Origin: a virus
Length of the DNA stretch: 64,000 nt
Reading direction: 5' to 3' (one strand)
Virus record (IMG/VR): IMGVR_UViG_3300004481_000068
Part shown: one piece after another, positions 1-64,000 of the stretch
Layout of the letters: each line of letters begins with the position of its first letter
How positions within the stretch are numbered: the first letter of the stretch is position 1
The notes under the pieces: model-generated
What the model was told of the DNA's origin: nothing
The model's database searches: none
What the model saw: the letters and a program-made list of their open reading frames with translations, nothing else
Translations under genes and position numbers: made by a program

Positions 1-194
1 ATGTTTAGATCTCCTTACTTCAATCTTTCTGACTGCTAGTGGCCGTCCACTCGGACCTCTATAAGTCAAAAGTTTTGAGTCTTTCTTTAGTTTTTGAAGT
101 TTTTTCTTGCAATAATTCTCAAAATCAGGGTCTTCATTACAGTCGTACTCTCGCCAGACTTTTAATGCACTCTTGAAATTAGAATATGTTAGCA

Positions 195-3100
195 TTATTT
201 GTATTGTCGACTATTAAGTATATTGTCGATATATTGTTTATTTTCATCATATTTTTTGTTAAATCTAGCTATAGTAGCTTCAGTTATTTTTCTATTTAAT
301 TCTTCACCTTGTTCTTTTGATGGTTGTTTGCAAGGAGGATTACAAGTACATGGAAAGATTGAGTAATGACCACATTTTTTGTTATACTTCATTGCGTCAA
401 GAACAAATTTGTATGCTTGTTCATCGCCAAGAGCAGCTTTAAATATTATGCATTGGCTAAGCGGTTGACTCATTTGGTCATTCCTTTAAAAACTTTGCCT
501 ATCCTAATTTCTTTCTCGAAAGCTGCTACTATGGATTGTAATTCAACTAATAGTTTCCGAAAGATGTCGAAGTGAACGTCTGATATTGGAATCTTATCAG
601 CACGCTTATCGTACTTACTCTCTAGGAGTTTTTTAGCTGATTGTAGAGCGTCGACCTGTTTGAAAGATAATCTACTCATTTTCCCTCAAAATTGATAGTA
701 CAGTTAGATAGTTTGTGGTTGGGTAAGTATTCTTCCCAGCCTATTCTTATGAAACTGAATGGTAAATGAATTTCTATGTTTGGTAGTGAGACGCAGATGT
801 GGAAGCCAAGACTAATACAATCCCAGCCCACAAAGTGGAAGTGACAAATAAATCTTTTTGGAAGATTTTTTATGAATACTGATTTTGATGTTTGTATGAC
901 TTTAAACATATTTATAGACGTTTTTCTGCTATTTCTCGTTTAATCCACGATTCGAAATCGAGACAACCAGTTAAGTCTCTAGATGGATGAGACATGCCGG
1001 GCGGAACATTGTAAAAATATTTGTAATTTAGGTACGATTGATATATTTCTTTCGCATTATGTTCCTTCTTAAGGAAGAGGCCGAAGCTAAGTATTGCCGT
1101 AACGATAAGTATAAGAAATAATATCCACAAAGGAATAAACATTGTTAAGTCTCTGTTAGTTTAGGATTTTTTGAGCTTTAGTTGCTGTGATTATTTTTCT
1201 GTTTAGTTTGACGTATTTGAATTGTTTTGGTAGGCCGTTTGATATCACGCATACGACAGATTCTTTCTTGTTATGAAAACTACACTTTCCTGTAATAATA
1301 TCTATATAGAAGTCTTCAACAATGCCTGTTGGAGGAGTACAACAACGTAGTAATTTTTTATTAGGGTTTGCCCACATAAAGTTAGCAAGTTTTCCGTTAG
1401 AGAGTAAGAAGATAGCTCCGGGCCATATTCGTACTTGTTTGCAGAGAACAACGCTAGGAGTTGCGTCGACTATTTTCATCGTTTTCTTCTTCTAGTTTGA
1501 AGTCAACAATGCCTATTTCACCGCCGTTTGGCTGTGGGATTCTTGTCCATTTTATGATAGAGGGACTGATTTTAGCGGTTACTTCTTCATTGGTTAGCAT
1601 CATAGAGTATGACCTTTTTTTCGATTGTCCACGATAGTGATTTGTAAGGTTATGCCAGATTTTTGTTCAAAGCCGACGACGTTGCCCCATGAGTTCATAG
1701 TTCTGATAGGGTCTAAGTTTCGATGTTCGGTCATGTTGATATTGAATAGATGATAGTTTGAGTTATTGATATTTTTTCGGTATGATTTTAGGACCTTAAT
1801 ACAGTGATCAATACAATTTCTTAGGTCTGCTGATTTAGTTGGATCTGGTTTTAAATTAGATTTTTTTTTCAGCATATTTCTCCTTTATCAGCTCAGTTCA
1901 ACGAGAGATCACGTCGGCTCTAACGTCACACTCGGAAGTCTGGGGAGTTAACCTCTTATGACGTTCGTATGTGCAATGATCGCTATAGTGATTACAATGA
2001 TAAAGCTTATCGTAAGAATAGTAAAGATAATGAAATGTTTCATATTTAACGCTCATTAACACCAATCAGGTATCAGCATATCACCTACATAATTATTTCC
2101 CGTCGGAGATAAAATTATCGGAATATCCTCGCGACAACGTATAGACAAATATCCTAAATTGTAATTTTCTAATTCTTTTTTTGTTGTACAAATAGTTAAT
2201 ATGCCTTCTGGCACAGATTTACATAGCCTGAACCAATTATCCAAAGTAAGCATAAACAACCTTACAGGCTTTCGTTCCCTTTCGGCAGTAAATGCTGTTT
2301 CAAGCAGTTTGACATAGAAGTTATTTTTCATTTCCCTCTCCGTTTATACTAGACGACAATTATGGTAACAAAAGTGTAAAAAGTTCTTTAATTTTATGCC
2401 ATATTCTGCTTAGAGTATTGCCTCTTTTAAAGAATTTGCATCGAGCTTTTCCGTATGTTTCGCACAGTTCAACACAAGGTTCAGGACAACTATAAAAGTC
2501 TGTGTCATGACCATGATATATGCCAGAGTATGTAGATGATTTATTGAGTGCGCATAAATTGCTGTGAAAGCAATGTAAGTGAATACAGTGATGTTTATGA
2601 ATTTCTCCGTCAATTTTCATAGATTTCATTTGTTCTGATTCTACACAACGTGTAGGTTTAGTAAAGAGTAATGGGAATACGTGAGCGTGTTTCATGTTTC
2701 CTTTCTTTTTCCGATAATGTTATTCCATATTTTGTCTTGTTCAGCATGACACACTAAGCAAGTGATTTTTACTTTGTGGTTTTCTGGATAGTGTCCGTGT
2801 TTTTTCTTATAATCAAGTCTGTACTTTTTTAATTTATTGTTCTTGCGTGACTGCCAATAGACATAGCCCCAGCGATGCATACCGGAATGTCTCAAATATT
2901 CACAGCATTGAACTCGTTTTTTAGTATGTATTGCTAGACAACGTTTCATCTAAAGTTTCCGCGGATTTCTAAATACATGTTTCATGTCCCATTTAGCCCA
3001 TTTAAATTTTGTGGGACACCAACCGTGTACTGCGTTATGTTCGCCTTTTCGTTTGCCACACTTACTACAAATGATATCTTTATTATCGAGAGTCATAAAA

Positions 3101-6100
3101 AATGGTTTTTTTCTGACATTTTGAGACGTATTCTCTGAAAGAACGATCCCTGTAAATATTAATTTACTTTTGGCAGCTTTTTTGTGTGCTCTTTCAATTT
3201 CTCTTATGAAAGCGCCAACGTCCTTTTTATATTTAATTTTTATAGAAATTGTTTCTATTTTCCATCCTTCTTTTTTTGCCAACTCACGCATAGCATTTGC
3301 TAGATTTTGACCACTACAATTTTTGCGAGATTTAAATTCCAAGCAATAGCGAGGATCAGTTTCTTCATATGTTCTGTCAATATTTACACAGGGAAGACTA
3401 CAACGACCGTTTTGATTCTTATTTTTGCAGTCTTTTATGTTACAGATATTACTGCCTAATTGATTGTTATTTCTAGCTTCTATCATATTGATCTTTTCCA
3501 TTGACGAGTTGTGTCCGATAGTTTTGCTATTTCTCGTTTAGTTCTGATTAGTTCATTTTCAATTTCATATTTTTTAGCTACTAAGAATTGACGCGTTTGT
3601 CTTTTGTCGATAGTTTTTATTTTTTTGCCATGTATTTGTGATAATTTTGCGTTAGTTTCATTTAGTTCGATGACCAGGTCCCAACGCTTTGATTTTAGGA
3701 CTGTTAGTTCGTCCATCATTTTAAGTTTTTCAGCAGGATTCATTTCAGTTTCTCTGACTTGTACTTGTTGACATGCGTATACATCTTTAATTCTCGCGAT
3801 TTCTTTGTTGAGCTTTTTCTTTTAATCCTACCACAACCGCCTTTTCTTCCTGTAAAATGATGCTCATTAGGAGTATGTCCCATTGTTCTATGTTTTGACA
3901 TTCCTAGCGGATTAGCCATTTAACAAACCATTGCTTTGAATGTTTGATTGATGTCAGTGTTAGTTAGACTCTGTAAAGCACAACCAAAATTACAGAAGTA
4001 TTTTCGTTTGCCAGTTTTGTCATTTTCAATAAATGATACAGATTGTTTTCCTAAAAATTTTTTTATATTACTGAACGTGTGTTTACAAGGTTTTCCTGTG
4101 CGACAATTTTCACATTGCCATTGACGAAGTCTCTTTCTCATGCTTTTTATAGCTTTTTTATCTTGTTTTGTTAGCATGTCGACGTTGAAACGGTTGTCCA
4201 GCATAATAGATTATTTCAGTTTTTTTAGGTTTCTTTTTACGTTTGCAAGTTTTATTTAGAGCATCACATATTATTTGAGCGTGTTGAGTCGAGAAGGCGA
4301 TTGCTCTTTTGTTGCCCTTTAATTTATTATCGTAGATTAAATATCCGTTTACACCTTGGAAACAATATGTGTCACAAGTATATCGTTTAGGTTTGAGCAT
4401 TTGGTTTTCCTTAGTGATTATTTATTGTTTGAACAGCACTTTGTAATATCTTCTAAGAAATTTCGGTAATTTTTTTTGTTGTTGTTGCCATGATTGTTTT
4501 TTCTCGATTGTCAGTTCTTTTTCGGGTTCTAAACGCAAAAGTGATGCGCGGAGTTTAGACACATTAAGCACAACAACATTTTTGGATTTGTCTCGTCGTT
4601 GCCAAGCATTTTCTAAATCAACAACTAAAAGACCTGTGTCTTTAGCAATTTTTTGAAATTGCAGGCCGAGGTCTTTGCTGCTGTCAATGACTAATACCTG
4701 CGTCAGCTTTGGTCTTTGCATATATAAAGTCGGTTATCTTTTGCATTGTAAAGCTTGCATTTTTTGTTTAAGCAAAAGAAACTTGACCAAGCATAAGTTC
4801 CTTTTACTTTTAAAATCGATTGTACAAAAATATCGTGATATTTTCTATAGTCGTTTGAAAGACGAGTTATCATTCCGACTTCACCGTCAGAGTCTATTAC
4901 TTTCAATCCAATTTTCGCATTCTTACAAGTTACTCTTATTTTACTCATTTTCTTTTCATTGGTTGTTTTTTACTTTTTGACTGTTGATTTTCGTTAAGCA
5001 TTTTTTTCAACTGTCTGCGCCCTAGTATATGTTTGGCGATGTAAAGAGTATAAGTGTCAGACATAGCTTTGCCGTAATATTCTTTTTCGGCATCGCCAAG
5101 GTAGAGGTCGAATGCTGCAAGCGATCGTTGTAATTTTACAACTGCAGCGTCGCTTATTTCTTTCCAATCAAGAATGATTGTTGATACGAGTTTGCCGAGG
5201 TTAATGACCATAATATTTTCCTCATTCCATGGGAAGTGGATAGCCGTCTTCATCAAGGCCGTTATTAAAACGACTTACTTTTCCTACGATTTTTCCGTTT
5301 TTTCTGACAACGACCATACTCTTGTTGTTAGGGTCATCCTCAGTAGTAACGCCTGTTTGCTTATTTTCTGTGAGATATTTCATATTACTTTTTTGTATCA
5401 AGAACTTGACCTAATTTATTCATGTCTTCATTTAATGAGTCAATGATCATTGGAACAAATGCACTGTCACTGCCGTGTCTATAACATTCAGGTGTAGAAT
5501 AATATCTCGCTATCATGTATAACCAATTAACGCATAGGCTATACTTTGCTTCAGTTTCTGTTTTTCCGCGTCCGACAATGGGCATTCCGGGTAATGCTGT
5601 TGGGTCAGCTCGAAATTCATCACCGTGTTTACTTACAGTGATTTTTAGAGCTTTTTCTATGTTTGGTAGATGATAATTTGGTAATGAATCAACTTGTTTT
5701 TTGAACTTTATGACTTTTCTATATGTCATGATAATGCTATAACCAAGAGCAATACTGAGGCTGCATAGAATAGCCATTTCTAAATGACACAACCATATAC
5801 TATACATACTATCTTTCTCCGTGAATTATACTCGTGATAATGACTGCACCAATAGCAACAAATGCGAACCATAAAAACCAAAATATTTTCCGTTTACTCA
5901 TAGGTAAATATCTTCCATTGATTGAATGTTGTCCAAGTAGCCCTTCCTTATACTTTCTCCACGATTATCTTCCCCTAACGCATGTTTTTTCGACATTTGT
6001 CTCTTGAAGTCTTGTAATGCAACATGTACAGTCATCTTCTGGCCGTTAGTTAGTTCTACACCGTTTATGGAAATTTTCATGTCTTCGAGGTGGCTCATTT

Positions 6101-6573
6101 TTTATCTTCGAATTCGGAAAAAGTGTTGAGTAATAGTTTGTGTTGTTCGATTCGATGGAGTTCAAACGTTGTTTGAAAATAGGCTCTTATTTGATGACCT
6201 TCAAGTTCAGTTATTCCGAATTTTTCGGGATTATCATCAAAAAGGTGATTACCTGCAAGGCAAGCAAGATTATCTACAGTTATGTCTTGATTGTCAATTC
6301 CGGATGATTTGAAACCGATCAATAGAGTTCTGTCTTTTTGAAATGCCTGAAGAACTTTTCTTAATCCGATTTCTATTTCTTGCAAGTTCATCGGAATAGT
6401 CTCATAGGTTTGAGTAGTGGTTTATCTTCGATTTTTGTAGCGAACAAGCTATAACCGCCTCTTTCACTTGGAGGTATTTGGTTGATTGCACTATTCTCGT
6501 CGGCAGCTTCTATGACATAAATCTGCTGAACAACTTTTGTAAACGATGTCAGTACAACAACGACCCATTTCAT
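195..6573 (-). other. Block of about 25 short, tightly packed hypothetical ORFs (phage accessory/early-type region)
   Basis: ORF track shows co-oriented 60-185 aa minus-strand ORFs with abutting or overlapping stops and starts; no family recognised. Confidence 0.7.
1894..1935. repeat. 42-nt intergenic element, copy 1 (possible structured RNA or DNA site)
   Basis: CAGTTCAACGAGAGATCACGTCGGCTCTAACGTCACACTCGG; 38/42 identical to 15853-15894; lies just upstream of ORF 1600..1875(-). Confidence 0.8.
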
Positions 6574-6623
6574 AGAATTTACCCTAGTCTAGCCATAGTA
6601 ATAATCATGTTTATTGCTATAGT

Positions 6624-6660
6624 AAAAAAAATTGGGAAGGAATTGTTAGTTCCTTCCCAA
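6624..6660 (-). terminator. Rho-independent terminator
   Basis: TTGGGAAGGAA (6632-6642) / TTCCTTCCCAA (6650-6660) 11-bp stem, followed on the minus strand by a T8 tract, just after ORF 6670..7275. Confidence 0.8.
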
Positions 6661-6669
6661 GGTTAATGT

Positions 6670-7275
6670 TTAAGCAGATGCATTGACTTTGTCATCAATG
6701 TGTCGGCCTTGTAAGTACATCATGTTGTTGATCTCAACCGTGGATATACCAGTGAATTCTGACATCTCATTGGTAATGTGTTGTAAGAATACATGATCAG
6801 AGTAGTCAGGCGATGTTGGTATATTGTGAGGTTTGGTTTTGATTTTGACGTTGACGTATTTTACGACTTCAGAGCCGTAAGGTAAGAGTCCCTTATACTC
6901 TTTGGCCTGTTTCGGATGATGCATCAGGAAGTGTTTTAGCGGAAATAGCGTAGACCAGCACGGCTGGATGAGTGAGAATTCCTCAAGTTGCAGCGTTGTA
7001 GGATCGCGGTGAGTTGCGATGTAGTATGCGCGATTGTCAGTCGCGAGTAGGCCTGCACGTTTCCTGAAGATAGACACATCCTGAGGTGCCATTTTGAGTT
7101 GGTTCATATCGTCAGGGTGCTGACGCTTTGTGAAAGCATCGACAGCCGCTGCGAAGTCGAATGTCGGCAATGGAATTCTGGGATGTGCAAAATAGTGAAT
7201 CAGGTTATCGCCGATGCCGTAGTCGTATTGGTTGAAATCGGCATGAAGATTGAAAAGACTGTGAAGATTAATCAT
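6670..7275 (-). CDS. Hypothetical protein (GC-shifted, own terminator)
   Basis: 201-aa ORF with SD-like GAAAGGCGG; visibly more G+C than its flanks. Confidence 0.7.
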   Translation of the reverse strand: MINLHSLFNLHADFNQYDYGIGDNLIHYFAHPRIPLPTFDFAAAVDAFTKRQHPDDMNQLKMAPQDVSIFRKRAGLLATDNRAYYIATHRDPTTLQLEEFSLIQPCWSTLFPLKHFLMHHPKQAKEYKGLLPYGSEVVKYVNVKIKTKPHNIPTSPDYSDHVFLQHITNEMSEFTGISTVEINNMMYLQGRHIDDKVNASA

Positions 7276-7689
7276 TGCGAACCGCCTTTCAGTGTTGAAG
7301 TTTCGTTTCTGTTAACAGAATCGATATCCAGTCGGTAAACCAACGGGATATTACGTAGAACACATCAAGTTACATCATGGTGTCCTCCTTTTGTTTATAG
7401 TCAAAGAACGATGGTTAAATAATCATGTTGATTGTCATAGCATTGCGTTTTGGCTATGCGATAGTTGTTTTATATTTTAGCCAAATATATGACTATTATG
7501 ATAATAGTGATTTTATTGTGGTTAGTAATAGGTTGGTTTGCAGTGACTTATTGGCATCAAAAGTATGAAGATACATCGGTCGTGTGGTGGTTGATGATAC
7601 TTGGGCCTATTGTTTTTATCATATTGTTACGTGTTAAAGACATCTATAAGAAGAACGATATAGAAGATCGAGAAAATAAAGGAATCTAA

Positions 7690-8772
7690 ATGGACTATTC
7701 AAAATATTTAATAGCGACTCCTCAAGATCATGCTGGGGAGTATTATGTGTTAAGGATACCGAAAGAACTAACTCCGCCAAAAGAGAAAGATGATATAACT
7801 ATTAACGGTGTTGACTTAGTAGTATTTGATGTTAGTACTCCAGAGGAAATTGGCAAGGGTCGCGGAGGGCCAGTAGCTAAGTCGATGATAGCAGATGGTA
7901 TTGGTTGGGATGTTAATTGTTTACCAAAAGGTCATAAATATTTAAACGTCGATATTGGAGGAAAACCAATGAAGCATTTAACTGCGATTCAAACTGAGTT
8001 TTTTAAAGAAGCTGCTAAATGGCAAGATCTCTCTCGTGAAACACAAAGAACTTATTTAAAAGAACATCCTAAATCTAAAAGACGGTTAACTTCACAACCT
8101 GAAGGTTTTGCGCCTGCAGGAAAAGAGAGAGAAGAATTTGGAAAGGGTGAATTAGCTGCTGATGCAGGCCACGAGACAACACCTGATACTAAACGCGTTA
8201 AGATATTTCTCAAAAAATTAAAAAGTAGATTAGAACGACGGCTAGAGTTATTAGATACAATACAGCAAAAGTCACCTGATGAGTATGAGAAGCAAGAAGA
8301 AGTAGATGAAGATATTGAAATGGTAGGTCGAGCAGTTCAGCATGTTGAGAATGTATTAGAATTAGTGGATAAGCAAGAGTTTAATTTGACTATAGATGAC
8401 ATGTCAGCGATGTTGGAAAAATTTGAGAAACCAGAGGTTCAGTCAGACAAGGAAGATAAGACACGAGTTACTAAGCCCGAAGAAGATTTGCGTAATAAAA
8501 ATGTTATTGCGAAAATATTTGCTCCTGATAAGATATTTAATTTTAAAGTTCGAGATAAAGTCGTATCTTTTGTGATTGATGATGCTAAAAGTCGTAAACA
8601 CAAAATGGAAATTACAATCTGGCCGAGCGGACAGACTAGTATGTTTGTGCCTAATCATAAGTATATGACAAAGGGAATACTTTCAGGATCTGATTTGGCA
8701 AATGCTATGAAAGATTGGAAGACTAAAATTCCGTCAGAGTCAAAGTGGAGTGAAGTTTTAAACATTAGTTAA
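7690..8772 (+). CDS. Hypothetical protein with internal leader-motif start at 7969
   Basis: 360 aa; residue 94 onward is MKHLTAIQTEFFKEAAKWQDLSRETQRTYLKEHPKSKRRLT, preceded by GGAGG at 7957-7961. Confidence 0.75.
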   Translation: MDYSKYLIATPQDHAGEYYVLRIPKELTPPKEKDDITINGVDLVVFDVSTPEEIGKGRGGPVAKSMIADGIGWDVNCLPKGHKYLNVDIGGKPMKHLTAIQTEFFKEAAKWQDLSRETQRTYLKEHPKSKRRLTSQPEGFAPAGKEREEFGKGELAADAGHETTPDTKRVKIFLKKLKSRLERRLELLDTIQQKSPDEYEKQEEVDEDIEMVGRAVQHVENVLELVDKQEFNLTIDDMSAMLEKFEKPEVQSDKEDKTRVTKPEEDLRNKNVIAKIFAPDKIFNFKVRDKVVSFVIDDAKSRKHKMEITIWPSGQTSMFVPNHKYMTKGILSGSDLANAMKDWKTKIPSESKWSEVLNIS

Positions 8773-8781
8773 GGTAAACAT

Positions 8782-9135
8782 ATGATAACAATATCTAAAA
8801 TAGATAATTCGCCTATTACTATAATGCGAGATGACCTGCCAATAACTTGTCGCACATTAGTATTTGAGGTAGGAATTGAAAAGTCTACAATATTAGTGAT
8901 TGACGGTGAAGAGATAGATGATAATGAAATTCTAGTTAATTTGTTGTTTGAAAATATGTCTTTGGAAGGAAAGTTAGGTGAACACTTAGTGATTCATAGT
9001 TTTGGACGAAGAATGGCATCAGTACAATTTGTGCGATTTGAAGTTAATACTGATGCAAAACCAAAGTTGTTTTTAGAAATGTTTTTATGTGACAGTGACG
9101 ATTATAAGCGGGCTGCTGAGATATCACAGGCTTAG
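8782..9135 (+). CDS. Hypothetical protein
   Basis: 117-aa ORF, SD AAGG, co-oriented with neighbours. Confidence 0.6.
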   Translation: MITISKIDNSPITIMRDDLPITCRTLVFEVGIEKSTILVIDGEEIDDNEILVNLLFENMSLEGKLGEHLVIHSFGRRMASVQFVRFEVNTDAKPKLFLEMFLCDSDDYKRAAEISQA

Positions 9136-9143
9136 GAGAGAAT

Positions 9144-9545
9144 ATGAAACACATTGGTCAAATTCAGACAGAATTCTTGAAAACAGCTGCTGGGTGGAAA
9201 GATTGGTCTGCAGAGGCTCAGCGAGAATATTTAAAAGAACATCCAAAATCTAAACGTAGATTTACGGTTAAGAAAGTACCGGAAGCTATTAAAGCCACAA
9301 TCTTAGGTGAACGACGAATAACGATTAAATCTCCGAACTCAATAAAACAGGTATTGGTTGGTGAAGAAGAAGCTATGATATTTTTTCATGGTAACATGGA
9401 ATTGCTGACAGATTTGCAAGGTAAAGATGTAAGAGTTGGAGATGAAATTATCACAGTTCCAGAAGTTAGATCTGGGAAGCCGATTTCTTTACACGACAGA
9501 CCTCGTGATCCTTACAGAAATTTTAAAAAGAAGAACCCTCACTAA
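9144..9545 (+). CDS. Leader-motif protein (putative head-packaged protein)
   Basis: MKHIGQIQTEFLKTAAGWKDWSAEAQREYLKEHPKSKRRF; SD AGGAG. Confidence 0.75.
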   Translation: MKHIGQIQTEFLKTAAGWKDWSAEAQREYLKEHPKSKRRFTVKKVPEAIKATILGERRITIKSPNSIKQVLVGEEEAMIFFHGNMELLTDLQGKDVRVGDEIITVPEVRSGKPISLHDRPRDPYRNFKKKNPH

Positions 9546-9546
9546 A

Positions 9547-9795
9547 ATGAAATACTTAGCTGCAATCCAATCTGAATTTTTGAAAACAGCTCGAGAACAG
9601 CCTTATAAGAAGATCACGTTTGAGATTACAGAAGATGCTAGTAATGAAATTGTCAAGCTATTGGAATTTCTTGAACATTGCGGTAAGATAGGACATTCAC
9701 TCTCGATAATGGAGGGCATCAGGAAACCAGGCACGCAAAGTTTTGGCTTCGACGGTGACGGCTCTGCTAGGATAAGAAATATCTCAGTTAAATAA
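9547..9795 (+). CDS. Leader-motif protein (15-aa leader only)
   Basis: Start reassigned from 9436 to the ATG at 9547, just after the 9545 stop: MKYLAAIQSEFLKTAREQPY...FGFDGDG. Confidence 0.7.
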   Translation: MKYLAAIQSEFLKTAREQPYKKITFEITEDASNEIVKLLEFLEHCGKIGHSLSIMEGIRKPGTQSFGFDGDGSARIRNISVK

Positions 9796-9809
9796 ACTCG
9801 CCTCAATTT

Positions 9810-10523
9810 ATGAAAATAATGAATGATAATCTAATTCAAATAGCAGTAACATTCTGGAATAGATTTTCATCTAGATTGGACTGTCTTAAACGAGTATTTC
9901 ATTCTCTTGAAGAGAATATGAATTTTGGAAAGTATAGACATCAGTGGATAATATCATCAGAATCTGACAGATGCGAGAATAGAGAAGATGTAGAGACATT
10001 TTTTAAACAAAACAATATTATATATGCTTGGAAAGAAGGTAAAGCGTCTTTAGCTTCAAACCTTAATAATGTTTTAAAGATGTGTTCAGCTCCATTAATT
10101 ATTTATCTTCAGGATGATTGGGAATTAATACACAAGATTGATATAGAAAAAGATGCTGATTTTCTCTTATCTTCTCCTTATGATCTTATAAGATTAAGAT
10201 ATCATGATGCTGAAATAAATAAAATGAAATTAATTAATAAAGATTTACAACTATATGAGATAGAACATGCTGCTATAAATTTATATTCTGATCAGCCTCA
10301 TTTAAAAAAGTTATCATTTCATAATAATTTTGGTTATTTTCCTGAGAGTACATGGAGAGGTTATGATAGTGGTGACTGTGAAATTAAATTTAATGGAATG
10401 ATTCAAATGTCTTCAGCTAGACTATTATATAAAAACATAGGTTATAATATTTTTGCTCATATTTCAGAACAAACGACTTTAAAAGAAAAATGGGAAGGAT
10501 GGCATAAGTGCTATCCAAAGTAA
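9810..10523 (+). CDS. GT-A fold (GT2-like) glycosyltransferase
   Basis: IAVTFWNR start strand, IISSESD, IIYLQDDWEL (DxD-type motif). Confidence 0.55.
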   Translation: MKIMNDNLIQIAVTFWNRFSSRLDCLKRVFHSLEENMNFGKYRHQWIISSESDRCENREDVETFFKQNNIIYAWKEGKASLASNLNNVLKMCSAPLIIYLQDDWELIHKIDIEKDADFLLSSPYDLIRLRYHDAEINKMKLINKDLQLYEIEHAAINLYSDQPHLKKLSFHNNFGYFPESTWRGYDSGDCEIKFNGMIQMSSARLLYKNIGYNIFAHISEQTTLKEKWEGWHKCYPK

Positions 10524-11119
10524 ATTTTATAGGAGATTTATCGACGCAAGATGTCGAAATAATTAAAGACTATTCTTCAAAAGCTAAGAGAATATTAGAA
10601 TTTGGAGTAGGCGGATCGACACAAATTATGGCACAGATAGCTCCGACATCGACTGAAATCATATCAGTAGATAGCTCACCAGCATGGATAAATAAAACTA
10701 AAGAATTAATGAAATTATTAAAGATAGATAGACAAGTTGAGTTTCATCTTTATAAAAGCTGGAATAAAGAAATTAAGGGAAAGTTTGATTTAATATTCAA
10801 TGATGGTCAACCGGCATTAAGAGCTTCTTTCTTAAAAGATTCATGGGATATGTTAGATGTTGGTGGCTATATGTTGTTTCATGATACTAGAATGCCAGAA
10901 TATTTTAAAAATGTATATGTATTATTTGAAAATCCATTTTTAAATGATATTGAAGATATGTATTTTAATCAAAAAGACAGCAACATTACTGTTATTAAAA
11001 AGAAAATAAGAACTCGATATAAAAATTGGAATATTTTGGAGAAAAAAGAAAAATGGGAGATTTCTCAAGCAGAGATTCCAAGTATTTTACCTCAATGGTT
11101 TTGGGAGAAAAAGTACTAA
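10508..11119 (+). CDS. Class I SAM-dependent methyltransferase
   Basis: ILEFGVGGST motif I, ISVDSS, FDLIFNDG, LDVGGYMLFHD. Confidence 0.7.
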   Translation: MLSKVNFIGDLSTQDVEIIKDYSSKAKRILEFGVGGSTQIMAQIAPTSTEIISVDSSPAWINKTKELMKLLKIDRQVEFHLYKSWNKEIKGKFDLIFNDGQPALRASFLKDSWDMLDVGGYMLFHDTRMPEYFKNVYVLFENPFLNDIEDMYFNQKDSNITVIKKKIRTRYKNWNILEKKEKWEISQAEIPSILPQWFWEKKY

Positions 11120-11431
11120 ATGAAACTCACACAATTAGATCCTCAGTTTTTAAAAACAGCAGATAATCACTCGCTTAAGTATATTGACGACATATTACAG
11201 GCTGACGGTATATTATTCTTATGTCCAAAATGCTTTGAAAACAATAATGGTGCTATTGGCACTCATTCAATAATATGTTGGAAGCCACATGTGCCACAGA
11301 CGACAGTACCTACAGGCGGAAGATGGACGTTTGAAGGAACTAGTTACGCGAATTTAACATTGTCACCATCTATCTTAATAAAAGATTGCTGCTGCGCGCA
11401 TTTCTTCATTAGGAACGGTGAGATTGTATAA
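11120..11431 (+). CDS. Cys/His-rich DUF6527-like protein
   Basis: FLCPKC...HSIICW...RWTFEG...LTLSPSIL...CCAHFFIRNGEI pattern recalled from that family. Confidence 0.55.
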   Translation: MKLTQLDPQFLKTADNHSLKYIDDILQADGILFLCPKCFENNNGAIGTHSIICWKPHVPQTTVPTGGRWTFEGTSYANLTLSPSILIKDCCCAHFFIRNGEIV

Positions 11432-11508
11432 AATCGAATTTAGAGCGTAATGTCTCACCCATTATACTTACTAATATCATCAATAATTCTCTCTACATCC
11501 CATCAATA

Positions 11509-12123
11509 CTACAACTTAATTCTGTCAGGTGCAATGTCTTGCAATACTGCTGCACTACCGGTTAATTGAATAGCTGCTTGTGCTACTGGAGAATTGGGGT
11601 CTACTAATTGGTCAAAAGATAGCTCACCGTTTTCGTCGAGATATTCTTTTAACTGTTCAGGTTCTTGTCCTTCTTTCCAATAAAAACTATTACTAATGTC
11701 TGACATATACGCACCGTGATCAACAAGGCTGGGCAGATCAGCTACTAAATTTAGTCCTTTAGTATTGATTCTTAAAGCCACATCACTACCACTCAATAAT
11801 TTTTGTTTCGACGTTTTTGCGGGAGATGATGACAAATAAATAGGATTGACACCATAAACATCTTTAGCCCAGGTGCCACCCATAGTCATATAATGAGGGC
11901 TATTTACTTTTAGTCCATTTTTAAGGATTGATGCGGCATTTTTCTTATTTGTCACATGGTAGGCATTAACGTCAATTGTTTTGCTTTTGGATTTTTTTGC
12001 TGTTAAACGCTTTTTAGATTTCGGATGTTTACTAAGATACTTTCTTTGTTCGTCGAGCGAAAGCTCATCCCACTCGCGGGCCGTCTTTATGAAGTCTAAC
12101 TGTATTACTGCAAAGTGATTCAT
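11509..12123 (-). CDS. Leader-motif protein with ADP-ribosyltransferase-like domain
   Basis: MNHFAVIQLDFIKTAREWDELSLDEQRKYLSKHPKSKKRL, then AYHVTNKKNAASILKNGL...IYLS...ALRIN (H-x-T / Y-L-S ART-type strands). Confidence 0.55.
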   Translation of the reverse strand: MNHFAVIQLDFIKTAREWDELSLDEQRKYLSKHPKSKKRLTAKKSKSKTIDVNAYHVTNKKNAASILKNGLKVNSPHYMTMGGTWAKDVYGVNPIYLSSSPAKTSKQKLLSGSDVALRINTKGLNLVADLPSLVDHGAYMSDISNSFYWKEGQEPEQLKEYLDENGELSFDQLVDPNSPVAQAAIQLTGSAAVLQDIAPDRIKL

Positions 12124-12185
12124 TAATTGCCTCCTAAAACAGTCGAGTTATTAAAAAATGATTACGCTTTCACTCGACGACTGAC

Positions 12186-12242
12186 AAGCAAGTTGTTGCT
12201 GTCTATCCCTCTTTTCGATCCTCTTTATATAGTCGGCCCAAA
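12186..12242. repeat. 57-bp direct repeat, copy A
   Basis: 56/57 identical to 13179-13235. Confidence 0.85.
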
Positions 12243-12416
12243 TAATACTTGTATTTATGCCAAATCATATAAGCTCCAGCTACCATTGTTATTGGGTCGA
12301 GAAAACTTGGCTTCATATGCATTCCGTGCATCACGTGCCACAAAATAATACAAAGTTGACTAAGGACTCACAATAACATACGACAGCAAGAATTTTGTGA
12401 AAATAGTTTGGCTCTT

Positions 12417-12620
12417 TCATTCTTTCTCTTTAGATAAGATGAAGTCGAATTTTGTGACAGTTGACGGAGTGGGCGGCAAATAAAGATTATTAGTAGTACC
12501 TATAGCCTTTCCTGACGGATCATACACAAGAAAACGACTTACTCTACAACAACCAATATTAGGCACTTCTATAAACAAGTCTTCATCACCAACATTGTCG
12601 ACGTAAAAAGGCTCTAACAT
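12417..12620 (-). CDS. Hypothetical protein, paralogue of the C-terminus of 14275..14736
   Basis: VPNIGCCRVSRFLVYDPSGKAIG...VTKFDFILS versus IPKVGQCKIKRNVIFDSCGREIG...VTKFDFILS. Confidence 0.65.
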   Translation of the reverse strand: MLEPFYVDNVGDEDLFIEVPNIGCCRVSRFLVYDPSGKAIGTTNNLYLPPTPSTVTKFDFILSKEKE

Positions 12621-12629
12621 ACTATCTCT

Positions 12630-13121
12630 TCAATCGTTTACGTGTGTATGAGAGTTTGTTTTAATGATTTTAATCGACTTGATTGCAGATTTATTCCAGA
12701 CACAACCACTTGAACAATCCCAAATATAATACCATAACATATTAATTGCCGCCATAAAATTATGTTCATAAGGATCGATCTCTATCCCATCATATTTTTT
12801 TGCGACAGCTTGCCAATCTATCCACATTGACAAATGCTTAAAATCTACATTTTTAAAAATATCAGGCACAAAATCATATTTATCAATAAATAAACGAATA
12901 TCTGAAGATGAACGCAAACATAAGATCTTTGACATATCCAAATCTATAACATAATCATATCGTTTAATATATTCTTTCACATTAGACTTGCACCATCTAT
13001 GCCACTCTCCATTAATACCGTACCATAAACCTCTGGGCTTTAGCATTAGATGAGAATTTAATTGCTCAATATCTTTGACAGTTAAATTTGCTTCGTTTGT
13101 ATTATGTATTCTCATAATCAA
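12630..13121 (-). CDS. Hypothetical phage protein
   Basis: 163 aa; KPRGLWY...YDGIEI...WDCSSGCVWN motifs typical of large-phage hypotheticals. Confidence 0.6.
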   Translation of the reverse strand: MIMRIHNTNEANLTVKDIEQLNSHLMLKPRGLWYGINGEWHRWCKSNVKEYIKRYDYVIDLDMSKILCLRSSSDIRLFIDKYDFVPDIFKNVDFKHLSMWIDWQAVAKKYDGIEIDPYEHNFMAAINMLWYYIWDCSSGCVWNKSAIKSIKIIKTNSHTHVND

Positions 13122-13413
13122 TTTTTATCTTTCCAAACAGTCCATGCTGGATTAAATGTCTTTTGTGCTTCTTGTAATAAGCAAGCTGTTGCTGTCTATC
13201 CCTCTTTTCGATCCTCTTTATATAGTCGGCCCAAAGAATACCTGTATTTGTATAAGCTACTAATTTTCCATGAACTTTGCGGTAATCCATTCCCGGACAT
13301 CTGACAGGAGTCTGCATCGAGACTGCGAGGAATCTTTTACAGATGGGACAACACAATATCTTTCCGATAAGCTGCTCTTTTTCTCTTCGTGTCATTCTTT
13401 TTTCTCCACTCAT
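13102..13413 (-). CDS. Hypothetical Cys-containing protein, contains repeat copy B
   Basis: CCPIC...RCPG; the repeat encodes WADYIKRIEKRDRQQQL. Confidence 0.6.
   Translation of the reverse strand: MSGEKRMTRREKEQLIGKILCCPICKRFLAVSMQTPVRCPGMDYRKVHGKLVAYTNTGILWADYIKRIEKRDRQQQLAYYKKHKRHLIQHGLFGKIKIDYENT
13179..13235. repeat. 57-bp direct repeat, copy B
   Basis: 56/57 identical to 12186-12242. Confidence 0.85.
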
Positions 13414-13716
13414 TCCTACCTTTTTTAAGACGTTTTTCTAATTTATCAAATTCTATAAAAGCCTTTTCTAATTGATTAAAACCTTTTCGTGCCATAATCT
13501 TACTGTGAATACGCTTTACATTGAGCACATCGTTCAGAAAAATCAGAATCATTTATTCTATGCTCACTTACTTTTAACCTAGCATTAAACAACTTACAAG
13601 TATCCCACTGCAAACTGGTCTTATTTGCTAGCACGAGTTGCGGACAATAAGGACTACATAATAATGCAGGATACTCGCAATGCACCTCAATTGGAACAAT
13701 TATAGTTTTTTTCATA

Positions 13717-13938
13717 TTAATGCCCTGCATCTAATTTGATAGTGTCACCTATTTTCCCGAAGTCAGAACTGTTTCGAGTTGTCCCGTCTTTAATGTCTTT
13801 TAAAATGCAAATAGAATCTGTCGTATAAGTCCAACCACTTGGCTTAATATTTTTAACTTTCCCAACAATTACAAATGTTCTTGATACTTCACACGACACA
13901 AGCAAAAGAATTGACAACAAAACAATCATCTTTTTCAT
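13717..13938 (-). CDS. Small predicted lipoprotein
   Basis: MKKMIVLLSILLLVSC: basic N-region, hydrophobic core, lipobox LVSC. Confidence 0.6.
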   Translation of the reverse strand: MKKMIVLLSILLLVSCEVSRTFVIVGKVKNIKPSGWTYTTDSICILKDIKDGTTRNSSDFGKIGDTIKLDAGH

Positions 13939-14274
13939 ATACTTCCTCCAGTTAGTTGATGTATTTATATAAATCTGGAATCGTCGAATCTACTGACTGT
14001 AGCTTTTATTGTTTCCATGTTAACCTACAAATTTATGTGTAGGTTTGCAATCTTTCTTAGTACATTTATCTTCTTTATTAAATCCTTTTTTGCAATTACA
14101 GGTTTCAAAAATAGGGTGTTCATGATTGTGAGGACAATCTTTATCATTACACTTATTCTTATCCGGACATACAAAAAGATACCCATACATTTGTTGGTCT
14201 GTTAAATTAGAAAGTTTAACATTTTTAACTTTGATATATTTTGACATATTATTCCTCACAACGGTCGTTTCCAA

Positions 14275-14736
14275 TCATCGACTCCTCAATGACAAGATAA
14301 AATCAAACTTTGTGACGACGCGAATAGATAAAGGACTTATTGCATATAAATCTAAATTACTACTAGCATAACCAATCTCACGGCCACACGAGTCGAATAT
14401 AACATTTCGCTTAATCTTACATTGACCAACTTTCGGTATATACATCTCACCATTGCCAAAACTATTAGTTATCTGATTATTCTTAGCTTTTAACAACGAC
14501 AGGTTAATATCTTTATGTCGGCCAAAGAAAACAATTTTAGGAGAATCTCTAAAGGTCCATGTCCAAGTCATACCATAATCGTTAGATACATACATCTCAA
14601 GAGATATCCAATGACCAATTCGTCTTCGCCGATTTTTTGAGGTAGACGTAGCAATGCTCCAAGGAACTTGCTGATTGTCAACTGTTGCTACTAGTGTCTT
14701 GCCGTCACTTGATTGTACGATATCATGCCAATTCAT
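14275..14736 (-). CDS. Hypothetical protein with Asp-box
   Basis: VSNDYGMTW matches the S-x-D-x-G-x-T-W BNR repeat; C-terminus paralogous to 12417..12620. Confidence 0.55.
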   Translation of the reverse strand: MNWHDIVQSSDGKTLVATVDNQQVPWSIATSTSKNRRRRIGHWISLEMYVSNDYGMTWTWTFRDSPKIVFFGRHKDINLSLLKAKNNQITNSFGNGEMYIPKVGQCKIKRNVIFDSCGREIGYASSNLDLYAISPLSIRVVTKFDFILSLRSR

Positions 14737-15852
14737 AATCCCTCTATTGATACAAATCTACCATGCATGTCGTCGCTCTCTATTCTATTAGCATATCCTT
14801 GTGTTACGTGCATATGCCTAAATGTTCTTCCGGAAAACAAACATATCCACTCGGGCCGCAAGAACAATGTTTTACAAGGTACTTCATATTGCTGCATCTT
14901 TGCTATAGCTTCAACGATGCAGGCTTCTACTTTACTCCTAACCTCTCTCAAATATTGTAAGAACTCGTCGTGTATTAGTTTTAACTTGTTCTCTTGCCCA
15001 TAAAATAGACCCATTAATACAGGTTTACTCTGCCAACAACCAGTGAACACTACATCATCTTTTTCGAGACGCCAATCAAAATACTCTAATTGGTGATAAA
15101 ACTGGTCGTTAAACTCTTCGTCAGTCACTACAAGCTTTTTATTCTCTTCATTCCATCGAGGTTCAGACAACTTGCACTGAGGCCGATCGTGACTAACATC
15201 CATATACTTCTTAAACAACTCTTTTAATTTGTCTTCATATTGCACGGTAATCAGGCCTTATGCGACACCAGATGTCATAAAAGAAATCTAATATTCTATT
15301 CACGACAGCGAATATTGCGAGTGTGAATAAAATTAGTATTACTAAAAACACTATTAAACTTATGATGGCGACCACTACAATTAAGAATAACTTCATCATA
15401 ACAGTCTCTCTCTGATAATTAGTGGACATACATATATTGATTTTATGGTGTGACAACCAAAATTGTCTCTAGGTAATAATCCTTCAAATAATCTAAATGC
15501 TTCTTGAGATATATGTGGGTATAGTTCTCCAGGTGATTTCTCACCGAGGTCAGGTCGATAACACATTCCATAAGGATAATTATGGTGATGATTCCATCCT
15601 GCTGCATGTACATCGTTGTTAGCTGTAGTGTAGGGTGCGAAGTATTTGATAGCTTGGATGAGAGGTTTTATTTTGGTTAAGTCGACTTCAGAGATGGGGT
15701 TAGTTGACGTTAAACAATCATCGTCATTAGTATCTACTTTGATAGTGATTTCTAGCATGTTATTCCTCTAGCGTAAAAGTATAAAAATGGATTATCACGA
15801 CCAGGGTTTATAATCAAGATGGGAGTCGATGGGAGGCTCAACCATAAGCTCC

Positions 15853-15894
15853 CAGTTCAACGAGAGCACACGTCGGCTCGAACGTCGCACTCGG
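15853..15894. repeat. 42-nt intergenic element, copy 2
   Basis: CAGTTCAACGAGAGCACACGTCGGCTCGAACGTCGCACTCGG; adjacent GGGAG...CTCCC hairpin at about 15821-15853. Confidence 0.8.
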
Positions 15895-17293
15895 GGGTAT
15901 GACGGATAAATTCAAACACCGACGCACACGAGAATATCTGATAACAGTAATTCATTTATGTTTGCTTATGAAGAGAGAAGTCTTTTTTAGTTTGTTAATA
16001 CTTGGTAGTTCAAGGTCCCACTGACGTATATGACACTTGAATAATGACTTTTTTAGGGCTTCAATTTCTGCATTAAACACTTTGTTTATTTGATCGAGAA
16101 TCATTGTTATGTTAAAGCATTTTTCAATCGTCTTGATATTAAGTTTCTTGAAGAATATAAAAGTCTCTTTACTGTCTGTGTCGTACAAGTAATGAATATT
16201 TCTTTCTGTAAGAAAGTCTTTAAATTCTTTAATTGAAAAAATTATTGAATGGTTTACGTAGGAGTTATGAGGTCTAAAAAAGTACCAGCCGTTGTATTTT
16301 TTAATAATCTCAGCTGGTTGTGAAGAATACTTCTTTATTTCGTAGAAGATGCCAAAGTCGAATATAAATGCGACATCGTTAGAACAAACTTTATTTATTA
16401 AATTTTGATTTGAGTCAAAGAATTTTTGAAAGATTTTTAATTCATTTAAGAAGTATCTGTATGGTCTTTTTTGTAATCCGCCTGAATAAACTGACACATG
16501 ATAATTAGGACTGTTCATATTAGCCCACTGTTGCACATCATCGTCGTCATTTTTTATAGCGACTGTTATACCTTTTGCGAGTTCTTTGATTTTGTAGTTT
16601 TCTCCACCAGTATATGGTCTTATGTGAACGTGAATCGTTAATTCTTTATCTCTCATTTTATCTCCCTTTATTTACTTTTTGTTTTCTAATAGAGGTCGAA
16701 GCGTTTTCCATGTGTGTTTGAAGCAGTAGTCAATAGTTCTTTCGACGATGTATTCTATTGTACATCTTGAGTGTCCAGCTGGCCTGATGCATCTTTCTAT
16801 TATGACGTCGAGAGGTTTTGGTTTTAGCCGTCGAAGTGTGAAATAGATTCGCATTAATTTTTTGTTTTCTAAACGCCATGTTTTGTAATATTTTTTGTTA
16901 TATCCAGTTTTTTGGTATTTCAAATATAAGTTTTTCATACATTCTCTTTGCACAAGTCTAGCATTCTCTTTACGTAAGGGACAGTCATGATAGTTTTTTC
17001 TAGTCCAGCCAGATCGGATGATTCTTGAACATCCAAATATGATCATAGGGTCGTGCCATTTACAGGCAGTGACTTTGCAGCGATTAGTGGTTTTTAGTGT
17101 TCGACTTTGGAGGATGATACGACCAGCTTTTCTGTCCAAAATAATTTTATATTTTTTTGATTTGCCTGCGAGTACTTTATTATGAGTATGATTAGGATCA
17201 ATACGATCTGCCATATTGTTTACAGCGACCTTTACTGCTTGTCTAAAGATAGGTCCTACTGCTTTGACTGCTTGAGTTGACATAGTATATTCC

Positions 17294-18421
17294 TTATGTA
17301 ATCTCATCTTTGATTGTTTTAAAAGCCTGACACATGCCGTCTTCTGAATGCTCGAACCATTTATCTTCAGTATGATTTCCCTTTTTGTTGTATATAACTA
17401 TCTTTATAGGGCCAGAGTACATGCCCCATTCTAAATCTATTGTGAGTTTCTTTTTATTTTTTTTACTTTGCACAATTCTTCGGCAGAAACGTTGTTCTTC
17501 AACTTTAAAATGTGGGCACCAATCTTTGTGGGTAATTCCGATTCCGCAATGATCTTCTGGCGAAAGAGCATGATCTTTGACTAGATTGACATAGGTTAAA
17601 AATAATGGGTCAGTGTCTTTGAAGCGTTTCATTTTTTCTTCATACCGTTGATGGGCTTCTTCTTGTTCTTTTCGTAATTTTTTCTCTTCTTCTGAAACGT
17701 CTTCGTTTAGTAGACGAAGTTTTAATCCCTCTCGTACGAATGTTTTGGTAGCTCTCAGTACTGGCGGTTTGCTTGTTATTTCTTCACTGTCTTCATCTTC
17801 TTCAGATTTTGTGTAATAAGTTTTAATGATATTGTTAGGTTCAAAAGTGGGCCATTTGTTATCTTCATCTATACAGTCATCGTCACAGGTAATTTCTTGC
17901 CAACTACTCATTGGGTCTGAAAAATCATAGAATCTGAACTCATAAGGACACGCCCAAATACAGCCGGCAACTGTGAGAATTTTTGTAGTTGGATCGAAGC
18001 GGTGTGCAGACCAGCAGAAGCCTGCTCCGCTTTTAGCTTCAGCGGGAATGAAGTCTAGTCTTGTATTGGTGTCTAATTCAAGTACAGTTTGTCCTTGATA
18101 ATCTGCTCCACAGATGAGGTACTGGTGGCCGTTTGGATGATCGATCCAAGAGTAGGGGAAACTACAATAATTACGTTGTATTTCAAAGATTGGTTTGTCA
18201 GTGCCAACATGATAGACAAGTCCTTGTGTATAATTCCAGCAACCTTTTTTGGTGGAGTATGGAGTAAGTACAAGTCTGTATTTGTTGTTTGGAGATAAAT
18301 AATCCCCAAACACTTTGCCCATATTTTTGTGAGTAAAAAATTTAGAAATGCTTTTATGTTTTTTTAACATTTTAAAAATTTTCATGGTGTTAATTTCTTT
18401 TTTGAAGTAGAATCTCCGCAA
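17294..18421 (-). CDS. Conserved-looking hypothetical phage protein
   Basis: 375-aa ORF with W/C/G-rich motifs (GCWNYTQG, GADYQG, GFCW, GCIWACPYE); no function assignable. Confidence 0.65.
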   Translation of the reverse strand: MRRFYFKKEINTMKIFKMLKKHKSISKFFTHKNMGKVFGDYLSPNNKYRLVLTPYSTKKGCWNYTQGLVYHVGTDKPIFEIQRNYCSFPYSWIDHPNGHQYLICGADYQGQTVLELDTNTRLDFIPAEAKSGAGFCWSAHRFDPTTKILTVAGCIWACPYEFRFYDFSDPMSSWQEITCDDDCIDEDNKWPTFEPNNIIKTYYTKSEEDEDSEEITSKPPVLRATKTFVREGLKLRLLNEDVSEEEKKLRKEQEEAHQRYEEKMKRFKDTDPLFLTYVNLVKDHALSPEDHCGIGITHKDWCPHFKVEEQRFCRRIVQSKKNKKKLTIDLEWGMYSGPIKIVIYNKKGNHTEDKWFEHSEDGMCQAFKTIKDEIT

Positions 18422-19306
18422 GGCAAGACGAATGTAGGTTGTTTACCGCCGTCCCATGGCGATTTAATCCACACATAGCAACTATCTGTTTTTGCTATTC
18501 GTATGTCGCCGTTTATTGCGTCTTTTTGTCCTTCAAAATAAGCACGTTCCATCTCTCTATAGATTTCTTTTTTGAGACTGTCGAGCGTTGTATTAATAAA
18601 TTGTGTTTTACGTTCTACTAATTTAGACTGCTTATATAATGCCATATTATATACTGCCGTACATAAACAACTAATCGCGATTATGGCAAAGATTACGGCT
18701 ATGATTTTTAGTTTCATTTTGACGTCCGTTCTGCTGGGAATACTGTGTAGAGTGTATGACCGCCTTTTGTGAACCCGTTTGTTTTAGCACAATTAGGCGG
18801 ACATGTTTTATCTGGTTTACAAATTTTTGCTCGCTTTACTATTGTGCGAATGCCTGCTATTCTTGCCAGATCGAGACCATTAAGCGTTCTAAATTCACAG
18901 TCACTGTTGACTTTAAATTGTTTGACAATAGTGTCGTGATCTAATTGAATGTGTTTTCGAATTTCACAAATTGGTTTCTTTTCATCACGTATGAAGACAG
19001 AGATGCTGTTTTCAATAAATTGTCTTAAGTATTTGCGGAGAACATCACGAGTGAAGACGCCAGTTATATAATCGTCTTTATTTATTATAGCGTAGACTTG
19101 CATGTTATGTTTTGTCGATGTGGTTAATTATACATTTTGGTTCGCTACAAACAGCTACTGCACCAGATCGCCGGCCTTCATAACTAATTACATGAAATCG
19201 TGCTCCTTCACAACGAACATGCTTAACAAATCCTGGAACACTGCTTTTTTCAACAGGATAACCAAAATCAGGAATTTTTTCTAAGCGAATTTCGTCGTTT
19301 TTCATT

Positions 19307-19651
19307 TCATTTTTCATTTTTTTCTTTCTTGGCTTCTGAGCCAGCTTCTGAGCCGGCTTCTGAGCCAGCTTCTGAGCCGGCTGTTGAGCTAGCTGTTGAG
19401 CTGGCTGTTGAGCTGGCTGTTGAGCCGGCTGTTGAGCTCCACTGTGGTATTTTTACTGCTTGGGCTACTACTTCACCACCTTTGTATAAAGTTGGTGAAG
19501 GTTTCGGGCATTTGCATTGTGAATGATGCTGCTTACATACATTGCACCATTCAGATAAGATGTGTTGACTCTTTTTTAAGCTTTCTAGTCTTTCTTTAAT
19601 ATCAGGACAAGTACATTCACTAAGATGATTGCCGCATTTCATGCACCACAT
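19307..19651 (-). CDS. Cys-rich (Zn-finger-like) protein with low-complexity tetrapeptide tail
   Basis: CMKC..ECTC..CNVC..CKCP followed by (SSTA/GSTA)5(GSEA)4. Confidence 0.7.
   Translation of the reverse strand: MWCMKCGNHLSECTCPDIKERLESLKKSQHILSEWCNVCKQHHSQCKCPKPSPTLYKGGEVVAQAVKIPQWSSTAGSTASSTASSTASSTAGSEAGSEAGSEAGSEAKKEKNEK
19331..19438. repeat. Tandem array of nine 12-bp units
   Basis: 4 x RGCTTCTGAGCC followed by 5 x RGCTGTTGAGCY. Confidence 0.9.
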
Positions 19652-20297
19652 ATGTTACCTTTTCTGTCGACGGGCACGTTTAATCTTTTGTATGATTTTT
19701 TTGTCTGATTTAGCTAAGTGTTTGTTCCATTTTTCACGAAGTGACATCAACGATTCTGTGATTTTTGTTTCTTGTTTTAGTAAGTGATTTCTTTCTAAAG
19801 CCGAATCTGATGTTCTAAGATGTTTTCTTACTAAGGCAAGGGCACGCTCATAGCTATCAATATCTCTGAGAAGTTCTGTAGATTTGCAATTAGTCTTCAC
19901 TTTTTATTAAGTCCTTTTTTTGTTCTTTAGCTTTTTCTAAATCTTGTTCTAATTCTCTGATTTTATTGCTAACGTCTTTTATTTTTTGATGACGAACGTT
20001 TTTTAGAGCTTTAGGAAAGCCTTTAAGACATTTGATGAAAGCTTCTTCTACAGATTCTTCTACTTCCGTAACAATTTCGCGAAAGTCGTGCTTAAGTGTG
20101 ACTCGGTAGCCATGACAATGAGATTTGATACTGATGTCGCGGAAAGTGAATCCTTTGACGAATTGTTGCATATCTTGTAAGACAGATGGTGGTATACGTT
20201 CATCTTCGTCTAATGTCATAAGAGTCCTTTGATTATTTTTCTTTTGAATCACATATGTAAATAGTCATATTATTTATCATAGACTGCTTTGAGATTT

Positions 20298-21026
20298 TCA
20301 TATTTTGCATCCTAAAAAAGTAGATAAATGTCTAAATTCTATGCTTTTAGGAAGAGCACCGATGCCAATATTTGCACAAGCTTTGTATAAGTCAATTTCT
20401 TTAAAATAGCAAATGACTCTGTCATTTCCAGTGTTATAAACATCTTGTTTTCCTAAAATGTATCGTCGCTCACACATATACTCTTTAGTAAGATTTTTTA
20501 AAATTCTGTCTTCTAATTCAAAAGATATTTGTTTTTTTAATTTTAACTGGTCTTGATTATAAGGGTCGTTTATGTTGCATAAAATCTTTCTATGTTTATT
20601 AAATAATTTGTCATTTTTTATAAATTCTAATAAATATTTTTTATGATATATTCCTAAATTACATGAAAGTTCTGTGTCTTTAGTTAATTTTATAGCTTTA
20701 GATTTAACACAGATTTTGTCAATGTTGTTTTTGAAATTAGGTCCAGCAAAGGTTGTATCATGCAAATAAAAATAGTAGTTTTGATCGAAAAAATTTTCAT
20801 ACTTTTCTATAATGAAAAAAGCTGTTTGATCTAGAGCATTTATTTGTGTGTTAAGACATTGAAATTTTTGAGAGGGATCTATAAAAAACTCAGCACTTTC
20901 ATTTTCGCAACCGCCAATTATTACAAGAATGTCTTTAGGATCTATACCGCAAGCAATTAAAGAAGGAATGATTTTTTTTAAACTAATTGATGAATAATTT
21001 TGGTTAGAATTTATTAGATATTTCAT
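20298..21026 (-). CDS. Putative GT-A-like glycosyltransferase
   Basis: ILVIIGG, YYFYLHDT acidic motif; located in glycan cluster. Confidence 0.4.
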   Translation of the reverse strand: MKYLINSNQNYSSISLKKIIPSLIACGIDPKDILVIIGGCENESAEFFIDPSQKFQCLNTQINALDQTAFFIIEKYENFFDQNYYFYLHDTTFAGPNFKNNIDKICVKSKAIKLTKDTELSCNLGIYHKKYLLEFIKNDKLFNKHRKILCNINDPYNQDQLKLKKQISFELEDRILKNLTKEYMCERRYILGKQDVYNTGNDRVICYFKEIDLYKACANIGIGALPKSIEFRHLSTFLGCKI

Positions 21027-21613
21027 GTAAGATCTTCACAATTTGTGGCTATGTAAAGTCCATTTCCGTAACTATATGGACTATTGTAATATACATTTTC
21101 TAATGAGTTAACTCGTTCCCATTTTCTATCGTCGACTCTTTTAAGTTTTATTATAGAGTTGTTATATTCAGCAAATGCGTCTATGTCTCGTGTATACGAT
21201 CGAGGCCATGTTATTAAGTAAATTGTAGCTTCTAACATTTTAAGTAAAGTTTGCAAGGATAAACCGTCGATTGCAGGTTCGTCGTAGTCACCTCTGCCTA
21301 CGTGTTCAATTGTCGAGATTGATAAAAGAATTTTGTTTTTGTAGTTAAGATTTTCAGCTCTTTCTCTTATACATTTTGAGTAAGGGTCTTTTATGTCAAA
21401 AACGTCATGAGTGATGCTAAAGTAGTAGGGTGTCACGGCTCCTATTTCAATTAAGTTAGAATGTTTTTTGAGGAACCATTCAGCTAAAGGTACTTCAACC
21501 ATTCGTTCATTTTTAGCCGCATTATTATATGAGACTTCTTGGTCCCAAAGAGAGATTTCTATTTGGCCGATTTTCAGTTTACTTACAACTATTTTTGTAT
21601 TGGAGTCGTTCAT
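21023..21613 (-). CDS. Methyltransferase-like protein
   Basis: ERMVEVPL, LIEIGAV, LSISTIEHVG motifs; cluster context. Confidence 0.45.
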   Translation of the reverse strand: MNDSNTKIVVSKLKIGQIEISLWDQEVSYNNAAKNERMVEVPLAEWFLKKHSNLIEIGAVTPYYFSITHDVFDIKDPYSKCIRERAENLNYKNKILLSISTIEHVGRGDYDEPAIDGLSLQTLLKMLEATIYLITWPRSYTRDIDAFAEYNNSIIKLKRVDDRKWERVNSLENVYYNSPYSYGNGLYIATNCEDLT

Positions 21614-22349
21614 ATTTATATTTTTTGCTACAATAGTTTACTGAGATTGGAAGATTATTTTTTTCAACAAAGTCTATAATGCCAAGTGCTGCAGCTTCTG
21701 ACCCTATTATGACGTCGTTGACTATTGTATACTTTCGCTCAGACATTGCACGTCTATTAAAAGCATGCGCTGTGAGTTCATGCAGATTGATGTGCTTTAC
21801 ATTTGCTTTTATTAGATTTGGTATAGTCTTTTTAAGTGTGTCGACGTCTTCTGGTATTGCGGGTATTTCTATAGTTAAAGTTTTAATGGCATTTGCTGCG
21901 ATGATGGGATCGATATTATATTCACGAGAAGCGATGTTGAATCGTAATTCGTTAAGGCCTGCATCATTGAGTTTACTTGCAGTTTCTGGTGTTAATGTCT
22001 GACCGCTAGTATAAGCCCATATATATAAGTTTGGAAATTCTGTGCGTAGTGTTTTTGTGTAGAGTAATAAGTCATCTAATGTCAGTAGTGGATCGCCTCC
22101 TGAGAAACTTACACCGGTAAGGTGCGAGTCTCTTACGAAATTGACATATTCATCTACAGATGAGAATACTTTTCCTGTGGGTTTTTCATACGGTTTGATT
22201 ATTCTATCACCGTGAGGTTTACAGAAGAAGCAATGACGTGGACAATTGTGACTAAAATAAAAGCAAGACCAGTGACAGTCTGCACAGCATTGACAGCCCG
22301 GAGAAAGCGTGCCTGAATAAGTTTTGTTTAATACAGTTGTGTTTATCAT
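21579..22349 (-). CDS. Radical SAM protein (PFL-activase-related type)
   Basis: CPRHCFFC (CxxxCxxC), GVSFSGGDPLL, YIWAYTSG, AGLNELRFN. Confidence 0.85.
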   Translation of the reverse strand: MINTTVLNKTYSGTLSPGCQCCADCHWSCFYFSHNCPRHCFFCKPHGDRIIKPYEKPTGKVFSSVDEYVNFVRDSHLTGVSFSGGDPLLTLDDLLLYTKTLRTEFPNLYIWAYTSGQTLTPETASKLNDAGLNELRFNIASREYNIDPIIAANAIKTLTIEIPAIPEDVDTLKKTIPNLIKANVKHINLHELTAHAFNRRAMSERKYTIVNDVIIGSEAAALGIIDFVEKNNLPISVNYCSKKYKYERLQYKNSCK

Positions 22350-22350
22350 A

Positions 22351-23457
22351 TTAAGTCCTCTCTAAAGAACATTGTTCTTTTTTAGCTAAAGCAAGTGCAT
22401 TTTCGATTGTATGATTCATGTCATAGTATTTATACTCTGCAATTCTGCCGCCAAAGAGTACATTTGCAGGACGCAGTTGCATATATTCAGAGTGAAGACG
22501 ACTGTTTTTTATATCGTTTATAGGGTAGTAAGGGATGTCATTTGGGCTATATGGTTGTGTATATTCGAAAGTCACTACAGTATGCGTCTGCGATCCAAAT
22601 GTAAAATGTTTGTGTTCAATTATTCTTGTGTAGGGCACAGATTCATCGGCAAAATTCATTATTGCTATGCCTTGATAATTGTCTATAGGAAGAGTTTCTG
22701 TAGTAAATGTCAGTCCGATATAGTCTAAGTGTCCTAATTTGTAATCAAAAAATTCATCAATTTTTCCAGTGAATAATATTTTTTCAGCCATCGAGTGTAG
22801 TACTGTGTTGCGTAAATAGTCAGTGTTTCGCAAGATTTCAATCTTGTTTAATAGTCGCTCAAATAGTTTTGTATAACCTTCTTTTGGTATTCCTTGGAAC
22901 GGGTAATTCTCATAATAGCATTCGTAGAAATTAAATGTTAATGGAAGTCGTTTTATAATGCTAATTGGTAAATCTTTTGGGTCACTAAGCCATTTTTTCT
23001 TTATGTAGCCTTTGAATAGTAATTCATATAGTTCTTGACCTACTTGGGATAGTGCCCATTCTTCTAAGTTTTGAGGGTCATTGATTGGGATTCTAACACT
23101 GCTTAATTTTTCTTTAGCTTCTGCCGGAGTCTTAATGCCCCACACTTGATAGAGTGTGGACAGATTGATAGGGAATGAGTACACTTTGCCGCGACTAATA
23201 CTTTTTGTTTGATTTTGACAGCTATTGAATTCTGCAAATTGGTTAACGTAATCCCATATTTCTTTTTTTTCTGTGTGGAAGACATGAGGTCCATATTTAT
23301 GACAATCGATGTCTGCAATTTTTTCAGTATAACAATTACCACCAATATGACGTCTTTTTTCAATTACAAGACAACGGTAACCGGCTTTAGTCATTTCATG
23401 TGCAAACACAGAGCCAAAGAGTCCTGCGCCGACGATTAAGTAGTCATACATGGGCAT
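22351..23457 (-). CDS. glf: UDP-galactopyranose mutase
   Basis: YDYLIVGAGLFG FAD motif, EKRRHIGGNCY, HKYGPHVFHT, YQGIP..GYT, PYTRIIEHKHF, PYYP, FGGRIAEYKYYDM. Confidence 0.95.
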   Translation of the reverse strand: MPMYDYLIVGAGLFGSVFAHEMTKAGYRCLVIEKRRHIGGNCYTEKIADIDCHKYGPHVFHTEKKEIWDYVNQFAEFNSCQNQTKSISRGKVYSFPINLSTLYQVWGIKTPAEAKEKLSSVRIPINDPQNLEEWALSQVGQELYELLFKGYIKKKWLSDPKDLPISIIKRLPLTFNFYECYYENYPFQGIPKEGYTKLFERLLNKIEILRNTDYLRNTVLHSMAEKILFTGKIDEFFDYKLGHLDYIGLTFTTETLPIDNYQGIAIMNFADESVPYTRIIEHKHFTFGSQTHTVVTFEYTQPYSPNDIPYYPINDIKNSRLHSEYMQLRPANVLFGGRIAEYKYYDMNHTIENALALAKKEQCSLERT

Positions 23458-24271
23458 ATTTTATTATTTCTGGATAGTTTTTGTAATTGTTTTTTATGAA
23501 AGCATAGTCGCAAAAAGGCCACCATTTTTTTTGAAAGTATCGTTTATTTTTGTCATTAATTAATTTTGCATTTATCGCATCAATACCTCTTTTTCGTTCA
23601 GGCGGGCTAGTATGATTAATTTTAATGTTCTGGTTGCACATGATTTTAAATCTAGCTTTTCTTGCTTGCATACAGTAATCAACATCTTCTACCCATACAG
23701 GATTATAGTTTTCATCATTTGTGCAAGCTTTGATAACATTATTTTTAATGAAAGCACACGGTAGCCACGCTGATTCTACTTCAAAAACTCTGTTATGCAT
23801 TGCAGGGTCATGTTTGACGCTGCAAGATGGAGGTGACGATATGTAGTTTTTAGAGATGACTTTGACTTCACAAGAATGAATGCGACCGTTGTCTCGTATG
23901 GGACAACAACTAACTATGCCAATACTATTATCAGAATAAGCTGTGTCAATAAATTTTTCTATCCAGTCATCTGTGATGACGACAGCGTCATTATCCATTC
24001 TTATGACATCATTGTCACCTGCGATTTGAAATCCTTTATTTAATGCAGTGCAAATTCCTTGATGAGGCAGTCTAACATACGTCATATTGGCTTTATTATC
24101 ATAATTGACAGCCCAATTTGTTGTATCATCAGGAGATCCGTCATCAATAATGATCAATTCAAATTGTTTGTAAGTACTTTTTTTAAAGATCGACGTGACA
24201 GCTTTTTCAATTGTGCCAATACCATTATATGTGGGCATTATTATTGAGATTTTTTTCATTGAATTATGCAT
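23444..24271 (-). CDS. GT2 family glycosyltransferase
   Basis: ISIIMPTYN, LIIIDDGSPD, ALNKG, RMDNDAVV, VEDVDYC. Confidence 0.9.
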   Translation of the reverse strand: MHNSMKKISIIMPTYNGIGTIEKAVTSIFKKSTYKQFELIIIDDGSPDDTTNWAVNYDNKANMTYVRLPHQGICTALNKGFQIAGDNDVIRMDNDAVVITDDWIEKFIDTAYSDNSIGIVSCCPIRDNGRIHSCEVKVISKNYISSPPSCSVKHDPAMHNRVFEVESAWLPCAFIKNNVIKACTNDENYNPVWVEDVDYCMQARKARFKIMCNQNIKINHTSPPERKRGIDAINAKLINDKNKRYFQKKWWPFCDYAFIKNNYKNYPEIIKYAHV

Positions 24272-24921
24272 CCTATTCCAAAATAATTTAAATGTTCCGG
24301 ATCATGTATAAATTCTTTTTTAAATACTGCAGTTTTCTTTAATTCATTCCAAAATTTGCTGGCTCCGGGGCAGCTTTGATCGTTAATATCATGAAAAGCA
24401 CAAATACGAGCAGATCGTCCAACACATGCATAGTCTAGCATTATTGATTTATATGTGTGATCTCCGTCAATGAAACAAAAATCGAATGTGAATTTTTTTT
24501 GTTTGAATTGATTGCTTGATGCAGGAAAAAATTCAATGGGAAGATCTTTAAAAGATTGAATTAGTTTAGCAAAATCAAAATTTAATGCGTCTAATGTCAC
24601 AAATGAATGTGTGTCAGACCATCTTTGCAAGTAGGCAGCCATGATGACTGCTGTGTAGCCAGATCCTGTGCCAATTTCAATTCCTGATGAAATATGCATG
24701 TCACTAAGAAATATTAAAAATTCTGCTAATTCATGCGGTTGTTGCCACAGTCCTTGTTTTGGAATTGCGCATTCGTAGATTTTATCTTTACCATAAAGAT
24801 TTCTAGTATCAGGGTATAGTCCGACGTTTTTTATGAGTGATGAAACAAATTCAACATTATGCAGCTCATTAAGCGACACTTTTTTTATAGTGTCGACAGT
24901 TTGACGAAGTGATTGTGGCAT
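24256..24921 (-). CDS. Class I SAM methyltransferase (Methyltransf_24-like)
   Basis: IEIGTGSGYT, FDFCFIDGDHTY, CAFHDI. Confidence 0.8.
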   Translation of the reverse strand: MPQSLRQTVDTIKKVSLNELHNVEFVSSLIKNVGLYPDTRNLYGKDKIYECAIPKQGLWQQPHELAEFLIFLSDMHISSGIEIGTGSGYTAVIMAAYLQRWSDTHSFVTLDALNFDFAKLIQSFKDLPIEFFPASSNQFKQKKFTFDFCFIDGDHTYKSIMLDYACVGRSARICAFHDINDQSCPGASKFWNELKKTAVFKKEFIHDPEHLNYFGIGCIIQ

Positions 24922-24939
24922 GATTTTTTATATGTCAAA

Positions 24940-25512
24940 TTAGTCTTCAGATTTTACGTAGTGCCAAGTAGTAGTGTTTTGGTCTTCAAAAGCAGAATTA
25001 TTGAATAGTTTATACCCTAGTGACTCTAGTTTAGGTCGCAATGCATCATAGAGTTTTACTCTAGTTGGTTCATCTTTATCAGCTGTAAATGTGAATTGTG
25101 TTGGTTGTTTAGATGAGATATGACCGATCATAGCACTAATGGCTGTACGAGCAGCAGTAATAGGAAATGCAGTCGGTGATGCTTTTTGTTTAAATGGGTC
25201 TTCCCATGGTTCACTAGTTTTTCCTAATGAGAATGAATAATGTGTACTATTTCGCGGTAGTTTATGAAGAAGTAGTAAGTTTTGTAGTTTTTTTGATTCA
25301 GGAATAACACTATTGTCAGCTGTAATAGTCAGCACATCATCAGGCAGGTTAAATGTCACAAATTCAACTGGGCCAAGTGAGTGCCAGTTTGTTAGCGAGT
25401 ACTTTGATCGATGCACTTGTAAGTATTTTTCTTGACTTTCAGGTGATCGCTTAGACCACCAATCAGTGGCAAGATTTAAGAACTCTGTCTGTATTGTTGC
25501 AATGTGCCTCAT
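24940..25512 (-). CDS. Leader-motif protein
   Basis: MRHIATIQTEFLNLATDWWSKRSPESQEKYLQVHRSK; C-terminal FTFTADK.E.TRVKLY. Confidence 0.7.
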   Translation of the reverse strand: MRHIATIQTEFLNLATDWWSKRSPESQEKYLQVHRSKYSLTNWHSLGPVEFVTFNLPDDVLTITADNSVIPESKKLQNLLLLHKLPRNSTHYSFSLGKTSEPWEDPFKQKASPTAFPITAARTAISAMIGHISSKQPTQFTFTADKDEPTRVKLYDALRPKLESLGYKLFNNSAFEDQNTTTWHYVKSED

Positions 25513-25781
25513 GTGTATTGCGTGACTATCAAATCACTATTTATTATTTGCAGGTTCATCAAAAGGATATTGTGTAGATAACCAAAGTGGCGGTTGAGTG
25601 TCACCTGCATGGACGCACAGCCATAATTTTCCGGTAAATAAGAATCTTAGTCTGTCCCAAAGTGATCCGTGCCAGCATGTTATAGTGTCCATGCCGTCAT
25701 TGTAAACAGGCAGTTGCATGCAGTTTAGCATTCCTCGCGGACTTTTGAAAAATTGGTTTTTTTCAGCAAAATTAATTGGCT

Positions 25782-26252
25782 TCATTTTTTGTTCCTTATT
25801 TTCGGCGATTCAAAATCGTTTAAAGCTAGTTCTTTACGTGTGATTTGATTAAAGTCATTATATGTACTATAATCAACTGTTAATTCATCACCTGGTTTAA
25901 TATCACATAGAGTTATGAAGTCATCGCCCTCGCCGATTTCTCGCATGTTGGGAGTAGTAGAATGGTTTATGAAGAATGAGATATCGATTCTAGGTATGCC
26001 ACAAGAGGGTAGATAATATTTACCATTTTGCAGCGCGCACATGTCTTTGACATATTTTTGTATTTCAGGTTTAAGTTTTTTGAGATCGTCTGGTGTGATG
26101 GGTGTCCAATGACCTGTAAAGCAGCCTTTGAATGGTTTAGTTCCTTTTGGGATTTTTTTTATCGCAAATACACCGACGCCCGCTATAGGAGAGGGCATTA
26201 GACGACAATAGACATCATGTTGCAATTGTTCTAATAGTTGTTCTTTGTCCAT
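25782..26252 (-). CDS. SET-domain protein (putative lysine methyltransferase)
   Basis: SPIAGVGVFA..IPKGT, FINHSTTPN, DIKPGDELTVDY. Confidence 0.9.
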   Translation of the reverse strand: MDKEQLLEQLQHDVYCRLMPSPIAGVGVFAIKKIPKGTKPFKGCFTGHWTPITPDDLKKLKPEIQKYVKDMCALQNGKYYLPSCGIPRIDISFFINHSTTPNMREIGEGDDFITLCDIKPGDELTVDYSTYNDFNQITRKELALNDFESPKIRNKK

Positions 26253-26507
26253 TTGTGTTTACTTTAGTCTAAATATTGTAAGATATTGTCGAGCAGATGA
26301 TTGATTTCATTGACGTCAATGCCTGTGCAAAGACTGATTACATATATTGGTGCTCCGTTTGAATACAAGAATAGTATCTCATTAATAGCGTCTCTATTAG
26401 TAAAAGGTAACGGGTCTAACTGTTGTTCAAGCATGTTAGTATTGTTTCTAAAAAGGCAAGCACACATGGATATTTGATTACCCACATCCTATGTCTATTC
26501 TATCTAC

Positions 26508-26609
26508 GCTAGTTCATTCGCCGCTCAACGCGGAAGCTAGCTCGTCGCCGGACAGACACGAGGCGGCACAGTAACCTGTTTTCTCGCTCGGCAAGGATTG
26601 TGCGCTTGC
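26508..26609. ncRNA. Candidate structured non-coding RNA
   Basis: GC-rich intergenic island with complementary pairs GCTAGTT/AGCTAGC, GCCGC/GCGGC, TCGT/ACGA, ACAG/CTGT and GCAAG/CTTGC. Confidence 0.4.
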
Positions 26610-27852
26610 ATTCATGATTTTTTTAATATTATTTTAAGATTCTTTTTGCCATTTAATATATCATGAACTTGATGCCAAAAGTGATCATCTATTACTGGCG
26701 TTGCCGGTATACCAAATACAGGATCTTTTTCTTCTTTTTTGAGGCCGTACGAGTTCAAATGCTTGATGATGACGTCCATGAATTTTGAATAACTGTTTAG
26801 ATCGATTTTTTTTAATGCCTTTGTTGTGTCTATAATTTGATCGTTGAAATATTGACTTCGAAGATGGCAGGATGATATAGCACACCATAATTTTTTAGAT
26901 ATAGGATTAGAGAATATCCACTTTAACTTTTTATTAATTGATAAATTACCAGACAATGTCATTTCTTCAGGTATGTTTATCATAGTGTTATCCAGCCGTT
27001 TTTTGGTATAGGCAATTCAAGATATTTTCCTGTTATACTTTCACTGCTAGGTCGTCTAGTGTCAGGCAAAAAATCATTTTGAATATGTTTTAAAAATAAA
27101 GATACAAATGTAGACATGTCACATTTATTCTTGTCAACACGTCCAATACAACTGTCACTGCAATCACGATCTGACCAGAAGATCCAAAGACTATTTTCTG
27201 TATGAGCAAAGATAATTAAATCGTCTAACGTATCTAAGATCATATCATCATCAGGTATTTTTGCGAATAATTCTTGATATTGATTATCGAGTTTTTCTTT
27301 GACAAACTGTTCATCTACTTTTAGTCTTTCATCAGCATTGAAATGGCCTGAATTTTCGCCGAGTTTTTCAAGTATTAGCTGATTTTTAATAGGATGCATT
27401 ATGGAGTAGCGCTCGATTAAGAACATCTTATCGATTTTAACGTAGTTGATAAGTCCGTTAAGAAACGTTGTTGCTATATAAATATAAAATGTGTTTTGCG
27501 GTACGCCTCGTTCAGCGACCATATCACCGGGATATTCATAATAACCGTCAAATAAATTAAAAAATTCAGGCATTTCAGATGTTGAGTTCATAATTTTCAG
27601 AATTCTATACGTCTAGTGTCTACAGAAACTGCAAATATTTTATTAAGCCAGTCTGTAAGTTCTTTTTTTACAAGAGTTTTTGCTTTTCTTTTTGATATGA
27701 AGCCGTGAACTCGTCGTTTAAAAAGATAAGCTTCCCAATCTGTCGGTGAATGACAAATTATTGTAGCTATTTCTTCACCACAGAGTTTACCGATATATTT
27801 ATCGCCGACATATTTCCATTGAATTCTAATCATATTTATTCCTTTGATGATT

Positions 27853-28356
27853 TTATATGTCTGACAGCCAGTCTAGCCAAATTTGATTTATCTCTCTAAT
27901 TTTTCCTCGGCAATTTTCTGGTATTACAGGCCCTTTATCGAATATTTTTTCGAGAATGACAAACCAATGATCAGGACTAGTTTTCATTTCATCAATGATC
28001 AAGGGCACAACTTGTTGACCAAGTGCCACTATTTTTTTAGCTGATTCAGTTTCGCCTAACTTGAATGACATGAACCTAGTATCATGACGCCATTGTTCTT
28101 TTAAATTGTGAAAGTCTTCTCTAAGATTAACCCAAGTAGGTTTATGTCGGCCAACACTAATACTAAAACGTTTATGAACTTCACTAACAAAATCATTCCA
28201 GTGTGCGGTGTTGTTTTCTGTGTGTATGATAGTTTTAGTATTGTCGTTAGAGTCAAAGTCAAAGTATTCTGTGCTAGTTTCACAGAATCTTGCTAGACAA
28301 CAGAGTCGACTGTTGATCCATACTGTTTTTTTATCTGAAGACGCATATGCAATCAT
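27853..28356 (-). CDS. Hypothetical two-module protein
   Basis: 167 aa; C-terminal IVALGQQVVPLIIDEM...PDHWFVIL...RGKIRE...WLDW helical module. Confidence 0.55.
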   Translation of the reverse strand: MIAYASSDKKTVWINSRLCCLARFCETSTEYFDFDSNDNTKTIIHTENNTAHWNDFVSEVHKRFSISVGRHKPTWVNLREDFHNLKEQWRHDTRFMSFKLGETESAKKIVALGQQVVPLIIDEMKTSPDHWFVILEKIFDKGPVIPENCRGKIREINQIWLDWLSDI

Positions 28357-29470
28357 TTGTTGATTCTCGTTGTTGTTTGAGGAGTTCTAATTATGCGACA
28401 CTAACTGCGATCGAGACTTTTAATAATCACAGATCCCGTGATCTGAATTTTATTTTTGCAATCATCAAACATACACCATTTATGTCTAAAAGCCGGACGT
28501 GAAAGAGAAACCCATTTTCTAATAACTTTATTGTTGAAACTTAATAAAGTTATTTCATGCTTGTCTATAATTGCCGGATTGGGATTTAGAATTAAAGCGC
28601 TTTCTGGCATAGATGTGTCGATTTTTTCTTCGACCACTATAGCCGGCATCATAACAGTAACTTTATCAATGATGCAGGGCCCTTGGTCATACCAAGCTAC
28701 GTGATCTGCTTTATATTTTTTAGCTATGCGCCCAAAGGCATCATAAGTTGTTACAGTCATTTTTTTCATATTATTTTTTGTGTTTGCGTTTAGCAGCTTG
28801 TTCGACTTGTTTAGCAGCTTGTTGTGTTTCTTTAAGTTCTTTTTCTGTGTCTCCGTTTACAGCTTTCCAAGTAAAATAATATAATAATGAAATATCTTTA
28901 TTACATTTAGGGCACACCCAATGCGCACGACCAACGTGCTTGGCATCTTTTAATATGTCAATGTCGCAGTCACACATTTTGTTATCCTATTCCCCACCCG
29001 CATGTTCCTTCTGCCCATTTTGGTTTTTTACATTTATGCCATTTTCCATGAAAACGATGAGGGTCAGATGAATCAACTATCCATATGTACCAATATTCTT
29101 TTGTTTCACTAAACATTTCTGCAGGTATTCCACTGCCAAGTTTTTGAATTAATGCATGAGTATAATAGCAACATTCAGCCATGTCTCCTGCATTATTATC
29201 TACTGCAGTTTGAGCTTCTTTTAACGTTGGATACCAGCCCCAGCATCGAGGGTCGTGTGCTTTAGAATTAAATTTTCCGCTTTCTAATTGGCGACCGTCA
29301 ATGGAAGTTACTGTATAAATGTACTTTACTGATTTTCCACAATAGCCTTGCGCAGTGCCAAGAAAAGTGACGTTCGTAATTTTTTTAGAACCGTTTTTAA
29401 CTTTTTCTAAAAGATCACGATCAACACCTTTGTCAATTAAATGCACATTTGATTTTTTCATTGTCACTCC

Positions 29471-30421
29471 TTAATTGTCTTCGACCCATTTAACATTTTC
29501 TACTTTGTATTTGAACATGCCATTAGATAATGATTGTATTGGTATTTCATTAACATATATTTTTTCTGATTCATCGTCAACATCCGAAATTATTACTAAA
29601 GTGTCATTTTTTAACCAAGCTTTAGCTTTTTGTTTTATAGGAATAGGAGCACCATTTTTAATGATTGATGCTTCTTCAGAATGAAATCTGGAGTTTTCTT
29701 TTAGTTCATTTAGATAGTCATCTATTTTATACGAACCTGTAATACATCCACCTTGACGCAACCAATATTTTTTTGAAGTGTATTGCGGAGCATAATTTTG
29801 ATTTGGTTTAATGTCGAGAACTTGCGCACAGATTCTTGGATCGAGACGGTATGTCTGCTCGTCATCGTCATGACGAATTGCATTATTAGTATTGCCTTCA
29901 AAAAATTGGTGGTACCTTATTAAGTGTATGTGAAGTTGTGAGAAAAATATAGATTCATTAGGCTGCGTGCGCTTTGTAATGGTGTAATCTGTGTCAGACA
30001 ATGCTGTTAAGTGTCTTTCTTCAGGCCAAGCTATTCCGAAAGATGTGTCCATATCATCAGCACAACCGAACGGGCAATGTTCATAACCTCTATAAGAGAC
30101 CCATGAAACTTTATAAACATCTTCTACAATGATGCCTTTGTCAATGAGTTTCCAATAGTCACAAGATTTTGATAGAACACTAGCTTTATGTCTAGCTTTT
30201 TGTGTTAAAGTTTCTAATCTATCAGCAAATTGTTCGTATGTTAAGTTTAGATTTTGTAGAGTTTTTTTATCATCATCAATGACTGATAATAAAGATTCTC
30301 CTTTGCCTAAAAATCCAGCATTAGACTGCTGTCCGGGTTGCATGCGAGCTTCTAATTTGACTATTTGCTCCGGTGTGTAGTTCATAGGAACATAATCAAG
30401 CCAATAGTCATTGACATACAA
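29471..30421 (-). CDS. Hypothetical protein
   Basis: 316-aa ORF; GFLG..ESL, RGYEHCPF and HLIRYHQFFEG motifs. Confidence 0.6.
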   Translation of the reverse strand: MYVNDYWLDYVPMNYTPEQIVKLEARMQPGQQSNAGFLGKGESLLSVIDDDKKTLQNLNLTYEQFADRLETLTQKARHKASVLSKSCDYWKLIDKGIIVEDVYKVSWVSYRGYEHCPFGCADDMDTSFGIAWPEERHLTALSDTDYTITKRTQPNESIFFSQLHIHLIRYHQFFEGNTNNAIRHDDDEQTYRLDPRICAQVLDIKPNQNYAPQYTSKKYWLRQGGCITGSYKIDDYLNELKENSRFHSEEASIIKNGAPIPIKQKAKAWLKNDTLVIISDVDDESEKIYVNEIPIQSLSNGMFKYKVENVKWVEDN

Positions 30422-30821
30422 TAGTTATTATTTTTGTAGATTGACTTTGCTGGGCTTCATCCATGCCATTGCCAGGTAGACATGATGATGCCATACAGAA
30501 AATTGACAAGAGTGAGATTAGCAGGTACCAGACAATTTTGAGCATATTTTAAACCTTTCATAAGTTTGTTTTCCTTGTTAACAGGTCTTTTATAATAATA
30601 TGTGAAACTGCATGCGTTTAAGACAGAAGTAAAAGCTATAGCAATTTACATTATAGCAGAAGTCACTCTTTTGGAACATGTATTATGATTTTTCTTTTCC
30701 TTATTTCTGCAATTATTTCTCGTCTTTTTTTCGCATCCTTAAATACTTCTCGAAACGCCCATACAAGAAGTCCTAGACTCATGATTGCCATAATGGCTAA
30801 ATAAATTTTGAATCCTGACAT

Positions 30822-32126
30822 TTATTCCCATTGAACACAAATGCTTTGTTTTCCAGTATCGGCAATATGATAAAACAATATTTCATTAAAGGGTGCAACT
30901 TGATTGTTAACACCAACACTTACTTTTTTGTATGAAGACGGGATAAATATTATTGTCGGGTCTTTTAATCCGCAAGCATTATATGTTAGACAAAAAGATT
31001 TTGGTTGACGGTCTATTTTTGGATTTATACCAGCTATCCGTTGAGCATATATTTGTATTAGTTTTGGCATAACTACTGTGTCAGTGTTACCAGAGTCATC
31101 AACTACTTGTCCTCTTTCATATGAATAATATGTCCAACCAAAAAAGAATTTATCAGCAAGCCCAAGAAAGTCATCTAAATATTTAAGATATCCGTTTTGT
31201 ACTATATTACCTGTGACTGCAAATTCTCCAAATGTCATAGGTACACCAAACTTTTGTGCTTCTCCTACTTTACACGGAATAGCATTTAACATTAAAAGTC
31301 TATTTGTTTCTTGGTATGGCTTTCCTTCATGTGTCAAAGGGTCATAATAGTGTGGGAAATACACGCATGTTGAATCAGGTTTAAATTTTAATTGAGTTGG
31401 TATTCCTGCACTTGTACACATCCACGGTTCAAAAAACATTTTTGCTTTAAATTTATTTTGTTGTATCATATTTTGAATTTTTGTGTATAGATCAGTTAAA
31501 ACTGTTTGCTCGAATTTGATGTTAGTGCCCGGGAAAGGTTCGTTCATTACATCTACTCCAATGACTAACGAGTCAAACCATGAAAGAGCATACTTGACAA
31601 CATTGATATATTTTTGTTTTAAGCTGTCAGTTTTCCAAAATTCATTATAAGAAGTAATTACTGCGGGTTCAAGATAGTTCAAATTCCACGGTGTTTGTTG
31701 ATGAAAAGGGATTCCGTGATCGTTGATAGTCCACGCAGGAAATCCATTTCCTGTAAACTTTTCAGCATATAAATCTTGATGAAAATCAATAACGACGTCA
31801 ATGCCTAAAGCTTTAAGCTGTTTTAAACGGATAAGTGTAGCTGACATGTAGGCAGTGTCGTAATGATTTTCAGTAGGTTCAATTGCTTCCCAAAAAATCA
31901 GGTATCTTACAAAGTTGAAACCCCAATCTTGTAGTCGTTTGAAATCTTTTTCTTGTTGCCATGGTAAAAATGGAGAACCTTTTGACGAATTACAGATATT
32001 GATGCCATGATGAATGACGATTCTTCCTTGCACATCTTTGATGTAGTGATTATTGTCAGGAGAAATATCACAATGTATGAACAAAAAGCAGCAAGCGACA
32101 ACGAGCAGCATGTTAAGGGTCTTCAT
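30822..32126 (-). CDS. GH5 glycoside hydrolase, endoglycoceramidase-like, with probable lipoprotein signal
   Basis: DVQGRIVIHHGIN, GFNFVRYLIFWEAIEP, DFHQDLY, MNEP (acid/base Glu), PHYYD, FGEF (nucleophile Glu); N-terminus MKTLNMLLVVACCFLFIHC. Confidence 0.85.
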   Translation of the reverse strand: MKTLNMLLVVACCFLFIHCDISPDNNHYIKDVQGRIVIHHGINICNSSKGSPFLPWQQEKDFKRLQDWGFNFVRYLIFWEAIEPTENHYDTAYMSATLIRLKQLKALGIDVVIDFHQDLYAEKFTGNGFPAWTINDHGIPFHQQTPWNLNYLEPAVITSYNEFWKTDSLKQKYINVVKYALSWFDSLVIGVDVMNEPFPGTNIKFEQTVLTDLYTKIQNMIQQNKFKAKMFFEPWMCTSAGIPTQLKFKPDSTCVYFPHYYDPLTHEGKPYQETNRLLMLNAIPCKVGEAQKFGVPMTFGEFAVTGNIVQNGYLKYLDDFLGLADKFFFGWTYYSYERGQVVDDSGNTDTVVMPKLIQIYAQRIAGINPKIDRQPKSFCLTYNACGLKDPTIIFIPSSYKKVSVGVNNQVAPFNEILFYHIADTGKQSICVQWE

Positions 32127-32776
32127 AGCTTATCCTCTCTAATAGTGGTTAGTTCTTCACGACCCACAGGGTCTATTCCTTTATTTAGGAGATCATGAGC
32201 AGCTTTTACGGCAAAGCAATTATCGCTTGTGTGAATGCCTGAATAAAAAGTTAGAAGTTGTTTAGGATCTACTACATTCCAGCCATCTATCTCTCTTATG
32301 TTAATATCTTTTCGAACAAAGAGATCTATTGTAATACGAAAATTCTCAGGTACAAATTTTTCAAAAGATTTGGGTAAAAGGGATTGTCTTGAGAGATCCC
32401 CTGACATCACAACTTTTTCGTATCTTCTAAAATCATTGTTGTTCGGCAATTTGTCATATTGAGTATGAATTTTTTCGAATCCTCTATTTTTCAAAAGATT
32501 TACTACTGTTGATATATTTTGCGGAAGGACAAAAATATCAGCGTCTTTATGATCGTGTGCGTGCTTTAATTCTTTATGTTTTTTTGGAGACATAAAGTGC
32601 CAAGCCCAACCTCCTGATAAGATTATATACGGTTTTATCGCTTCAAGTTCTTGAAGATAGTAATCTATCTTTAACTGAGGCCACAATTCTCCGTATCTTT
32701 TTGTATTGTGCGGATCAGCCATGTGATTTTTTCCACTTGTTACATTTTTTGCAACAATAATCAGGATGTTTTTCAC
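32123..32776 (-). CDS. Nucleotidyltransferase-fold protein
   Basis: ILSGGWA...HKDADIFV (G-G/S + DxD), later IDLF. Confidence 0.6.
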   Translation of the reverse strand: MKNILIIVAKNVTSGKNHMADPHNTKRYGELWPQLKIDYYLQELEAIKPYIILSGGWAWHFMSPKKHKELKHAHDHKDADIFVLPQNISTVVNLLKNRGFEKIHTQYDKLPNNNDFRRYEKVVMSGDLSRQSLLPKSFEKFVPENFRITIDLFVRKDINIREIDGWNVVDPKQLLTFYSGIHTSDNCFAVKAAHDLLNKGIDPVGREELTTIREDKL

Positions 32777-33176
32777 CCATTAAATCTGTTGTCATCATGC
32801 CTAATGAATTGTATTTGATTTTCATACCACAAACGGTTCTTTCTTTGTCTCGTCGTATATGCATCTTCTTGCCTGTTCTTATGAAGACTGACAATCCGTG
32901 CATGTCTTCTCCTGAAAATCGAATTTTGGATTATTTAAATAACGCCGAGCGCAATTATATTCTTCTTGGTCAAATGTAAAAAGCCATTCAGTTTTATCAG
33001 CATTTAGTGCACCACCAAAATTTTGTGCAAGCCATTTAATATTATCAAGATGATTCGAGAGTCTATTTTGATTAGAGACATCTGACGGCCATGGAATTCT
33101 TATTGTTCTACTATTATCATCACAAATAAAAGTTGGTTGAAAACGTTGTGGGTTATTCATATATCCTCGAGTAGTT

Positions 33177-33977
33177 TTATAATGATTTTGCAAACTTACA
33201 AGTAGGCCAGTGCCAAGATGATTTAGCTGTAGCCATGTCTATTAGCCACCATTTTTTAGTTTTATCCATAGCAAAATCGACTGAAAATGTTCCGTCACAA
33301 ATTTTTGCTGCTTTTATAGCCATAACTTTTAATTTATTTATGTCGATTTCTTTGTGTAAATCTTTTAGCAAAGCTTTCCAATTAACTTTTGGTTCAATAC
33401 CATGGACAGATCTTATAGCTTTTTCAGGCCAGTATGGATGATAACAAATAACTTTGTCTGGGTTGGCAAAAAATCTCCATTCTCTAGCTATTGGTAGTCC
33501 ACCAAAAGCTTTGAATCGATAATCAAGTTCAAGAAACTGTCTAATCATAAACGCTTGCGGCCATATACTGCCGACAAAGAACTTTGCTTCATTATCTTGA
33601 ACAGTTGAATATACAACTCTTTGAATGTTATTTTCTAAATTAACATCTCCTCCAATTAAATATGCACTTTCACCATCATGTTTTGCAGAAGACAAATCTG
33701 TTCTAAAAAAACATGGGTAACCGATTTTAATGCAAGCTTGTTCAATGTCATTAAAAAGCTGCTTGATTTTATACTTTCTTCCGCCTTCTATCATTTCGAC
33801 AAAACGTTTGTGGTCGTACGGAATGATAATAGTTTTAGGTATTGGTAAGCCAGATTTGTTTATTTTAGGCAGCCAAAATAATGAACTATTTTGATTAACA
33901 TCTTTTTGAATCTGCTTTAGTTCTAGAACAAGCGGATGATTAGGATTATTTTTAATAAATTCTGCGATTTTGCCCAT
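33177..33977 (-). CDS. ATP-grasp fold protein
   Basis: YPCFFRTDLSSAKHD, REWRFF, FSVDFA...WWLIDM. Confidence 0.65.
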   Translation of the reverse strand: MGKIAEFIKNNPNHPLVLELKQIQKDVNQNSSLFWLPKINKSGLPIPKTIIIPYDHKRFVEMIEGGRKYKIKQLFNDIEQACIKIGYPCFFRTDLSSAKHDGESAYLIGGDVNLENNIQRVVYSTVQDNEAKFFVGSIWPQAFMIRQFLELDYRFKAFGGLPIAREWRFFANPDKVICYHPYWPEKAIRSVHGIEPKVNWKALLKDLHKEIDINKLKVMAIKAAKICDGTFSVDFAMDKTKKWWLIDMATAKSSWHWPTCKFAKSL

Positions 33978-33991
33978 ATTTGTTTAGTTTA

Positions 33992-34023
33992 AAAAGAAGT
34001 GGGGCCCGATGAAAAACCCCACT
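33992..34023 (-). terminator. Hairpin with U-tract at the divergence point
   Basis: AGTGGGG (33998-34004) / CCCCACT (34017-34023), followed on the minus strand by TCTTTTT. Confidence 0.5.
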
Positions 34024-34150
34024 CCCTTCTCCCTACGTTCACCCTATCATCACAAAATTATAATCATATAAATAGTCACAGATTTGCATACTTATAAAAG
34101 CATAGAGATAATAGTATGTTTATAGAAACTGTAATTAAAAAGGAGTTGTT

Positions 34151-34681
34151 ATGAAACACTTGGCATCAATTCAAATTGAATTTATAAAAGAGGCGCGCAA
34201 GTGGGAAGACATGTCATTAGAAGATCAGCGTGGCTATTTAAAGCGTCATCCTAAGAGTAAAAGACGATTGACAGGGCAGCATGAAAAGTCGCAAGAAAAA
34301 CTACAGGAAAGTAAATCTAAAAAAACTAAAGAAAAAAAAGGAAGAGATCGTAAAGGTACTGCTGAACAACGACTAAAGTTTTTTCGTAAATTGTTAGGGT
34401 CAAGGTTTGAGCAAGGCTATAATGAGCTTCATTATTATAAGAATCACGGTTATATTAACAATCTTAGACATAAAATTCGTGAAAAAATGGACAAGTTAGG
34501 GTTTAAATCTGTAAAATCTGAAAGCACTCCGTCACAGCCTGATAATGTTCGACACGAAGATTCTTATAAAGATAAATATGACAATGTGATTTCATTTAGT
34601 TCGTTTTATGGTGCAACAAAATATGACAACTTTCATAGTATAACTGTTAATGTTCCTGAAGATAAGGCAGAAGCAAAATGA
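34151..34681 (+). CDS. Leader-motif protein
   Basis: MKHLASIQIEFIKEARKWEDMSLEDQRGYLKRHPKSKRRLT; SD AAGGAG. Confidence 0.8.
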   Translation: MKHLASIQIEFIKEARKWEDMSLEDQRGYLKRHPKSKRRLTGQHEKSQEKLQESKSKKTKEKKGRDRKGTAEQRLKFFRKLLGSRFEQGYNELHYYKNHGYINNLRHKIREKMDKLGFKSVKSESTPSQPDNVRHEDSYKDKYDNVISFSSFYGATKYDNFHSITVNVPEDKAEAK

Positions 34682-35184
34682 AACATCTTGCAACTATTCA
34701 AACTGAATTTGTAAAAGAAGCACGCGAGTGGAGCGACTTGTCTTTACAGCAACAAAAAGACTACCTTGCTCGTCATCCCAAATCTAAGAGACGATTAACT
34801 AGTGATAGCAGACGTAAGAAACAAATACGATCGATAAATCGGTCAGATTATAAAAACATATTAAGAGCTGCGTCTACGATACAAGAAAAACTTAAAGAGG
34901 CAGGTTTCCGTAAGCGTAAGATAACTGCTAAGTTTGATAATGTGATTAAAGCAAGGAATGATATTAAAGATTTTTATTCAGGCCCTAGCCTATCTTCGAG
35001 TGATAGTGGCTATCCTTATATTTTGGTAAATTATGGTGATGATTTAAATAATGGGCCGATGATGTCAGCTTTTGGAAGGACACATTTGCGCATGAATGTC
35101 AGCAATTGGGTTGTGTTTGCTGGTTATTTATCGTTAGGTATTAGTGGGATAGGATTACGACCTCAACGATCGGCATGGAAATAA
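34678..35184 (+). CDS. Leader-motif protein
   Basis: MKHLATIQTEFVKEAREWSDLSLQQQKDYLARHPKSKRRLT; ATGA overlap with previous stop. Confidence 0.8.
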   Translation: MKHLATIQTEFVKEAREWSDLSLQQQKDYLARHPKSKRRLTSDSRRKKQIRSINRSDYKNILRAASTIQEKLKEAGFRKRKITAKFDNVIKARNDIKDFYSGPSLSSSDSGYPYILVNYGDDLNNGPMMSAFGRTHLRMNVSNWVVFAGYLSLGISGIGLRPQRSAWK

Positions 35185-35783
35185 TGAAACATTTAGCTAT
35201 TATTCAGTCGGAATTTTTGAAAGAAGCAGACTACAAACGACCTGCTGGCTGGGACACATTATCCTTAGATGCTCAGAAAGAATATCTTAGGCAGCATCCT
35301 AAATCAAAACGGCGTCTGTCAGCATACCCAGAGTCAAAGAAAACTATTGATGATGCGGATGTTAAAAAACTTTTAGATGAATATGGCAGTTTTACTACTC
35401 AAGACGGGGAGATGTATCACTCTTTAGATTCAATTAAATCATTAAAAGAACCTTTATATCTTGAAGGATCTAACGTGCAGGTGACTCACGACGGCCATTC
35501 AATTATTTTAGCTGGGCCGCTTGATCAAGTTCATAGAGCATATCGAAAAGTAAATCCCATAAAGCCCACAGAAAATCCGACTGTTGCAGAATTGCATGCT
35601 GCTAGAGAAAGTGCTGAAGGTACGAAGCAGTCATTGTGGTCCATTTCACGAAAGATGCAACAGGTTGGTCGAAAACCACAATACAAAGCAGAATATAATA
35701 GATTGCGTGCTGGTCTTGATGATCTATTTGATGCATATCCGATACTTAGGCAAGAATATATTAAAGAATTGACAACTGATTAA
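35184..35783 (+). CDS. Leader-motif protein
   Basis: Start moved to 35184 (TAATG overlap): MKHLAIIQSEFLKEADYKRPAGWDTLSLDAQKEYLRQHPKSKRRL. Confidence 0.8.
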   Translation: MKHLAIIQSEFLKEADYKRPAGWDTLSLDAQKEYLRQHPKSKRRLSAYPESKKTIDDADVKKLLDEYGSFTTQDGEMYHSLDSIKSLKEPLYLEGSNVQVTHDGHSIILAGPLDQVHRAYRKVNPIKPTENPTVAELHAARESAEGTKQSLWSISRKMQQVGRKPQYKAEYNRLRAGLDDLFDAYPILRQEYIKELTTD

Positions 35784-35794
35784 GAGAGGTTTAA

Positions 35795-36211
35795 ATGAAA
35801 CATTTAGCGACTATTCAGGCTGGATTTTTGAAAGAAGCTCGAGAATGGAATAAATTATCTTTAGATGAGCAAAGAGCTTATTTAAAGAAACATCCCAAAT
35901 CTAAAAAACGTCTTACTCGGTCAGGCATGCATGTTAGTGAAAACAAGCAAAAGGATGTTTCTGAACAGTCATTAGATGATGTTATTAGCATGATTTGGGA
36001 CGGTGATGTTTCAACTAAAGAAGCTATTACAAATGTCGATTTAACAGCTAAAGATGTTGAGATAATGAAAAATGCTATACATGAAAATATTAAATTTTTT
36101 AAAGATCAAGACGGCGTGCCGTTTCCTGGTGACAATAAACAGTACGACGAATTGATTAAGACAAATAAAGGTATTAAATTATTGCAAAAGCTTATTGACG
36201 CGAACGATTAA
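35795..36211 (+). CDS. Leader-motif protein
   Basis: MKHLATIQAGFLKEAREWNKLSLDEQRAYLKKHPKSKKRLT; SD GAGG. Confidence 0.8.
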   Translation: MKHLATIQAGFLKEAREWNKLSLDEQRAYLKKHPKSKKRLTRSGMHVSENKQKDVSEQSLDDVISMIWDGDVSTKEAITNVDLTAKDVEIMKNAIHENIKFFKDQDGVPFPGDNKQYDELIKTNKGIKLLQKLIDAND

Positions 36212-36246
36212 TTATTTTTTGATAATCGCACATATTTTACAGGAAC

Positions 36247-36271
36247 GACATGGAGGGTCCATGTCATTTTT
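36247..36271 (+). terminator. Probable terminator
   Basis: GACATGGA-GGG-TCCATGTC followed by ATTTTT. Confidence 0.6.
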
Positions 36272-36288
36272 AAACATTAACGGTATAA

Positions 36289-36303
36289 GCACCAAGGAGG
36301 TGC
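36289..36303 (+). promoter_or_regulatory. Hairpin overlapping the Shine-Dalgarno of 36307
   Basis: GCACC-AAGGA-GGTGC; SD AAGGAGG lies in the loop and 3' arm. Confidence 0.4.
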
Positions 36304-36306
36304 CAA

Positions 36307-37023
36307 ATGTTACACGTCAGTCAACCGCTTTATTTTCCCTCTCTTCATCGCTTCGGTGAAACAACATTTAAATCACATTCAGATTCTGAGAATGTCACAG
36401 GTCTATATACTCTTGACTGGGACAAAGTGGACAAGACTAAGAAAGAGTCGTTTATGAAGTGGAAAACTACTCGCACATCTGATGCTAAGTTTCCAGGTAC
36501 ATTACCAGAAGAATACGATAATTGGGTAAAGCAATTAACTTTTGCGATTCCTAGACATTATCTTAAAGAAATAACATCAAATACATATAAAGCTCTGATA
36601 GAGTGGTCAAGTGAATATCCTTTTGACACTAATATTAGAGAAATGTGTTTGGTGCCGGCTATAGGTCATGTTTATGTTGCATTTGATTTGATAGCCGATT
36701 GTCTTTACGACGCTACTACAAATTATTTTTCAAGGGATCCTAAAAAGACAATAACAGCGCAAGTCATGCTTTATAAGTTTTGGTCATTACAAACTGGTCG
36801 CGGGCTTATTCGTGACCATGCTAAATTTGACAAGATAGAATGGCTTGCAAAGGCTGATAGTCGTTTTAGTGATGATTCAACAAAGTTTCAAGTCAGGTCG
36901 TTTTTTAAAGCTATTGATGCTTATGAGAAGGAACTTGATAAAGTATATGCAGTCGTAATAGCAGAATCAGGATCTAAACTTCAAGCTTGTGACGATCCGA
37001 TAACTAAACCTGTAGAAAATTGA
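36307..37023 (+). CDS. Hypothetical protein
   Basis: 238-aa ORF, strong SD, own terminator. Confidence 0.7.
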   Translation: MLHVSQPLYFPSLHRFGETTFKSHSDSENVTGLYTLDWDKVDKTKKESFMKWKTTRTSDAKFPGTLPEEYDNWVKQLTFAIPRHYLKEITSNTYKALIEWSSEYPFDTNIREMCLVPAIGHVYVAFDLIADCLYDATTNYFSRDPKKTITAQVMLYKFWSLQTGRGLIRDHAKFDKIEWLAKADSRFSDDSTKFQVRSFFKAIDAYEKELDKVYAVVIAESGSKLQACDDPITKPVEN

Positions 37024-37033
37024 GTATCTGAAC

Positions 37034-37060
37034 GGGGCTGAATAATTCAGCCCTCTTTTC
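37034..37060 (+). terminator. Rho-independent terminator
   Basis: GGGCTGAAT-A-ATTCAGCCC followed by TCTTTT. Confidence 0.75.
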
Positions 37061-37087
37061 TTTTTAGTTAATAACAGCACTAATACT

Positions 37088-37396
37088 ATGAAACACTTAG
37101 CACAAATACAAAAAGAATTTGTCAAACAGGCAAAGTGGACTGATTTATCTGATTGGGTTCAGCGTCGATATCTTAAAAAACATCCTCATAGTGAAAAACA
37201 TCTAGAACCCAAACGTGCACCTAAAAGACTAATGTATAAAGGTCATCCATTTATTAGCGTTGATACTGTGATTGATGTGTTAAATAGCGTAACTGATAAA
37301 ATGGTTGGTGGTCCAATTACATTACCAACTGAAGAAGAAATGAAGATGGTAGATCCAACTATTTACGGCCGTAATGAGACAGAGTTTTTGAAATAA
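37088..37396 (+). CDS. Leader-motif protein
   Basis: MKHLAQIQKEFVKQAKWTDLSDWVQRRYLKKHPHSEKHL. Confidence 0.8.
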   Translation: MKHLAQIQKEFVKQAKWTDLSDWVQRRYLKKHPHSEKHLEPKRAPKRLMYKGHPFISVDTVIDVLNSVTDKMVGGPITLPTEEEMKMVDPTIYGRNETEFLK

Positions 37397-37457
37397 ATAT
37401 GAAAATGAAAGACGAAGTTAATTTTAAAAACACCGCAAGAGGTTTTGCATTAGCTGA

Positions 37458-37790
37458 TCATTCGCAATTCATGTAGTACTTCAAAAGTCTATTCTCTTCT
37501 TTTGGTGACAGCATTTTTTCGGGCTTACAATTTTTGGGGCATTGCAGAGAATTTATAGTGCCAAAAAGTCTGCACATGAAAGGTCGTTTGTCATATATTG
37601 AACAACCATTCGGTGTAGAAAATTTACAAGTAAGATTGCCTAGTTCTTCAGCTACTACTGGCGTTGTCGGGCCTTCAATACCAATACGGCCGGCTTCAAT
37701 AAAATTTACAGGTGTAGGACCACAGCATTCATTGCAGCCTTGTGCGCAAGTGAATGTAGGAATTTGTTTGTATATTTTATTTAGTCTCAT
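37458..37790 (-). CDS. YkgJ/FliB-like cysteine-cluster protein
   Basis: CAQGCNECCGP...CKF...GCSIYDKRPFMCRLFG. Confidence 0.8.
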   Translation of the reverse strand: MRLNKIYKQIPTFTCAQGCNECCGPTPVNFIEAGRIGIEGPTTPVVAEELGNLTCKFSTPNGCSIYDKRPFMCRLFGTINSLQCPKNCKPEKMLSPKEENRLLKYYMNCE

Positions 37791-38995
37791 ATATGCCCTT
37801 TTGTTAATTGTTCTTGCACTTGTTTAAGTATATCTAAATTTTTTGGTGACCAATATCTAAAATGATCGCAAAAAGTATAACTACATGTACTTATATGTCG
37901 ATTTTGACAACTATCGCAATTAACAATTGACAATGACAATAATTGTGGTATTGAATATCCATCATTACCGCCAGATGTAGGTTCTATATTAGTTACACGT
38001 AAATTAGTAGCAGGGCCTTGTTTATTTAAATTCAAAATAGTTTCAGCTTTAACATTAGTGTGCGCACCGCCATCTATTGATCGAATAGGGACGTCTACTT
38101 CATATCTTTTTGTAGTAATATTTAAATGCAAATCTGTTAGACCTACATTGACAGTAGTTTCAAATTTTATGTCATCATTAGTCCAGACTATTGTATGTTC
38201 TGGTATAAATGTATTCCAATGTTCGCTTAACGTATGAGTGCGACTTGTTAATGCTTCAGGCGACACATCTGTATAGAATGTAATTTTACCAACTGACGGA
38301 ACGCGTTTAAATACAAATCGCACTTTGATTCCGTCATCGATTGGCGACCAGTCACCGATTTCTGCAGATGTTTCGTTACAGTGCGGATTATCGCAAGGAA
38401 TTAAATTTGAATGATATTTGCATGTATTACATTTTGAAGGTGCATCGCCTAATATAAGTTGAAATTTTGTCGTCGTATTTGAATAATAAAATTTTGGCAA
38501 TTCTCTTATTAACGTCCAAATACTTAAAGAATAAATATCATCTGCATTAACGGTTAATGATTCATAAAAGATGAGGAATTCTTTTTTTCTGAAGATGTGA
38601 GGGTCTTCATTGTTTTGAAAATGACGGTGATCTGTAAGTTCAGTAATTTTAATAATACATTTTTTGAAGCGCAGAATTATGTCACAAATTTGTTTTTCGG
38701 AGTGTCCGCAAAATGTGATTTTTTTGCACTCTGCAACTGCTGCATAATCGTCATGATTATTTTTAGGTCGTTCATGCGTCTCACAAAGATGTAATTGAAA
38801 ATCGTGTGTAACTGTATATGCTGCGTCGTGTAGATTAATCGGTACTAATAGTTTGTTTGACGGTTGACTGTTTAGACGTTCGATTATTATATTTGCGAAT
38901 TGACAACTTTTGAGTGATTGTAAAACGTCAGCATATGATGTATAAGGTGATTCGGACTCAAATTCATCCACAATAAAATTGAATTTAGTATTCAT
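37787..38995 (-). CDS. Hypothetical protein with Cys clusters
   Basis: 402-aa ORF; CNTC..C...C and CDSC...C..C. Confidence 0.6.
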   Translation of the reverse strand: MNTKFNFIVDEFESESPYTSYADVLQSLKSCQFANIIIERLNSQPSNKLLVPINLHDAAYTVTHDFQLHLCETHERPKNNHDDYAAVAECKKITFCGHSEKQICDIILRFKKCIIKITELTDHRHFQNNEDPHIFRKKEFLIFYESLTVNADDIYSLSIWTLIRELPKFYYSNTTTKFQLILGDAPSKCNTCKYHSNLIPCDNPHCNETSAEIGDWSPIDDGIKVRFVFKRVPSVGKITFYTDVSPEALTSRTHTLSEHWNTFIPEHTIVWTNDDIKFETTVNVGLTDLHLNITTKRYEVDVPIRSIDGGAHTNVKAETILNLNKQGPATNLRVTNIEPTSGGNDGYSIPQLLSLSIVNCDSCQNRHISTCSYTFCDHFRYWSPKNLDILKQVQEQLTKGHI

Positions 38996-39270
38996 TAGAG
39001 AATAATCAATTATTTTCTCGATGATTTATTTTCTTTAAAATGTGTAGGGAACATAGCTTTAGCAGCATTAATTGGAAATTTAGCACCCCATTCTGATACA
39101 TAAACTTCATCTTCTTTTTGATTACCGCCTACGCATGTGCCGATAAAGGCTTGCATTTCTTTTGTTCGATCTTCTTTACATAAAACGATACAAATAGTAC
39201 TATCTTTATTTGTATAAAAATCAGATGCTAAAATCATCGCATGCTCCTTTTGATTGATGTGGGTTAATTT

Positions 39271-39489
39271 TTATTTTTTAATCCAATAATTGTAAATGCC
39301 CATCGCCCAAGAATAAGCAAACCATAAAGATAAAGCAAAGATGCCCCATTGGTGCGTTTTTAATGAACTATAAATCCAAAAAGGTGTTGAGGCTATACCG
39401 AATATATATCCCCATTTTTTATACTTATCTGTACGTGCAACGAGCCATATACCCAATCCACTTAAAATTGCAATAAAAATTTGATCCAT
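39271..39489 (-). CDS. Small multi-pass membrane protein
   Basis: 72 aa with three hydrophobic segments; KWGYIFG, PFWIY, QWG. Confidence 0.6.
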   Translation of the reverse strand: MDQIFIAILSGLGIWLVARTDKYKKWGYIFGIASTPFWIYSSLKTHQWGIFALSLWFAYSWAMGIYNYWIKK

Positions 39490-39665
39490 TTAATAAGAAG
39501 TCGTTAAAGTGTATTCTCTATTTGTTTGTCGTAATCTGTCGTCGTTGATTATTTTCTTTCCTGAACCCCTGCATGCTTCGCATGGATTATCTTGCGTTAA
39601 AATATATCCCGTCCCATGGCAAAATGAACACCTATCTTTTTTTTGTATTTTTTTTGTTTTCTGAG

Positions 39666-39968
39666 TCATTCCTCAAACCATTCTGAAAACAAAAATGCGA
39701 CACCTGCTTCTTTGTGTTCATGTTTTGGTTGCCATGATGCAAGAATAGCCTGTATTGCTCGCAATGCCTTTTGTTTATCGACATTAGGTTTTGGAATAAG
39801 TTTATCTACTGTAGGTTTGTCTAAGCCTTTGAAAAACCATTGTGATGTAAGATTATTCCATTTAGTATTACCTCGCCAAAATTGTTCTGGAATAGCTTCT
39901 TTTGCTGGAAGATGATCAATGTTGCCAAAAGCTAAATCAACAGCTTTCATGTCAGGAACGGTTATCAT
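39666..39968 (-). CDS. Conserved hypothetical phage protein
   Basis: DLAFG...WFFKGL...SWQPKHEHKEAGVAFL.SEWF. Confidence 0.6.
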   Translation of the reverse strand: MITVPDMKAVDLAFGNIDHLPAKEAIPEQFWRGNTKWNNLTSQWFFKGLDKPTVDKLIPKPNVDKQKALRAIQAILASWQPKHEHKEAGVAFLFSEWFEE

Positions 39969-40927
39969 TTTTTATCCTTTAGTTGTGCTTAGAATGAACG
40001 ACTGTTTAGTTAAGAGCATTGATTTAGGTTTATGTAATTGTTTTCTTTTGATAATATTATGTGAGCGCTGAGTTTTAAGTAGTGGACACCATTTTGGCGT
40101 TGAACACTCTTTTTTAAGATTGTACGGTCTGCATGCAACAGTGATCGTTTTATCATTTATAGTACATATAACTTTACAGTCGTCATCGCAAAACCAATCA
40201 TTAGGATCGGGGTCGGCAAAGACGGCGTGATTAGCACAATCTATACAATTTTTGATTTTTATTAAGACAGTAGGCATTTATAACTTAATCATGAAAAATA
40301 TCGATGAAGATCCGGAGAGTTATTGATGTGAGTTAGATTTGAATGACAAACATACAGGTTTTATTTCATTGCAGCCAAGTATACAAATTTCGTGAATGAG
40401 GCCGTCGTTAATAGTTTTATAGTGTTCACATGCTGAGCATCTATTAGTACATTCATTTAGACGGTCAAGAAAGTCAAGTTTTGTATCTTCAAATTGTTTA
40501 CAATTCATTGGTTGCTTTTTATAGATTTCGCAATCTTCATCAGTAGACATACCATTTTTTTTATGCTTTAATACGAATTTTAAACATCGTCTGCATCTAT
40601 CATGCAATTCTTCAATATGTTCTTTTTCCAGACAATATGTCATATATACTATTTGACCCTTGGCTGAATTGAGATATGCTTCACCGTCTATACCAATATT
40701 TTTTAATTGTTGCAAAGATTCAGAATGACGCCGTTTAACACTAGTAAGTATGTCATCGGGAATCTCTGTTCTGTCTTTACCGAGCAGATTATCTGTTTTA
40801 ATTGATTCTTGCAGTTGTAAATATTTTTCGAGGATATGAGTGGTTCTAAAAAGTTGTAGTAATAATCTTTGGATTAATTTCTTATTCATGTTACTATAAT
40901 CATGTGTCAAAACAATATGTAGACAGG

Positions 40928-41452
40928 CTACTGTTTTTTAAAGAATGTAAGCATTTTATTTTTACCTTTAAATACTGCCAGCGCAGCTATTAAAGCTGCT
41001 AAAGCTTCTAAAATCTTAGCAATGCCGTCAAGATTTTTCCCATGGCTAGTCGATTGTTCTTGTAGATTATTCAATATGACTCTTACTTGTTCCATTGAAG
41101 TGTCATACTTTGTAAGCTTACTATTTATTTCTGCTTTGTCATTATCATATTCATGAAATCGAATACATTCATTAGTGGAACGTTCTGTCGGCTGGATAGT
41201 TGGAGTCATGGGTAAACGAGGAAGAGCACGCAATTGTATTTTAGGCATTTCTTGTTGCTGTTTAAATAAAAAGCCCGGCGATTTTAATTCTACTTTTGCT
41301 TTGTTGCTTATAACTACAAGAGAGTCAAGACTTTGGCTTATTGATAATGAAGATAATAATAAGATAAATAAAGTAAACTGCGCGATTTTCATATAAATCC
41401 TTTTGTTAAATGAAGAAACTAATGTAGTATTGATGAGAGAACAATTAATCAA
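40928..41452 (-). CDS. Secreted/membrane protein with coiled coil and C-terminal hydrophobic helix
   Basis: Signal-like MKIAQFTLFILLLSSLSISQS (likely true start); C-terminal ILEALAALIAALAVFKGK. Confidence 0.5.
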   Translation of the reverse strand: MINCSLINTTLVSSFNKRIYMKIAQFTLFILLLSSLSISQSLDSLVVISNKAKVELKSPGFLFKQQQEMPKIQLRALPRLPMTPTIQPTERSTNECIRFHEYDNDKAEINSKLTKYDTSMEQVRVILNNLQEQSTSHGKNLDGIAKILEALAALIAALAVFKGKNKMLTFFKKQ

Positions 41453-41585
41453 ATAGTTGTTATTTATAAATGAATAATTAAATAATTCTGTCTACATTAT
41501 TGTTTTATACAAATATAGTCGATGTGTTTAAGTGATTTGATAACAGCATAATATAAAAGGTTTTCCAAATGCAAAATTATCAAAT

Positions 41586-42935
41586 TTGAGGTACCTAATG
41601 GCTCTTGGTCGTATTATGGACATTGCATGTGTGCCGTATGGTAGTGGAAGATATTATGTCGCGCTACGCGGTTATGACGGTATTCCAGATAAGGGAAAAG
41701 AAATTTATTATAGTCTTGATCTCAGACATTGGCAGTTGATATATACAGCTGAAGAGCCTTTGACTGCTATTACGACTGACGGGTTTGAAGTTTTTGTTGC
41801 CACAGGTATAAACGGCAATGTTTATGCTACAAACATTAATAGTACACCGTGGGCAAAAGTTTATACAGGAGCAACATCATTATTGGCTGTTGCTTTTGGA
41901 TTATATGAGAGTGAGAAATTATTTGTTGCAGTGGGACATGAGGATTATGCAGGTGTAATTGTCATATCAGACGACGGTTTTACTTGGGAATTAAAGCTTT
42001 CATACGGTGCTGCATTAAAGTGCGTGTCTGTAGCTGTGTCATCTGATGGCGGAACTGACCATTTGCAAGTTATGGTTGGGATGTGGACAAATTATGACGG
42101 TAGTTTTGATGCTATATTAAAATCAGATGATGCGTTTGATACTTATAGTACAGAAGTCACTTTACCAGTGCAGAATAAAATACAAATGATCAGTCAAAAC
42201 AGTATTATTGCTGGTATAGATGGAAAAATTTATGAACGCTCAAGCATTAGTAATTGGGTAGATACATCAAATGCAGATACTAGAGATATATTTTCTTTTG
42301 CTAAGCACGGGACGATGCTACCACCAGAACCACCTCCGCCGTCTCTTCCAGTGGGTTGGTGGAAAGGTGAAGATAATACAGTAGATTCCATAAATGGTAT
42401 GGATGCTACTTGGCATATAACACCGGCTTATGAGACTGGTCAAGTAAATAGAGCTTTTAGTATTGCCTATACTTTCGCAGACAATTATGGATTAAGCGTT
42501 GCAAATAATCCATTATTCAATTTTGATCCATCTGGATCATTTTCGATTAAATTTTATCTAAAATCTAGATATTTATCATTAGGTAATCCTTGTGGTTTAG
42601 TAACTAAAGGACGAATGTTCTCATTTGATTGGGGAGTTGGTTTTAGTAATTCAGCACAAATTGGTGTATTCACAGCAACATCTAGTTTAACTTATTCCGA
42701 CGGAGTTATAACAGATAACAATTTTCATGACATTCTAGTATCTTATAATAATGGAAAATATAAAGTGTATTTGGATGGTGCTGATGTTACAGGAGTTCAA
42801 TTGACTAATAATACTTATTTATGCAGCAATACATCACTCTCATTATATTTTTGCACATCGTATTATGGTGAATTTGATGGCGCACTAGATGAAATAATGC
42901 TTTTTGATACTATAAAAATACCAAGTGACTTTTGA
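41586..42935 (+). CDS. Putative virion fibre protein: propeller-like repeats, Pro linker, LamG/concanavalin-A-like domain
   Basis: Asp-box SDDGFTW; PPEPPPPS; PVGWWKGE...FNFD..GSFSIKFY...KVYLDG...FDGALDEIMLF. Confidence 0.65.
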   Translation: MRYLMALGRIMDIACVPYGSGRYYVALRGYDGIPDKGKEIYYSLDLRHWQLIYTAEEPLTAITTDGFEVFVATGINGNVYATNINSTPWAKVYTGATSLLAVAFGLYESEKLFVAVGHEDYAGVIVISDDGFTWELKLSYGAALKCVSVAVSSDGGTDHLQVMVGMWTNYDGSFDAILKSDDAFDTYSTEVTLPVQNKIQMISQNSIIAGIDGKIYERSSISNWVDTSNADTRDIFSFAKHGTMLPPEPPPPSLPVGWWKGEDNTVDSINGMDATWHITPAYETGQVNRAFSIAYTFADNYGLSVANNPLFNFDPSGSFSIKFYLKSRYLSLGNPCGLVTKGRMFSFDWGVGFSNSAQIGVFTATSSLTYSDGVITDNNFHDILVSYNNGKYKVYLDGADVTGVQLTNNTYLCSNTSLSLYFCTSYYGEFDGALDEIMLFDTIKIPSDF

Positions 42936-42987
42936 GTAGGAAATAATAAGATGATAACACATTAACACGTAACAACAGGAGGTTTTT

Positions 42988-44193
42988 ATGGCAGATTATC
43001 AAATTGAATCAGGCGCGTGTCACGGTAGGGGATTTGCTGGATTAGATGCTAATGGATTTCTTGCAAAATTTTATACGTGGGTGACGAAATCTGCAATGTC
43101 AGGTGGTCCCGGTTGGTACATTATTGATGACCAGAGTAGTATTGCTAATCCGTACATTGTTGTGTGCGACATAGCTTCGCCAGTAGTAAATGATATTGAT
43201 ACTGGTAAGGCCGGTGGCCCACCGAAGTTTATTAAGATTAGCAAGATCGATGCCGAATCTGGCAAAATTCGTGCTCAATATTATTGTTGGTGGGATACAG
43301 GTACACATATTGGACAAGGTCTTTTTGCTGGATATTTTATTAACACATATGATGACGCTGACTTTGCTTATGATTTTAGGGGTGGTGATGAATGTATGAT
43401 CATCCAATCAAGATTAGGAACTGCATGGGATTCGGCTATGCTTGATGAGTGGCTCGGTGATACTAATTTAGTTGAGGCGACAACAAAAGTCGGTGTTCTT
43501 CAATCAGGTGTTGTTGCTGGATCAGATGTTGTTTTACAGTTAAATACTGGTGAAGCTGCAAATTTTACATTGAATAAGTATTATTATATATACGATTTTA
43601 ATGGTCATACTTGGGCTAATTATTGCAAATGTACAAATGTTAATACAGGATTAGATCAGATAACAGTTGGCTTAATAAATCAAAATTTTCCAACTGGTTC
43701 AGTAGTATGTGCATATGTTCATAGGTGGATGGCGAGCGGAAATCACCTCGGAGGTTGGACAGCAGACCTTAACTCGCCGGATTATTGTTCACGGATTCCG
43801 TATTATTCGTCAATCAGTGATCAAACCCGTGTAATACACAATCAAACTTCTTCAATACAAGGTGCATCTTTTCCAGCAATTGTTTATCAATATGTGATAA
43901 AAATGGCACCTAATGATGAAGGAGTTTATGCTGTTATGAAACCGGGAGTAGTTGAAAAAGGCAGACCTAATGGTTATGCAGGTGATAGTGAAAATAATCG
44001 CGGATATGGAACATTAAAAAATTTATATGTAAGTGCGCTTGGATCAATGGCACGTGGATTAGATGGAAAGGTAATCGCAGGCAATAACTGGTTGTATTTT
44101 CAAAATACTAGTGAATTTATGAGTACTGACAGCGACATAGCAGCATTGTTTCTCGACACAGCGTCATCGCCGATACCGCCGCCACCCTATTGA
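42988..44193 (+). CDS. Putative virion structural protein
   Basis: 401 aa, G/Y/W/D-rich beta-type composition; SD AGGAGG; between fibre-like genes. Confidence 0.5.
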   Translation: MADYQIESGACHGRGFAGLDANGFLAKFYTWVTKSAMSGGPGWYIIDDQSSIANPYIVVCDIASPVVNDIDTGKAGGPPKFIKISKIDAESGKIRAQYYCWWDTGTHIGQGLFAGYFINTYDDADFAYDFRGGDECMIIQSRLGTAWDSAMLDEWLGDTNLVEATTKVGVLQSGVVAGSDVVLQLNTGEAANFTLNKYYYIYDFNGHTWANYCKCTNVNTGLDQITVGLINQNFPTGSVVCAYVHRWMASGNHLGGWTADLNSPDYCSRIPYYSSISDQTRVIHNQTSSIQGASFPAIVYQYVIKMAPNDEGVYAVMKPGVVEKGRPNGYAGDSENNRGYGTLKNLYVSALGSMARGLDGKVIAGNNWLYFQNTSEFMSTDSDIAALFLDTASSPIPPPPY

Positions 44194-44207
44194 GTTAAAG
44201 GGAAACT

Positions 44208-44849
44208 ATGTACGATCCAGCAATTGATATTAGCTATTTTTTAAGTGAGCTATTATTTACGAGCGGAAACTGTCTTGCTAGTGGAACAAAAGTTTTAAAT
44301 AGCTCATTTGAAATTAGCACGCCAACTGAATTTTCAGAGGGCGCATGTATTGGCTCTCCGGGACGTTGTTTTTTACAGTCAATTGACGTAAATATTGATT
44401 TCATATTTGACACATCATCATATGTTTCTAGTTCGTCTAAAGTATATTCAAGAACTCTAATACAAACTATTTATGTTTGGCCAACTACTGTCGGCGACAC
44501 AGGACAAATAATAGCATTCATTTCTTTAGAGGTTCCGCCTAGTCAGCTTGTTGTCGGCGGTGGTTGGAGAGTAACACGTAATAATGGATTAGGGTGGACT
44601 GACACTATTGACACGCCGTTAGCGCAAGATCATCGAAAGATAATCAATCCAAATGACGGTGTTGCTTACGATCCTGATTATATTGTTGTAGGCATGAATA
44701 CGAAAATTTTCAGGTCGTCTGATCGTGGTACGACATGGGAGACAATAGTAATTAAAGAAATGGTAACGTATGCAGATTTGAGGCCGGCAATTTTACGAGT
44801 TATTGGGTCACATCTTTATGTTTTATGGGAGAACAATATAGGATTGTAA
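44208..44849 (+). CDS. Putative structural protein with Asp-box repeats
   Basis: TRNNGLGW, SSDRGTTW. Confidence 0.5.
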   Translation: MYDPAIDISYFLSELLFTSGNCLASGTKVLNSSFEISTPTEFSEGACIGSPGRCFLQSIDVNIDFIFDTSSYVSSSSKVYSRTLIQTIYVWPTTVGDTGQIIAFISLEVPPSQLVVGGGWRVTRNNGLGWTDTIDTPLAQDHRKIINPNDGVAYDPDYIVVGMNTKIFRSSDRGTTWETIVIKEMVTYADLRPAILRVIGSHLYVLWENNIGL

Positions 44850-44984
44850 TTTATTTCAGCTTAAATTCATATAATTAAAGTATGGAGAAATTAACAATGT
44901 CAGAAGTAATTATCACTTCTATAATCTGCAAATATGACAATTTTATCATCTCAAAATTATTCAAGATTTTAGAATAAACTAAGG

Positions 44985-45941
44985 ATGGGTAGTATGCGTA
45001 AATTAAATATTGTTAAAGTTATAGATCAATGGGGCTGGGCTTATCATTTTTTAGATAAAGAACAGCAAAAATATTCAAGACATAATATTATTATTCAAAA
45101 GTATAATGATATTTGTCTTGATAATATAGATTTATTGTATATTCACGGTGCTGATATTACAATAGCAACTAGAGAGGAATTACCTTTACGAGCTCATGAA
45201 AAGGGTATTAAAGTGATTGGTGGTTATGGCGGTTATACAACATTAAAGTATCCTTTTGTCGACGCAATAATAGTAATAGCGCCTCAGTCGTATGAATTTG
45301 CTAAAGCCAATTATGATAAGCCCGTAATATTTTTGCCTGAATCTATTGATACTGATTTTTTCAAATTTCGTATAATAAACAAAAGTAGTTTTAGAGTGGG
45401 TTTTGCTGGACGAATAGCTGATGTAAAGAGGCCTCATTTGTTAAACGCACTTAAATATGATGTTATTAAGAAGTCTGATTGGGGGCCTCAATTTTTTACT
45501 AAAGATCGAACACTTGAAGCGATGGTAAAGTTTTATAATCAAATGGATGTAATACTTTTGACTAGCAAATCAGAGTGTATGCCTCGATGTATCTTAGAAG
45601 CAATGTCATGCGGATTACCTGTGATAGCTACTAATGTAGGTTGTGTAAAGATGTTGCTTGAACCACGATACGTTGTTGCTGCACAGCCAGATGAGGCTGT
45701 TATACAGCAAATTAATGATCGACTAAGTTGTCTTGCACGCAGTCCTGAATTACGACAGAGTATAGGCAGACGAAACAGAATTCATGTAGAAAAGTTTTTT
45801 AGTTGGAAAAGTAATATAAAATATTGGGATTTAGCATTTGATTGCATATACAATGGAGACAATAAGGGTGCTATAGACGCATCAATGGCATTTAGAAATC
45901 ATTTAGAACAATCCGTGAATCTTAATGAATTAATAAGCTAA
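44985..45941 (+). CDS. GT-B (GT4/family 1-like) glycosyltransferase
   Basis: IDTDFF, VGFAGR..KR, SKSECMPRCILEAMSCGLPVIATNVG (E-x7-E). Confidence 0.9.
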   Translation: MGSMRKLNIVKVIDQWGWAYHFLDKEQQKYSRHNIIIQKYNDICLDNIDLLYIHGADITIATREELPLRAHEKGIKVIGGYGGYTTLKYPFVDAIIVIAPQSYEFAKANYDKPVIFLPESIDTDFFKFRIINKSSFRVGFAGRIADVKRPHLLNALKYDVIKKSDWGPQFFTKDRTLEAMVKFYNQMDVILLTSKSECMPRCILEAMSCGLPVIATNVGCVKMLLEPRYVVAAQPDEAVIQQINDRLSCLARSPELRQSIGRRNRIHVEKFFSWKSNIKYWDLAFDCIYNGDNKGAIDASMAFRNHLEQSVNLNELIS

Positions 45942-45953
45942 TAGGAAAATATT

Positions 45954-47051
45954 ATGAACAATTTGATGGAAAATTACACAAAAGGTAGTGAATATATTGA
46001 TAAAATTATTCTAAAATCTGATTCACCGTATTTGTATAAATTATTAGACCGAATTTATGATAGATGGGACACAACAGAACGAGTTTATGATAGATGGAGT
46101 ACTATGAATAAATGGGTTCAACAATATAAAAACGGTGCATCTTTTGATGAAATGATGAATTGTTCGGAGGCTGAATCGTATGGTAAATGGTGGTCTCACA
46201 ATCAAACTAGTAAAACGTCTGAAGAAATAAATAATAGGAAAAAACAAATTGTTGATATGATAATTAGCATTGCTAATAATGGTTATAATGAAAATGATTG
46301 GTTAAATACAAACGGATGGTGCCCGATAAAAGTAAGCATCGACGGGATGGGCACATTGTGGACGTTTGACGGTGCTCACAGAACTATGATTCTAGCTGCT
46401 CTTGGAATAGACATACCTGCTAAAATTGAATTTATTCGGACTAATTTTTTAGAGTCAATTTTACCATTATCAATGCTATATCAGCCGTCTAGCCATCCAT
46501 GTGTTCAAAATTTAAAAGTGATTAGAAAAGACTTTGCGCGTTATCAAGCTGTTTGTGATGTTATGAGCACATTAAATATAAAAACTGCATGTGAAATAGG
46601 TTGCGCTGAAGGAGAGGGATTGATTGTTTTGGCTAAAAATGGAGTAGAAATTACTGGTATAGAAAATGATGAATCAAGATTGACATTGTCAAGATCATTA
46701 TGTGAAGTAACAAAAAAAGCAAAAGTAAGGAAACAACTTAATGCAGTTCAATATGATATATGTGATGCATGTATAGGATTAAGTGTATGGCATCATTTAG
46801 CACAAGATTTAAAAAGCTTAAATAAGTGTGTAGATTTAACTAAGAATGTTAAATTTCAATTTGTTGAAATGCCTGAGCATGGATCAAAAACATTTCAACA
46901 ACAATTGATAGATGATACAGGCTGGAATTGGGAAGACGTCGGTGAAAAGCTTACACAACATATTATGGACAGAGGCGGATATAAAAAGTCAGAAGTTGTT
47001 TATGTAGATGAAAAATATGCTAATCGTAAAACAATATTATTAAGTAAATAA
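45954..47051 (+). CDS. ParB/Srx-like N-domain fused to class I methyltransferase
   Basis: IISIANNGY...PIKV...DGAHR; C-terminal CEIGCAEG, ITGIEND, LSVWHH. Confidence 0.65.
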   Translation: MNNLMENYTKGSEYIDKIILKSDSPYLYKLLDRIYDRWDTTERVYDRWSTMNKWVQQYKNGASFDEMMNCSEAESYGKWWSHNQTSKTSEEINNRKKQIVDMIISIANNGYNENDWLNTNGWCPIKVSIDGMGTLWTFDGAHRTMILAALGIDIPAKIEFIRTNFLESILPLSMLYQPSSHPCVQNLKVIRKDFARYQAVCDVMSTLNIKTACEIGCAEGEGLIVLAKNGVEITGIENDESRLTLSRSLCEVTKKAKVRKQLNAVQYDICDACIGLSVWHHLAQDLKSLNKCVDLTKNVKFQFVEMPEHGSKTFQQQLIDDTGWNWEDVGEKLTQHIMDRGGYKKSEVVYVDEKYANRKTILLSK

Positions 47052-48107
47052 ATGAAAATTGGAATAATAGTTAAAAACGACGATAAACTGTCTTATAACT
47101 TATCTCATCATAGTGCGTATTATATAATGGGATTGGCAAAATGTGATGAAATAACTGAAATTGTGTCTAACTCAAAATTAATTCCTGCTTATTCATGGTT
47201 TAAAATTCCAGAAGATAAAATTATCATTAAATCAATTAACGATATTGAATCTGACAATACTCTTGATTTTGTGCTCTATGATTGGTATTTTTTTAAATGT
47301 AAAGAGTGCCCTAATGCAAAATCAAAAAAAATTGTGTTTGACATGACAGACATGATTTACCCATTTAGTTGGGAAAATCAAAAAAGATTAAATATGTTTG
47401 ATTATGTATTTAAAATTTCATTAGTTAAAGATAGAGAGTGCTTATATATGCCGAGTAAAAGAGTCGAGCATCATGAACATGAGGTTATTACCAAAGAAAT
47501 TTCTTTAAAATATCGTCCGTTAATGTATGTCGGAAGTAGCGCAGTGCCTTATCCAGATTTGCCGTTTATTTCGAGATATAGTATTTCATTTCATGGTTCT
47601 ATTACTTCAAAAGATAGAATTGAATCTGTTAAAACACTTAAAGAAACATTTGGAGATAAGTTTTTTGGTGGTTTTATGAGAGACACTAGAAAAAATTCTA
47701 TTTTTGATGAAGACGGATTTCAGTTAATTGGTGAAAAAACAATTTATAATGTTCCAAGAGTAGATTACAACATGTATTTAAAATTAATGCGATTAAGTGT
47801 TATAAGTTTATCTCCTGCGGGATTTGGTAGAAATACTCATAGATTTATAGACATTCTTGGAATGGGCGGATTTGCATTAGCAGCAGACAATACTCATATA
47901 GATTATGGAATGTTAGGTCCCAAAGACGGTATACATTATGTTTGTTATAATAGAAACAGATCTGATTTAGTGGATAAAGTTAATTATTACTTAAAAAATC
48001 GAGACAAAGCTCTCGAAATTGGCGAGCGCGCAAAAAAGTATATGAGTAAAACATATTGCAACTCATCACTAATGGCAAAAACATACATTTTAAATGTGAT
48101 AAATTAG
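47052..48107 (+). CDS. Glycosyltransferase-like protein (GT-B C-domain)
   Basis: ISFHGS...R, SLSPAGFG...RF.D.L..GGF, HYV.Y...DLVDKVNYYL...EIGERA. Confidence 0.65.
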   Translation: MKIGIIVKNDDKLSYNLSHHSAYYIMGLAKCDEITEIVSNSKLIPAYSWFKIPEDKIIIKSINDIESDNTLDFVLYDWYFFKCKECPNAKSKKIVFDMTDMIYPFSWENQKRLNMFDYVFKISLVKDRECLYMPSKRVEHHEHEVITKEISLKYRPLMYVGSSAVPYPDLPFISRYSISFHGSITSKDRIESVKTLKETFGDKFFGGFMRDTRKNSIFDEDGFQLIGEKTIYNVPRVDYNMYLKLMRLSVISLSPAGFGRNTHRFIDILGMGGFALAADNTHIDYGMLGPKDGIHYVCYNRNRSDLVDKVNYYLKNRDKALEIGERAKKYMSKTYCNSSLMAKTYILNVIN

Positions 48108-48295
48108 TTTTCAGGTGCTGATAAACGGTGAATTGGCAGGTCTTTTTCTAACAATCCCTTAGGTTGAACTTTTTTTGGAACAGATGTAAACACGACTGGT
48201 TTGTGAGGCTCAACACACTGTGGTTTATTAGGATTTTCTGGTCCTTTTGTTGCTTCTTTTAAAAAATCCAATGTTATTTGTGCTAGATGTTTCAT
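48104..48295 (-). CDS. Leader-motif microprotein
   Basis: MKHLAQITLDFLKEATKGPENPNKP; 63 aa. Confidence 0.65.
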   Translation of the reverse strand: MKHLAQITLDFLKEATKGPENPNKPQCVEPHKPVVFTSVPKKVQPKGLLEKDLPIHRLSAPEN

Positions 48296-48353
48296 ATAGT
48301 TATAGAAACTATAAAGTCAAAAAAACGTTGACAAATTACTTGATTATAGATAT

Positions 48354-48740
48354 ATGCGAAAAACAGCTTTTACTGCACATCTATCGTTTAAACGAAATAA
48401 GATATTTGTAGACAATCCTCATCTACAGTCATTGGCTGCGTTGGTCTTATTGATTGGAAAATATAATAAGAAAACTAATGAGCAATGGACTGTTTTTCGT
48501 CAGAAATTTTTAATGTCACAAATTCGTATTTGGTGGAAACCATGGACATGGTCAAAAAAGTCTACATTAACATGCGCTTATTGTGGCAGAGATGATTTAA
48601 AAGTAGTTGACATACATGCAAAAAACTGTGCTACAATAGATCATATTGTACCGACGTCAAAGGGTGGAGCATTAACGGATCCTGAAAATTGTTGTGTTGC
48701 ATGTAGGGCTTGTAATGAAGAAAAATCAGATACAATTTAA
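48354..48740 (+). CDS. HNH endonuclease
   Basis: CAYCG...ATIDHIVPTSKGG...ENCCVACRACNEEK. Confidence 0.9.
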   Translation: MRKTAFTAHLSFKRNKIFVDNPHLQSLAALVLLIGKYNKKTNEQWTVFRQKFLMSQIRIWWKPWTWSKKSTLTCAYCGRDDLKVVDIHAKNCATIDHIVPTSKGGALTDPENCCVACRACNEEKSDTI

Positions 48741-49009
48741 GTATAAGCCTCACTAAATTTGTCGTTAAATAGATCTGTAAGAATTTTTGCTATTTCGTCT
48801 TCTTGTTGTCCATTGATTGTAATTAAAATCTTACAGCCTGTTGCTGCAGTTAATTTCATAAGCGAAAGAATACTTTTTGCATTAACAGTCATAATACCAT
48901 TATCAAATGTCACATCAGCGCTGAACAGTTCAAGACGATTGACGATCAATCGACACGGCCGTGCATGTAAACCTGACTTATTTAACACTGTTAGTGTCAA
49001 TTGTTTCAT
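48737..49009 (-). CDS. ptsH: HPr-family PTS phosphocarrier protein
   Basis: GLHARP (His15 signature) and NAKSILSLM (Ser46 signature); 90 aa. Confidence 0.9.
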   Translation of the reverse strand: MKQLTLTVLNKSGLHARPCRLIVNRLELFSADVTFDNGIMTVNAKSILSLMKLTAATGCKILITINGQQEDEIAKILTDLFNDKFSEAYT

Positions 49010-49310
49010 ATAATTTAGTTAATTCTGGGTCAGGTTGATGGTTTGCACAATCTTTTGTAGCTTTATATCTGCAATCTGCTATTTTACAAGTACGACATAA
49101 TGATTTAAAAAAACTTCTTTTGAACACTCCTGCATACTTGCTTATCCAATGTGAAATATAACTAGTACCTGGGTCATTTTTTATTTTTTCGCCTTCAATC
49201 CATTTTGCAACTTCGATTGCTTTGATTTCAGCTTCTAAGAAAATTATTAATTTCGTATCAGGCGGTTGCGGACATTGTTGCATCATATACTCCCCTGATA
49301 AATGTATAAC

Positions 49311-50018
49311 TTATCCGAGTTGTTTTATGACAGGTATCATATTATTTTTTGCATCTTTTAATTTGTCAAATCTTGCAAGTTCTTTACCTTCAGGTGAAAA
49401 TATTGAATAGTAAGCTGTCAGTCCGCCGTTTGGGCCTGCTGACGTTTGACTTTCAATGTACCAATTTAAATTATGTGCAAAATACCTACATTTGCCGTTA
49501 ACATTAATCGGTCGTTTCCAACATAATTTGTCAGGTATCATTTCAATTTTCATTTTAACAGCTTCTGCCGGCATTTGTTGCAATATAGGAGGAGCCGCTG
49601 GCATTTGCTGCAACATAGGAGTGGCTTTAGGCTGCGTTAATTGCGGAGCGATTGTGTTATTATTTATTAACGTTAGTATTTCATCAACTGTATTACATTT
49701 GTCTAATTCTTGTGTTAAATTAGTGACGTCTTGGTCGTTTATTGGATTATTTCTTAAATTTTTGATATACATGTCATGTTGATGTTCTACTTGTAGAGAC
49801 AAAGTTAAGAACATATTTGCACAATTGATTTCTTGGTCACTATCAGAATTATCTACGACATTTTGTAAAAAGACTTTCCATTCGCGAGGTTTCAATATCG
49901 CGATTGCAGGTGATTGCATTTCAATACTACCTACACGCAGATTCAAACCTCTAATATTGATGATACCTTTACTAGCAGCATCATGTAGTAAATCTTCGGG
50001 TCCGCTATAGAGTGCCAT
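49311..50018 (-). CDS. Hypothetical protein with Q/P/M-rich linker
   Basis: 235 aa; PMLQQMPAAPPILQQMPAE imperfect repeat. Confidence 0.6.
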   Translation of the reverse strand: MALYSGPEDLLHDAASKGIINIRGLNLRVGSIEMQSPAIAILKPREWKVFLQNVVDNSDSDQEINCANMFLTLSLQVEHQHDMYIKNLRNNPINDQDVTNLTQELDKCNTVDEILTLINNNTIAPQLTQPKATPMLQQMPAAPPILQQMPAEAVKMKIEMIPDKLCWKRPINVNGKCRYFAHNLNWYIESQTSAGPNGGLTAYYSIFSPEGKELARFDKLKDAKNNMIPVIKQLG

Positions 50019-50209
50019 TTTTGACCACCGATCTTAAATCATTAACCTTTTATTATATGAAAATATAAAGTGTTATTTAAATAGTCATCGATACAGTCGT
50101 AGAAAACGTGTAAAAAGTAACATTCTTTGTAAAGCTAATTGATTAAACTTGTGAATCTTTGCGAATCAGGTTGACTATAATCTATAATTACATACAAAGG
50201 AGTAATAGG

Positions 50210-51772
50210 ATGAAAAACGCTACGCATTTCAATTCTATGACTTACGAACCTACAAATAATTTGCTATGCGGAATTCGTCATCATTTTCCATTGGAAGTTT
50301 GTCCTTGGGATGATTATTTCCCTCGTATGGCTCAGACAGATTTTTTCCTCGGTCGGCACAAGAAAAAAGCATCAAAAACATACTTTATTCGTAAGGCTCC
50401 ATTTAACGGATCATTTGCTATATTAGGTGGATTAACGGCAGCTTTACGGACGTTGGCAGACTTTACATTTGATGATGTAGTATGCGCGGTTTTAAAAGAT
50501 CAAGGTTATAAAAACGAATTTTTAAATTTTTTACATAATGAATTAAAGACAATAAAAGTTAATGTTTATTCTCCACCAGAAGGTTCAGTTTTTTTGCCCA
50601 ATGAGCCAGTAATTGTTTGGGAAGGCGATCTCATAAGTGTGAGATTGGCAGAAGGTATCTTTTCGAAGCACATAAATTATCCGTCATTATCTATGACAAA
50701 ATGGAATCGAGTAAAAAGCGCGGCGTCGCCGGGCAAAACGCTAGAATTTGCCAGACGTAGAGCTCAGGATGATGAACGGACTACATTATATGGTAATATG
50801 GGTGGTGCTGATATTACTAGTAATTCCAACATTCGAATAAGCTTCGATATTACGACTTCAGGTACTATGGGTCATGAATGGGTACAAAGTTTCGGCGATG
50901 AATTTGAAGCTTTTGATAAATGGTTGGAAATTAATCCTGATAAGCCCGTTTTACTCATAGACACTATTGACACACTGCAATCAGGTCTTCCAAATGCGAT
51001 TAAAGCTTTTAAAAAGCATCTGACGAAAATTAAAGCAGTTGGTGCAAATATGGGCATCCGCAATGATTCTGGCGATCTTGCATATTTGACTATTGAAGAA
51101 CGGCGAATTTTGGATGCTGTTGGATTACAAGACGTCTGGATTTTTGAAACAAACGACCTTGATGAATATAGCATTCAGGCAATAAAAGAACAAATTTTTA
51201 CACATGCAGCAAGAGCAGGTCTCGATGCTGCCATAATTTTATCAAGAGTAGTTTGGGCATGCGGAACTAATCCCGGCACTTGTTCTGATCAACCGAGTAT
51301 CGGTGGTGTTGCAAAATTAACTTCTATTGAAAATGATCGTGGTGAAGAAAAAGCTGTAATAAAAATTGCGCATGATAATCCCGTTAAGACAAGTATTCCT
51401 GGAAACAATCGGTCAGTTTTTGTATGGGACGGTGAGGAATTTCTTTGTTGCCTCGTTTATCATAAGGATGAAATTGCTAATACATGTGCAATTGCTTATC
51501 ATCCTGATGACGAATCAAAATCGATTATTCTTCAGCATCATGATAATTTAGGTTTCAGTTTCAGACAACGATTAGTATATCAATGGAATAAACCGTTTGA
51601 AAGTGATGTTACGCTTCAGGATGTGCGAAAATTGGTAACTGAAGAAACTGAATTGTTGCATTGGACATGCAAACGACTTGAAAATCCACATCTTATGAAA
51701 GTGAGTCTTAGTGAAAGAGTATTTCAATTGAGACAGCATTTAATATCTGAACGTAAACTTATTGAACAGTGA
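50210..51772 (+). CDS. pncB: Nicotinate phosphoribosyltransferase
   Basis: RKAPFNG, PEGSVFLPNEP, EFARRRAQ, SGTMGHEWVQSF, LLIDT.DTLQSG, IRNDSGDL, GGVAKL, KTSIPG; start moved to ATG 50210 (SD AAGGAG). Confidence 0.9.
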   Translation: MKNATHFNSMTYEPTNNLLCGIRHHFPLEVCPWDDYFPRMAQTDFFLGRHKKKASKTYFIRKAPFNGSFAILGGLTAALRTLADFTFDDVVCAVLKDQGYKNEFLNFLHNELKTIKVNVYSPPEGSVFLPNEPVIVWEGDLISVRLAEGIFSKHINYPSLSMTKWNRVKSAASPGKTLEFARRRAQDDERTTLYGNMGGADITSNSNIRISFDITTSGTMGHEWVQSFGDEFEAFDKWLEINPDKPVLLIDTIDTLQSGLPNAIKAFKKHLTKIKAVGANMGIRNDSGDLAYLTIEERRILDAVGLQDVWIFETNDLDEYSIQAIKEQIFTHAARAGLDAAIILSRVVWACGTNPGTCSDQPSIGGVAKLTSIENDRGEEKAVIKIAHDNPVKTSIPGNNRSVFVWDGEEFLCCLVYHKDEIANTCAIAYHPDDESKSIILQHHDNLGFSFRQRLVYQWNKPFESDVTLQDVRKLVTEETELLHWTCKRLENPHLMKVSLSERVFQLRQHLISERKLIEQ

Positions 51773-51782
51773 GGAGATCGAT

Positions 51783-52592
51783 ATGAATTGTAAAGCTGTA
51801 AAAAATACTATAATTGATTGGTTGAGAGCTCAACTTGAAAAAAGCGGTCAACATGGATTTGTTTTAGGCGTCTCAGGCGGCGTTGATTCTGCATTAGTTT
51901 CTACTTTATGCGCAGCTACTGGAAAATCAACTTTGTTATTGACCTTGCCCATATATCAGGCAGAAGATCAGATGAAACGCGGAGCTGACCATATAAAAAT
52001 GCTTATGAATGCAAGGCCTAGTACTGTAACGACAGAGGAAGTTAATCTTAATGATGTGTTTGATACATTTAAGAAAAGTTTATCTTCTGCTGTTGCAAAT
52101 GATGCTCTTGTCATGGCTAATCTGCGTGCGCGTTTAAGAATGACAACTATTTATGCATATGCGGGTCGCAATGGATATTTAGTTGCAGGTACAGGAAACA
52201 AAATTGAAGATTTTGGTGTTGGCTTTTTTACAAAATGGGGAGATGGGGCGGTTGATCTTTCTCCCATTGGTGATTTATCAAAATCTCAAGTTTGGGAATT
52301 AGCTCATTTTGTCGGAGTTAGTGATGATATCGTCAAAGCCGTTCCAACAGATGGCTTATGGTCAGACAACAGAGGCGATGAGAATCAGATTGGAGCAACT
52401 TATCCTGAACTCGAATGGGCAATGGGCATTTTTGAGTCTCACAAAGATATTATGCCTGAAGAGCTAATAACGCGCACCTATCTTACTTCACATGAAAGAG
52501 AAGTACTTAGAATATATATAACTCGACATAATCAAAATATGCACAAGTTCAATCCTATTCCTATATGTATTGTGCCGTCGGTTCTTTTATGA
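51783..52592 (+). CDS. nadE: NH3-dependent NAD+ synthetase (single domain)
   Basis: VLGVSGGVDSA, ANLRARLRM, GTGNKIE, GFFTKWGDGAVD..PIGDLSK.QV, PTDGLW...DE.QIGATY; SD GAGGAG. Confidence 0.95.
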   Translation: MNCKAVKNTIIDWLRAQLEKSGQHGFVLGVSGGVDSALVSTLCAATGKSTLLLTLPIYQAEDQMKRGADHIKMLMNARPSTVTTEEVNLNDVFDTFKKSLSSAVANDALVMANLRARLRMTTIYAYAGRNGYLVAGTGNKIEDFGVGFFTKWGDGAVDLSPIGDLSKSQVWELAHFVGVSDDIVKAVPTDGLWSDNRGDENQIGATYPELEWAMGIFESHKDIMPEELITRTYLTSHEREVLRIYITRHNQNMHKFNPIPICIVPSVLL

Positions 52593-53257
52593 TGAACATT
52601 ATTAAAGTTAACAATTCTTGTGAAATACATACTATTGATGACCTTAAAGTGTATTATGAACAGATTAAGCCTCAAATTAAAGAGCGCTTAGCTGATTTTG
52701 ATAAGATAAGTAGAGAAGGCAGCAAATTTGATCTTTTTCGTGAATTGGTTTTTTGTATTTTAACTGCTAATGCTAGTGCTAAAATGGGATTAAAATCGAT
52801 AAATGCTCTTGACAGCATTATTTTTGACGGAACTGCTAAAGACATTGAACGTCGATTGCGAGGTATTTATCGGTATCCGACATCAAGAGCTAATTATATT
52901 ATTCGCACTCGTGATTTTTTGCAATCGCACTGTGATCTAGACTTACAAATAATATTCAGACAATATGAGGATCAATTTCAACTTCGTGAATTTCTTGCTA
53001 AAAACATTGTCGGCATTGCTTTTAAAGAATGCAGTCATTTTCTTAGAAATGTCGGATATAAAGGATTTGCAATTCTTGATAAGCATGTCATCTCAATGTT
53101 CAATTTGATCGGATGTGCGGTTAGGAAGCCGAAGAATAAACGAGAGTATAGAGAACTTGAACTTAAGATGATTGCTTTTGCAAAACGAAATCAGTTAGAT
53201 ATCGATGATCTTGATTTGGTTTTTTGGTCATATAGGACGGGAGAAATAATCAAATGA
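52589..53257 (+). CDS. ogg: 8-oxoguanine DNA glycosylase/AP lyase (HhH)
   Basis: ELVFCILTANASA, KNIVGIAFKECSHFLRNVG (catalytic Lys), AILDKHV (catalytic Asp). Confidence 0.85.
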   Translation: MMNIIKVNNSCEIHTIDDLKVYYEQIKPQIKERLADFDKISREGSKFDLFRELVFCILTANASAKMGLKSINALDSIIFDGTAKDIERRLRGIYRYPTSRANYIIRTRDFLQSHCDLDLQIIFRQYEDQFQLREFLAKNIVGIAFKECSHFLRNVGYKGFAILDKHVISMFNLIGCAVRKPKNKREYRELELKMIAFAKRNQLDIDDLDLVFWSYRTGEIIK

Positions 53258-54030
53258 GTTGGATTATAAATAAAGCTATCGTTGCAGGGACTGATCATAC
53301 ATTTGTGAAGCTTAATTGTCAAGATTTTTGTCGCGTTGAGGCAAATGAATTGCAAACAAAAATTTGTGGTGTGGTTTGCGATGGTTGTTCAAGTGGAACA
53401 ATGTCTGAAGTAGGAGCAATGTTAATGGGACAATATCTTTTAAATTTTCTTATGCATCTTGATTTTGCATACTTTGATGACGAAAGTTTACAAAATATAG
53501 TTCAATCGAGGATTGTAAGATTTGTCAATGACATTATGGATAGTGTGATGTATGACAGTCACATTAAAGAAAAAGTGTCATTTTTAGAACATAATATGAT
53601 GGCAACATTCATTTTTTGTGTGATTGACAAGGACAAAATATTTATCGGTCGATGCGGTGACGGTGTCATAATACTTAATGATATTGTAAAAGTTATTGAT
53701 GAAAATGACAGGCCGTCATATATAGCTTATAATTGCATACCGCAAAATTATAAGCAAAATCCTTTTGTTACAGCTGAGCCGGTGCCGTCAATACAAGTGC
53801 AGGTTGATCAAATATTTGCTACTAAAATTGTTATTGCTACAGATGGTTTACGTGCAGCAATAGTAAATAATTTGACGCCTGAATTATATGGAGCAACTAA
53901 AAGACAATTACAACGAAAATTTAATGTGTGGCAAATGCAAGATAAAATATTTTCTGACGATACGTCATGTATTGTATTTGAAAAAGTAATTGAACAATCT
54001 AAGGTAACTAATAATGAACCAGCAAATTAA
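53254..54030 (+). CDS. PP2C-family protein phosphatase (YegK-like)
   Basis: G.DH...NCQD, VCDGCSSG..SEVGA, GDGV, IATDGL, SDDTS. Confidence 0.85.
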   Translation: MSWIINKAIVAGTDHTFVKLNCQDFCRVEANELQTKICGVVCDGCSSGTMSEVGAMLMGQYLLNFLMHLDFAYFDDESLQNIVQSRIVRFVNDIMDSVMYDSHIKEKVSFLEHNMMATFIFCVIDKDKIFIGRCGDGVIILNDIVKVIDENDRPSYIAYNCIPQNYKQNPFVTAEPVPSIQVQVDQIFATKIVIATDGLRAAIVNNLTPELYGATKRQLQRKFNVWQMQDKIFSDDTSCIVFEKVIEQSKVTNNEPAN

Positions 54031-55891
54031 CAAAGTAATTTATCAAGGTGCAACTATTGCTATTGATAGTAAGAAGACTATTGGTAGTGGCGGTGAAGCT
54101 ATTATTGTTAAGTATAATAAATTAGCATTTAAAATATATCACGATCCAACAATTCAACGTGCAAAGAAGTTAGCTGATTTTATTAAGAGCAATTTTCAAT
54201 TACCATCAAATGTTATGGCTCCTATAGATCTTTTATATGACGCACATAACCGTGTAGTTGGTTTTGCAATGAATATTGCCAGTGGTTGTAAGGATGTTAA
54301 AAATTTATTGGACGTTAATTTTCGTAGTCAGCAGCAAATTAACACTAGCGATGTCATACAATGTTTTGCTCAGTCAAAATCAATTTTAGATACATTGCAT
54401 AACATTGGTCTAATAGTTGGCGACTTTAATGACCTTAATGAATTATTTGACGCATCATTAGTGCCGTATTTTATCGATGTTGATTCGTTTCAATTTGGAA
54501 AATATCCTTGTGTTGTCGGAACTGAAGAATACATTGACCCAATGCTATATGGTATTGATTTGACAAAAAAGCCGACATTTACAAAGGAGACAGATTGGTA
54601 TTCATTCAATGTAATGTTATTTCGAGCATTGTTATTCGTGCATCCATACGCAGGCGTACATAGACAGTATAAATCATTATTTACTCGTGCCTCTAATGCT
54701 ATTTGGATATTTGATTCTAATGTTATTCGTCCAAAAGTAGCTATTCATCCTGAGACGTTGGATGATGATTTATTACATCATTTTTCAAACATTTTTTGCA
54801 AAAAACAAAGACTTGATTTATCTGTTCAAAAATTACAAGACATTAGTAGCACATTCATTAAATGCAATAAGTGCGGTGTATATTTTTCAAACACTAGACA
54901 AAAATGCCCACAATGTCAGAAAGTTATACCGCAGCCTGTAATTGATTTAAGTAATATCATCAACAAAAAACAAATTGGCAAAGAAACATGCAGTATATGC
55001 AATCTGTTTGAGACAACAGGTGCAATACTTTTTCTTAAAATAATAGACAATGAAAAATTAATTATCGTTTATTATGAAGACAATGTTACTCATTGTAAGT
55101 ATATTTCTAGCACATTTGTCTGTGAATGTAAAATTTGGGATGGGTTGTCTAAGACAGCTAAATTTGATTTTTTTGAGCCGTATTGTTTAGTAATTCATGT
55201 AGATAATCATTTAATGCTTTTTAATATTAGCACTAACGCGCTTGTACCGATAACAAGCACTTTTACTACAGAATATTCAGGTGAAGCAGTATTTTCAAGC
55301 AGTAGAAATCATTTGTATCGGTTAACGTCAAACGCAGTTCTTAGTGGTGAACTTTCTAATGGCCACTTTATAGAGCATGAAGTTGTGTCAGCTTTAGAAG
55401 ATCAAACGTGGATAGCAGTTAGTCAAAATGATTTAGGGTTTGGATTCTATCGAACTTTTAATAAGTATCTTTTCTTTGTGTTTTCAAAAAAAGGACGGTA
55501 TGAATTAACTGCATTACCGGAATTAAAAGGACAGCTTATTGATTTTGATGTTAAGATGTCTGTAAACACAATTTTATTACTAAGAAAAAATCTTAATAAT
55601 GGTCGAACATATTCGCATTGGCATATTATAAATGATGAAGGAACAATATTGGAAACAAAATCTGAAGAATCTATAAGTTCAGATTTATTAAAAAATATTT
55701 ATGGAAAAGCATTTGCTGGGTCTATCATTATTCATCCTACAGATGCAGGCGTCGCAATTGAAAAGCACGGAGATGTATCATTGAAAGTGTCAACGGCAGA
55801 ATTTGTTACATCTTCAAATCAATTATATCTTTACAAACAAGGACTTTTGGTCAGGTCAATGAATAAAGTTTCTTATATTATTCTCAAATAA
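54014..55891 (+). CDS. Ser/Thr protein kinase (YegI-like) with Zn ribbon and C-terminal beta domain
   Basis: IGSGGEA, AFKIY, IVGDFNDLN, FIDVDSFQ, GTEEYIDP, TDWYSF, HPYAG; CNKC...CPQC. Confidence 0.85.
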   Translation: MNQQINKVIYQGATIAIDSKKTIGSGGEAIIVKYNKLAFKIYHDPTIQRAKKLADFIKSNFQLPSNVMAPIDLLYDAHNRVVGFAMNIASGCKDVKNLLDVNFRSQQQINTSDVIQCFAQSKSILDTLHNIGLIVGDFNDLNELFDASLVPYFIDVDSFQFGKYPCVVGTEEYIDPMLYGIDLTKKPTFTKETDWYSFNVMLFRALLFVHPYAGVHRQYKSLFTRASNAIWIFDSNVIRPKVAIHPETLDDDLLHHFSNIFCKKQRLDLSVQKLQDISSTFIKCNKCGVYFSNTRQKCPQCQKVIPQPVIDLSNIINKKQIGKETCSICNLFETTGAILFLKIIDNEKLIIVYYEDNVTHCKYISSTFVCECKIWDGLSKTAKFDFFEPYCLVIHVDNHLMLFNISTNALVPITSTFTTEYSGEAVFSSSRNHLYRLTSNAVLSGELSNGHFIEHEVVSALEDQTWIAVSQNDLGFGFYRTFNKYLFFVFSKKGRYELTALPELKGQLIDFDVKMSVNTILLLRKNLNNGRTYSHWHIINDEGTILETKSEESISSDLLKNIYGKAFAGSIIIHPTDAGVAIEKHGDVSLKVSTAEFVTSSNQLYLYKQGLLVRSMNKVSYIILK

Positions 55892-55910
55892 CCTTTTCAT
55901 AGGAGGGTTC

Positions 55911-56882
55911 ATGCATAATCCGTCGTTTTACGATCCAAACAGGGTCGGCACACTTTTTCTTCCCGATCTTAACAAGGTCGAGAGTGAAGCCGACAAGTTA
56001 AGCATCAGTGCGTCGTCGAAAGACACCGCCGGCAAAAAGGTTGCGCTGATGATCATCGATATGCAAATCGATTTTTGCCACAAAACAGGCACACTCTATG
56101 TGCCGGGTGCAGAGGATGATGTCAAACGGTTGATTACCTTTATCCTTAAGTGGATGGAGAATATCACATCCGTATTTGCATCACTCGACTCGCATCTGCT
56201 GTTCCAGATCTTCTATCGCACGTGGTGGCAGCTCACTAACGGCAAGAAGCCGGATATTTTCACAGAAATCTACAAGATGATGCCGTCGGCAGCTGCAAAA
56301 CATGCTTTAGCAAAGTGTGTTGATGACGGTGACATTCGGCCGGTGATCGAGCCCATATTCAGCATTGACTATACGAGCTTACTGATGCAACAGGCTAACA
56401 AGCCGCTTTGCATCTGGCCGTATCATACAATGCTTGGTACTCCCGGCCAGGCACTCGATCCGGCGCTGTATGAGATACTGGCATTTCACTCTTTTGCAAG
56501 AAAGACGCAGTTGAATTTTTTGCAGAAAGGCCAGATACCTCAGACTGAAATGTATGGTGTTCTCAGCCCTGAGGTAAAAATTCCGCAGCACAAACAGGGC
56601 GGCTTCAATACAGATTTTCTCAATCTGTTGATGAAGCACGATAAAGTATATTTTGCCGGTCAGGCAAAGAGCCATTGCGTTCTTGCTTCATTGGCTCAGA
56701 TCGTTGAATTCTTCAAGAATGACAAGGTTACATTAAGCAAGATATACATTCTTGAGGATTGCATGAGTTCGGTAAAACATCCGGCGATTGATTTCGAGGC
56801 CATTGCAACAGCGGCATTCGATAAATTTCGCAATTCCGGAGTCAACATCGTCAAAAGTACAGAAGTCGATCTTTTGGCTTAA
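55911..56882 (+). CDS. Cysteine hydrolase, nicotinamidase/isochorismatase family
   Basis: IIDMQIDFC..GTLYVPGA, SLDSH, IWPYH.MLG..G, AGQAKSHCV, ILEDCMS. Confidence 0.85.
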   Translation: MHNPSFYDPNRVGTLFLPDLNKVESEADKLSISASSKDTAGKKVALMIIDMQIDFCHKTGTLYVPGAEDDVKRLITFILKWMENITSVFASLDSHLLFQIFYRTWWQLTNGKKPDIFTEIYKMMPSAAAKHALAKCVDDGDIRPVIEPIFSIDYTSLLMQQANKPLCIWPYHTMLGTPGQALDPALYEILAFHSFARKTQLNFLQKGQIPQTEMYGVLSPEVKIPQHKQGGFNTDFLNLLMKHDKVYFAGQAKSHCVLASLAQIVEFFKNDKVTLSKIYILEDCMSSVKHPAIDFEAIATAAFDKFRNSGVNIVKSTEVDLLA

Positions 56883-56901
56883 ACAATAGAAAGGAACTAT
56901 C

Positions 56902-57696
56902 ATGCAGCAATCAAAGAGCACTGCCAGCATCGCTGCGGTTACTAATCTTTTTACGCAGGCAGTGAGCAAGAATGAAATCGGTGCAGATGCTGCCGATATC
57001 ATGGTTAGCGGCCTCAATGACACTAACATTCTAGGGTGCACAGGTGTTGATGCTAACGACCTTGACACTGACATCGTCACTATAGCATGTCTGGTCATTG
57101 ACGGCTCGTATTCAATGAAAGACAATGAACAGGTGGTACGTGAAGCATACGATGAACTCATCATTAAAGCGATGAAGGAATCGAAACAAGCGAAAGACAT
57201 GCTTGTCAGTGCTCGTATCTTCGATGAAACGGAAAAGGTGCTTTACGGCTTTAAGAAGGTTGCCGATATCGGTAAAATCGGTAGCCAATATATGGCTGAA
57301 GGCAGTGCAACAATGTTATACGAAGCTGCAGTGAATGCGATGACGGCAACAAGAGCATATGCTAAGACGTTGAATGACAGCGGCGTCTTGACAAAATGTG
57401 TAGTTGCTATCCTGTCAGACGGTCGCAATAACTGTGGCAAATTCATGTCGCCCGATCCGGTCAAGAAGGTCGCTCAGGATTGCATCAAGTCGGAAATGTT
57501 TTATTTGGTTTATGTCGGTTTTAAAGCCGATCCGGCAGACAATCTGGATGCAATAGGCAAGTCAATGGGTTTTCCGAATGTGTTAACGACTACTAATAAT
57601 CCTCATGATGTACGAGCAGCAATGGGGCTAGTCAGTCAGTCAACAATACGGAAAAGTCAAACGACTGTTGGAGCACCTAATTCATTTTTTCAGTGA
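56902..57696 (+). CDS. vWA-domain protein (TerY/YegL-like)
   Basis: LVIDGSYSM (DxSxS MIDAS), T.LY.A, ILSDG.NN. Confidence 0.8.
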   Translation: MQQSKSTASIAAVTNLFTQAVSKNEIGADAADIMVSGLNDTNILGCTGVDANDLDTDIVTIACLVIDGSYSMKDNEQVVREAYDELIIKAMKESKQAKDMLVSARIFDETEKVLYGFKKVADIGKIGSQYMAEGSATMLYEAAVNAMTATRAYAKTLNDSGVLTKCVVAILSDGRNNCGKFMSPDPVKKVAQDCIKSEMFYLVYVGFKADPADNLDAIGKSMGFPNVLTTTNNPHDVRAAMGLVSQSTIRKSQTTVGAPNSFFQ

Positions 57697-57708
57697 TTGA
57701 TTGTTAAG

Positions 57709-57746
57709 ATAATACTGGCAATTTAAATTTGCCAGTATTATTTTTG
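57709..57746 (+). terminator. Rho-independent terminator
   Basis: ATAATACTGGCAA / TTGCCAGTATTAT 13-bp stem followed by TTTT. Confidence 0.8.
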
Positions 57747-58081
57747 TTTATAACTGACAATTTAAACATGCTATTTAAAGAAGGCATTTCTTTTGAAGGA
57801 CCACAACAATGCAACTATGTTGTTCGTATTGGTTATGAAGCGCATGATATGTACTTTATAACTGTGGAATATCATAAGCATTACGGACGAATTCCGTTAC
57901 TACTTGATCAACAAGATGTGATTAGGATTATTAATATGTTAGCCAAACTTAATCATAGACAGCAAGTACCGTTTAAAACATTTGTTGCGATAGTTGCAGG
58001 CTGCGCTAGAATGGCAATGCAGCATAGATGTTAAGATTAACTACAGTTTTAAATATGATTATATTTTAATAGGAGGCAACG

Positions 58082-58579
58082 ATGGTTACAAAACAAGTTG
58101 GTGACATTATTAATCTTATTGACATTCTTAAACTGGACGGTTTAATGAATGCTGCGAATGGTAAAGGTCCAATGGGATTTGGAATTGCAGGTGCAATCAA
58201 GCATGCAGGAGGAACTGAAATACAATCTGATGCTTTTGAAGTTTGCTTTAAACTAGACCCGCAGCCGGGACAAGCATATTCTACTATCTCTGGAACATTG
58301 AAAGATAAAGGAATTAAACGAATTATTCATGCCGTGACGATGAAATCTCCTGCAGGTTATACATCATTAGACATCATTGAAGCTGCTTTTAAATCTGCAT
58401 TAATTCTGGCAAAACAAGAAGGGATTACGAAATTGGGATGTACAGCTTTAGGTACAGGCGTCGGTAGATTAAGTCCTATTGATGTTGGAATCATCATGTC
58501 ACGAGTTGCCAAAAGTGGCATTGTGGATATTGATGTAGCATTTGTTGATCGTGATCAACGATTTATCGATGCTTTATGA
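58082..58579 (+). CDS. Macro domain (ADP-ribose binding/hydrolase) protein
   Basis: GDI, NAANG..PMGFGIAGAI..AGG, IIHAV, ALGTGVG. Confidence 0.9.
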   Translation: MVTKQVGDIINLIDILKLDGLMNAANGKGPMGFGIAGAIKHAGGTEIQSDAFEVCFKLDPQPGQAYSTISGTLKDKGIKRIIHAVTMKSPAGYTSLDIIEAAFKSALILAKQEGITKLGCTALGTGVGRLSPIDVGIIMSRVAKSGIVDIDVAFVDRDQRFIDAL

Positions 58580-59182
58580 CATGATTAAAATTATATTTAA
58601 TGATAACACAGAAAAATACTTTAAATTTAAAAATGAAGTTTCTATTTTTTTTACATTACATGCTCTTAGAGGCGATGTTAAATTTGCAGGATTAGAAAGA
58701 ATAATTAAAGTTAAAACTATTGACGGGTCAGAAATCATCAATATTAAAGATGTTAAAGATTGCAAATTAATTGACAATATATGACGACAATAAAATTAAG
58801 ACTACCTGCAGATACGCATTTGACTATTGCTGAATTTATGTCCGCGCTTCAGCAAAATCCTCAACAAAGTGTCCAAATTAAAAATAATCATGTCACTAGA
58901 TCGGTAATGCATTTTTTAGATGCTGATAGTCTTCAGCCAAGGACACTACGTGAGTGTCGATATTTTGATAACATTATTATATTATGTGATGATGGGTCTG
59001 TAGACATTCTTTTTGATGACGAGAAATTTATTCTTACGCAAGATGATAAATCTAAACAATTAGACAAATATACATTTATTTTAAGTACTACTGATATTGT
59101 TGAACCTAAAGTAATTAAGAAAAATATTGCACAGACAATAATAAAAAAAGTATTTCAACCTTTTTCGTTTAAATGAGGACGT

Positions 59183-59869
59183 ATGTCATTGTTTAAAGCT
59201 GATTTTGCACACGATTATATTTTTGATTGTATACCGGCTATAAAGTCAAGTAAAGTTAAATCAAGAATATTATTGGCTTATAGATTGGCAAAATATGCTC
59301 AAATGAATAAGTTTGGAAATGATAAACTTAATTATCCACAATTAGCGATAAAAGTGCTTGCAAATGATTTTAAAAGCATAATTAAATTAACTGTAGATGA
59401 TGTGTTTGTTTTGCTGTTAGATTGTATTTTAGAGGGTTCATATTTATTATCAGCGGTTGACATTAAAGATATTTTTAATATTAAAGTTGTTTATTTGACT
59501 GATTTGATAGCTATTGAACGTATAGCTAAATCAGGTGCAAAAATCACTTTAACAAAGCTTGCAAGATATAAGAAAGAAATTTCAAAACGAGCATTAATTA
59601 TAAAAGCAGCATGTGTAATTATTGAACTTCGCAATTTGTCTTTAATTAAAGCAAAGAATTTTCCTATAAAAGTTTATGAGCAATATTTGCCATTATTTGA
59701 TATTTATCCTGAAATAGGTAATTTAGTAGCATTTGAACTTAAAAAGCAATTGTTGTGTAAAGTTAGAGCAGCACAACGATTAACTGACAAATATAATTTA
59801 ACTGCAGGTGATATTTTTAAATATTTTTCTATTATAAATAGCACGCGGCTCAAAAGTATAAAGATTTAA
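59183..59869 (+). CDS. Degenerate RelA/SpoT-type HD-domain protein
   Basis: AY.LA..AQ...(R..G.PY)-like start, LLDCILE where LHD.IED is expected, IKAAC...LRNL where IKLAD...NLR is expected. Confidence 0.45.
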   Translation: MSLFKADFAHDYIFDCIPAIKSSKVKSRILLAYRLAKYAQMNKFGNDKLNYPQLAIKVLANDFKSIIKLTVDDVFVLLLDCILEGSYLLSAVDIKDIFNIKVVYLTDLIAIERIAKSGAKITLTKLARYKKEISKRALIIKAACVIIELRNLSLIKAKNFPIKVYEQYLPLFDIYPEIGNLVAFELKKQLLCKVRAAQRLTDKYNLTAGDIFKYFSIINSTRLKSIKI

Positions 59870-59992
59870 TACTGCTTTATTTCCCGCCTTTTGTAAATTC
59901 CTTTATTTTTTCAGTAAATACTATCTAAGAACATTAAATTTTAGAAAGGAGGAAATGGGAAAAGTCAACGATTTATCAGATTCAAATTAACG

Positions 59993-60060
59993 GTGACTGT
60001 AACAAGTCACAAAACTCGTACCAATAAAAAGGTACAACAACCGAACCGATAAAAAGGTTC
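59993..60060 (+). promoter_or_regulatory. Three tandem leader hairpins
   Basis: GTGACT-GTAACA-AGTCAC; GTACC-AATAAAAA-GGTAC; GAACC-GATAAAAA-GGTTC. Confidence 0.55.
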
Positions 60061-60080
60061 AAATTGAAAGGACAAAGACA

Positions 60081-60995
60081 ATGAGTACCGCAAATCTTAG
60101 TTCCCGCATTGAAGAAGCAGCACCGATTCTCCAGCCTTTTTTAAAAGACAAGAAAGCTGCTGACATTATTAAAACTGCACTGCAAGACATTGGTGTTGAT
60201 GACACAGAGTTAGGCATGAAAATTCTTAGTGCACAGTCTACGACTGATAATGATTTCGAGAATGCATTAAGAGCAAAAGGTTTTGATTTGCCATTGCCGC
60301 GCATTAAAATTGCATGGCTGATGTTAAAAGGTCAAGATCCTTTTGCGGAAAAAGAAATGTCATTGACACCACACGATCCGTCTCTTGTTGAAGCAATAGT
60401 TAAACAACTTGAGAAACAAAAACCCATTGGTCAGTGGTCAGACACTGAGCTTCTACAGATTTATAAGAAGGATTGTCCTCCTCAGGTAGAAGAAGAACTT
60501 GCTAAGAGGTCAAAGAATCGTCCGTGTATCATATTTAATGATGACAATAGCTCTATTATTCTTGATGTCTGTATAGAGCTATTGAGGCAGGCTCGTCATC
60601 AAGTGACACCCGGCACATATCTTGTGACAGGCAAACTTTATCCAGTGTACAAAATTGGTGACTTTCCAATGAGTGTTCTCTTCGAGTGTCCGATTCACTC
60701 AAACGTATTACTTGTTGACGGTTATTGCGAAGAATGTGGTATGAAATGGGATGATTTTGAGAAGAACAAGGAAAAGTACATTTTCCTGAGATTAGTAGCT
60801 GAGACAACCAAAATCGAACCTGTTGCTCTTCGCATGTATCTGACGCAGTCGTTTGAGGAGTTAACAAAACTTTATCCAAAAGTGTTGTTAACTTACAAGG
60901 AACTGCTTGAAGAGGAGAAGCTGCCGACACTAAAGCGGCGTCTCTCAAGTGCAAAAGACGGCGACCCTTTCAGAGTCGTACACAAATCGTACTAA
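60081..60995 (+). CDS. Hypothetical protein with Zn-ribbon-like motif
   Basis: 304 aa; CPIH...CEEC; SD AAAGGA. Confidence 0.7.
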   Translation: MSTANLSSRIEEAAPILQPFLKDKKAADIIKTALQDIGVDDTELGMKILSAQSTTDNDFENALRAKGFDLPLPRIKIAWLMLKGQDPFAEKEMSLTPHDPSLVEAIVKQLEKQKPIGQWSDTELLQIYKKDCPPQVEEELAKRSKNRPCIIFNDDNSSIILDVCIELLRQARHQVTPGTYLVTGKLYPVYKIGDFPMSVLFECPIHSNVLLVDGYCEECGMKWDDFEKNKEKYIFLRLVAETTKIEPVALRMYLTQSFEELTKLYPKVLLTYKELLEEEKLPTLKRRLSSAKDGDPFRVVHKSY

Positions 60996-61005
60996 TGACA
61001 GCAGC

Positions 61006-61033
61006 AAGAGGAGGACGAAAGTCCTCCTCTTTA
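61006..61033 (+). terminator. Terminator with GNRA loop
   Basis: AAGAGGAGGAC-GAAA-GTCCTCCTCTT followed by T. Confidence 0.7.
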
Positions 61034-61046
61034 AAAGGATGGAAAT

Positions 61047-62321
61047 ATGAACAGTGCTAGAGATATTTTAGGATTTAGTGTTGCTCCAAATATGCATCGT
61101 ATAATGATGGCTAACGGTTTTTATGCTGCAATTATGCGAGCTGATAAAAAGAGTGACAAGGGCAATCAAGGTTTGCCGCCAGGCATACCTATTCCAGTTT
61201 TACCTGTAGATTACCTTAAAAATCGACCTGATTTTTGGGTAGGCGGGCAAGGATCATATGTTTGCCCTGTTGATTCAGATTGGGCTTTATGGTTCAATTG
61301 GTCGATGAACAATACTAACATCGCGATTTTGACGTCTGTTAAAGGTATGAATCCTCTAACAGGTCAGCGCGTAAATGGTCTTGGATTGGAACAATACATG
61401 GGAAAATGTCCAATTCATGATGTCACATTACAACACGGTAAACTTTGTCCTGAATGTAATTTTAAATGGCCTGATCAAAACTACATAACTGATCCAAATC
61501 CATTTTATCTTGACGGATTTAGGTCAGCTGATGGTGTAGTACGGCAATTTTATTTTACTGAGGATATGGCAAAGTCAATTCCTGAGTTAGTTATTGGTAA
61601 AGATGATACTGTGCCTGCATTTGGATTTTGTTTTTATGGTTTGAAAGTTAATGATGTAAAGTATGAGAATGGTAATAGATTTAAAGATAAATTTCCCGTT
61701 GAATCTTTAACTGAAAGTCGCGGCACTCTTAGTATACTTCGAGGTTTTTCAGGTTATTCAGGCACAGGTTCTATAGGTTTCCCTGGAGTGTATTATTCTT
61801 CTAGTTTAAGTAAATCAGCAGACATGTCTGCTGCTGACATTAGATATAGTTCATCAGGAGAAACAAAATGCTTTCTTTCAACTTCTAAGTCTAAGTCAGC
61901 AGAGTCCAAGACATCAGGAGGTCCGATTCTTCCTGCTGCATGCTTTAATTTAGCTGATGATAGTATTGGTTCTACTTTAAATGAAAGATCATTTAGTGAT
62001 GAGTCAATAGCTATGTCAGACAGTAAACTTGTAGCAGACGAGCCTGTGGCAGCATCTTTTAGTCCAGAACTCTTACGCAAGAGTGTTAGAAAAATACATG
62101 CATCTGCTGAAGTTGGTATTGGCGCAGGTGCAAAGATTAAGCAGGCATTTGCTAAAGATGCAAGATGCATAGATGAATGGCAAGAAAAACCTGCAGGCAT
62201 TATTCGTGTTTATTTTGTTTTTCGCGAGCAGTTTGAACGATATGTAGAAGATGGATTGAAAGATTTATCTGGTTGTAAAGAATGTTTTATGGAAGGCTTA
62301 CCTGTAGGAGGTGCAAGATGA
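61047..62321 (+). CDS. Hypothetical protein
   Basis: 424 aa; NPLTG, QNY...P...LDGF....G.VRQF, and C-terminal GIGAGAKIKQ...D...W...RVYFV; central Ser-rich spacer. Confidence 0.65.
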   Translation: MNSARDILGFSVAPNMHRIMMANGFYAAIMRADKKSDKGNQGLPPGIPIPVLPVDYLKNRPDFWVGGQGSYVCPVDSDWALWFNWSMNNTNIAILTSVKGMNPLTGQRVNGLGLEQYMGKCPIHDVTLQHGKLCPECNFKWPDQNYITDPNPFYLDGFRSADGVVRQFYFTEDMAKSIPELVIGKDDTVPAFGFCFYGLKVNDVKYENGNRFKDKFPVESLTESRGTLSILRGFSGYSGTGSIGFPGVYYSSSLSKSADMSAADIRYSSSGETKCFLSTSKSKSAESKTSGGPILPAACFNLADDSIGSTLNERSFSDESIAMSDSKLVADEPVAASFSPELLRKSVRKIHASAEVGIGAGAKIKQAFAKDARCIDEWQEKPAGIIRVYFVFREQFERYVEDGLKDLSGCKECFMEGLPVGGAR

Positions 62322-63049
62322 GTAAACAAAAGATGAATTTAATAGATCTACTTTTTATTGTTGATGTTACAGGTTCGATGGGTGGATTCATTGATGAAGC
62401 TAGAAAACGAATGCGATCAATTCTTGAATCATTAACAGCAAAATTTGGGATTGATTTGAAAGTCGGATTAAGTCTCTATCGAGATCATCCATCGCAGGAT
62501 TCATCATTTGTTACAGTGACATTTTCTTTAATGGATGTGAAGGACATTCAAGAGAAAATTTCACTTATACAAGTTGGTGGTGGTGGTGATTTTCCTGAAG
62601 CTGTGCTAGATGGTGTGATTGATGGAGTAAATGACATGCAATGGCGAGATAATAGTCGTCGAATAGCTTTTTTGATCGGAGATGCACCGGCACATGGCAT
62701 GTATGAAAATGATTCATGCTGTCTTTGTGGCAAGACATGGGGTGATGCAATTGCTACATCTCAAGATAAAAAAATCGTTATCTATTCTATAGTTTTAAGT
62801 GATAGTATAGACGCAATAGCCAACTTTAAAATGCTTTCAAATTTTACTGGAGGCTTGTTGATACAAGGTAAAGATGCAATGAATGCTATCATTACTACAC
62901 TTAAATCTACATTTGACGATATTAATCTTGATTCAAAGGTCTTGGAGATGTTATCAAAAGATTGTGACAACGACGATATTTGTAAAATGTTAAAAATTGA
63001 TCGTGAAAAATTGTCAATGTCAAAATCAAGAATTGTGCAATATTCATAA
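62318..63049 (+). CDS. vWA-domain protein (alpha-kinase-associated type)
   Basis: FIVDVTGSM, YRDH, GGGDFPEAV.DG, LIGDAPAHG; start 62318 after SD AGGAGG. Confidence 0.85.
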   Translation: MSKQKMNLIDLLFIVDVTGSMGGFIDEARKRMRSILESLTAKFGIDLKVGLSLYRDHPSQDSSFVTVTFSLMDVKDIQEKISLIQVGGGGDFPEAVLDGVIDGVNDMQWRDNSRRIAFLIGDAPAHGMYENDSCCLCGKTWGDAIATSQDKKIVIYSIVLSDSIDAIANFKMLSNFTGGLLIQGKDAMNAIITTLKSTFDDINLDSKVLEMLSKDCDNDDICKMLKIDREKLSMSKSRIVQYS

Positions 63050-63073
63050 GTTTGTATTAATTCTTTAGTTAAT

Positions 63074-63102
63074 AAAAGCCGGTCATTTGATCGGCTTTTT
63101 TA
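63074..63102 (+). terminator. Rho-independent terminator
   Basis: AAAAGCCGGTCA-TT-TGATCGGCTTTT followed by TT. Confidence 0.75.
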
Positions 63103-63261
63103 TTTTCCCTTTATACTCAAGCTATCTTTGATAGTTGAAATGTCTGTCACGCTTGTAGATGATTAATTAATAGCTGCATAACTACCAGCTTAGTCAAGAT
63201 TTACATCAGATGTATTAAATTAAAAAAAGAACTAAAAACAACCTTATAATAGGAGGACGTT

Positions 63262-64000
63262 ATGTCAAAAGTCTCGTCAATTGCGGGTGTCTCGTCAAAA
63301 TTGGACACACCGGCTTTTAATGATCCGAAGTTTGCTTTAGCAGATCCAGTAGTCGGAATGTTAGTGAAGGATTTTTATGATCCGACAGCTGCGATCCCAA
63401 CAGGTGGTGTAATTGGTGATGTGCACGTAGCTTCTGCTACAGCTAATGGATGGACAGTTAATCGTATTTACACATGCACAGCTATTGCAGGTGCTGTGGC
63501 TATTGTAGAAGATGCCGGCACTTATACTGCTGGATCAATGTCAGCAACATGGTTTCTTAATGGAAGTGCCACTGCTCATACGACAACTGTGGCGTATGAT
63601 ACTAATAAGGCTACTACTATAGCAGCTTTAGCTACTGCATGGCAGGTTGCAATTAGAGCGGCTATTGCCGGTGATGCTGCTTCAACTGTTGCTTATGGAG
63701 CCCCCACAATAACTGTTACACCGAAAGCCGGTAATTATGTTATTGTTACCGCTGTTGGTTGGACAGGTCTTGCAGGCAATATAACAATTCTTTCTATTAC
63801 GGGACCGGTTCGTACATGGACAGCAACAATACCACTGACGGGTCAGAATGCTTACAATGTTGCTTTAGGCAGAAGTTATAAGTTTGATGGCACGTCTTGG
63901 ATTGCTGGGACAGCATCTGCACTTATTGATCAGCCCGTAACTAGTGCAGCTGGTATTTCATCGCCTGTTTATAATGTTTCAAAAGAAGGCATTGGTACTG
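63262..64000 (+). CDS. Putative virion structural protein (truncated at window edge; absent from ORF track)
   Basis: SD AGGAGG; my translation MSKVSSIAGVSSKLDTPAFNDPKFALADPV...ASATANGWTVNRIY... shows no stop to 64000; A/T/G/V-rich. Confidence 0.65.
   Translation, partial: MSKVSSIAGVSSKLDTPAFNDPKFALADPVVGMLVKDFYDPTAAIPTGGVIGDVHVASATANGWTVNRIYTCTAIAGAVAIVEDAGTYTAGSMSATWFLNGSATAHTTTVAYDTNKATTIAALATAWQVAIRAAIAGDAASTVAYGAPTITVTPKAGNYVIVTAVGWTGLAGNITILSITGPVRTWTATIPLTGQNAYNVALGRSYKFDGTSWIAGTASALIDQPVTSAAGISSPVYNVSKEGIGT

Follow-up and report, generated by a model that had tools for sequence, protein, structure and literature searches.

A giant-phage operon probably encoding three of the four enzymes of a deamidating nicotinamide-to-NAD+ route, with its nicotinamidase-like enzyme in a signalling cassette

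We describe a seven-gene phage operon that, in our judgement, probably supplies three of the four enzymes of a deamidating route from nicotinamide to NAD+, holds the nicotinamidase under the control of a phosphatase–kinase–vWA cassette, and serves the upkeep of the NAD+ pool. The operon lies in a stretch of 64 kb (hereafter the window), taken from a fragment of 73 kb, which comes from an uncultured giant phage. Depletion of NAD+ is among the commonest outcomes of bacterial anti-phage immunity, and experiments have established three phage pathways for rebuilding NAD+, none of them with deamidating chemistry. If our reading is correct, giant phages also recycle nicotinamide by way of nicotinate, independently of Nampt, and the entry step of that recycling is apparently under protein-phosphorylation control; since bacterial chromosomes carry the cassette too, the logic behind it would also be relevant to NAD+ homeostasis in bacteria. 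Should no more than the plain pathway hold, the window adds a further example to the NAD-jumbo phage gene sets catalogued in a 2024 survey, discussed below.

Results

Operon and genomic setting

The first-pass annotation of this DNA had noticed a pncB-type nicotinate phosphoribosyltransferase (NAPRTase) coupled to nadE and, in the same operon, a nicotinamidase-family hydrolase; all three genes do lie together on the + strand (Table 1). By the layout of its open reading frames, the region 50210–57696 of that strand is a single tightly packed operon for seven proteins, in which neighbouring genes either overlap by 4–28 nt or stand 19 nt apart. An AAAGGAG ribosome-binding site precedes the ATG of the NAPRTase gene. 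The promoter-like site agrees with the consensus at 10 of 12 positions, but such sites are no commoner here than in shuffled sequence, and it is weak evidence alone.

The order of the genes recurs in a second phage contig (L001), at protein identities of 41–72%, and NadE directly follows the NAPRTase in all phage contigs in which an enzyme of this NAPRTase clade turned up (the window, L001, L003 and G006–G009). Because of this recurrence and pairing, the arrangement is not a product of chance. Phage markers in the window comprise a Baseplate_J domain, a weak PHROG match to a baseplate wedge protein and an HNH gene, and the relatives, which include IMG/VR records of 182–545 kb, carry rIIA/rIIB, RNR and Acb2/Tad1-hairpin genes.

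Table 1. Features of the operon and its flanks, in window coordinates.
Feature	Position	Strand	Basis or remarks
Promoter-like site	50159-50188	+	TTGCGA, 18 nt, TATAAT; divergent intergenic region 5' of operon
Class II nicotinate phosphoribosyltransferase (PncB2/NAPRT1-like), 520 aa	50210-51772	+	Pfam, NCBIfam, structure alignment
Single-domain NH3-type NAD synthetase NadE, 276 aa	51762-52592, probable ATG 51783	+	PF02540, TIGR00552, PP-loop
Ogg2/AGOG-type N-glycosylase/DNA lyase-like protein	52565-53257	+	PF22175 162 bits; NF002305 183.6 bits vs cut-off 183
PP2C-family protein phosphatase	53254-54030	+	PF13672 (PP2C_2) 53.6 bits vs cut-off 24
Ser/Thr kinase with Cys4 Zn ribbon and C-terminal beta-propeller, 625 aa	54014-55891	+	Alignment, model
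Nicotinamidase-like cysteine hydrolase, 323 aa	55911-56882	+	Profile, fold, motifs
vWA-domain protein, intact MIDAS	56902-57696	+	Weak Pfam VWA match
Terminator-like hairpin	57706-57744	+	16-bp stem then T run; operon end
Macro-domain protein, ADP-ribose-binding/hydrolysing type	58082-58579	+	PF01661 62.4 bits; next transcription unit

Proposed route, precedents and purpose

From gene identities, catalytic residues, operon structure and synteny, all read directly, and from the NadD genes of relatives, we infer the substrates and flux of a four-step route. The nicotinamidase-like enzyme would convert nicotinamide to nicotinate and NH3; the class II NAPRTase would combine nicotinate with PRPP to give NaMN; an adenylyltransferase encoded outside the window would turn NaMN into NaAD; and the NH3-type NadE would amidate NaAD to NAD+. 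In sum, free nicotinamide would be used to maintain or restore the infected cell's NAD+ pool. Judged from the sequences, the chemistry of the pathway is likely to be as originally proposed.

As far as the window shows, the gene set is unlike NARP1 and NARP2, from which it had been distinguished at first reading; set against NARP2, its phosphoribosyltransferase is of the NAPRTase type, and no adenylyltransferase lies in the window. The accompanying claim of a third chemistry is out of date, since NARP3, which consists of PnuC and NadR, has been published (PMC13464706), and a bioinformatic survey of NAD-jumbo phages (Microbiome 2024) describes complete Preiss–Handler clusters, pncB-nadD-nadE, along with pncA genes (PMC11662467). 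Common to NARP1 (Adps and Namat), NARP2 (Nampt and Nmnat, in phages such as KVP40), NARP3 and the present route is the rebuilding of NAD+ in the infected cell; the counter-defence role of the first three has been shown by experiment, whereas any such role of this route is putative. NARP2 likewise starts from free nicotinamide and PRPP, but is amidated and takes two steps (nicotinamide to NMN to NAD+), whereas this route takes four, via nicotinate, NaMN and NaAD, and needs NadE. Components of NARP1 (PRPS-like ADPR-PP synthetase, Namat) and of NARP3 (PnuC, NadR) were absent from the 25 of 27 Pfam families listed for the 68 other open reading frames of at least 100 aa, in a survey of this incomplete genome with general Pfam models only.

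NAD-jumbo phages such as Kuafu_71, with its pncB-nadD-nadE cluster, resemble the present phage in being large and in having clustered pncB and nadE genes and a predicted pathway (PMC11662467); nadD is found in relatives of the window too, in one case adjoining pncB-nadE. The window is set apart from them by a cluster that lacks nadD and has four interleaved genes (Ogg2-like, PP2C, kinase and vWA), and by a divergent 323-aa nicotinamidase in a signalling cassette, which the available part of that survey does not describe. Bacterial salvage I (PncA-PncB-NadD-NadE) runs through the same four reactions, and its PncA, PncB and NadE have the catalytic residues seen here; in the window, however, the genes are phage-borne, PncA is longer by about 110–140 aa, the entry enzyme is coupled to a kinase, a phosphatase and a vWA protein, and the operon has no visible regulator gene. 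A deamidating route annotated in jumbo phages is already known; the presence of its first enzyme inside a kinase/phosphatase/vWA cassette seems to be undescribed in the literature searched.

As to what the route is for, we would put forward a specific role against NAD-depleting defences only tentatively. It weighs against our reading as a whole that four steps consuming three ATP and PRPP are less direct than NARP2. The data hold no link between a defence system and the operon, which is without a defence-related gene, and a PADLOC search gave nothing beyond two non-significant matches. This is what one would also expect if the enzymes act as proposed but lend general metabolic support, supplying NAD+ for replication and for NAD consumers of the phage in hosts with weak salvage, and not countering NADase defences; the jumbo-phage survey gives that reading for phages with many NAD-consuming enzymes and with pathways that complement those of their hosts (PMC11662467). 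We regard such an account as somewhat unlikely: the phage NAD+ pathways that have been put to the test, NARP1, NARP2 and NARP3, are all counter-defence, an Acb2/Tad1-hairpin sponge gene lies some 6 kb away from the NAPRTase–NadE pair of one relative, and a nicotinamidase front end fits best with abundant free nicotinamide, as after NADase action. The two purposes can, moreover, coexist.

A nicotinamidase-like enzyme within a signalling cassette

The placing of the hydrolase in the nicotinamidase family, and in one operon with NAPRTase and NadE, is borne out by the agreement of profile, fold and motifs and by its intact catalytic residues. By sequence the protein is a weak match (Pfam Isochorismatase, 28.5 bits against 27; NF008623, the PncA equivalog, 20.3 bits against a cut-off of 174), and its 323 aa exceed the roughly 180–215 aa of known enzymes; about 40 aa are added at its N terminus, and about 70 aa are inserted between the DxH and WPxH motifs. 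Its D50/K206/C256 triad and D93/H95/H172 metal site, equivalent to D8/K122/C167 and D51/H53/H94 of yeast Pnc1, are invariant across 45 family members; a metal site of the form Asp-x-His ... His separates nicotinamidases from other isochorismatase-like hydrolases. An AlphaFold2 model (pLDDT 95.7) reaches TM-scores, by target, of 0.75–0.81 to nicotinamidases, which account for all of the top 11 PDB and top 5 Swiss-Prot matches in a fold search. The sequence and the model together suggest that the hydrolase is most likely a distinct subfamily that works like a nicotinamidase. Independent support for this function comes from genome context in bacteria: among the 48 loci of the same 310-aa subfamily that lack vWA, 14 have a NAPRTase-family gene within 10 kb, and in one of these (L036) the gene directly 3' of the hydrolase encodes a bona fide NAPRTase (592.7 bits; cut-off 469).

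The nicotinamidase is linked most tightly, however, not to NAPRTase and NadE but to the PP2C–kinase–vWA cassette. The PP2C–kinase–nicotinamidase–vWA cassette is conserved in 6 of 6 phage loci and in roughly one in three of the bacterial loci that were inspected. Each of the six phage loci has the vWA gene directly 3' of the nicotinamidase-like gene, as do 27 of 75 bacterial loci; the PP2C gene is upstream of the kinase gene in the same 6/6 phage loci and in 12 of 25 vWA-linked bacterial loci. Family alignments show kinase residues G26-G27-E28, K40, D137, N142 and D155/D157 to be invariant, the Zn-ribbon cysteines C284, C287, C298 and C301 to be nearly so, and the MIDAS residues D67, S69, S71, T137 and D173 of the vWA protein to be invariant. 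In an AlphaFold2 model of the kinase (pLDDT 87), residues 326–624 form an all-beta domain, and Foldseek matches to the model include the LRRK2 kinase-WD40 structure, IRAK4 kinase and the clathrin propeller. The first-pass annotation had overlooked the nicotinamidase's membership of this cassette, and in the literature searched we found no description of a nicotinamidase within a kinase/phosphatase/vWA signalling cassette, or of protein-phosphorylation control of NAD+ salvage.

The domain combination has a precedent in the TerY-P triad of a TerY-like vWA protein, a PP2C and a Ser/Thr kinase with a Zn ribbon, reportedly described by Anantharaman, Iyer and Aravind in 2012; an anti-phage TerY-P is said to have been reported by Gao et al. 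in 2020. Shared with the triad are the three domain types in one operon, the Zn ribbon after the kinase and the intact MIDAS; the present cassette differs in having a fourth, enzymatic member (the nicotinamidase) between kinase and vWA protein, in the beta-propeller of its kinase, and in being phage-borne. Sequence comparison indicates that the resemblance is one of architecture, not of membership in the anti-phage TerY-P families: at E <= 0.01, neither the vWA nor the PP2C protein had a PADLOC match, and the kinase matched only PD-T4-6, non-significantly (E = 0.0076).

Such a cassette raises the question of whether the hydrolase takes part in salvage at all. It might instead be the output or sensor of PP2C–kinase–vWA signalling, in which it would hydrolyse some other amide or ester, or bind nicotinamide as a signal; NAPRTase and NadE would then form a salvage pair by themselves on nicotinate from the host or the medium. 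The vWA, kinase and PP2C proteins are, after all, its tightest and most widespread partners, and its insertion and N-terminal extension are foreign to known nicotinamidases. In bacteria, no NAPRTase or NadE gene lies within 10 kb of any of 29 vWA-linked loci (0/29); no bacterial locus of the hydrolase is both vWA-linked and NAPRTase-linked, and therefore the cassette may have a job of its own. A phage relative (L003) also has the NAPRTase–NadE pair with no cassette nearby. Against this stand the invariance of the triad and metal site that mark nicotinamidases, the exclusively nicotinamidase fold matches, the 14 bacterial loci in which the same subfamily neighbours NAPRTase genes, and the presence of both NAPRTase and NadE in every larger cassette-bearing phage relative (4/4). 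On this evidence we consider a signalling role in place of salvage unlikely, and continue to favour a nicotinamidase that feeds the route to NAD+.

For regulation of the favoured route we infer that the PP2C, the beta-propeller kinase and the vWA/MIDAS protein would act as a probable phosphorylation switch on the nicotinamidase entry step. In its fullest form the proposal would have these proteins sense a nicotinamide flood released by NADase defences (Thoeris, DSR, SIR2-HerA and the like) and turn the nicotinamidase on, so that, with NadD encoded elsewhere, the phage would possess a signal-gated fourth NAD+ reconstitution pathway, chemically distinct from NARP1–3, that rescues it from NAD-depletion immunity; we think this full version quite improbable.

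NadE and the adenylyltransferase

The window NadE scores 165.6 bits with PF02540 and 172.6 bits with TIGR00552 (cut-off 63.65), has the PP-loop SGGVDS, and consists of the NAD_synthase domain alone, with the glutaminase domain absent. The adenylyltransferase that would act before it is not in the window: as had been remarked at first reading, neither NadD nor NadM is visible there, and this was upheld by a HIGH-motif regular expression in six frames, a Pfam survey of 68 open reading frames, and tblastn with the NadD-like proteins of five relatives (best E = 1.1). The search for a HIGH-motif enzyme succeeded in the relatives, where a NadD-type gene is present in five of the six that are at least 67% complete (330–545 kb; G001, G004, G005, G007 and G009). 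In one of them (G009, 545 kb, 100% complete) nadD is directly upstream of pncB-nadE; the exception (G003, 89% complete) has only a CoaD–CoaE fusion and no NadD. Because of these five genomes, the best of the answers suggested earlier is that the adenylyltransferase is encoded elsewhere, and by analogy with the relatives it is most likely of the NadD type and carried by another part of this phage genome, although the essential host NadD could be an alternative supplier.

It had also been suggested that this NadE may amidate NaMN directly, as the Francisella NMN synthetase does, with an NMN adenylyltransferase then completing NAD+. The window's lack of NadD, the short NH3-type form of the enzyme, shared with the NadE* of the Francisella tularensis NadE* + NadM system, and its best solved relative, F. 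tularensis 3FIU (120.2 bits), agree with this idea, but the lead over the P. horikoshii NAD synthetase 2E18 (118.1 bits) is negligible, and nothing here points to a preference for NaMN. Among NCBIfam models the archaeal-type PRK13980 scores best, and the archaeal NAD synthetase that has been characterised is specific for NaAD, with no appreciable NMN synthetase activity (PMC3376133); a long glutamine-type NadE, furthermore, occupies the same position in relatives. The suggestion is not favoured, and is in our view very improbable, because the adenylyltransferases of the relatives are of the NadD type and not NadM or NadR; nor would it remove the need for a HIGH-motif adenylyltransferase.

The phosphoribosyltransferase

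The phosphoribosyltransferase is predicted to be of the nicotinate type, as first annotated, and not of the Nampt type. Its Pfam scores exceed the gathering cut-offs (NAPRTase_N, 40.4 bits against 32.6; NAPRTase_C, 34.2 against 23.3), and 11 of 11 NCBIfam matches are NAPRTase models, with scores below the equivalog cut-offs (TIGR01513, 287.1 against 297.4 bits; NF006695, 345.2 against 469); by these comparisons it is a divergent member. The enzyme can be aligned from end to end with E. faecalis 2F7F (184 bits as a single sequence, 297.5 bits as a profile) and with human NAPRT 4YUB. Catalytic and substrate residues of the human enzyme are Y21, H213, R318, R171, K396 and S214 (PMC12143786). Y36, R183, H222, R284 and K369 of the window enzyme, the counterparts of human Y21, R171, H213, R318 and K396, do not vary among 42 clade members; at the position of S214 the clade has an invariant glutamate (E223). 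Although this replacement, at a substrate-recognition residue, and a weak PHROG match (32.4 bits) to a family annotated as nicotinamide phosphoribosyltransferase could be taken to mean that the enzyme uses nicotinamide, in a NARP2-like entry that would make the nicotinamidase irrelevant, this is scarcely credible for an enzyme whose Pfam, NCBIfam and PDB matches are all NAPRTases, with no Nampt chain at E <= 0.001 in the structure search, and which is coupled directly to a NadE that only the deamidated product needs.

Neighbouring genes

ADP-ribose is, besides nicotinamide, a product of NADases. A Macro-domain gene lies 3' of the operon, so that the phage has a protein domain of the ADP-ribose-binding/processing type as well; among solved structures its closest relatives are TTHA0132 and the YmdB-type O-acetyl-ADP-ribose deacetylase, and by its proximity the gene may belong to the NAD system. 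Within the operon, the Ogg2-like gene is kept at the same position in L001, L005/L093 and L090.

A predicted seven-gene NAD+ operon in a giant phage

Seven plus-strand genes occupy 50210-57696, with neighbours either overlapping by 4-28 nt or lying 19 nt apart. Given this tight packing, together with a promoter-like site, a ribosome-binding site, and a hairpin (see the table), we treat the region as one operon. This confirms the first-pass annotation in placing a NAPRTase, NadE, and a nicotinamidase-family hydrolase in a single operon, although its end coordinate of 56882 falls one gene short.

Coordinates of the operon, its flanking features, and counterparts in related phage contigs (window positions unless a contig is named)
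Feature	Coordinates	Strand	Description
HNH endonuclease gene, HPr-like gene (PTS-HPr), small ORF	48354-49286		Upstream of the operon
235-aa ORF	49311-50018	-	Divergent from the NAPRTase gene
Divergent intergenic region			190 nt, upstream of the operon
Promoter-like site	50159-50188		TTGCGA-18-TATAAT, inside the divergent intergenic region
Ribosome-binding site			AAAGGAG, precedes the ATG at 50210
Gene 1, NAPRTase	50210-51772	+	520 aa; NAPRTase_N and NAPRTase_C domains exceed Pfam cut-offs
Gene 2, NadE	51762-52592; probable ATG 51783	+	Single-domain NAD synthetase, SGGVDS PP-loop
Gene 3, Ogg2/AGOG-type glycosylase-like protein	52565-53257	+	Score right at the equivalog cut-off
Gene 4, PP2C phosphatase		+	
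Gene 5, kinase		+	Conserved catalytic residues, Cys4 ribbon, C-terminal beta-propeller
Gene 6, nicotinamidase-like hydrolase	55911-56882	+	323 aa; borderline Pfam and NCBIfam scores
Gene 7, vWA protein		+	Invariant MIDAS motif
Hairpin	57706-57744		16-bp stem and T run, 10 bases past the last stop codon
Macro-domain protein	58082-58579	+	PF01661, 62.4 bits; in the transcription unit that follows the operon
Second vWA-domain gene	62282-63049	+	VWA_4, E = 4e-10
NadE of L001	L001 11539-13422		Same operon position as gene 2
Ogg2-like counterparts	L001 13424-14098; L005 5713-6381; L090 2154-2822		
Acb2/Tad1-hairpin gene	L003 17886-18104		Cyclic-nucleotide sponge

The source of the window is a phage: it carries a Baseplate_J domain, a low-scoring PHROG match to a baseplate wedge, and an HNH gene, along with numerous small unassigned ORFs. 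Its nearest contig, the phage contig L001, has the same HNH-to-vWA gene order, with proteins 41-72% identical, as well as rIIA-like and rIIB genes, and the 149-kb relative L003 encodes RNR, dUTPase, and an Acb2/Tad1-hairpin protein. Relatives in IMG/VR span 182-545 kb, and CheckV rates three of them as 98-100% complete. At 73 kb, the window's contig is therefore a phage fragment. No DNA match to the cluster was found in the INPHARED phage collection, and PADLOC models gave no useful match. Single-sequence patterns found no close relative of the NAPRTase in IMG/VR; profile patterns recovered four.

The HNH, HPr-like, and small ORFs upstream are syntenic with L001; to our knowledge, an HPr homologue is unusual in a phage. 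Several giant phages keep the glycosylase-like gene inside or beside their NAD/kinase cluster.

Assignment of the NAD+ enzymes

All 11 NCBIfam matches of the NAPRTase are nicotinate phosphoribosyltransferase models, with best scores slightly below the equivalog cut-offs (287.1 vs 297.4). Whether searched as a single sequence or as a profile of 42 relatives, the protein aligns end to end with the Enterococcus faecalis structure 2F7F (297.5 bits) and human 4YUB, and neither search found a Nampt chain among solved structures. Counting along the printed alignment, window residues Y36, R183, H222, R284, and K369 correspond to Y21, R171, H213, R318, and K396 of human NAPRT, which are catalytic or substrate-binding (PMC12143786). 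All five are invariant across the clade of the window's NAPRTase, where the position of human S214 is an invariant Glu.

NadE directly follows NAPRTase in each phage contig in which this clade was found, namely the window, L001, L003, and the IMG/VR relatives G006-G009. No glutaminase domain was found in the window's NadE, which is of the short NH3 type, as in L003, G001, G007, and G008; L001, G003-G006, and G009 carry the long glutamine type. The enzymes of the window and L001, only 30% identical over 166 residues, represent a non-orthologous swap at one operon position.

The hydrolase is assigned by residues and fold. Across a 45-member family alignment, D50, K206, and C256 and also D93, H95, and H172 are invariant, and they align with yeast Pnc1 D8/K122/C167, the catalytic triad, and D51/H53/H94, the zinc ligands. 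Four of five PDB matches to the family profile, including the top three, are nicotinamidases, the other being the uncharacterised cysteine hydrolase 3IRV; for the AlphaFold2 model (pLDDT 95.7), nicotinamidases make up the top 11 PDB and top five Swiss-Prot matches. Unlike known nicotinamidases, the protein is extended by about 40 residues at its N-terminus and carries about 70 inserted residues between its DxH and WPxH motifs.

The hydrolase belongs to a four-gene cassette

The closest partners of the hydrolase differ from NAPRTase and NadE. Linkage was scored in 80 loci, the best from 389 or more matches, which makes the fractions approximate. The order PP2C, kinase, hydrolase, vWA occurs in all six phage loci. 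Enough downstream sequence was available for 75 bacterial loci, most from Chloroflexota and others from Polyangiaceae. A vWA gene lies directly downstream of the hydrolase in 27 of these 75; 25 of the 27 had enough upstream sequence, and of those the kinase is present in 15 and the PP2C phosphatase in 12. Neither NAPRTase nor NadE was found near any of the 29 vWA-linked bacterial loci. Of the 48 loci lacking vWA, 14 have a gene of the NAPRTase family no more than 10 kb away; in one of them, L036, a bona fide NAPRTase sits directly downstream of the hydrolase. Bacteria thus use one catalytically intact subfamily in two settings, a plain PncA-PncB pairing and a four-gene signalling cassette, and the phages join both. 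The plain pairing gives independent support for the predicted nicotinamidase activity.

The phage proteins fall into a single well-supported group in a maximum-likelihood tree, apart from the bacterial ones; this group includes a 9-kb contig assigned to a Spirochaetales MAG. That contig, whose nicotinamidase-like and vWA proteins are 54% and 57% identical to those of the window, probably represents phage DNA that ended up in a bacterial bin.

The adenylyltransferase is probably encoded elsewhere

The first-pass annotation saw no NadD or NadM in the window, and this is borne out: no HIGH-motif protein was found in any frame of the window, the Pfam families listed for 68 other ORFs of the window do not include CTP_transf_like, and tblastn of the window with the NadD-like proteins of five relatives gave no match better than E = 1. 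Of the explanations offered there, the best supported is that the enzyme would be encoded elsewhere in the phage genome, since five of the six relatives at least 67% complete carry a NadD-type gene (TIGR00482 scores of 145, 117.5, 112.0, 91.3, and 83.5 bits; cut-off 112.45). In G009 (545 kb, 100% complete), the gene immediately upstream of NAPRTase-NadE is nadD. The sole candidate in the sixth record, G003 (89% complete), is a CoaD-CoaE fusion, and no NadD-type gene was found in three small relative fragments. NadD is essential in most bacteria, and host NadD is therefore the fallback. It is only weakly arguable that NadE amidates NaMN directly, as in Francisella: its match to 3FIU (120.2 bits) is equalled by the P. 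horikoshii enzyme (118.1 bits), characterised archaeal-type NadE is NaAD-specific (PMC3376133), and an NMN route would still require an adenylyltransferase, which in the relatives is of the NadD type.

Two kinds of candidate were set aside. The CTP_transf_like gene of L001 (4033-5154, minus strand) is a CoaD-CoaE fusion for CoA synthesis, as are those of the related contigs L094, L098, and L107. Such fusions join phosphopantetheine adenylyltransferase to dephospho-CoA kinase, the last two coenzyme A steps; that of L001 adjoins rIIB. The 235-aa ORF has a chance-level tblastn match to NadD (E = 1.6), with Pro/Gln-rich repeats, no HIGH motif, and no resemblance to a Rossmann-like fold; it gave no family match, and occupies the same place in L001 at 39% identity. 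In the giant-phage relatives L095, L096, and L097, the NadD-type proteins themselves are longer by about 105-125 residues at the N-terminus.

A predicted pathway and its relation to published systems

The operon encodes a predicted phage Preiss-Handler-type NAD+ pathway that would begin with a nicotinamidase and be coupled to a putative phospho-switch. We infer that nicotinamide would be deamidated to nicotinate, which with PRPP would give NaMN; NadD, from elsewhere in the phage genome or from the host, would adenylylate NaMN, and amidation by NadE would close the route and restore NAD+. As the cassette architecture suggests, the entry step may be gated by phosphorylation, with the kinase beta-propeller and the vWA MIDAS site as possible sensing or docking surfaces. 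A putative counter-defence role for the operon is plausible.

The first-pass annotation described NARP1 and NARP2 correctly, and the paper reporting them makes no mention of nicotinate, NadE, or nicotinamidase (bioRxiv 10.1101/2024.02.11.579819). NARP3, which appeared in August 2026, consists of PnuC and NadR (PMC13464706), and a 2022 survey of NAD+ systems in viruses names NadV, NadM, and NadR as the only genes for NAD+ synthesis in phages (PMC9503650). A metagenomic study of 2024 had already described 174 "NAD-jumbo phages" whose salvage or Preiss-Handler pathways are complete, along with pncB-nadD-nadE clusters and a mention of phage pncA (PMC11662467); a deamidating route in phages had therefore already been annotated. 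Of the earlier interpretation, the deamidating gene set and, judging by the window's genes, its distinctness from NARP1 and NARP2 stand; the claim of a new chemistry is out of date, and the Francisella-type option is disfavoured. Our literature search found no enzyme assay or defence-system test of the deamidating phage route, and no description of the PP2C-kinase-nicotinamidase-vWA cassette.

Neighbouring genes

ADP-ribose is the other NADase product, and the phage also encodes, just after the operon, a Macro domain, a type that binds or hydrolyses ADP-ribose derivatives; this protein may target ADP-ribose itself or ADP-ribosylated molecules. Solved structures searched by sequence gave no support for 11509-12123 as an ADP-ribosyltransferase-like gene. 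The Acb2/Tad1-hairpin gene of L003 lies about 6 kb downstream of its NAPRTase-NadE pair; a search of the window found no homologue. A second vWA-domain gene, unrelated to that of the cassette, follows the window's operon at a distance of about 5 kb.
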